Positions 1 to 32,000 of a DNA stretch of 32,000 nt are shown here, piece by piece (positions within the stretch are counted from its first letter, which is position 1; every line of letters begins with the position of its first letter). The stretch covers positions 1-32,000 of the forward strand of contig NZ_SODD01000007.1 in the NCBI RefSeq assembly GCF_004365815.1. The letters are read 5' to 3'. This DNA comes from Breznakia blatticola. GTDB lineage: Bacteria; Bacillota_I; Bacilli_A; Erysipelotrichales; Erysipelotrichaceae. The notes below the pieces were generated by a model, which searched no databases, was not told the origin of the DNA, and worked only from the letters and a program-made list of their open reading frames with translations. The translations under genes were made by a program, and so were the position numbers.

Positions 1-93
1 AAAAAGTCAATTTATAGTTTCCAAGATTATCTCAATGGAAATAATAAAATGACTTTTTCTTTGTTTTTCTAGTCATATCTATTTGATGTTTAA

Positions 94-849
94 CAACTTA
101 TAAGTCCGAGCCAAGAAGGAGTACCGCAAGGTGGTCCATTAAGCCCAATCTTATCAAATATCTATTTGGACACATTTGACAAAGAGTTGGAGGAAAGAGG
201 TTTGCGATTTGTAAGATATGCCGATGACTGTAATATATTCGTAAAGAGTGAAATGGCAGCAAATAGAGTAATGAAGTCAATCACATCGTGGCTAGAAAGG
301 AAATTATTCTTAAAAGTGAATGCGACGAAAACGAAAATCGTGAGACCAACAAGAAGTCAATTTCTAGGCTTCACGTTTTTCAAAAATGGTCCCAAATGGA
401 AATGTAAACCTACTGATGATAGGAAAGCAAATCTATACGCGAAACTGAAGGAAGTACTCCTCAGAAAACATGCAACATCAAGACCATTGGCAATAACATT
501 TACAAGAGTAAATCAAATCGTTAGGGGATGGATAAACTACTTTCGTATTGGAAGTATGAAAACTTTCCTTGAAGAATTTGGTGGATGGTTACGACACAAG
601 ATAAGAGTCATAATCATAAAGCAATGGAAGAAACCAAAACGAATCTATATAAATCTAGAAAGATTAAACCGAGCACAACGCTTTAATTTCAAACATGAAG
701 AAATATTTAAGGTTGCAAACTCAAGGTTGGGTTGGTATCGGAGGTGTGGAATGGATATAGTAAATTTTATCCTAAGTCCAAAAGCTCTAGCAGTAAAGAA
801 AAAGGATAGACCAGGGTTGGTCAATCCTCTTCAGTACTATCTAAGATAG
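94..849 (+). pseudogene. Group II intron reverse transcriptase/maturase, 5'-truncated or decayed (RT motifs 4-7 plus maturase X domain only)
   Basis: Frame 1 from 94 reads SQEGVPQGGPLSPILSNIYL ... FVRYADDCNIF (RT motif 4 and the YADD motif 5), then a maturase-like RGWINYFRIG. In-frame stops lie at 70-72 and 91-93. No RT motifs 0-3 are recognisable upstream and there is no HNH/En domain at the C-terminus. Confidence 0.8.
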
Positions 850-869
850 TCGTGTTTAATACATATGTA

Positions 870-940
870 GCGCCGTATACGAGAACCGTACGTACGGTGC
901 AATGGGAGGGGCGAAAGATTTTACTTTCCCTCTACCCTAT
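870..940 (+). ncRNA. Group II intron ribozyme 3' end: domain V (about 870-900) and domain VI (about 903-938) with a bulged branch-point A
   Basis: GCGCCGTATACGAGAACCGTACGTACGGTGC fits the domain V fold (lower stem GCGCCGUAU/GUACGGUGC with a 2-nt bulge). The next hairpin, GGGAGGGG...CCCTCT-A-CCC, leaves A934 unpaired about 6-7 nt before a terminal AT at 939-940. It lies directly after the RT stop codon, as in real introns. Confidence 0.7.
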
Positions 941-1048
941 TGTAGATGTGTTAACGATCTAAAATGGGGACATATTTTATGGTTTTTGTCGTTCGTTATA
1001 ATTGTAGAAAGCATGCATTTTAGTTATTATAATATAAGTTAAGATTCA

Positions 1049-1077
1049 TTGTGTAATTGATTTTTTAGGGATATAAT
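1049..1077 (+). promoter_or_regulatory. Candidate sigma-A promoter for the permease gene (TTGTGT-17-TATAAT)
   Basis: -35-like TTGTGT at 1049-1054, a 17-nt spacer and TATAAT at 1072-1077, about 25 nt upstream of the AAAGGAGG RBS. Confidence 0.35.
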
Positions 1078-1101
1078 AATAGGGTTCAAAAAGGAGGAAT
1101 T

Positions 1102-2514
1102 ATGGGAAAAATCAAAAAAATTAAATGGTATAACCTTGCCTTCATGGCGTTCTCATCTGTGTGGGGATTTGCCAATGTTGTGAACGGTTTTTCAGAGTAC
1201 GATGGATTGAAAGCAATCGTTGCTTGGGTCTTAATCTTTGCATTGTATTTTGTGCCATATGCACTAATGGTTGGAGAAATGGGTTCAGCATTCAAAAACC
1301 TTGGTGGAGGTGTAAGTTCTTGGATTCAAGAAACAATATCACCAAAAGTTGCGTATTATGCAGGATGGACATATTGGATTGTCCATATGCCATACATTTC
1401 ACAAAAGCCACAAAGTGCGCTTGTTGCATTAAGTTGGGCGGTAACACAAAGTCCAGATTTGACAAACAATATGAGCCCCATCTTATTACAGATTGGTTGT
1501 CTTATCATCTTCTTAATTTTTGCTTGGATTACTTTACAGGGTATTAACCCATTAAAAAATTTAGCAACAATTGCTGGAAGTAGTATGTTTGTGATGTCAT
1601 TACTATATATATTATTAATGGTTGCAGCTCCTGCAATTGCACCAGACCGTATTCATGCAATTGATTGGAGTTTGGATAGTTTCATTCCAACTTTTGACTG
1701 GAAGTATTTAACGAGTTTCTCGATTTTAGTATTTGCGGTTGGTGGTTGTGAAAGAATCTCACCATATGTTAATAAAATGAGTGATCCTGCCAAAGGATTC
1801 CCTAAAGGTATGATTTTCTTAGCCTTGATGGTTGCAGCTTGTGCCATTCTAGGTACGATTTCCATGGGTATGATGTTTGACCCTGCAAATCCACCACAAG
1901 ACTTAATGTTAAATGGTGCATATTACTGTTTCCAATTATTAGGTGAGTACTACCATGTTGGTAACTTATTCTTAATCGTATTTGCTTTATGTAACATGAT
2001 TGGGCAATTGTCTGTACTTATCGTATCAATTGATGCACCATTACGTATGTTACTTGATTCAGCAAATCCACATTACATTCCAAGTTGGTTAACAAAACAA
2101 AATGCCAAAGGGGTGTATACAAATGGAGTGAAGATGGTTGTCATTATCGTAAGTGTCTTAATTATCGTTCCAGGATTATTACCAGGTGATGTAAACAGTA
2201 TGTATAAAGGATTGATTCAATTGAACTCTGTGGCAATGCCTCTACGTTATCTATGGGTATTTGTTGCCTACATGGCACTTAAGAAAGCAGGTTCAAAATT
2301 CGATAGTGAATACAAACTGACAAAAAGTAAAACAATCGGTATGATGATTGGAGCATGGTGTTTCTTATTTACTGCCTTTGCATGTTTACTAGGTATGTTT
2401 AAAGGAGACATTGGACAAATTGCAATGAATGTTGTTACTCCACTAGTTCTACTAGGTCTTGGATTGATTATGCCAGCCTTTGCTAGACGTGAAGAAAGAA
2501 ATAAACAAGCATAA
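1102..2514 (+). CDS. APC-superfamily amino acid permease (YjeM-like)
   Basis: 470 aa and highly hydrophobic, with about 12 predicted TM segments. The N-terminus (WYNLAFMAFSSVWGFANV) and overall layout resemble YjeM-type amino acid transporters. A strong RBS, AAAGGAGG, precedes the ATG. Confidence 0.8.
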   Translation: MGKIKKIKWYNLAFMAFSSVWGFANVVNGFSEYDGLKAIVAWVLIFALYFVPYALMVGEMGSAFKNLGGGVSSWIQETISPKVAYYAGWTYWIVHMPYISQKPQSALVALSWAVTQSPDLTNNMSPILLQIGCLIIFLIFAWITLQGINPLKNLATIAGSSMFVMSLLYILLMVAAPAIAPDRIHAIDWSLDSFIPTFDWKYLTSFSILVFAVGGCERISPYVNKMSDPAKGFPKGMIFLALMVAACAILGTISMGMMFDPANPPQDLMLNGAYYCFQLLGEYYHVGNLFLIVFALCNMIGQLSVLIVSIDAPLRMLLDSANPHYIPSWLTKQNAKGVYTNGVKMVVIIVSVLIIVPGLLPGDVNSMYKGLIQLNSVAMPLRYLWVFVAYMALKKAGSKFDSEYKLTKSKTIGMMIGAWCFLFTAFACLLGMFKGDIGQIAMNVVTPLVLLGLGLIMPAFARREERNKQA

Positions 2515-2517
2515 TAA

Positions 2518-2546
2518 AAGCGTGGGGGATGACCTCACGCTTTTTC
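2518..2546 (+). terminator. Rho-independent terminator after the permease
   Basis: AGCGTGGGG-GATGA-CCTCACGCT stem-loop followed by TTTTT, immediately after the stop codon. Confidence 0.7.
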
Positions 2547-2613
2547 TAGGTAGAGTCAATAGATTGAAAGCATAATAAGTGATATAATCACAAATGAAAG
2601 GAAGGTGCTTTAT

Positions 2614-3918
2614 ATGTCAGACAATAAAGAACTATTACACTTTTTAGAAAAAAGTAAAACACAATTTCATGCCATTCATGAGATTAAACAAATATTAGAT
2701 ACAAATAATTATGTAGAATTGAAAGAACAAGACCGTTGGGATCTAAAAAAAGGTGGTAAGTACTATACAACAAGAAATGGATCTGCCATTATTGCATTCC
2801 AAGTTGGTGAACAAATTGATGACTTACATTTCCAAGTAAGTGCAGCCCACTCAGATTCACCAACATGGAAAGTAAAAGAACATGCCCAATTAAAAGCAGG
2901 ACCATATGTACAATTAAATACAGAAGGATATGGAGGAATGTTAATTGCTCCTTGGTTTGATCGTCCATTGTCATTAGCTGGACGCGTTCTTGTAAAAGAA
3001 GGAAATAAAGTCGTAAGCAAACTTATAGACATTGACCGTGATCTATTAATCATTCCAAATGTGGCAATTCACTTAAACCGTGAAGCAAACAATGGATACA
3101 AATACAACAATCAAATTGATTTGATGCCTTTATTAGCAATGGATAATAAAGATGATGCGATGTATCTAAAAATGATTGCCCAAGCAGCTGGAGTAAAGGT
3201 TGAAGATGTCGTAAGTCATGATATGTATTTATACAATCGAACAAAACCAACAACATTTGGTTACAATAATGAATTTATTGCATCTGGTAAAATCGATAAC
3301 TTACAAAGTGCATTTACAACTTTACAAGGATTTATCGCTGGTAAAAATGATCAAGCAATTAATGTATACAGCGTATTCGATAATGAAGAAGTTGGATCTG
3401 CAACTCGTATGGGAGCAGGCGGAACGTTATTATACGATGTATTACAACGCGTAGTTACAAATTTAGGATATACAAGTGAAGACTATTATCAAGCAGTCGC
3501 AAAAAGCTTCATGCTTTCTGTGGATAATGGACATGCCATTCATCCAAATCATCCAGAGTTTTCAGACAAAAATAACCATCCAGTATTAAATGGTGGAGTT
3601 GTTATTAAATATAATGCGAATCAAAAATATACAACAGATGGATTAAGTGCTGCAGCATTTATGTCTTTATGTAAGGAAAACAATATTCCATACCAACCAT
3701 ATGCAAATCGTAGCGATATGCCTGGAGGGAGTACACTTGGAAGTATTTCATCAACAAACGTAGGGATGTTGGCAGTTGATTTAGGACTTGCACAACTAGC
3801 TATGCACTCAAGTTATGAAAGTGCAGGAGCAAAAGATCCACAACATATGATTGATGCTTGTAAAGCATTCTTTAGTACAAACATGATTGTAAGTGATGAA
3901 GGTGTACAGGTCGGCTAA
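2614..3918 (+). CDS. M18-family aminopeptidase (aspartyl aminopeptidase-like)
   Basis: About 434 aa. The N-terminal pattern FLEKSKTQFHAIHEIKQIL, SAAHSDSP, VFDNEEVGS and AMHSSYE are typical of M18 metallopeptidases. I prefer the ATG at 2614 (RBS AAAGGAAGG 8 nt upstream) over the GTG at 2605 in the ORF track. Confidence 0.85.
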   Translation: MSDNKELLHFLEKSKTQFHAIHEIKQILDTNNYVELKEQDRWDLKKGGKYYTTRNGSAIIAFQVGEQIDDLHFQVSAAHSDSPTWKVKEHAQLKAGPYVQLNTEGYGGMLIAPWFDRPLSLAGRVLVKEGNKVVSKLIDIDRDLLIIPNVAIHLNREANNGYKYNNQIDLMPLLAMDNKDDAMYLKMIAQAAGVKVEDVVSHDMYLYNRTKPTTFGYNNEFIASGKIDNLQSAFTTLQGFIAGKNDQAINVYSVFDNEEVGSATRMGAGGTLLYDVLQRVVTNLGYTSEDYYQAVAKSFMLSVDNGHAIHPNHPEFSDKNNHPVLNGGVVIKYNANQKYTTDGLSAAAFMSLCKENNIPYQPYANRSDMPGGSTLGSISSTNVGMLAVDLGLAQLAMHSSYESAGAKDPQHMIDACKAFFSTNMIVSDEGVQVG

Positions 3919-4526
3919 TGGATCAAAGAATGATCGAAGCCTATGAATCAGAAAAACAAGCACTTGAGCCTAAACAAAAAGCACAACTTGAATCAGTGGA
4001 ACAACTGCTTTTCTCTAATAAAGAGTATCGTGAACAAGCATATGATTATTTGCGTCTAACGCTTGAAGATATCAAAGCAGGAAAAACTTTACCGAAAAGT
4101 TTAAAGACGTATATCAGTCAACTAAAAAACAGCGGACGACTCCATCAAGTAAGTGAAGATGAGATTAAACAAGATTATGAACACTACCGTATTCTATGTA
4201 TGTGGATTGCGGTAGCAAGTTTACTTATCTTGCAATTTGTGAAAGCATGGCTAAATGAGAATTATATCGTTAGTTTCTCTGTGGATGTCATCTTTCCGAT
4301 CTTTGGAGCATGGGTTTTATTTAAGAACTTAATCGGTAAACGTAAACTTGTTGAAAAGCATAAGTTTCCTAAAGCGTATTACACACTAGATTATCCAGTG
4401 TTATTTGTATCGTTGGTACTAAGTGTATTGATACGAACTCCATTCGATGTGAGTTTTGTCTTAGTTGCTTTGATTCAAGTATTCCAAGTACACAAAATAA
4501 AGAAAGAATTTCAATTGATAAAGTAA
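3918..4526 (+). CDS. Hypothetical membrane protein (soluble N-terminal half, about 3 TM segments in the C-terminal half)
   Basis: 202-aa ORF. Its ATG overlaps the aminopeptidase TAA (TAATG), suggesting translational coupling. I recognise no family. Confidence 0.55.
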   Translation: MDQRMIEAYESEKQALEPKQKAQLESVEQLLFSNKEYREQAYDYLRLTLEDIKAGKTLPKSLKTYISQLKNSGRLHQVSEDEIKQDYEHYRILCMWIAVASLLILQFVKAWLNENYIVSFSVDVIFPIFGAWVLFKNLIGKRKLVEKHKFPKAYYTLDYPVLFVSLVLSVLIRTPFDVSFVLVALIQVFQVHKIKKEFQLIK

Positions 4527-4585
4527 CTGATAGATGTTGGTTACTTTTTCTTTTGGTTTTCACTAAAATTACGTATAATAGGGAT

Positions 4586-5332
4586 ATGAATAAATTTATA
4601 AAAACGTTCAGTAAGTGTTTGCTGCTTGTGTTTGTGTTGCTACTTGTGTATCGATTATATTTTGCATGTATTGTGACAAAATTTATTAGTGAACCACTAG
4701 ATATCAAACAGATGTTGATAAATAGTAGAATTTTACCTAATGCAATAATGTTGTTTTTGATTGCCCTCTGGATGCGTGTGAAAAAGGTGAGCTTTCATGA
4801 ACTGGGATTTGTTAAAATGCAGAAAGAAGGATTTGTTGATTGCTTTTACTTCTTACCAATTGTTGGTTTGTTACTTGTAATTTTTCTTACTATGCAACCA
4901 TATGCGCCTATGGATGTAACAATGTGGATTATGGTGTTAATTGAGATCTTTCTCATAGCAATTATTGAAGAAGTCATATTTCGTGGGATAATTTATCGTG
5001 CATTACTACCTTATGGAAATTTAGTGACACTTTTTGGAACAGCGATTCTATTTACGATTGCACACATAGGCAGTTTGACTGAAATTTCAAGTGTCAATAA
5101 TGAGTTAGTATTCTATTTACTAAGTTCGATGATGTTCTATTTTACAGTGTCATTAATGTTTTCGTACATACGTTATAATGCAAAAAGTATCATTCCTTGT
5201 ATCGTTTATCATGTGTTGCACAATTTGATTGTCGTAAATACGAGTTTTGATGTTTTCTATCTAATTGCATTTTTTACAGCATATGCATATGCAATGCATG
5301 TTTATAATAAAAGAAAGGAAAGAATTGTATGA
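4586..5332 (+). CDS. CPBP-family intramembrane glutamic endopeptidase (CAAX protease / Abi PF02517-type)
   Basis: Motif 1 is IIEEVIFRGIIY (EExxxR). A later FTIAHIG and a C-terminal YHVLHNL provide the His motifs. The protein is polytopic. I prefer the ATG at 4586 (MNKFIKTF) to the TTG at 4553. A TATAAT at 4574-4579 lies only about 7 nt before this ATG, so the start and SD assignment is uncertain. Confidence 0.7.
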   Translation: MNKFIKTFSKCLLLVFVLLLVYRLYFACIVTKFISEPLDIKQMLINSRILPNAIMLFLIALWMRVKKVSFHELGFVKMQKEGFVDCFYFLPIVGLLLVIFLTMQPYAPMDVTMWIMVLIEIFLIAIIEEVIFRGIIYRALLPYGNLVTLFGTAILFTIAHIGSLTEISSVNNELVFYLLSSMMFYFTVSLMFSYIRYNAKSIIPCIVYHVLHNLIVVNTSFDVFYLIAFFTAYAYAMHVYNKRKERIV

Positions 5333-5748
5333 TGTATGAAGAAAACCGAGAGAAAAATGTAAAAGTAAATGAGAAATATTTACAAGATTTTCTTAAGTAT
5401 TTGATTGCTAATGGACTTAGCGAAAAAATGAGTTACAAGCATGTATATAACATGGATTTCTACTTGAATGATTATCTCAATTATTATGAGGTAGTGAAGA
5501 TGAAAGATGGAGTAGAACACGTTGATGAATTTTTTATGGATTGGTTCAAACGCAAAGCTATGTGGTCAACTCCTGCAAGTTATAAACAAAACTTCACAAG
5601 TTTGAAAAAGTTTTATGGTTATATGTGTGAAAGAAATCTTGTATCAAAAGAGACATACGAAGAATTGCTAAGTACCATACGTGAAAGAAAAGCAATTTGG
5701 CTCAATGAAATTGATAGATACAATACACCAGATGATTTCATGTTCTAA
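5329..5748 (+). CDS. Small soluble protein resembling a stand-alone tyrosine-recombinase N-terminal core-binding (SAM-like) domain
   Basis: 139 aa. The pattern YLQDFLKYLIANGLSEKMSYKH...SLKKFYGYMCERNLVSKE resembles integrase core-binding domains, but no catalytic domain follows. The start overlaps the CPBP stop codon (ATGA). Confidence 0.45.
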   Translation: MMYEENREKNVKVNEKYLQDFLKYLIANGLSEKMSYKHVYNMDFYLNDYLNYYEVVKMKDGVEHVDEFFMDWFKRKAMWSTPASYKQNFTSLKKFYGYMCERNLVSKETYEELLSTIRERKAIWLNEIDRYNTPDDFMF

Positions 5749-5783
5749 AGTATTGAAATATAGATATGTCTAGTAAATCGTTA

Positions 5784-5812
5784 TTGCGATTTTGCTAGAC
5801 ATGCCATATAAT
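5784..5812 (+). promoter_or_regulatory. Sigma-A promoter for the TPP riboswitch-thiT unit (TTGCGA-17-TATAAT)
   Basis: TTGCGA at 5784-5789, a 17-nt spacer and TATAAT at 5807-5812, about 10-15 nt upstream of the riboswitch P1 stem. Confidence 0.6.
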
Positions 5813-5821
5813 AAAGGAAGT

Positions 5822-5918
5822 TCAGACAGGGGCGCTATCCATTACGGTGGACGCTGAGATGTACGAAAGTACGGTCCCTTATGACCTGATCTAGTTAATG
5901 CTAGCGTAGGGAGTCTAT
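5822..5918 (+). promoter_or_regulatory. TPP (thiamine pyrophosphate, THI-box) riboswitch aptamer
   Basis: Contains the hallmark blocks AGGGGCGC ... CGCTGAGA ... CCCTT-AT-GACCTGATCTAGTTAATGCTAGCGTAGGGA, closed by an AGAC/GTCT P1 stem. A thiamine-transporter-like gene lies downstream. Confidence 0.9.
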
Positions 5919-5933
5919 CGATATGATATATCA

Positions 5934-5969
5934 CTACGCCTGCCGTTTCATTATGGAGGTGTTTTTTTT
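5934..5969 (+). terminator. Riboswitch expression platform: terminator-like hairpin that includes the thiT SD
   Basis: ACGCCT...AGGTGT stem followed by eight T residues ending at the ATG. The 3' arm overlaps the GGAGGTG Shine-Dalgarno, so one helix could both terminate transcription and mask the RBS. Confidence 0.5.
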
Positions 5970-6482
5970 ATGAAAAAGAGCAGTGTTTTAGAACTTGTAT
6001 TTATGGCGTTTTATGTAGCGTTGTTTATGGTCTTAGATTATATGACCAATATGCTATCGATTTTACAAATGCCACGAGGAGGATCTCTAGGGATTTCGAC
6101 GATTGCCTTATTGATGGCAAGCTATCACTTAGGATGGCAAAAAGGTTTAATGGTTTCTTGTGTATCCATTTTGGCTCAATTTATTACAGGTCCAATGTAT
6201 ACACCGGATTTAATTGGATTCTTGCTTGATTACGGAATTGCGTTCTCAGTATATGGACTTGCTTGTCTATTGCCAAATATTGGCTGGTTTTATACTGGAA
6301 TCTTAGCAACAAACCTTATCCGCTTTATGAGTAGTACTTTGTCAGGTGTTCTTGTATGGGATACACAGTGGTGGGCATCTGTAACGTATAATGCATCGTA
6401 TATGATTCCTACATGTATTCTTGGATTAATTTTAATTCCAGTGTTAGATAATGCATTAAAAAAATACACAAAACGAGTGTAA
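5970..6482 (+). CDS. thiT: ECF-transporter S component, thiamine-specific (ThiT-like)
   Basis: 170 aa with about 6 TM helices, a size and topology typical of ECF S components. It lies directly under a TPP riboswitch, and ecfA1/ecfA2 are present at 30.7 kb in the same window. Confidence 0.75.
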   Translation: MKKSSVLELVFMAFYVALFMVLDYMTNMLSILQMPRGGSLGISTIALLMASYHLGWQKGLMVSCVSILAQFITGPMYTPDLIGFLLDYGIAFSVYGLACLLPNIGWFYTGILATNLIRFMSSTLSGVLVWDTQWWASVTYNASYMIPTCILGLILIPVLDNALKKYTKRV

Positions 6483-6496
6483 TAAAAGATTCAAAC

Positions 6497-6539
6497 AAAA
6501 GGATGGAAACCCAAGTATCATGGGAATCCATCCTTTTTG
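6497..6539. terminator. Bidirectional terminator between convergent thiT and the response-regulator gene
   Basis: AAAAGGATGGA...TCCATCCTTTTT with an inner CCCA/TGGG extension. A-run on one side and T-run on the other. Confidence 0.7.
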
Positions 6540-6549
6540 ATGTGATTAA

Positions 6550-7230
6550 CTATTCATTCCATATATAACCATAACTACGTATAGCCGATATTGCTTGAAT
6601 GTTCAGTTTGGAACGCAGTCGTTTGACATGTCCATCAATCACGCGAAAATCAATATCCTCAACTTCTGTGACCCAAAGCCGTTTTGCGATGATTTCACGA
6701 CTTAAAGCAGAGCCTTTATATTCAAGAAACATAGACAACAATTCAAACTCTTTGTTTGTGACATGTATTGGTTTTTCTTCCTTAAAGACAAGTCGTTTGT
6801 CCGTGTCGATAGAAATCGCTTCTTTTGTAGAAAAAAGCATGTAACCTTGTTCATTTTGCTCAATCGTATCTTTACATAACACTTTATGAATATATGTAGT
6901 CAAGACAACGTGACTTCGATTGGTATTAAAGTAGAAATCAATTCCATGATCGAATGTATTGATTTCGATTTCATCGCTTTGATATGAAGACAACATGATA
7001 CTGCGGAAAAAAGGTTTCATTTCCCGTAAAATTAGAATCAATCTGATTCCATCCATTTCCTTCATTTGATACTCACTGATTACAAGGTCATATGATTTCT
7101 TTGCAAAAAGTGCAATGGCATGGATTGGGCTTGTTGAACAATCAACACTATGTCCATATAATTCGATACTTTCTTTTAATTTCGAGGTGTATGTACTCGA
7201 TGGTTTTACTAATAAAATTTTTTTATTCAT
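6550..7230 (-). CDS. OmpR/PhoB-family response regulator with a degenerate (pseudo-)receiver domain
   Basis: The C-terminal winged helix is clear (TNKEFELLSMFLEYKGSALSREIIAKRLW...IDGHVKRLRSKL...SYGYIW). In the receiver domain the acidic pair reads KP (LLVKPSS), the phospho-acceptor position reads E (DLVISEYQM) and the conserved Lys position reads T/N (DFYFNTN). Confidence 0.85.
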   Translation of the reverse strand: MNKKILLVKPSSTYTSKLKESIELYGHSVDCSTSPIHAIALFAKKSYDLVISEYQMKEMDGIRLILILREMKPFFRSIMLSSYQSDEIEINTFDHGIDFYFNTNRSHVVLTTYIHKVLCKDTIEQNEQGYMLFSTKEAISIDTDKRLVFKEEKPIHVTNKEFELLSMFLEYKGSALSREIIAKRLWVTEVEDIDFRVIDGHVKRLRSKLNIQAISAIRSYGYIWNE

Positions 7231-7289
7231 ACTAATTCCTTTACTCTAATATTCTAGTAAAAGATACCCGCGATATAACACACTATAAA

Positions 7290-7318
7290 ATATTAACAAG
7301 ATATAATGATTTGCACAA
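7290..7318 (-). promoter_or_regulatory. Candidate promoter of the response-regulator gene (minus strand TTGTGC-17-TAATAT)
   Basis: On the minus strand, -35 TTGTGC (7318-7313), a 17-nt spacer and -10 TAATAT (7295-7290). An AAAGGAA RBS precedes the ATG at 7230. Confidence 0.35.
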
Positions 7319-7603
7319 TAGATTTTATTCGATTTCTTAAAACTTATTAATTCATTGGCAAATTTTGTAAACATATTTTACATAAACGACACATACCATT
7401 CGTAAAACATCACAAAAAAATGATGTACATTCAATGACCTTTGAGTTGCTAAAAGGAGCATTGCAATAATTTTTCTAAGATATATAGTACGAAACGTGTG
7501 TAGATATAATATGCATGATCGTAGTTAGTACTGAGAAAGGAGAACTGAAAAAGTTAACGACATGTTTGTTTAAAAGACATGGGGTGTAAAGAAAGGAATT
7601 GGA

Positions 7604-7915
7604 TTGTATGGGAAAAAGGGAATTCGATTTATAGCAGTCATTATCATATTCGTATCTATGTTTACAAATACGCAACAAATTAAAGCGGCAAAGCAAGAAC
7701 ATGTAAAATATAATAAAGTAGAAATTGTAGCGATAGAAAAACATAATGATGCTAGTAAAAGTGTACAATCAACAAAATTTGATTTAAACCAACAAAGCAC
7801 AAATCAACTGTCAACTAATGATGAGATAGCGCATGTGTGTATCATGATTTGTGCATTAGGGGTATCATGTTTGATTCTTGCATACATAGGAAGAAAAGTA
7901 TATAAAAGTAAATAA
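7604..7915 (+). CDS. Small exported or membrane-anchored hypothetical protein
   Basis: 103 aa. It has an N-terminal signal-like segment (IRFIAVIIIFVSMF), a polar Q/S/T/N-rich middle, and a C-terminal hydrophobic helix plus basic tail (CALGVSCLILAYIGRKVYKSK). An RBS, AAAGAAAGGAA, lies upstream. Confidence 0.5.
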   Translation: MYGKKGIRFIAVIIIFVSMFTNTQQIKAAKQEHVKYNKVEIVAIEKHNDASKSVQSTKFDLNQQSTNQLSTNDEIAHVCIMICALGVSCLILAYIGRKVYKSK

Positions 7916-7970
7916 ATCAATAAATCGTGTGAATGTAAAGGAAACTCTATATATTATATATAAGGAAAAG

Positions 7971-8013
7971 AAAATGTACCTATTGGTTAAAAAAAGCCGG
8001 TAGGTACATTTTT
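7971..8013. terminator. Bidirectional terminator between convergent genes
   Basis: AAAATGTACCTA ... TAGGTACATTTT 12-bp stem, with a T-run downstream on both strands. Confidence 0.65.
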
Positions 8014-8044
8014 GTGTATTTATTACTTTGTGGCTTGCTTGCTG

Positions 8045-8617
8045 TTAATTGAACTGGATTGAGTCAATAGTAGATGAATCACTATCAATATAGAAGCGTA
8101 CAGTTCCGCTGTCTGTTTTCAATTCAGCTCTAGCGCTTCCATCAATTTGAAGTGGTTTTTCTTGATCCAACCATTCAGCAAGTAAGTCTTCATCGATATC
8201 ACGAATATCAACTCCATTGTAGAAGAATGTATCTGCTCCAACTACATGTGTGCGGTAGTCGATCGTAAATGAAACGATCGTACCATTTTCAAGAGCGTTT
8301 TGGTATTCAGTTCCTACACTTCTTTCATCACCTAACCATGGTGTAGAAAGAGTGATGTCGATTGAAGAATACCCATCATCATACATTACATCAAAAGTCA
8401 CAGTTTTGTCAGTCTTGTGAATTTTCCCTGAATACATATATGCAGTAGATGGTGTTAATTCTTTTAATGTATCAATGGTTTGTGTCCCATCAAATACAAT
8501 ATTGTTTCCTTTGATTGTTAGTACGTTAGGAAAAATCTTCGCTTCCTTTTCTGCTGGCGTGCTTTGACAAACGCAAAGCATACATGTTGTTAATAATACT
8601 GTAATTAATTTTTTCAT
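8045..8617 (-). CDS. Hypothetical lipoprotein
   Basis: 190 aa. MKKLITVLLTTCMLCVCQS looks like a signal peptide with lipobox-like Cys residues. An RBS, AAGGAAAC, precedes the ATG. I recognise no family. Confidence 0.6.
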   Translation of the reverse strand: MKKLITVLLTTCMLCVCQSTPAEKEAKIFPNVLTIKGNNIVFDGTQTIDTLKELTPSTAYMYSGKIHKTDKTVTFDVMYDDGYSSIDITLSTPWLGDERSVGTEYQNALENGTIVSFTIDYRTHVVGADTFFYNGVDIRDIDEDLLAEWLDQEKPLQIDGSARAELKTDSGTVRFYIDSDSSTIDSIQFN

Positions 8618-8650
8618 AGTTTCCTTATTTTTAACTTTTAGCGTCAGAAG

Positions 8651-8684
8651 TCGCCCACTTCAACGGCGATAAGTAAGTGGGTGA
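8651..8684 (+). repeat. IS left-end subterminal hairpin
   Basis: TCGCCCACTT-(14 nt)-AAGTGGGTGA, a 10-bp stem with one G-U pair. Confidence 0.55.
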
Positions 8685-8767
8685 TGAATGACACCTTATG
8701 TCTTTATTAACACAAATAAATGACTCCTTTGTTTCAAGCAGTAAGGCGAATTATTGTGTGATAATTA

Positions 8768-8796
8768 TTGTTGGTGATATTCCTACATGGTATAAT
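8768..8796 (+). promoter_or_regulatory. Candidate tnpA promoter inside the IS left end (TTGTTG-17-TGgTATAAT)
   Basis: -35 TTGTTG at 8768-8773, a 17-nt spacer ending in an extended -10 TG, and TATAAT at 8791-8796. Confidence 0.5.
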
Positions 8797-8837
8797 CAGT
8801 ATGAAGGATATATCATTCTACATTAGAGGTTATATAT

Positions 8838-9239
8838 ATGATAAAACTAGATAATAATAATCATTCGGTGTTCGCACTATATTACCATCTAATCCTTACA
8901 ACTAAGTACCGTAGAGAAGTAATCGATGAAACTATCGCTAAGGAATTAGAGAACCACTTTATTCGAATTGCTAAAAACTACCATATCAAGTTGCAAGAAC
9001 TCAACTTTGAAACAGATCATGTGCATATTTTGTTTAAAGCACATCCCAACAGTGAACTTTCTAAGTTTCTAAATGCTTATAAATCTGCTAGTTCTCGTTT
9101 GGTAAAGAAAGAACACCCAGAAATCAAAGACAAACTATGGAAGGAAATGTTTTGGTCAAAAACATTTTGCTTACTAACAACTGGTGGTGTCACAATTGAC
9201 ACAATAAAGGAGTATATTGAAAAACAAGGAGAAGCATAA
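8838..9239 (+). CDS. tnpA: IS200/IS605 Y1 (HUH) transposase TnpA
   Basis: 133 aa. It has the HUH motif (DHVHILF), a C-terminal Tyr in IKEYIEKQ, and the typical N-terminus VFALYYHLILTTKYRR. Confidence 0.9.
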   Translation: MIKLDNNNHSVFALYYHLILTTKYRREVIDETIAKELENHFIRIAKNYHIKLQELNFETDHVHILFKAHPNSELSKFLNAYKSASSRLVKKEHPEIKDKLWKEMFWSKTFCLLTTGGVTIDTIKEYIEKQGEA

Positions 9240-9250
9240 GTTATCCACCT

Positions 9251-10378
9251 ATGAAACAAGTGAAAAAAGCATTCGTATATCGTATCTATCCAAATGACTT
9301 GCAAAAAGAAATGTTTGCGAAGACTTTTGGTTGTGCTCGTAAGATATGGAATTTGATGTTAGATGATCGAATCAACAGTTACAAGCAGTACCACGAAGAT
9401 GCTACGCCAATAAAAGAAACAACACCAGCAATGTATAAGAAAGATTATCCCTATCTTAAAGAAGTGGATAGTTTGGCACTGGCTAATGAACAAATGCATC
9501 TACGTCGTGCGTTTACAAATTTCTATCGTAATTCAAAGACTGTAGGTTATCCAAAGTTCAAAAGTAAGAATCGTAATCGAAACAGTTATACGACAAATAA
9601 TCAAAATGGGACGATTGCCATTATTGATAAACAAGGAATCAAACTACCAAAGGTTGGTGTAGTTTCGATGGACTATCATCGTGAACATACAGGAAAGATA
9701 AAGAGTGCAACAGTTAGTCAAGATGCAACTGGTGCCTATTATGTAGCCATCCTATGTGAAACAGAAGTAGAGGCATTTGCAAAAACAAATAGTAGCATAG
9801 GTGTTGATATGGGTATACATCACTACGTTGTTCTTTCTGATGGTACCAAGATTGAAAACCCAAAGTATTTAAAAAAAGATATGCAACGACTACAGAAATT
9901 ACAACGCAAACTTAGTCGAAAAGCTGAAATCGCAAAAGCCAAAGGTATTAAATTAGAAGATGCTAAGAATTATCAAAAATTAAAAATAACCATTGCTCGA
10001 TTGCATAAACGCATTTATAATCGACGTCATGATTTTTTACATAAATTATCAACCTATCTCATCAAAAACCACGATGTAATTTGTGTTGAAAAACTAAGTG
10101 TAAAGAAGATGTTAGAAAGTCATTTAGCACAAGCAATCACAGATGCAGGTTGGACAAAATTTCTTGCTTTACTAAAATACAAGGCAGAATGGTATGGAAA
10201 GTCAATCAAAGAAGTCGAGCCATACTATCCATCTACACAGATATGTCATGTCTGTGGGAGTAAGGAATCAAAAAAAGCGCTCCACATAAGAGAATGGGAG
10301 TGCAGTAGTTGTCATAGTTATCATGACCGTGATATCAATGCAGCAATGAATATCCATCAACATGGACTAGCTATATAA
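9251..10378 (+). CDS. tnpB: TnpB (IS605 OrfB) RNA-guided RuvC-type endonuclease
   Basis: 375 aa. The N-terminus is KAFVYRIYPN. RuvC-I is IGVDMGI, RuvC-II is VICVEKLS and RuvC-III is HDRDINAAMNI. The zinc finger is CHVCGS...CSSCHSYH. All catalytic residues appear intact. Confidence 0.9.
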   Translation: MKQVKKAFVYRIYPNDLQKEMFAKTFGCARKIWNLMLDDRINSYKQYHEDATPIKETTPAMYKKDYPYLKEVDSLALANEQMHLRRAFTNFYRNSKTVGYPKFKSKNRNRNSYTTNNQNGTIAIIDKQGIKLPKVGVVSMDYHREHTGKIKSATVSQDATGAYYVAILCETEVEAFAKTNSSIGVDMGIHHYVVLSDGTKIENPKYLKKDMQRLQKLQRKLSRKAEIAKAKGIKLEDAKNYQKLKITIARLHKRIYNRRHDFLHKLSTYLIKNHDVICVEKLSVKKMLESHLAQAITDAGWTKFLALLKYKAEWYGKSIKEVEPYYPSTQICHVCGSKESKKALHIREWECSSCHSYHDRDINAAMNIHQHGLAI

Positions 10379-10520
10379 TTGAATAAAACACAATAAGGTC
10401 TAGGAACAGACCTGTGGGGTATATAGGAGCAACCGCTGATACAATATCAAGTACACTCTGTTTCCACGAAGCTCACACTTTAAATCGTTAGATTAAGTGG
10501 GGGTAGTTCACCACGAGATA
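10340..10520 (+). ncRNA. Candidate omega-RNA (reRNA) scaffold of TnpB; extent guessed
   Basis: In characterised IS200/IS605 TnpB systems the guide RNA scaffold spans the tnpB 3' end and the right end. Local hairpins are visible here (GGTCT-AGGAAC-AGACC at about 10397-10413, plus the right-end hairpin). I could not run a covariance model. Confidence 0.35.
10472..10503 (+). repeat. IS right-end subterminal hairpin
   Basis: CTCACACTT-(14 nt)-AAGTGGGGG, an imperfect 9-bp stem. The loop length and AAGTGGG arm match the left-end hairpin. Confidence 0.5.
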
Positions 10521-10664
10521 TATCATATCGAAATGACATTTATAAAGTCAAGTTGATTTCATTTAGTAACTTACATATATAGTTAGAAAAATATCGATAT
10601 TTTTGTGAATGTATAGTCCAAAAAAGATTCATAAAAAAGACTAAAAAAATAATCAAGAAAATGC

Positions 10665-10693
10665 TTGCAAACCCAGTATTATAGGGTTATAAT
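10665..10693 (+). promoter_or_regulatory. Main S10-operon sigma-A promoter (TTGCAA-17-TATAAT) with an A-tract upstream region
   Basis: TTGCAA at 10665-10670, a 17-nt spacer and TATAAT at 10688-10693. Repeated A5-7 tracts at about 10620-10660 resemble an UP element. Confidence 0.7.
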
Positions 10694-10699
10694 ACTAAC

Positions 10700-10816
10700 C
10701 GTGACCGCAATGAAGTGCGAGGTTGCTGACACACCGATACCCGTTGTCATGAGGTGGTGTGTTGGGGAATTCACATGGAGCGAGTCTATAGTTCATATAG
10801 ATGAAAGGAGAACATC
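10700..10816 (+). promoter_or_regulatory. Structured 5' leader of the S10 operon (candidate r-protein autoregulatory leader)
   Basis: Leader of about 117 nt with several possible helices (CACACC...GGTGTG, and TCTATA-GTTCA-TATAGA just upstream of the AAAGGAG SD). The 60-aa ORF called here is not credible as a gene. Confidence 0.3.
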
Positions 10817-11128
10817 ATGGCAAAAAACAGTGTACGTATTAGACTAAAAGCGTATGAACACAGAATCTTAGATGCATCTGCAGAAAAGATCGTGAAATCA
10901 GCACAATCTCACGGTGCGAAGAAAGTCGTTGGTCCAGTTCCACTACCAACTGAAAAACAAGTGGTAACAATTTTGAGAGCGGTACATAAGTACAAAGACT
11001 CACGTGAACAATTCGAAGTTAGAACGCACAAGCGTTTAATCGAAATCGTTGGGCCAACTGCTGAAACAATTGATTCTTTACAAAGATTAGAATTGCCAAG
11101 CGGAGTGGACATCGAAATTAAATTATAG
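10817..11128 (+). CDS. rpsJ: 30S ribosomal protein S10
   Basis: [14 protein letters not shown]...[35 protein letters not shown]. First gene of the operon. Confidence 0.97.
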
Positions 11129-11140
11129 GAGGTGAAAACT

Positions 11141-11884
11141 ATGAAAGGTATTTTAGGACGTAAAATTGGAATGACTCAAGTTTTCACTGAAGACGGAGTT
11201 CTTATTCCGGTAACTGTAGTTGAAGCTACACCAAACGTAGTACTACAAAAGAAAACAGTGGAAAACGATGGATACGAAGCTGTGCAATTAGGGTTTGAAG
11301 ATGTTAAAGAACAAAGAGCTACAAAAGCTAGCAAAGGGCACGCTGCAAAAGTAAACACAGCACCTAAGAAATTTGTTCGTGAATTCCGCGGAAGCGACAT
11401 GGCTGACTTAGAATTAGGTTCTGCTGTTAGCGTTTCAATCTTTGAAGCAGGAGACATCGTTGATGTAACTGGTACTTCAAAAGGTAAAGGGTTCATGGGA
11501 ACAGTTGTTCGTAACAACGCAAAAATTGGTCCAAAATCTCACGGTTCTGGACACCACCGTCACATCGGTTCATTAGCTACTGGAGGGATTACGTCTCGTA
11601 AAGGGAAAATCGACAAAGGTACAGTTATGGCTGGACAAGAAGGTGGATACAAAACAACAAACCAAAACTTAGAAATTATCGAAGTTAATGAAGCTGGTAA
11701 CTACCTATTAATTAAAGGTAACGTGCCTGGACCTAAAAAAGGGTTTGTTATGGTAAAAGCCGCAGTTAAAAAAGACAAAACAGAAGCAAAAACATTAATT
11801 TCTTACGAAGTTGAAGAAGAAGTTAAAGCAGAAGCTTTAGTTGAAGAACAAGCTGTAGAAGCTAGTGAAGCAAAGGAGGCGTAG
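11141..11884 (+). CDS. rplC: 50S ribosomal protein L3 (with an acidic C-terminal extension)
   Basis: [15 protein letters not shown] is the canonical L3 N-terminus. The ATG at 11141 lies 8 nt after AGGAGG, whereas the ORF track starts at a GTG at 11132. The last ~38 aa are E/A/K-rich and have no counterpart in Bacillus or E. coli L3 as I recall them. Confidence 0.95.
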
Positions 11885-11887
11885 ACG

Positions 11888-12517
11888 ATGGCACAGATTA
11901 ATGTAATCAACCAAAAAGGTGATAAAGTTAAAGACATCGAATTAAACGATGCAATCTTTGGTATCGAACCAAACCAACAAGTAATCTTCGACGCGATCGT
12001 TATGCAACAAGCAAGCAAACGTCAAGGAACTGCTGACACGAAAAACCGTACGGAAGTTCGTGGTGGTGGACGTAAACCATGGCGTCAAAAAGGTACTGGA
12101 CGTGCGCGTCAAGGATCTATCCGTTCTCCTCAATGGAGAGGTGGAGGAATTGTATTCGGTCCAACACCAAGAAGTTACAAATATAACTTAAACAAAAAAG
12201 TTAGACGTTTAGCTTTAAAATCAGTATTATCTGAAAAAGCAATCGAAAAAGAAATTATCGTAGTTGATAAATTCGAATTAGCTGCTCCAAAAACTAAAGA
12301 TTTCAAAGAAATCATTACAAACATTGGTGCAGGAAGAAAAACATTATTCGTCGTTGATAGCTCAGAAGACTATGAAAATGCATTCTTATCATTACGTAAC
12401 ATTGACTCAATGAGTATGTTACTTGCTGATGGAATCAACGTTTACGATATCGTAAATGCAAACAAATTAGTATTCACAGAAGCTGCAATGAAAAAGGTTG
12501 AGGAGGTGCTTGGATAA
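11888..12517 (+). CDS. rplD: 50S ribosomal protein L4
   Basis: [37 protein letters not shown] is the L4 signature. Confidence 0.97.
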
Positions 12518-12807
12518 TGAATAACGCTAGAGATATTATCATCCGTCCAATCATCACGGAAAAATCAATGAGATTTATGGATGCTGAAAACAAAATCACA
12601 TTCGAAGTTGCAAAAACTGCAAACAAGACTGCGGTTAAACAAGCAATCGAAGAAATCTTCAACGTTGATGTTGTTAAAGTTAACATTATGAACGTTAGAC
12701 CAAAAGCAAAACGTATGGGTAAATACGAAGGAAAAACAAAAGCAATTCGTAAAGCCATCGTTACAATTAAAGAAGGTCAAGAAATTAACTTATTCTCTGC
12801 TGAATAA
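12517..12807 (+). CDS. rplW: 50S ribosomal protein L23
   Basis: [12 protein letters not shown]...[20 protein letters not shown]. The start overlaps the rplD stop codon. Confidence 0.95.
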
Positions 12808-12863
12808 GACGAGGAGATTCACGCTATTTCTCGGTAAAAAATGCGTTAGGAGGAACATGTTAA

Positions 12864-13697
12864 ATGGGTATTAAATTTTATAAACCAACCACACCTGGTC
12901 GTCGTGGTATGACAAGTTTAACGTTCGAAGAAATTACGAAAACAACTCCAGAAAAAAGTTTAACGGAAACGTTAAGTAAAAATTCTGGTCGTAACAACCA
13001 AGGACGTATTACTACTCGCCACAAAGGTGGAGGTCACAAAAGACTATACAGAATTATCGATTTCAAAAGAAACAAAGATGCAATTCCAGCAACTGTTGCT
13101 GCAATTGAATACGATCCAAACCGTTCAGCTAACATCGCGTTATTAAACTACGCTGATGGTGAAAAACGCTACATCCTTGCACCAAAAGGATTAGAAGTTG
13201 GAGCGAAAGTTGAATCAGGAAGCAACGCTGACATTAAAGTTGGTAATGCACTTCAAATGAAAGACATTCCAGAAGGTACAACTGTACACAACGTGGAAAT
13301 GAAACCTGGAAAAGGTGGACAACTTGCACGTAGTGCTGGATGTTCAGCGCAAATCCTTGGGTTTGAAGACAAATATGTAACATTACGTTTATCAAGTGGT
13401 GAAGTTCGTCGTGTAACTGCTGACTGTCGTGCAACAATCGGTGTTGTAGGAAACGAAGACCACAGCTTAGTAAATATTGGTAAAGCTGGTCGTTCACGCT
13501 GGAAAGGTGTTCGCCCAACAGTTCGTGGATCAGTAATGAACCCTAACGATCACCCTCATGGTGGTGGGGAAGGACGTACATCAATTGGACGTAAATCTCC
13601 AATGACACCTTGGGGTAAAAAAGCTATGGGTGTTGTTACTCGTAAAAAGAAAAATGCTTCGGACAAAATGATCGTTCGTCGTCGTAACAGTAAATAA
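12864..13697 (+). CDS. rplB: 50S ribosomal protein L2
   Basis: [11 protein letters not shown]...[18 protein letters not shown]...[14 protein letters not shown]. Confidence 0.98.
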
Positions 13698-13718
13698 GGC
13701 AAAGGAGGAACATGTTAA

Positions 13719-13991
13719 ATGAGTCGTAGTCTTAAAAAAGGACCATTCTGTGATGATCACTTAATGAAAAAAGTGGAAGCAGTTAACGCGTCTGGAAAAA
13801 AAGAAGTAATTAAAACTTGGTCTCGTAGATCAACAATCTTTCCACAATTCGTGGAACACACTTTTGCCGTTTACAATGGTAAAGAACACTTACCAGTTTA
13901 TGTTACAGAAGACATGGTAGGTCACAAATTAGGTGAATTCGTGCCAACGAGAAAATACTCTGGACACGGAAGCGATAAGAAAACGAAATAG
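13719..13991 (+). CDS. rpsS: 30S ribosomal protein S19
   Basis: [17 protein letters not shown]...[26 protein letters not shown]. Confidence 0.97.
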
Positions 13992-14005
13992 AGGAGGAAC
14001 TAACA

Positions 14006-14341
14006 ATGGAAGTTAAAGCAACAGCAAAAACTCTACGTATTCCACCAAGAAAAGCTAGATTAGTTTTAGATCTTATCCGTGGAAAAGATGTAGAAGAAGC
14101 AGCAGCTATCTTACGTTTTACACCAAACTTCGCTGCAGAAGCAGCTGGTAAAGTGTTAAACTCTGCCGTAGCAAACGCTGTAAACAATCACGATTTAAAT
14201 GAAGAAAAATTATTTGTAAAAGCATGTTATGCAGATGAAAGTGTTACATTAAAACGCTTCATGCCACGTGCTAAAGGATCTGCAAGTGCAATCCACAAAC
14301 GTACTAGTCACATCACAGTTGTTGTGGCGGAAAGAGATTAG
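14006..14341 (+). CDS. rplV: 50S ribosomal protein L22
   Basis: [18 protein letters not shown]...[32 protein letters not shown]. Confidence 0.97.
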
Positions 14342-14351
14342 GAGGTAACTC

Positions 14352-15164
14352 ATGGGTCAAAAAGTAAGTCCAATCGGATTACGAGTTGGTGTTATTAGAG
14401 ATTGGGAATCACGTTGGTTCGCAGAAAAAGATTACGCTGACTTATTGTTAGAAGATGTTAAAATCCGTGAATATTTATTCAAAGAACTTAAGAGTGCTCA
14501 AGTCTCTAAAGTTGAAATCGAAAGAACAAAAAGCCGTGTTGATGTAATCATCAAAACTGCAATGCCAGGTATGGTAATTGGTGGTAACGGTGGTGAAAAC
14601 GTTGAAAAACTGAAAAAAGCTTTAGTTAAGCTTACAAACGGTAAAAACGTATTCATCAAAGTACTAGAAATTGCTAACCCTTATTTAGATGCAAAATTGG
14701 TAGCTCGTAACATTGCTGACCAACTTGAAAACCGTGCATCATTTAGAACTGCACAAAAACGTGCAATTCAACAAACAATGCGTGCTGGGGCAAAAGGAAT
14801 CAAAACAATGGTTTCTGGTCGTCTTGGTGGAGCTGATATGGCTCGTAGCGAAGGATACTCTGAAGGAAACGTTCCTTTACATACACTTCGTGCTGACATC
14901 GATTACGCATGGGAAGAAGCTGCAACGACTTACGGTCGTTTAGGAGTTAAAGTTTGGATCTGCCGTGGTGAAGTATTACCAGGACAAATGGTTCAAGAAC
15001 CAGAAGCTCCAAAAGCTGACATGAGAGATCGTCGTCGTGGTGGACGTAACAACCGTGGTGGACGTAACGATAACCGTAACAACAACCGCAACCGTAACGC
15101 ACAACAAGCAAAACCAGCAACAGCAGCTGCACCTGCACCTGCTAAGACTGAAGGAGGTAATTAA
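14352..15164 (+). CDS. rpsC: 30S ribosomal protein S3 (with an Arg/Asn/Gly-rich C-terminal extension)
   Basis: [24 protein letters not shown] is the canonical N-terminus and the KH and S3-C domains are recognisable. The last ~50 aa ([25 protein letters not shown]...AAAPAPAK) are extra low-complexity sequence. Confidence 0.96.
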
Positions 15165-15166
15165 TT

Positions 15167-15580
15167 ATGTTAATGCCTAAAAGAACAAAATACCGTAGAC
15201 CACACCGTTTAAGCTATGAAGGTCGTGCAAAAGCAGGACGTGACATCGCATTCGGTGAATACGGATTAATGGCTGATAACGGTAACTACATCAGTAACCG
15301 TCAAATCGAGGCTGCTCGTATTGCCATGACACGTTACATGAAACGTGGTGGTAAGGTTTGGATCAAAATCTTCCCTCACTTAGCAAGAACAGCAAAACCT
15401 CTAGAAGTACGTATGGGTTCTGGGAAAGGTGCTCCAGATAGCTGGGTAGCAGTAGTTAAAGCCGGAACAATTATGTTTGAAATCGCTGGAGTTCCTGAAG
15501 AAGTTGCACGTGAAGCATTCCGTTTAGCAGCTCACAAACTTCCAGTAAAATGTAAATTCGTTAAGAAAGGAGAAAAGTAA
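15167..15580 (+). CDS. rplP: 50S ribosomal protein L16
   Basis: [14 protein letters not shown]...[26 protein letters not shown]. Confidence 0.97.
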
Positions 15581-15583
15581 ACT

Positions 15584-15781
15584 ATGTTAGCTAAAGAAAT
15601 CAGAGAAAAAAGTAATGATGAATTACTAAAAGATATCGATACACTAAAAGAAGAACTTTTCAACCTTCGCTTTCAACAAGCAACAGGAGCATTAGAAAAC
15701 TCTGCTCGTATGAAAGATATTAAGAAAACAATTGCACGTATTAAGACAGTCATGGGCGAACGCGCTCGTGCTGCAGAATAG
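15584..15781 (+). CDS. rpmC: 50S ribosomal protein L29
   Basis: 65 aa. [43 protein letters not shown]. Confidence 0.95.
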
Positions 15782-15795
15782 GAGGATGTGCTGAT

Positions 15796-16056
15796 ATGGA
15801 AAGAAACGCTCGTAAAGTACTTCGTGGTACAGTAGTGTCTGACAAAATGGACAAGACAATTACAGTTCTTGTAGAAACAAAGAAAACGCATCCTTTATAT
15901 GGGAAACGTGTAAAATATTCAAAAAAGTTTAAAGCACATGATGCTAACAACGAAGCTAAAATCGGAGATAAAGTACTAATTATGGAAACTCGTCCATTAA
16001 GTGCTACAAAACGTTTCCGTTTAGTTGAAATCGTTGAAAAAGCAGTCGTGTTATAG
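15796..16056 (+). CDS. rpsQ: 30S ribosomal protein S17
   Basis: [23 protein letters not shown]...[18 protein letters not shown]...[13 protein letters not shown]. Confidence 0.96.
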
Positions 16057-16074
16057 GTCTAGGAGGGTAATTTT

Positions 16075-16443
16075 ATGATTCAAAATGAAAGTAGATTACG
16101 CGTAGCGGACAACACGGGTGCTAAAGAAGTTTTGGTTATTCGTAACTTAGGAGGATCAAAACGTAAATTCTCTAACATCGGTGATATCGTTGTATGTACT
16201 GTTAAACAAGCGACTCCAGGTGGAACTGTTAAAAAAGGTGACGTTGTAAAAGCCGTTATCGTTCGTACAGTTTACGGAATCCGTAGAGAAAATGGAACAT
16301 ACATCAAGTTCGATGACAACGCAGTAGTAATTATTAAAGATGACAACACACCACGTGGTACTCGTATTTTTGGACCAGTGGCTCGTGAACTTCGTGAGAA
16401 AGACTTTATGAAAATAGTGTCTTTAGCTCCGGAAGTACTATAA
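16075..16443 (+). CDS. rplN: 50S ribosomal protein L14
   Basis: [23 protein letters not shown]...[26 protein letters not shown]. Confidence 0.98.
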
Positions 16444-16456
16444 AGGAGGTATCTTT

Positions 16457-16765
16457 GTGAAAATCAAAAAAGGTGATAAGGTTCAAGTTATTACAGGATC
16501 TGACAAAGGTACTGTAGCTGAAGTTAAAAAAGTTTTCCCTAAAGAAAACAAAGTAATCGTTGAAGGTGTTAACATGAAGAAAAAACACTTGAAACCAACA
16601 CAAGAACAACCTGAAGGTGGAATTGCTGAATTCGAACACCCAATTCACGTTTCAAACGTAATGGCGTACGATGCAAAAGCAAAAAAAGCTTCTCGTATTC
16701 AATATAAAGTTGAAAAAGGCGAAAAAGTTCGCGTTTACGCTAAGAGCGGAAAAGCTGTAAAGTAG
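16457..16765 (+). CDS. rplX: 50S ribosomal protein L24
   Basis: GTG start 7-8 nt after [25 protein letters not shown] is a KOW motif. Confidence 0.95.
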
Positions 16766-16777
16766 GAGGAACAACTT

Positions 16778-17338
16778 ATGGAAAATAATGCATTATATGA
16801 CAAATACATTAAAGAAGTTAGTCCTGCTTTAATGAAAAAATTTGAATACAAATCAGCAATGGAAGTACCAAAGATTGATAAAATTGTATTAAACATTGGA
16901 CTAGGTGAAGCAGTAGCTAACCCTAAAGTGTTAGATGAAGCAGTAGCTGAGTTAACACAAATCACTGGTTTAAAACCAGTCGTTACAAAAGCGAAAAAAT
17001 CAATTGCCAACTATAAATTAAGAGAAGGTATGCCAATTGGTGCTAAAGTTACATTACGTGGAGAAAAGATGTATGACTTCTTATACAAATTAGTTAACCT
17101 TACACTTCCTCGTGTACGTGACTTCCGTGGAGTTTCAACATCTGCATTTGATGGACGTGGAAACTACACATTAGGGATTAAAGAACAAATTATCTTCCCT
17201 GAAATCAACTATGATAAAGTAAACAAACTTCGTGGTATGGATGTTGTAATTGTTACAACTGCTAAAACTAACGAAGAAGCAAAAGAATTATTAACTGAAA
17301 TGGGTATGCCTTTCAGAAAACAAGGAGGACAACACTAA
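16778..17338 (+). CDS. rplE: 50S ribosomal protein L5
   Basis: [16 protein letters not shown]...[17 protein letters not shown]...LPRVRDFRG...[16 protein letters not shown]. Confidence 0.97.
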
Positions 17339-17523
17339 TGGCTAAAAAAGCGATGATTTTAAAATCACAAAAACCGCAAAAATTTAAAGTTCGTGAATAC
17401 ACTCGTTGTGAACGTTGTGGACGTCCTCACTCAGTATTAAGAAAATATAAATTATGTCGTATTTGCTTCAGAGAATTGGCTTACAAAGGTCAAATCCCTG
17501 GTGTAAAGAAGGCTAGTTGGTAA
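17338..17523 (+). CDS. rpsN: 30S ribosomal protein S14, short zinc-binding type Z
   Basis: 61 aa with CERCGRP...CRICFRE (CxxC...CxxC). The start overlaps the rplE stop codon (TAATG). Confidence 0.96.
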
Positions 17524-17541
17524 GAAGGAGGAATAGTTATT

Positions 17542-17937
17542 ATGATTATGACAGACCCAATTGCGGATATGTTAACACGCGTAAGAAATGCTATTCAAGC
17601 ACGTCATACAACAGTAGATATTCCTGCAAACAAAGAAAAAGTTGAGATTGCAAAAATCTTAAAAGCAGAAGGATTCATTACAGAATACGAAGTTAATGGA
17701 GACGTTAAGAAAACATTAACTGTAACGTTAAAGTATGGACCAAACAATGAAAAAGTAATCAACGGAATTAAGAGAATCTCTTCTCCAGGACTTCGTGTAT
17801 ACACAAAAGCAGAAGATATGCCACGTGTATTAAACGGACTTGGAATTGCGATTATCTCAACAAGCCATGGATTATTAACTGACAAAGAAGCTAGAGCTAA
17901 AAACGTTGGTGGCGAAGTAGTCGCTTACGTTTGGTAG
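17542..17937 (+). CDS. rpsH: 30S ribosomal protein S8
   Basis: [14 protein letters not shown]...[31 protein letters not shown]. The start could be the ATG at 17542 or at 17548. Confidence 0.96.
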
Positions 17938-17960
17938 TCTAGAATTACGGAGGAAAAGTA

Positions 17961-18509
17961 ATGTCACGTATCGGAAATAAAGCGATTACCGTTCCTGCAG
18001 GTGTAGAAGTAAGTATTTCTGCAGCGAATGAGGTGACTGTTAAAGGTCCAAAAGGAACTTTATCTCGCCAATTCTCTCCATTAATGGATATTAAACAAGA
18101 TGGAGAAATTATTACAGTTGCTCGTGCAAACGAACAAAAACACACAAAACAATTACACGGAACTACTCGTGCCTTATTAAACAACATGATCGTTGGGGTA
18201 CACGAAGGTTACGAAAAAGACTTAGAACTAGTAGGGATTGGATTTAAAGCCGCTCTTAAAGGAAAAGTTCTTGAGTTAATTGTTGGGTATTCACACCCAG
18301 TTAACATCGAAATCGAAGAAGGATTAACTTGCGAAGTTAGTTCTCCAACTGCTATTAAGATTAGTGGAATCGATAAACAACGCGTTGGTGAATGTGCAGC
18401 CAACATTCGCGCAGTAAGAAAACCAGAACCTTACAAAGGAAAAGGTATTCGCTACAAAGGTGAATACATCCGTCGTAAAGAAGGTAAGACTGCTGCTAAG
18501 AAAGGATAA
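17961..18509 (+). CDS. rplF: 50S ribosomal protein L6
   Basis: MSRIGNKAITVPAGVEV...VKGPKGTLS...GYSHPV...PEPYKGKGIRYKGE. Confidence 0.97.
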   Translation: MSRIGNKAITVPAGVEVSISAANEVTVKGPKGTLSRQFSPLMDIKQDGEIITVARANEQKHTKQLHGTTRALLNNMIVGVHEGYEKDLELVGIGFKAALKGKVLELIVGYSHPVNIEIEEGLTCEVSSPTAIKISGIDKQRVGECAANIRAVRKPEPYKGKGIRYKGEYIRRKEGKTAAKKG

Positions 18510-18524
18510 TAGGAGGACACAATT

Positions 18525-18881
18525 ATGATTAACAAAACAGCTAGAAATGTAGAACGTAAACGTCGTCACGTACGTGTTCGTAAAAAAATCAGTGGTACTC
18601 CAACATGTCCACGTTTAAATGTGTTCCGTTCAAACGCACACATTCATGCACAAATTATCGATGACGAAAACAGAAAAACTTTAGTATCAGCTAGTTCAGT
18701 ATCAATGAAATTATCTAACGGTGGTAACGTTGAAGCTGCTAAACAAGTTGGTAAAACAATCGCTGAGTTAGCAAACAAAGCGAAAATTGAAAATGTAGTA
18801 TTCGACCGTGGTGGATATGTTTACCATGGACGTGTAAAAGCATTAGCCGAAGCTGCTCGTGAAGCAGGGCTTAAATTTTAG
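18525..18881 (+). CDS. rplR: 50S ribosomal protein L18
   Basis: [15 protein letters not shown]...[18 protein letters not shown]...[27 protein letters not shown]. Confidence 0.97.
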
Positions 18882-18890
18882 GAGGAACTC

Positions 18891-19532
18891 ATGATGGAAA
18901 ACAAAGAAACAAATGTTGTTGAAGAAGTGAAAGCTCCTGAAGTGGAAGCTGCTACACCAGCAACTCAAGAAAAAGCGGCAGCTCCTGAAGCTAAGAAAAA
19001 CTTCAAGAGAAATGACCGTAGACCACAAAGAAAACCAAGAAGAGATCGCAATGAAAAAGAATTCGAAGAACGCGTAGTTACAATTAATCGTGTTACAAAA
19101 GTAGTTAAAGGGGGACGTCGTTTCCGTTTCTCTGCTTTAGTTGTAATCGGTGATGGTAAAGGTCGTGTTGGATTCGCTACAGGAAAAGCAAATGAAGTTC
19201 CTGATGCAATCAAAAAAGCGGTCGAAGCTGCTAAGAAAAACGTATTTACAGTACCAATGGTTGGAACTACAATTCCTCATGAAATTACTGGAAACTACGG
19301 TGCAGGTAGCGTATTCTTACGTCCAGCTACAGAAGGTACAGGGGTAATCGCCGGTGGTGCGGTACGTGATGTACTAGAGGTTGCAGGAGTTAAGGATATC
19401 CTTACTAAATGTCTTGGTTCACGTACACCAATTAACATGGTGCGTGCGACAATTACAGCTTTAGAAGAACTTAAAACTGTAGAAGATATTGCACGTCTTC
19501 GTGGAAAAAAACCAGAAGAGATTCGTGGTTAG
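18891..19532 (+). CDS. rpsE: 30S ribosomal protein S5 (with an N-terminal extension of ~45-50 aa)
   Basis: The conserved core starts at [32 protein letters not shown]. The preceding sequence is A/E/P/K-rich then R/K-rich ([53 protein letters not shown]). Confidence 0.95.
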
Positions 19533-19547
19533 TAGGAGGGTGCACAT

Positions 19548-19988
19548 ATGAAATTACATGAAATGAAATATAACGACGGTGCTAGAAAAAACCGTAAACG
19601 TCTTGGACGTGGTCACGGATCTGGTCAAGGTAAAACTGCTGGAAAAGGACACAAAGGACAAAACGCTCGTTCTGGTGGAGGAGTTCGTTTAGGATTTGAA
19701 GGGGGACAAACACCTCTTGCAAGAAGACTTCCAAAACGTGGATTCACTAACTTTACTAGAAAAGAATACGGAATTGTTAATGTTGAAGCATTAAACAAGT
19801 TCGATAATGGAGTTGAAGTAACACCTGAATTACTAATTGAAACTGGATTAGTTAAAAAAGAACTATCTGGAATTAAAGTATTAGGTGAAGGTGCTCTAGA
19901 AAAGAAATTAACTGTAAAAGCTAACAAATTTTCTAAAGCTGCTATTGCTAGTATTGAAAAAGCAGGCGGGAAAGCAGAGGTAATCTAA
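19548..19988 (+). CDS. rplO: 50S ribosomal protein L15
   Basis: [48 protein letters not shown]. Confidence 0.97.
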
Positions 19989-19989
19989 T

Positions 19990-21309
19990 ATGTTTTCCAC
20001 GTTTGCAGGATTCTTTAAGAACAAAGAGATTCGTAAAAAAATCCTGTTTACGATTGCGATACTATTTGTGTACCGTATGGGTGCACAAATACCTGTACCT
20101 AACGTAAGCTTAGATATAACACAAGTGTCTGAAACAAAATCGATTTTAGATATGATGAACCTACTTGGTGGGGGAGCCATTGATAAACTATCGGTCTTTG
20201 CATTAGGGGTTGGACCTTACATTACAGCATCAATTATTATTCAATTATTATCGATGGACGTAATTCCACACCTAACAGAACTATCAAAATCCGGTCAAAC
20301 AGGAAAGAAAAAGCTCGACAAATACACAAGATATTTAGCAGTTGTACTTTGCTTCGTACAAGCATATACAACTACATTAGTCTTAACAAGACAAGATGGA
20401 ACAAGTATACTTGAAAACTCAAGTACTGCTGGATTCCTATATGTTGCAATTGTATTTACCGCAGGAACCATGTTCCTATTATGGCTTGCGGATCGTATTT
20501 CAATGCATGGTATTGGAAATGGTGTTTCTATCATTATCTTCGCAGGTATTGTTAGTGATATGCCTTACCAATTCATCAATGCATTCCGCACACTTACAGC
20601 TGGTGCCAATGGAAGTTCATTCTTCTCAGGGGTGCTGACGTTTGTGGGATTTGTATTAGTGTATCTAATTATTATTGTACTGGTTATCTTTATGCAGACA
20701 GCCGTACGTAAAATTCCAATTCAATACACATCAAGTACTGTACAAAAAAGTGGAAAAGATATGACATATCTTCCATTAAAAATTAACTCAGCAAGTGTAA
20801 TCCCGGTAATTTTTGCCAGCTCGATTATGATTGCTCCAGTTACAATTGTATCTTTGCTAGTAAATAATAATATTATTAAAGCAAGTGGATGGACGGAAAC
20901 GATGCAAAACCTATTAGGTATGCAAAGTGCAACATCGCTTGTTATCTATGCAATCTTGATTGTATTATTTACGTTCTTCTATACAAAGCTTCAAGTTGAT
21001 CCTGAAAAAATTGCAGACAACTTAAGTAAAAACGGAACGTACATTCCAGGTATTCGTCCTGGTAAAGAAACGAAAAACTACATCAACACGGTGTTATCAA
21101 GAATTACAGTTCTTGGAGCGATTGGATTATTATTCATCGCCTTGTTGCCAAACGTAGCACCATTGATTATGAAAAGTTTACCAAGTAGTATCCGTATGGG
21201 TGGTACAGGGCTAATCATTGTTGTTGGGGTAGCAATGGAGACGGTTGCTCAACTTAAAGGGCAAATGACTGCTAAGTCATACCGTGGATTTATGGGAGTA
21301 AAACGATAG
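19990..21309 (+). CDS. secY: Preprotein translocase subunit SecY
   Basis: 439 aa with 10 TM helices. RKKILFTIAILFVYRMGAQIPVP...FALGVGPYITASIIIQLL...GGTGLIIVVGVAMET. Confidence 0.97.
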   Translation: MFSTFAGFFKNKEIRKKILFTIAILFVYRMGAQIPVPNVSLDITQVSETKSILDMMNLLGGGAIDKLSVFALGVGPYITASIIIQLLSMDVIPHLTELSKSGQTGKKKLDKYTRYLAVVLCFVQAYTTTLVLTRQDGTSILENSSTAGFLYVAIVFTAGTMFLLWLADRISMHGIGNGVSIIIFAGIVSDMPYQFINAFRTLTAGANGSSFFSGVLTFVGFVLVYLIIIVLVIFMQTAVRKIPIQYTSSTVQKSGKDMTYLPLKINSASVIPVIFASSIMIAPVTIVSLLVNNNIIKASGWTETMQNLLGMQSATSLVIYAILIVLFTFFYTKLQVDPEKIADNLSKNGTYIPGIRPGKETKNYINTVLSRITVLGAIGLLFIALLPNVAPLIMKSLPSSIRMGGTGLIIVVGVAMETVAQLKGQMTAKSYRGFMGVKR

Positions 21310-21310
21310 T

Positions 21311-21952
21311 ATGAACATTCTTATCATGGGAGGACCTGGTGCCGGTAAAGGTACAATGTCCAAAAAAATCGTTGAGAACTATGAAGTTACACATATTTCA
21401 ACGGGAGATATCTTCCGTAGTGAAGTAGGAAATGGAACTCCATTAGGACTTGAAGCTAAGAAATATATGGATGCAGGGAAACTTGTTCCTGATGAAGTTA
21501 CCAACCCAATGGTAAAAAGTTTCTTAGAAACACAAGATTTAGCAAACGGTTATCTACTTGATGGATACCCAAGAACCTTAGCGCAAGCAAAAGCGTTCGA
21601 TGAACTTGTGAAAGGAAGCGATTTGGAAATTGATAAAGTGATCACACTCGACATTCCATTTGAGAAATTAGCAAAACGAATTACAGGGCGTCGCTTATGT
21701 AAAACTTGTGGACACATCTACCATGTAGATTACCATCCACCAAAAGTTGAAGGCATTTGTGATATCGATGGTAGTGAACTTTACCAACGTAAAGACGATA
21801 CAATCGAATCTTTGGAAGTTCGTTTAGCAGAATACGAAAACAACGCACAACCAATTCTTGATTACTACAAGGATAAAGTTGTTATCATCAATGCTGACCA
21901 AAGCACGGATGATGTTTGGAAAGAAATCGAATCAGCTTTAGGAGGCAAGTAG
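21311..21952 (+). CDS. adk: Adenylate kinase (zinc-lid type)
   Basis: P-loop GGPGAGKGT, DGYPRT, and a lid CKTCGHIYH...CDIDGSEL (Cys-x2-Cys...Cys-x2-Asp). Confidence 0.97.
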   Translation: MNILIMGGPGAGKGTMSKKIVENYEVTHISTGDIFRSEVGNGTPLGLEAKKYMDAGKLVPDEVTNPMVKSFLETQDLANGYLLDGYPRTLAQAKAFDELVKGSDLEIDKVITLDIPFEKLAKRITGRRLCKTCGHIYHVDYHPPKVEGICDIDGSELYQRKDDTIESLEVRLAEYENNAQPILDYYKDKVVIINADQSTDDVWKEIESALGGK

Positions 21953-21953
21953 T

Positions 21954-22718
21954 ATGATTACTACGAAGTCTCCTAGAGAGATTGATTTAATGCGTAAAGC
22001 TGGTCATATTGTTGCACTGGCTCACAAACGTGCCAAAGAAGTCATTCGACCAGGTTTGAATACTTTAGAACTTGACAGAGCTTGTGAAAAGGTTATACTT
22101 GACCAAGGAGCAACCCCATCCTTCAAAGGATTGTATGGGTTTCCTAATGCTTGTTGTATTTCAGTGAATGAAGTGCTTGTTCATGGAATTCCTAATAAAC
22201 ATACAGTATTAAAAGAAGGCGACATTGTGTCTGTTGATATCGGTGCTTGTTACAAAGGTTACCATGGTGACTCTGCTTGGAGTTATCCAGTTGGTCAAAT
22301 CAGTGAAGAAGCACAAAGATTACTTGACGTAACGGAAGAATCGTTATATAAAGGTCTAGAGAAAGCAAACGCACAGTATCGTTTAGGTGACATTTCACAT
22401 GCGATTGAAGAGTACGTAGTAGAGCACGGATATTCTGTACCAAAGGACTATACAGGACATGGTATTGGAAGTGATGTGCATGAAGATCCAAGCGTACCAA
22501 ATTTTGGTAAAGCAGGTAGTGGTATTCGACTTCGTGCTGGAATGTGTTTAGCAATTGAACCAATGGTTCAAGCTGGTAAACCACAAACCAAAACTTTAAG
22601 TGATGATTGGACAGTCGTTAGTCGCGATGGGTCCTTGACCGCACATTTCGAACATACTGTAGTGATTGGTGAAGACAGTTGTGAAATACTTACTAAATTA
22701 CAATCAGAGGAGGACTAA
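21954..22718 (+). CDS. map: Methionine aminopeptidase, type I
   Basis: VHGIPN...[19 protein letters not shown]...TGHGIG...LAIEPM...EHTV metal-ligand blocks. Confidence 0.96.
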
Positions 22719-22936
22719 TGGGTAAGCAAGACGTTATTGAAATCGATGGAATTGTAGTTGATACACTTCCAAACGCAATGTTTAAAGTGAAATTAGAAAA
22801 TGGGCACGAGATCATGGCTCACGTTTCTGGTAAAATCCGTATGCACTACATTCGCATTTTACCAGGTGATCGTGTAACAGTAGAAATTTCACCATATGAT
22901 TTAACACGTGGGCGTATTACATTCCGTCATAAGTAA
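22718..22936 (+). CDS. infA: Translation initiation factor IF-1
   Basis: 72 aa. [48 protein letters not shown]. Confidence 0.97.
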
Positions 22937-22957
22937 ACGGATAGGAGGCTACATTAT

Positions 22958-23071
22958 ATGAAAGTAAGACCATCAGTAAAACCAATTTGCGACAAATGTC
23001 GTGTAATTAAAAGAAAAGGTCGTGTTATGGTGATTTGCGAAAATCCTAAGCACAAACAAAGACAAGGATAA
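22958..23071 (+). CDS. rpmJ: 50S ribosomal protein L36 (not in the supplied ORF track, below the 60-aa cutoff)
   Basis: My translation gives [37 protein letters not shown], 37 aa, with an AGGAGG RBS at about 22943-22948. It sits in the canonical infA-rpmJ-rpsM position. Confidence 0.93.
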
Positions 23072-23090
23072 AAGAGAGGTAAAGTAAAAT

Positions 23091-23456
23091 ATGGCTCGTA
23101 TTGCAGGAGTAGATATTCCACGCGATAAGCGTGTAGTTGTTTCATTAACTTACGTATACGGTATTGGTCGTACAACAGCATCTAAAGTTTTAGCTGCAGC
23201 TGGTGTTGACGAAAACATCCGTGTAAAAGATTTAACTGAAGATCAACTTAACAAAATTCGTTCTGAAGTTGACGCAATTAAAGTAGAAGGTGATTTACGT
23301 CGTGAAACGCAATTAAACATTAAACGTTTAATGGAAATTGCATCATACCGTGGAATCCGTCACCGTAGAGGTCTACCAGTTCGTGGACAACGTACGAAAA
23401 CAAATGCTCGTACACGTAAAGGTCCAGTTAAAACAGTAGCTGGTAAAAAGAAATAA
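23091..23456 (+). CDS. rpsM: 30S ribosomal protein S13
   Basis: [26 protein letters not shown]...[23 protein letters not shown]. Confidence 0.97.
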
Positions 23457-23477
23457 GCAGAAGGAGGTAGACACTAA

Positions 23478-23870
23478 ATGGCAAAAGGTAAACAAACGAC
23501 TCGTAAACGTCGTATTAAAAAGAATATTGCTAAAGGTTGTGCACACATTCACTCAACTTTTAACAACACAATCGTTACCATCTCTGATGAAGGTGGAAAC
23601 GCAGTTTCTTGGTCTAGTGCAGGAGCTTTAGGATTTAAAGGTTCTCGTAAATCAACTCCATATGCTGCACAAATGGCAGGAGAAGCGGCTGGTAAAGCGG
23701 CTATGGAACATGGAATGAAAACTGTTTCAGTTAACGTTAAAGGACCTGGTCCTGGACGTGAAGCAGCAGTTAGAGCACTACAAGTGGCAGGTTTAGAAAT
23801 TACAATGATTAACGATGTAACACCTATTCCTCACAATGGTTGTCGTCCACCAAAAAGACCACGTGGATAA
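23478..23870 (+). CDS. rpsK: 30S ribosomal protein S11
   Basis: [28 protein letters not shown]...[14 protein letters not shown]...[17 protein letters not shown]. Confidence 0.97.
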
Positions 23871-23905
23871 GATCATTAACGTAACGTAAAGAGGAGGTAA
23901 TAGGA

Positions 23906-24865
23906 ATGCAAAATTTTGAACGTGCGAATTTTGAAGTAAAAGAATTTATTGATTCTGAGAATTATGGAAAATTTGTGATTGAACCACTTGAAAGAGGGTT
24001 CGGTACAACGATTGGAAATGCACTTCGCCGTGTATTACTATCTTCCCTACCTGGAGGAGCTATTTTCTCTATTAAGGTTGATGGCGTATTCCATGAATTT
24101 ACATCAATTCCTGGGGTAAAAGAAGATGTTACTTCGATTATCTTAAACCTAAAAAATGTAGTATTGAAAATTGATGATGATGAAATTCACACATTACGTA
24201 TTTCTAAAAAGGGATACGGTGAAGTTCACGCTTCAGATATCGAACTTCCTGATGGAGTTGAAGTGTTAAATGAAGACCTATACATCTGTACAGTTGAACA
24301 AGGTCATACATTTGAAATGGAACTTCAAGCGAAAAGTGGAAGAGGTTACGTTAGTGCTGATCAAAACAAAGCATTATATGCAGGTGCTGGTCAAGCATTA
24401 GGAACAATCTATACAGATGCTATTTTTACACCAATTCAAAAAGTAGCTTACAATGTTGAACCAACACGCGTTGGTCAAAATGCAAACTACGATAAAGTAG
24501 AATTAGAAATCTGGACAGATGGTTCTATTACACCACAAGAATCTATCGCTTTAGGATCTAAAATCTTAATCGACCACTTAGAACTTCTAACAAATGTTCA
24601 CGAAGTTGTAAATGAAATGGATTCAGTGATGAAAGATGTACAAGGTGAAGTTGTAAACAAAGGCCTTGTTATGATGATCGAAGACCTAGATCTTTCTGTT
24701 CGTTCATATAACTGTTTAAAACGTGCAGGTATTCAAACTGTTGAAGAACTTACACAAAAAACAGAAGACGAAATGATGAGAGTTCGTAACTTAGGTAAAA
24801 AATCATTAAAAGAAGTAAAAGACAAGATTTATGATTTGGGGCTTAGCTTCAAATCTTACGAATAG
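23906..24865 (+). CDS. rpoA: DNA-directed RNA polymerase alpha subunit
   Basis: GKFVIEPLERGFGTTIGNALRRVLLSSLPG (N-terminal domain) and LDLSVRSYNCLKRAGIQTVEEL...NLGKKSLKEV (C-terminal domain). Confidence 0.97.
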   Translation: MQNFERANFEVKEFIDSENYGKFVIEPLERGFGTTIGNALRRVLLSSLPGGAIFSIKVDGVFHEFTSIPGVKEDVTSIILNLKNVVLKIDDDEIHTLRISKKGYGEVHASDIELPDGVEVLNEDLYICTVEQGHTFEMELQAKSGRGYVSADQNKALYAGAGQALGTIYTDAIFTPIQKVAYNVEPTRVGQNANYDKVELEIWTDGSITPQESIALGSKILIDHLELLTNVHEVVNEMDSVMKDVQGEVVNKGLVMMIEDLDLSVRSYNCLKRAGIQTVEELTQKTEDEMMRVRNLGKKSLKEVKDKIYDLGLSFKSYE

Positions 24866-24882
24866 AAGGAGTATGAGGTATT

Positions 24883-25248
24883 ATGAGAAATCGTAAACTA
24901 GGACGTAAAGCAGATCACCGTAAAGCAATGCTTAGAAACCTTGCAACTTCAGTAATTATTTCTGAAAGTGTTGAAACTACAGAAATGAAAGCAAAAGAAG
25001 TTAGTTCTGTGGTTGAAAAATTAATCACTCTTGCTAAAAGAGGTGACTTACATGCACGTCGTCAAGCGGCAGCTTATGTACGTGATGTTGTAGCTGATGA
25101 AACTACTGGACAAACAGCTCTACAAAAATTATTCTCTGAGATTGGACCTATGTACCAAGACCGTAACGGGGGATATACAAGAGTTGTAAAAACAAGAAAC
25201 CGTCGTGGTGACAACGCTACAATGGCAATTGTACAATTAGTAAAATAA
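24883..25248 (+). CDS. rplQ: 50S ribosomal protein L17
   Basis: [22 protein letters not shown]...TTEMKAKEV...[25 protein letters not shown]. Confidence 0.97.
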
Positions 25249-25253
25249 TTGAT

Positions 25254-25278
25254 GGAGAACTTCGGTTCTCTTTTTTTG
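25254..25278 (+). terminator. Rho-independent terminator of the ribosomal super-operon
   Basis: GGAGAAC-TTCG-GTTCTCT followed by a T7 run, 6 nt after the rplQ stop codon. Confidence 0.85.
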
Positions 25279-25283
25279 TTTAT

Positions 25284-25319
25284 AAAAAAACGAAAGACAC
25301 CGGAGTAATGTCTTTCGTT
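25284..25319 (-). terminator. Rho-independent terminator of the abi gene (minus strand)
   Basis: On the minus strand, AACGAAAGACA-TTACTCCGG-TGTCTTTCGTT followed by a T7 run. The stem overlaps the abi stop codon. It lies back-to-back with the rplQ terminator. Confidence 0.8.
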
Positions 25320-26259
25320 AATTATCGATATAATATTGTAAATAGAATCCTGTTAAATCGAGTAATATTCGTTGCCAATTATCTTTAAAGCAATAATTTT
25401 TTACAACATCAATGTTTGGAAATCTTGTCATTAATTGAGTGAGTTCCAAATTGAATCGTTGTACTATTGAAGAATCCGGGCAAAGCATTACAGTCACAGA
25501 AAGTAAATAAAAATACGTCTCATTCGATGTACAAGGACCATAAACCTTTTCGAATTCATCAGAATGTAACAATTTAGGTGGTCTTTGTTTGTGTTCAACT
25601 TGGAATAGTCGTTCATAATGGCTACATTTATTACGAAACATACATAAACTTCGATACCAACTAACTAAAAAAGATCGAGCAATTCTTTTGTTTGGGAATC
25701 TAAAATAGCCATTACTTATTTCATCAATATGTTCAAATTTTAGACCCTCCAAAAGAGATGCAACATCTCCAAAAGAAAGAAATTCCATTAGTGCCCATAA
25801 AGGATATTCTCCACTATATTTATATTCATGTGTTTGAATGATTTTACTGTCTGCATGTTTCGATTTGTATGTCTGCATGCACTCCTCAAGATATGAAACA
25901 TTTGAACTACGATAATAAATATCATTACTTTTATAGGATAGAGGTCCAATTTGGTTACATAGATAGTCAGTGATTATTGCCTTAAGACTTACTTCGACAC
26001 TTTCAAGAAGCATAAGTGTACTCCTGCGTAAATACATATCAAATTGATAGCAATCATAGATATCCTCGAAGAATATATCACTTTTAAATTCTTGATCATT
26101 TTCGTAGAAACTGTTAAAGTACCCACTCAATCTATAATAGTTAATGTGACTCAAAGTATAGTATGCACTATTCTCATCTCTAAATTTTAATCCTCTATCA
26201 AGTAGTAAGTCAATTTGTTCAGTTATTGTTAGTGCTGGCTTTCCATTCTTACATTCCAT
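25318..26259 (-). CDS. AbiD/AbiF-type abortive-infection protein (Abi_2 family, HEPN-type RxxxxH motif)
   Basis: 313 aa. The N-terminus KPALTITEQIDLLLDRGLKF...SHINYYRLSGYF matches the Abi_2 hallmark. The C-terminal half has FRNKCSHYERLF (R-x4-H, as in HEPN RNase motifs). It is the only minus-strand gene within a plus-strand run of more than 20 kb. Confidence 0.85.
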   Translation of the reverse strand: MECKNGKPALTITEQIDLLLDRGLKFRDENSAYYTLSHINYYRLSGYFNSFYENDQEFKSDIFFEDIYDCYQFDMYLRRSTLMLLESVEVSLKAIITDYLCNQIGPLSYKSNDIYYRSSNVSYLEECMQTYKSKHADSKIIQTHEYKYSGEYPLWALMEFLSFGDVASLLEGLKFEHIDEISNGYFRFPNKRIARSFLVSWYRSLCMFRNKCSHYERLFQVEHKQRPPKLLHSDEFEKVYGPCTSNETYFYLLSVTVMLCPDSSIVQRFNLELTQLMTRFPNIDVVKNYCFKDNWQRILLDLTGFYLQYYIDN

Positions 26260-26263
26260 TGTG

Positions 26264-26326
26264 CCCCCAAAATATTAAAAAGCCCCAGGCGAGTTAGCTT
26301 CAATGAGAGGCTCCCTGGGTTCTTAC
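26264..26326 (-). ncRNA. Structured 5' leader / candidate small cis RNA upstream of abi (hairpin plus U-tract)
   Basis: The minus strand reads GAA-CCCAGGGAG-(17-nt loop CCUCUCAUUGAAGCUAA)-CUCGCCUGGG-GCUUUUUAAUAUUUU, then GGGGGCACA-AUG. The stem is 9 bp and GC-rich with one bulged G. The element lies between the predicted promoter and the RBS. Confidence 0.45.
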
Positions 26327-26332
26327 ATATGT

Positions 26333-26361
26333 ATAATAACACGAAATGTGAAGAATTGTAA
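26333..26361 (-). promoter_or_regulatory. Candidate abi promoter (minus strand TTACAA-17-TATTAT)
   Basis: On the minus strand, -35 TTACAA (26361-26356), a 17-nt spacer and -10 TATTAT (26338-26333). Confidence 0.45.
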
Positions 26362-26410
26362 CTAAAAGAAATCTTAATTTTAAATTAACAATGTTTTAAA
26401 AATGTTGATG

Positions 26411-26439
26411 TTGTAAAAGATGATGGGTTCTACTACAAT
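26411..26439 (+). promoter_or_regulatory. Candidate promoter of the SseB-like gene (TTGTAA-17-TACAAT), divergent from abi
   Basis: TTGTAA at 26411-26416, a 17-nt spacer and TACAAT at 26434-26439. Confidence 0.45.
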
Positions 26440-26468
26440 GAGTATAGAAAGAGATGAAGGAAGAAATC

Positions 26469-27242
26469 ATGGAAAGAAAAAGCACAAAAGATGCTAGTGC
26501 TTTACGTATAGCACTTGAAAACCTACAAAATCATCCTTGTAAAGCAAGTGAAGTAGAACTTTATGCATGTTTAAAAGATGCACAATTGTATGCCCCAGTA
26601 CATCCAAATCAACATACTTCAAAAAATCATAATGCAAATGTATTGGAATTAGCCACTGATTTTATGATGGTTTTAGATGCATCAAATGATTTATACTATC
26701 CAATTTTCAGTAGCAAAGAGGAACTGTTGAAGTTTACAAGTGAATTACAGCTTGGCTATATGAAAGTACGCTTACAAGATTATGAAAGTTTGCTTCATGG
26801 CCAAAAAGAAGTAAAAGGTGTTGTCTTGGATAAAGAATCCGTAAATTATTCACTGTGTTTAGAAGATATCTTGCATATTTATCATCATGTACAGTGTAGT
26901 GATATTACTAACTTAGAAATACGTGAGATCAAAGATCCAAACCACTATATAAAAGAAGAATTGGTACGTTTATTTAGCAAGATGCCACAAGTTCGTGCTG
27001 CTTATTTACATGAGCTATATTGTGATAAGCAAGCCAGTTATTTACTGATCATTGATAGTGATACTTTTGATGATGTAGCCCAACAAGTAAGTGACTTTCT
27101 GTATCCATTAACGTATGAAAATGGAGATCATGTAGAACTGATTGCGTTAGCAAGTCGTTTTGGTGAAAAAATCACACGTGAAGTCACACCATTTTATGAG
27201 CGAAAACAACGATTGCTGCATATATTACTACCCAAAGAGTAA
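26469..27242 (+). CDS. SseB-family protein (function unknown)
   Basis: About 257 aa. YYPIFSSKEELLKF (compare the FTS..eal block of SseB) and the C-terminal VTPFYERKQRLL (E. coli SseB ends with ..IAPFYERRWGG.. as I recall it). I prefer the ATG at 26469 (AAGGAAG 6 nt upstream) to the ATG at 26454. Confidence 0.55.
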   Translation: MERKSTKDASALRIALENLQNHPCKASEVELYACLKDAQLYAPVHPNQHTSKNHNANVLELATDFMMVLDASNDLYYPIFSSKEELLKFTSELQLGYMKVRLQDYESLLHGQKEVKGVVLDKESVNYSLCLEDILHIYHHVQCSDITNLEIREIKDPNHYIKEELVRLFSKMPQVRAAYLHELYCDKQASYLLIIDSDTFDDVAQQVSDFLYPLTYENGDHVELIALASRFGEKITREVTPFYERKQRLLHILLPKE

Positions 27243-27246
27243 AAAC

Positions 27247-27273
27247 AAAAAGTCTTGAATGCAAGACTTTTTG
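27247..27273 (+). terminator. Rho-independent terminator after the SseB-like gene
   Basis: AAAAGTCTTG-AATG-CAAGACTTTTT. Confidence 0.75.
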
Positions 27274-27279
27274 CTTTCA

Positions 27280-27308
27280 TTGAGTGAAAGCGTTGAATTT
27301 GGTATAAT
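27280..27308 (+). promoter_or_regulatory. Promoter of the M15B/CapA/trmR unit (TTGAGT-17-TGgTATAAT)
   Basis: TTGAGT at 27280-27285, a 17-nt spacer with an extended -10 TG, and TATAAT at 27303-27308. Confidence 0.55.
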
Positions 27309-27333
27309 CGAAATAGAAAAACGAGGGAATACA

Positions 27334-28347
27334 ATGAAAAAGATACTTACATTATGTGCAATCTTCATGTTAGTTGGTTGTAAAGATGTTGGTTGCGAAG
27401 CCATCTTATCAAATGAAGAAAAAAATACATTAAAAGAATATGGTGTACTAGACTATGTTGAAGATGATTGTAAAAACCAAAGAACCGTCCAAAAAATGTT
27501 GCATGATGATTTCAATAAAGACTATATAAAATCGTATTGTGCATTAAATATAAAAAGTACAGATCATGTCAATGATTTAATTGTTGCAGGATTTAGTGAT
27601 AAAGAAATTACTGCATTATTAAAACTAGATAATTTAGATGAAGAACGTATTACACGTTATAAAGCATATACAGATGCAAATACTGAGAAAACGATGAAAG
27701 ATATTGTTTTGGCTGTTAATTTAGATATGGATGAAGAAGCTTATGAGAATATCCAAATCATCGATGATGAAAGCTTGGATGTACTAATCAGCAAACATTA
27801 TGGTTTAGCTGAAGGATATATTCCAAGTGACTTAGTTGATATTACATCGGTTTGCCAACAAGGAGTCGATTACTCTTGTTCGACAATGGATAAGCAACAA
27901 CTTCGCAAAGAAGCAGCAGCTGATTATGAAGCTTTTGCTAGTTATGCAAAGGAAAAGAAAGGGTATGATATTGTTTCTATCGCATCATATCGCAGTTATG
28001 ACTACCAAAAGAATTTATATAATTATTGGTTGAATGAAAAAGGTCAAGAATATGCAGATACATATTATGCTAGACCCGGTCATAGTGAACATAATGGTGG
28101 ATTAGCTATTGATATTAGTGTTAGTGAATTTCCTTTCAATGAACTTGATACGTTTGAAGATTATGAATGGATTGTCGAAACGATGAAGGATTATGGCTTT
28201 ATACTGCGTTATCCAGAAGATAAAGTAGATCTTACAGGATATGGTGCAGAAAGTTGGCATTTCCGCTATGTTGGTAAAAAACTAGCGAAGGAATTATATG
28301 CCGATGGATTAACGCTAGATGAGTATCATGCATTGGAGGCACGATAA
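27334..28347 (+). CDS. M15B-family D-alanyl-D-alanine carboxypeptidase (VanY-like) lipoprotein
   Basis: The real start is the ATG at 27334 (MKKILTLCAIFMLVGC, signal peptide plus lipobox, RBS GAGGGA). Zn-ligand motifs are SEHNGGLAIDI and AESWHFRYVG. The upstream 25 codons in the ORF track run through the terminator and promoter. Confidence 0.8.
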   Translation: MKKILTLCAIFMLVGCKDVGCEAILSNEEKNTLKEYGVLDYVEDDCKNQRTVQKMLHDDFNKDYIKSYCALNIKSTDHVNDLIVAGFSDKEITALLKLDNLDEERITRYKAYTDANTEKTMKDIVLAVNLDMDEEAYENIQIIDDESLDVLISKHYGLAEGYIPSDLVDITSVCQQGVDYSCSTMDKQQLRKEAAADYEAFASYAKEKKGYDIVSIASYRSYDYQKNLYNYWLNEKGQEYADTYYARPGHSEHNGGLAIDISVSEFPFNELDTFEDYEWIVETMKDYGFILRYPEDKVDLTGYGAESWHFRYVGKKLAKELYADGLTLDEYHALEAR

Positions 28348-29489
28348 TGAAAAAACTTAAGATTGCATTACTATGTTTGTTTTTAGTTGCATGTAGTTCT
28401 CCTGCAAAAGAAGATACAACAAAAAAAGAAGAAGTAAAAGACACAACTGTTTCCTTCTTTGCAGTTGGTGATAATTTACTTCATGATACCATTAATGCAG
28501 AAGCAAAAACCTACGGGGAAACATCAGGACGTAATTATGATTATCGTCCATTTTATAAAAATTTTGAAAAGCAAATTCAAGGAGCAGATGTTGCTTTCAT
28601 CAATCAAGAGACTATCGTTGGTGGTGAAGAACTGGTAATTTCAGGATATCCAAATTTTAACTCACCAAAAGAAGTAGCATCAGATTTAGCTACTACTGGA
28701 TTTGATTTAGTGAACTTAGCAAGTAATCATAGTTTGGACCGTTCAAGCCAAGGAATTATCAACGCCTTGCAAACCTTTGATTTCGAAAAAAATCTCACAG
28801 TTGCAGGAATCAATGATAGCGAAGAACGTAAAAATGAAATAGCGACATTTAAACAAAAAGGTATTACCTTCTCATTTCTAGCATACACGTATGGAACCAA
28901 TGGAATTATTCCTGAAAATGCATACGAAGTAAATTACTTTGGTGATGAACGTATTACAAGTGATGTCGCAAAAGCTAAAGAAGTTAGTGATGTTGTGATT
29001 GTCTCTGCACACTGGGGAGATGAAAACGCATTTGAACTAAATGATATGCAACAACACTATGCACAAGTATTTGCAGATGCAGGTGTTGATGTCGTCATTG
29101 GAACGCATCCACATGTTGTACAACCAGACACGTGGGTAGATGGAAAAGATGGACATAAAACATATGTGATTTATTCCCTGGGAAATTTTTTAGGTGGTAT
29201 GCTTGATACGAAAAACATTGTCGGAAGTTATGCAACCTTTGATATTGTAAAAGATGGAAAAACGGGTGATATATCAGTTGAAAATGAAGATGTAAAACCA
29301 CTAGTTATCGATTTCCATGGTAACCAAAACAATATTTTGGATGAACGTTATGATTATACAGTTCTACCACTTACAAAAGAGTACGATAAAGTAGCAAGCG
29401 ATCATGTCTTACATGGATATGAAGGACAAGTCGTATCCTATGAGGAACTATTAAGGATGTGGACCTATGGAACAAAACGTGAAATTTAA
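28347..29489 (+). CDS. CapA-family (PGA_cap metallophosphoesterase-like) lipoprotein
   Basis: MKKLKIALLCLFLVAC has a lipobox. FFAVGDNLLHD, NLASNHSLD, SAHWGDE and GTHPHVVQP are CapA/YwtB-type blocks. The start overlaps the upstream stop codon (TAATG). Confidence 0.8.
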   Translation: MKKLKIALLCLFLVACSSPAKEDTTKKEEVKDTTVSFFAVGDNLLHDTINAEAKTYGETSGRNYDYRPFYKNFEKQIQGADVAFINQETIVGGEELVISGYPNFNSPKEVASDLATTGFDLVNLASNHSLDRSSQGIINALQTFDFEKNLTVAGINDSEERKNEIATFKQKGITFSFLAYTYGTNGIIPENAYEVNYFGDERITSDVAKAKEVSDVVIVSAHWGDENAFELNDMQQHYAQVFADAGVDVVIGTHPHVVQPDTWVDGKDGHKTYVIYSLGNFLGGMLDTKNIVGSYATFDIVKDGKTGDISVENEDVKPLVIDFHGNQNNILDERYDYTVLPLTKEYDKVASDHVLHGYEGQVVSYEELLRMWTYGTKREI

Positions 29490-30066
29490 GTTACTTGAAA
29501 TGGAATCGTATGCTTCTTTACATCAAGTTCCAATTATGCAAAAAGAAGGAATTGAGTTTCTACAAACATACATTAAAGAGCATAAGGTAAAACGCATACT
29601 AGAATTAGGAAGTGCAATTGGTTACTCTGCTATCCAAATGGCAATAAGTGATCCAGATGTCACAGTTGATACAGTTGAACGTGATGATGTACGCTATCAA
29701 GTTGCGCAAGCAAATATTAAAGCATGTAACTTAGAAAATCGTATCCACTTATTTCATGAAGATGCACTTTTCTTTGAAACGAATCAAAGCTATGATTTGA
29801 TCTTTATTGATGCCGCGAAAGCACAATACATAAAGTTCTTTGAACGTTATGAAAGTAATGTAAAAGTAAATGGAGTCATGATTAGTGATAACTTGGAATT
29901 CCATGGAATGGTACACGATATAGAACATATTAAAAATCGTAACACAAGACAGTTGGTGCGTAAGATCTTAAAATTTCGTGATTACTTACTTGAACGTAAA
30001 GATTTTGAAACAACTTTCTATGATATTGGTGATGGAATTGCAGTAAGTAAAAAACTTGTATTTTGA
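29467..30066 (+). CDS. trmR: Class I SAM-dependent O-methyltransferase, YrrM/TrmR-like
   Basis: HQVPIMQKEGIEFLQTYI...ILELGSAIGYSAIQMA...DLIFIDAAKAQY...GDGIAVSKK is collinear with B. subtilis YrrM as I recall it. It overlaps the capA-like 3' end by 23 nt if the ATG at 29467 is used. Confidence 0.7.
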   Translation: MEQNVKFKLLEMESYASLHQVPIMQKEGIEFLQTYIKEHKVKRILELGSAIGYSAIQMAISDPDVTVDTVERDDVRYQVAQANIKACNLENRIHLFHEDALFFETNQSYDLIFIDAAKAQYIKFFERYESNVKVNGVMISDNLEFHGMVHDIEHIKNRNTRQLVRKILKFRDYLLERKDFETTFYDIGDGIAVSKKLVF

Positions 30067-30126
30067 TGAAAGACAGATGGAAACACTCTGTGCTATAATG
30101 TACATATCTATTTATGGAGGATAACT

Positions 30127-30645
30127 ATGAAGAAAACATTAGGATTACTTGCAGCACTAACGGCAGCAGCTGCTGTAGCTGTATATAAATTATCAAAAGA
30201 CGATGAAAAGAAAATTAAAGAATTAGATGATAGCAAAGAAAAAATCTTACGTTCAGTTGAAGAGCAAGGATTTGAACCTGTAGTTACTGACAAAGAAGAA
30301 ACAGGTTTTGTTTCAAATGCTTACCCACATTTAACAGAAGCAGATCTAATTGAACTGACAAAAAAGAACGATGAGATGTTTGCAACAATTGCCGACTTGC
30401 AACCAACAGACGAATATCCAATTCAACATATGGTGCAATTTGCAAAACCAATTGATTTAGAAGAGTTCAAGAACATCGTAATCTCTGAAGGATATGTGAT
30501 TACAGGTGGAGAAAAAGAGAACGAATTATTAGTTCTACACATTTCAAAAATGGACCATGATGACATCAGTGCAAAAGTGTTCTATCTTGCAAACTTAGCA
30601 AAAGCACATGATGGTGTATACGAAGGATGGATTTGTAAGAAGTAG
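30127..30645 (+). CDS. Hypothetical protein with an N-terminal hydrophobic anchor/signal and an RraB-like C-terminal domain
   Basis: MKKTLGLLAALTAAAAVAVY is hydrophobic. The C-terminal YPIQHMVQF...EGYVIT...LANLAKAHDGVYEGW parallels E. coli RraB (YTIEHHL...GYEVT...LAEKFDVEYDGW) from memory. Confidence 0.45.
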   Translation: MKKTLGLLAALTAAAAVAVYKLSKDDEKKIKELDDSKEKILRSVEEQGFEPVVTDKEETGFVSNAYPHLTEADLIELTKKNDEMFATIADLQPTDEYPIQHMVQFAKPIDLEEFKNIVISEGYVITGGEKENELLVLHISKMDHDDISAKVFYLANLAKAHDGVYEGWICKK

Positions 30646-30667
30646 TGAAATTTCACTGCTTTTTTTT
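30644..30667 (+). terminator. Terminator-like hairpin plus T8 run
   Basis: AGTGA-AATT-TCACT followed by GC and TTTTTTTT, overlapping the stop codon. The stem is short. Confidence 0.5.
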
Positions 30668-30692
30668 GACCGTTTTGACAAGTGAATATACA

Positions 30693-30721
30693 TTGTGTCA
30701 TGACAGGAAAAGTAGTATAAT
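30693..30721 (+). promoter_or_regulatory. Candidate ecfA promoter (TTGTGT-17-TATAAT)
   Basis: TTGTGT at 30693-30698, a 17-nt spacer and TATAAT at 30716-30721. Confidence 0.45.
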
Positions 30722-30750
30722 TAGTTTAATTTTGAGAAAGGAATGATGGC

Positions 30751-31572
30751 ATGATTAAAGTAGAAGATTTACATTTCAATTACGATGAACATGAAGAAAC
30801 AATCAAAGGTGTAAACTTTACAGTGGAAGCAGGAAGTTATACATCAATTATCGGTCACAATGGAAGTGGGAAGAGTACCATTGCAAAATTACTCATTGGT
30901 TTACTCGAGAAATCGAGCGGTTCCATTGAAATTGACGGAATGGAACTTAATGAAGAAAACTTATATGCCATTCGTTCGTTGATTGGTGTGGTCTTTCAAA
31001 ATCCAGACAATCAATTTATCGGTTCAACAGTAGCTGATGATATTGCCTTTGGTTTAGAAAATAAACAAGTACCACAAGAAAACATGCAAGCAATTATCGA
31101 CAAGTTTTCAAAGGTTGTTGGTATGTATGATTTTCTAGATCGTGAACCTACAAGTTTATCCGGTGGGCAAAAACAAAGAGTTGCAATTGCTGGTGTACTA
31201 GCCATGGATTTAAAAGTGATTATTCTTGATGAAGCAGCAAGTATGCTTGATCCACGTGGAAAAAAAGAAATTCATGAACTAATTAATAAATTACATGAAG
31301 AAGAAAATCTAACTGTCATTTCGATTACACACGATATGGAAGAAGTATTACGTAGTGATAAAGTCATCGTTCTTGAACATGGACATGTGAAGATGAGTGG
31401 AACACCTGCAGAAATCTTACAGCATGAAGATGAGTTAGTTGCTTTAGAACTTGATATTCCTTTTGTCTATAAAGTGCAAAAAGAACTAAAAGAAATTGGG
31501 ATTGAAATGGATACCCAAGTTAGCATTGAAGGAGTGGTGGAACAGTTATGTCAATTACATTCAAAAATCTAA
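30751..31572 (+). CDS. ecfA1: ECF transporter ATPase subunit EcfA1 (CbiO-type)
   Basis: Walker [10 protein letters not shown], signature LSGGQKQR, Walker B ILDEAAS and H-loop ITHD. It sits at the start of the usual ecfA1-ecfA2 pair. Confidence 0.9.
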
Positions 31573-32000
31573 GTCATATATATAATGAAAAAACACCATT
31601 TCCTTCAGCAGCATTAAAAAATATTAATTTAGAAATTGCAGATGGAAGTTTTACTGCGATTATTGGTGAGACGGGAAGTGGAAAAAGTACATTGGTGCAA
31701 CATTTAAATGCTTTACTTTTGCCAACAGATGGAGAAGTTCGTGTAAATGACTTCGTAATCAAAGCAGGAGAGAAAATTAAAGATCTAAAACAATTACGTC
31801 GTCAAGTCGGGTTGGTATTTCAATTTCCTGAATATCAATTGTTTGAGGAAACGATTGAGACAGATGTTGCATTTGGTCCTAAAAACTTTGGGATTGAGGA
31901 AAAAGAGGCAAAAGAAAGAGCACGTTATGTATTAGAACTTGTAGGTTTAGATGCAAGTTATTTAGAACGTTCTCCATTTGATTTATCAGGTGGGCAAAAA
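31548..32000 (+). CDS. ecfA2: ECF transporter ATPase subunit EcfA2, 5' part (runs off the window)
   Basis: My translation from the ATG at 31548 reads [49 protein letters not shown]...LSGGQK. It is open to the window end, overlaps ecfA1 by 25 nt, and is absent from the ORF track because it has no stop codon. Confidence 0.88.

Follow-up and report, generated by a model that had tools for sequence, protein, structure and literature searches.

A divergent abiF RNA motif in the leader of an Abi_2 HEPN protein gene of Breznakia

The abi locus and its protein

We analysed a stretch of 32,000 nucleotides from Breznakia blatticola (referred to as the window), in which a gene for a 313-aa Abi family protein lies on the minus strand. 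Reading of the sequence gave the minus-strand order -35, -10, hairpin, U-rich tail, RBS and ATG, and the sequence together with a scan placed the promoter, hairpin, U-tract, RBS and ATG where the first-pass annotation had described them (Table 1). The distance from the end of the outer stem (P1) to the ATG was 24 nt.

Table 1. Features of the abi locus in the window
Feature	Coordinates	Strand	Details and basis
-35-like box	26356..26362	-	GTTACA (spacer 18 nt) or TTACAA (spacer 17 nt); consensus scan, 9/12 positions
TG-extended -10 box, TGtTATTAT	26333..26341	-	scan; ends 13 nt before P1
Spacer from -10 box to hairpin, 13 nt	26320-26332	-	
Short 5' leader GUAAGAA, up to P1	26320..26326	-	
Hairpin, GC-rich	26284..26319	-	begins 13 nt after the -10 box
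P1 5' arm CCCAGG, 6 bp	26314..26319	-	gapless alignment to model R1
1-nt 5' bulge, G	26313	-	G also in the subclade of the window; A in the Rfam consensus
P2 5' arm AGC, 3 bp	26310..26312	-	alignment and family pairing
11-nt terminal loop CUCUCAUUGAA, starting with CUCU	26299..26309	-	CCUCU invariant in the 11 seed sequences
P2 3' arm GCU	26296..26298	-	model alignment, pairing
6-nt 3' internal loop AACUCG	26290..26295	-	length conserved, sequence clade-specific
P1 3' arm CCUGGG	26284..26289	-	model alignment, pairing
U-rich tail GCUUUUUAAUAUUUU	26269..26283	-	6 T in the 10 nt after P1
RBS GGGGG	26264..26268	-	4 nt before the ATG; read from the sequence
ATG of the 313-aa ORF	26259	-	
abiF/abiD-type gene, 313-aa Abi_2 HEPN protein	25318..26259	-	Pfam, PADLOC, PDB, AF2
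Intrinsic terminator of the abi gene	25289..25319	-	scan; overlaps the abi stop codon
Intrinsic terminator of rplQ	25254-25271	+	scan; back to back with the abi terminator, the genes being convergent

Judged from its sequence, the promoter is best explained as a sigma-A-type promoter, although its -35-like box, taken singly, is a weak match. Transcription would start near 26326 (as estimated from its distance to the -10 box), and in other loci an A-rich flank, AACAGAR or AACAUA, occupies the position of the short 5' leader. No obvious second promoter was seen between the U-tract and the RBS, either in the sequence or in the scan.

The abi gene, with rplQ on one side and an sseB-like gene on the other, stands by itself just past the ribosomal-protein/rpoA operon. 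The sseB-like gene (26454..27242, plus strand) is the next gene upstream; it is divergent, and the intergenic region is common to both genes. We observed no other defence or mobile genes near this locus, which is chromosomal and lies beside ribosomal genes, and its defence role is for that reason only putative. Around the cassette there were no convincing flanking repeats of the kind expected of an insertion footprint, and the composition showed only a mild GC dip. Some relatives are found in defence or mobile contexts, whereas the window locus is without such neighbours: GmrSD-like and Abi_alpha genes adjoin the Abi_2 gene in L294 (1-1212), and in L005 (1-5215) Abi_2 is accompanied by genes for a PemK toxin and a phage integrase.

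In Firmicutes, an ecfA-type ABC ATPase gene usually lies directly after rplQ. The window has an ABC ATPase gene at 30751..31572 (plus strand), not directly after rplQ, and the interval from rplQ to this gene holds the abi cassette together with sseB-like, VanY, PGA_cap, O-methyltransferase and RraB-like genes. The stretch 26454-31572 (plus strand) may be a variable region.

The 313-aa protein is an Abi_2/AbiD/AbiF HEPN protein with the fold of PbAbiF. It contains the Abi_2 domain PF07751 (Pfam, E=5.7e-37) and matches the AbiD model of PADLOC (E=3.4e-64), and the database annotation of the exact protein is 'Abi family protein [Breznakia]'. The RNxxxH motif of HEPN proteins is at R209-H214, with R209, N210 and H214 invariant in 29 homologues. 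By sequence, the protein matched one solved structure, PDB 8VZ6_A, an entry entitled 'PbAbiF dimer bound to ncRNA' (E=2.5e-14, about 20% identity), and the HEPN motifs were aligned (MFRNKCSHYE in the window, LTRNSCCHHA in 8VZ6_A). When an AF2 model of the 313-aa protein (pLDDT 88.5) was compared using Foldseek, 8VZ6_A was the sole PDB match at E<=0.001 (TM 0.74/0.78, E=3.3e-11). The protein is predicted to be a HEPN RNase toxin, with toxicity assigned by analogy with its relatives.

Homology of the leader hairpin with abiF RNA

The abiF RNA is Rfam family RF03085, with the consensus CCCGCCAAGCCUCUCAACGAUGCUCAAAUCGGCGGGU and the structure <<<<<<-<<<___________>>>------>>>>>>: in Rfam notation; at the terminal loop the consensus reads CUCUCAACGAU. 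In a 121-nt scan, the Rfam model matched the window hairpin over its full length (positions 1-37, at 26284..26318 on the minus strand) with 15.5 bits and E=1.8. The gathering score of this family is 37 bits, and the hairpin did not reach it, so that routine annotation misses the abiF RNA here. A 2-kb Rfam scan gave no abiF match on the abi strand, and neither did an Rfam scan of the leaders of three homologues give any match. Since the score from Rfam's own model is only 15.5 bits, family membership rests on a broader model, R1.

At gathering thresholds, the whole-window Rfam scan returned nothing beyond a TPP riboswitch and a domain of a group II intron. The riboswitch (RF00059, 5818-5929, plus strand, 68.7 bits) lies directly upstream of a YuaJ/ThiT-type gene (5970..6482), and a TPP riboswitch with a thiamine transporter gene is an ordinary arrangement. 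The group II intron is present as a 3' end (166-940, plus strand), with an ORF for RT and maturase (GIIM) at 166..849 that appears cut by the window start, and with the Intron_gpII domain match at 868-940 (plus strand, 41.3 bits). Matches to preQ1-II (on the opposite strand, 18.8 bits), a snoRNA and CRISPR-DR were below threshold and were set aside as chance.

We read the upstream regions of 165 homologous loci for a recurring element. The element that recurs has an outer stem of variable sequence that stays complementary, one unpaired base and a 3-bp inner stem (P2). The loop begins with CUCU and is either 11 nt long or carries an inserted hairpin; six unpaired 3' bases, the closing stem and a U-tract follow. 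P2 occurred as CGC/GCG, AGC/GCU, CAC/GUG and UGC/GCA, with 99.3% of cells paired.

The covariance model R1 was made from 11 canonical instances of this element. Its seed left out the window, the identical copies L002 and L003, and the closest relative L004, and four of the seed loci are RF03085 matches at or above the gathering score. In the window, R1 matched 26319..26278 on the minus strand with 34.0 bits (E=2.2e-7), gapless over 42 positions. This was the one significant match over the 32 kb (both strands, filters off), and the runner-up scored 12.6 bits. Elsewhere, R1 gave 92 matches, spread over 90 of the remaining 164 loci; every match was on the strand of the gene and directly upstream of an Abi_2 gene.

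A scan of genome contigs with the single protein found only one distant locus. A second protein search, made via the nearest homologue, added five further proteins of the window's subclade, and the R1 motif was present in all five leaders (22.7-36.7 bits). The leader of L004 gave no R1 match even with filters off, because it has a 21-nt loop and a G-U pair in P2; its membership comes from reading by eye and a pattern parse. As a positive control we used phiC2, a C. difficile phage with a homologue of the antitoxin RNA RCd22, where R1 scored 25.0 and 10.8 bits, both lower than in the window.

Element by element, the window sequence reads CCCAGG-G-AGC-CUCUCAUUGAA-GCU-AACUCG-CCUGGG-G, and it aligns position for position with the RF03085 consensus. 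The first-pass annotation had raised homology to an AbiF-linked ncRNA as something it could not verify, and this alignment, along with the presence of the element in the five closest relatives, bears the homology out. The window hairpin thus belongs to a known RNA family, in which it is divergent and had gone unannotated, and its partner belongs to a known toxin family.

The same annotation had drawn the hairpin as a 9-bp stem with a 17-nt loop. The outer 6 bp of this drawing are conserved, but the GAG/CUC inner helix and the 17-nt loop are not. The three pairs of that helix could be made in 12/42, 2/45 and 19/44 sequences, and it was rejected as the conserved form. When the subclade leaders were inspected by eye, L004 could form GGG/CUC and L294 (AAACGA) could not; L289 and L290 were similar. 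Since the subclade leaders do not maintain it, the GAG/CUC alternative was treated as lineage-specific or incidental. With the window RNA folded singly, the extended 9-bp stem came to -12.1 to -12.9 kcal/mol, as against -8.2 kcal/mol for the consensus fold; the 9-bp pairing with its 17-nt loop can form and is near the single-sequence MFE.

Conservation upstream of homologues was accompanied by covariation. In a 49-sequence alignment that included the window, and that was fitted to the model (which biases the pair counts towards the structure), 99.5% of the cells of P1 and P2 were paired, as compared with 34-59% in slid controls, and compensatory double changes were seen in 8/9 pairs. All six P1 pairs covary, and no shuffle equalled the observed covariation score. 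RNAalifold by itself gave the same P1+P2 structure. Between the window and L004 (CCUCGG/CCGAGG), two P1 pairs are altered on both sides.

The surroundings of the motif are conserved as well. A -10-like TANNNT ending 6-20 nt before P1 was present in 74 of 75 distinct leaders (24% in the background), with the mode at 12-13 nt. At least five T in the 10 nt after P1 were found in 97% of 75 distinct instances (16% in the background). The conserved unit is the promoter, a short leader, the motif and the U-tract, and then the RBS and gene.

We observed that the RNA subclasses (defined by P2 type and internal-loop sequence) track the protein clades. A protein and its nearest neighbour agreed in RNA class in 76 of 116 cases; 14 would be expected by chance, and the highest count among 1000 shuffles was 28. 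This tracking fits cognate recognition; co-inheritance of linked elements would be expected to leave the same pattern.

In the CAC/GUG 'CAAAYG' subclass (L078, L081, L084, L029, L071 and L085; leaders at about 1436-1500), only 5-8 nt separate P1 from the start codon, and a Shine-Dalgarno sequence of its own was not visible in the leaders. The purine-rich 3' arm of P1 (GAGGGAG or GGGGAG) would then be the RBS, so that in this subclass the antitoxin hairpin may mask translation initiation. L112 has two tandem abiF motifs about 60 nt apart (1360-1400 and 1422-1462), RCd22-like, for one Abi_2 gene, and L025 has two motifs about 430 nt apart (996-1038 and 1430-1474), also for one Abi_2 gene. A DNA pattern used to look for further subclass members in viral contigs (GCCT..GCTAACTCNCC) picked out 120 stretches; 0/100 of those screened were confirmed by the model, and the pattern matches were put down to chance.

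When 19 homologous loci in which the element is visible by eye were compared with the Rfam model, four reached the RF03085 cut-off (L028 with 46.7 bits, L038 with 45.0, L060 with 42.8 and L068 with 41.1), eight scored below it and seven had no match. The Rfam seed seems narrow, mainly of the AGC/GCU and CAAAUC class. As RF03085 covers a narrow slice of the family, antitoxin RNAs of this kind are under-reported in routine annotation and would be recovered with a broader model. The main text of Weinberg et al. 2017 does not mention abiF.

Proposed function and alternative explanations

AbiF with an upstream ncRNA has been shown experimentally to be a type III toxin-antitoxin system, in which the RNA is a premature terminator too (PMC12373285). 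Transcription of the RCd22 RNA begins at the abiF promoter and in most cases stops at a terminator before the gene, and deletion of this RNA in C. difficile raised abiF mRNA 17-fold (PMC12373285). The toxicity of AbiFCd was neutralised by RCd22 in cis and in trans, and the RNA co-purified with the protein; mutations that broke the stem abolished the antitoxin activity and compensatory mutations brought it back (PMC12373285). PbAbiF was the subject of Zilberzwige-Tal et al. (Cell 2025), as attributed in the reviews PMC12737573 and PMC13064643. In their summaries it is a dimer with one ncRNA per monomer blocking the HEPN site (PDB 8VZ6), and the inhibitory nucleotides of PbAbiFr are placed in a single-stranded bulge (PMC12737573). 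The first-pass annotation was therefore correct in connecting AbiF with an ncRNA (PMC12373285; also in the two reviews, PMC12737573 and PMC13064643).

We consider it very probable that the locus encodes an AbiF-type (Abi_2/AbiD/F) module of two parts, a type III toxin-antitoxin system that is also an abortive-infection system. The protein family and fold, the RNA homology with covariation, the position, the promoter spacing and the U-tract were demonstrated for the locus itself. RNA-protein binding, neutralisation of the toxin, partial termination, toxicity and anti-phage activity would be expected by analogy with the relatives. The proposal made at first pass was that the abi transcript carries its own RNA antitoxin or attenuator, with the layout of a type III system and a single RNA unit, and the homology to abiF RNA supports this proposal.

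In the mechanism that we propose, the promoter would drive a transcript that begins with one abiF RNA motif. Most transcripts would probably stop at the U-tract right after P1, yielding a small RNA of about 50-58 nt, and a minority would read through into the RBS and the HEPN RNase gene. The small RNA would bind the AbiF dimer, one per monomer, and block the RNxxxH active site, so that the cell would tolerate the toxin. By mapping from the PbAbiFr work, the 6-nt 3' internal loop AACUCG would be the protein-contacting segment. If the RNA supply dropped or the complex was disturbed (for example by phage infection), free AbiF would cleave RNA and arrest growth.

The U-rich tail (26269..26283) is, from its sequence and place, likely an intrinsic termination or attenuation site, P1 being followed, after GC, by U5. 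A simple terminator scan did not call the hairpin, because the loop limit of that scan is 8 nt. Since a U-tract right after P1 is a conserved feature of the family, the element probably serves both as a terminator and as an RNA bound by the protein. The first-pass argument that the large loop speaks for a protein-contacted RNA and against a plain terminator was thus half right: contact with the protein is probable, but the U-tract is conserved.

An extension of this model, which we hold to be unlikely, is that at this locus, and at most single-motif loci, the antitoxin hairpin itself is the terminator, as P1 abuts the U-tract, and that AbiF binding competes with the terminator-competent fold. 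One fold would then make the antitoxin and also limit the toxin mRNA. In the free form of the Breznakia RNA, the extended 9-bp stem (GAG/CUC) would use up part of P2 and of the 3' internal loop. As AbiF binding should need P2 and an open loop, it could compete with the terminator-competent fold, and if this were true there would be feedback between toxin occupancy and read-through.

An unlikely alternative is that the hairpin is purely a cis-acting attenuator in the 5' UTR, which as an intrinsic terminator would only limit transcription of a harmful gene, and that the RNA, once released, does not work as an antitoxin in trans. The nearly universal U-tract directly after P1 is in keeping with such a role, as is the preference of the free window RNA for the 9-bp terminator-like stem, and the 17-fold rise of abiF mRNA on deletion of RCd22 means that a cis effect is real in that system (PMC12373285). 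However, a plain terminator needs no CUCU loop, fixed 6-nt internal loop or fixed bulge, nor does it need clade-specific loop sequences that track the protein clade, and the relatives work in trans as protein-bound RNAs (PMC12373285; PDB 8VZ6). The cis attenuator and trans antitoxin roles are also not mutually exclusive.

The hairpin could also be a chance or generic stabilising 5' UTR structure, unrelated to abiF RNA. The fold of the 96-nt leader had a z-score of -0.08 against shuffled sequence, the Rfam score is far under the cut-off, and the scan came upon promoter-like sites often in this AT-rich DNA (15, where 8.5 were expected). Taken alone, the hairpin and promoter features of the window are not above chance, and it is the comparative evidence that lifts the hairpin above it. 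An independent model matched the hairpin gaplessly over its full length at E=2.2e-7, the -10 box and the U-tract lie at the distances that are modal in the family, and the element is in 5/5 of the closest protein relatives, with compensatory changes in P1. These observations make a chance structure very improbable, and we regard this explanation as effectively refuted.

That the hairpin terminates a neighbouring gene or regulates the divergent sseB-like gene is extremely improbable, even with the intergenic region common to both genes, since no minus-strand gene lies upstream for it to terminate (as the first-pass annotation had also pointed out), the plus strand reads the stem and then TTCTTAC with no T-tract, rplQ and abi have their own terminators (25254-25319), and elsewhere the element accompanies Abi_2 genes irrespective of what lies next to them.

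The AbiF-type module remains our reading of the locus, and it provides a name and a likely mechanism for an unannotated 5' leader. It also extends the host range of AbiF-type RNA-protein toxin-antitoxin modules by an insect-gut Erysipelotrichaceae chromosome. The AbiF-type lineage has been proposed as the ancestor of Cas13. Since the biology of AbiF and its RNA is established in relatives, the finding does not change current understanding.

Comparison with known systems

ToxIN and AbiQ share with the window the order of promoter, RNA antitoxin, terminator-like element and endoRNase toxin, the assignment in the window being made by homology. In those systems the RNA inhibits the protein by direct binding, and the same logic is proposed for the window by analogy. 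However, ToxI and antiQ are tandem repeats cleaved by the toxin, and ToxN is not a HEPN protein, whereas the window has one unit and a HEPN toxin. We found no tandem repeats of the unit in 24800-26900, and a single copy of R1 in the window. The lack of tandem repeats indicated that the window system is not ToxIN-like.

The PbAbiF-AbiFr pair (PDB 8VZ6) and the window protein have the same fold, with the RNxxxH motifs aligned, and in both a single ncRNA unit lies upstream of the gene. The two were compared at the protein level; in the Pb RNA, the inhibitory nucleotides are described as C32 and U38.

RCd22/AbiFCd is encoded in the C. difficile prophage phi027 (Saunier et al. 2025, PMC12373285). 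Both this system and the window have an Abi_2 HEPN protein with RNxxxH (the two proteins are about 29% identical), and in both the motif RNA comes from the sigma-A promoter of the toxin (predicted in the window), with a U-tract or terminator before the RBS. Such a layout is compatible with a short RNA and a read-through mRNA. RCd22 has two motifs 19 nt apart and a separate terminator hairpin, seen in the phiC2 homologue, as published, whereas in the window there is a single motif, with the U-tract lying directly against its P1 stem. RCd22 also belongs to a prophage lysis module, while the window locus is chromosomal and lies between rplQ and an sseB-like gene.

A further comparison is with RF03085 itself (Weinberg et al. 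2017), which has the same architecture and spacing and the same site, on the strand of the gene and upstream of Abi_2. The shared architecture comprises a 6-bp P1, a 1-nt bulge, a 3-bp P2, an 11-nt CUCU loop, a 6-nt 3' loop and a U. The two differ in the bulge (A in RF03085, G in the window) and in the internal loop (CAAAUC as against AACUCG), and P1 differs in sequence but stays complementary. Together, these comparisons show that the window differs from the known cases in its sub-cut-off score, its single motif, its G bulge with AACUCG, and its chromosomal site among housekeeping genes.
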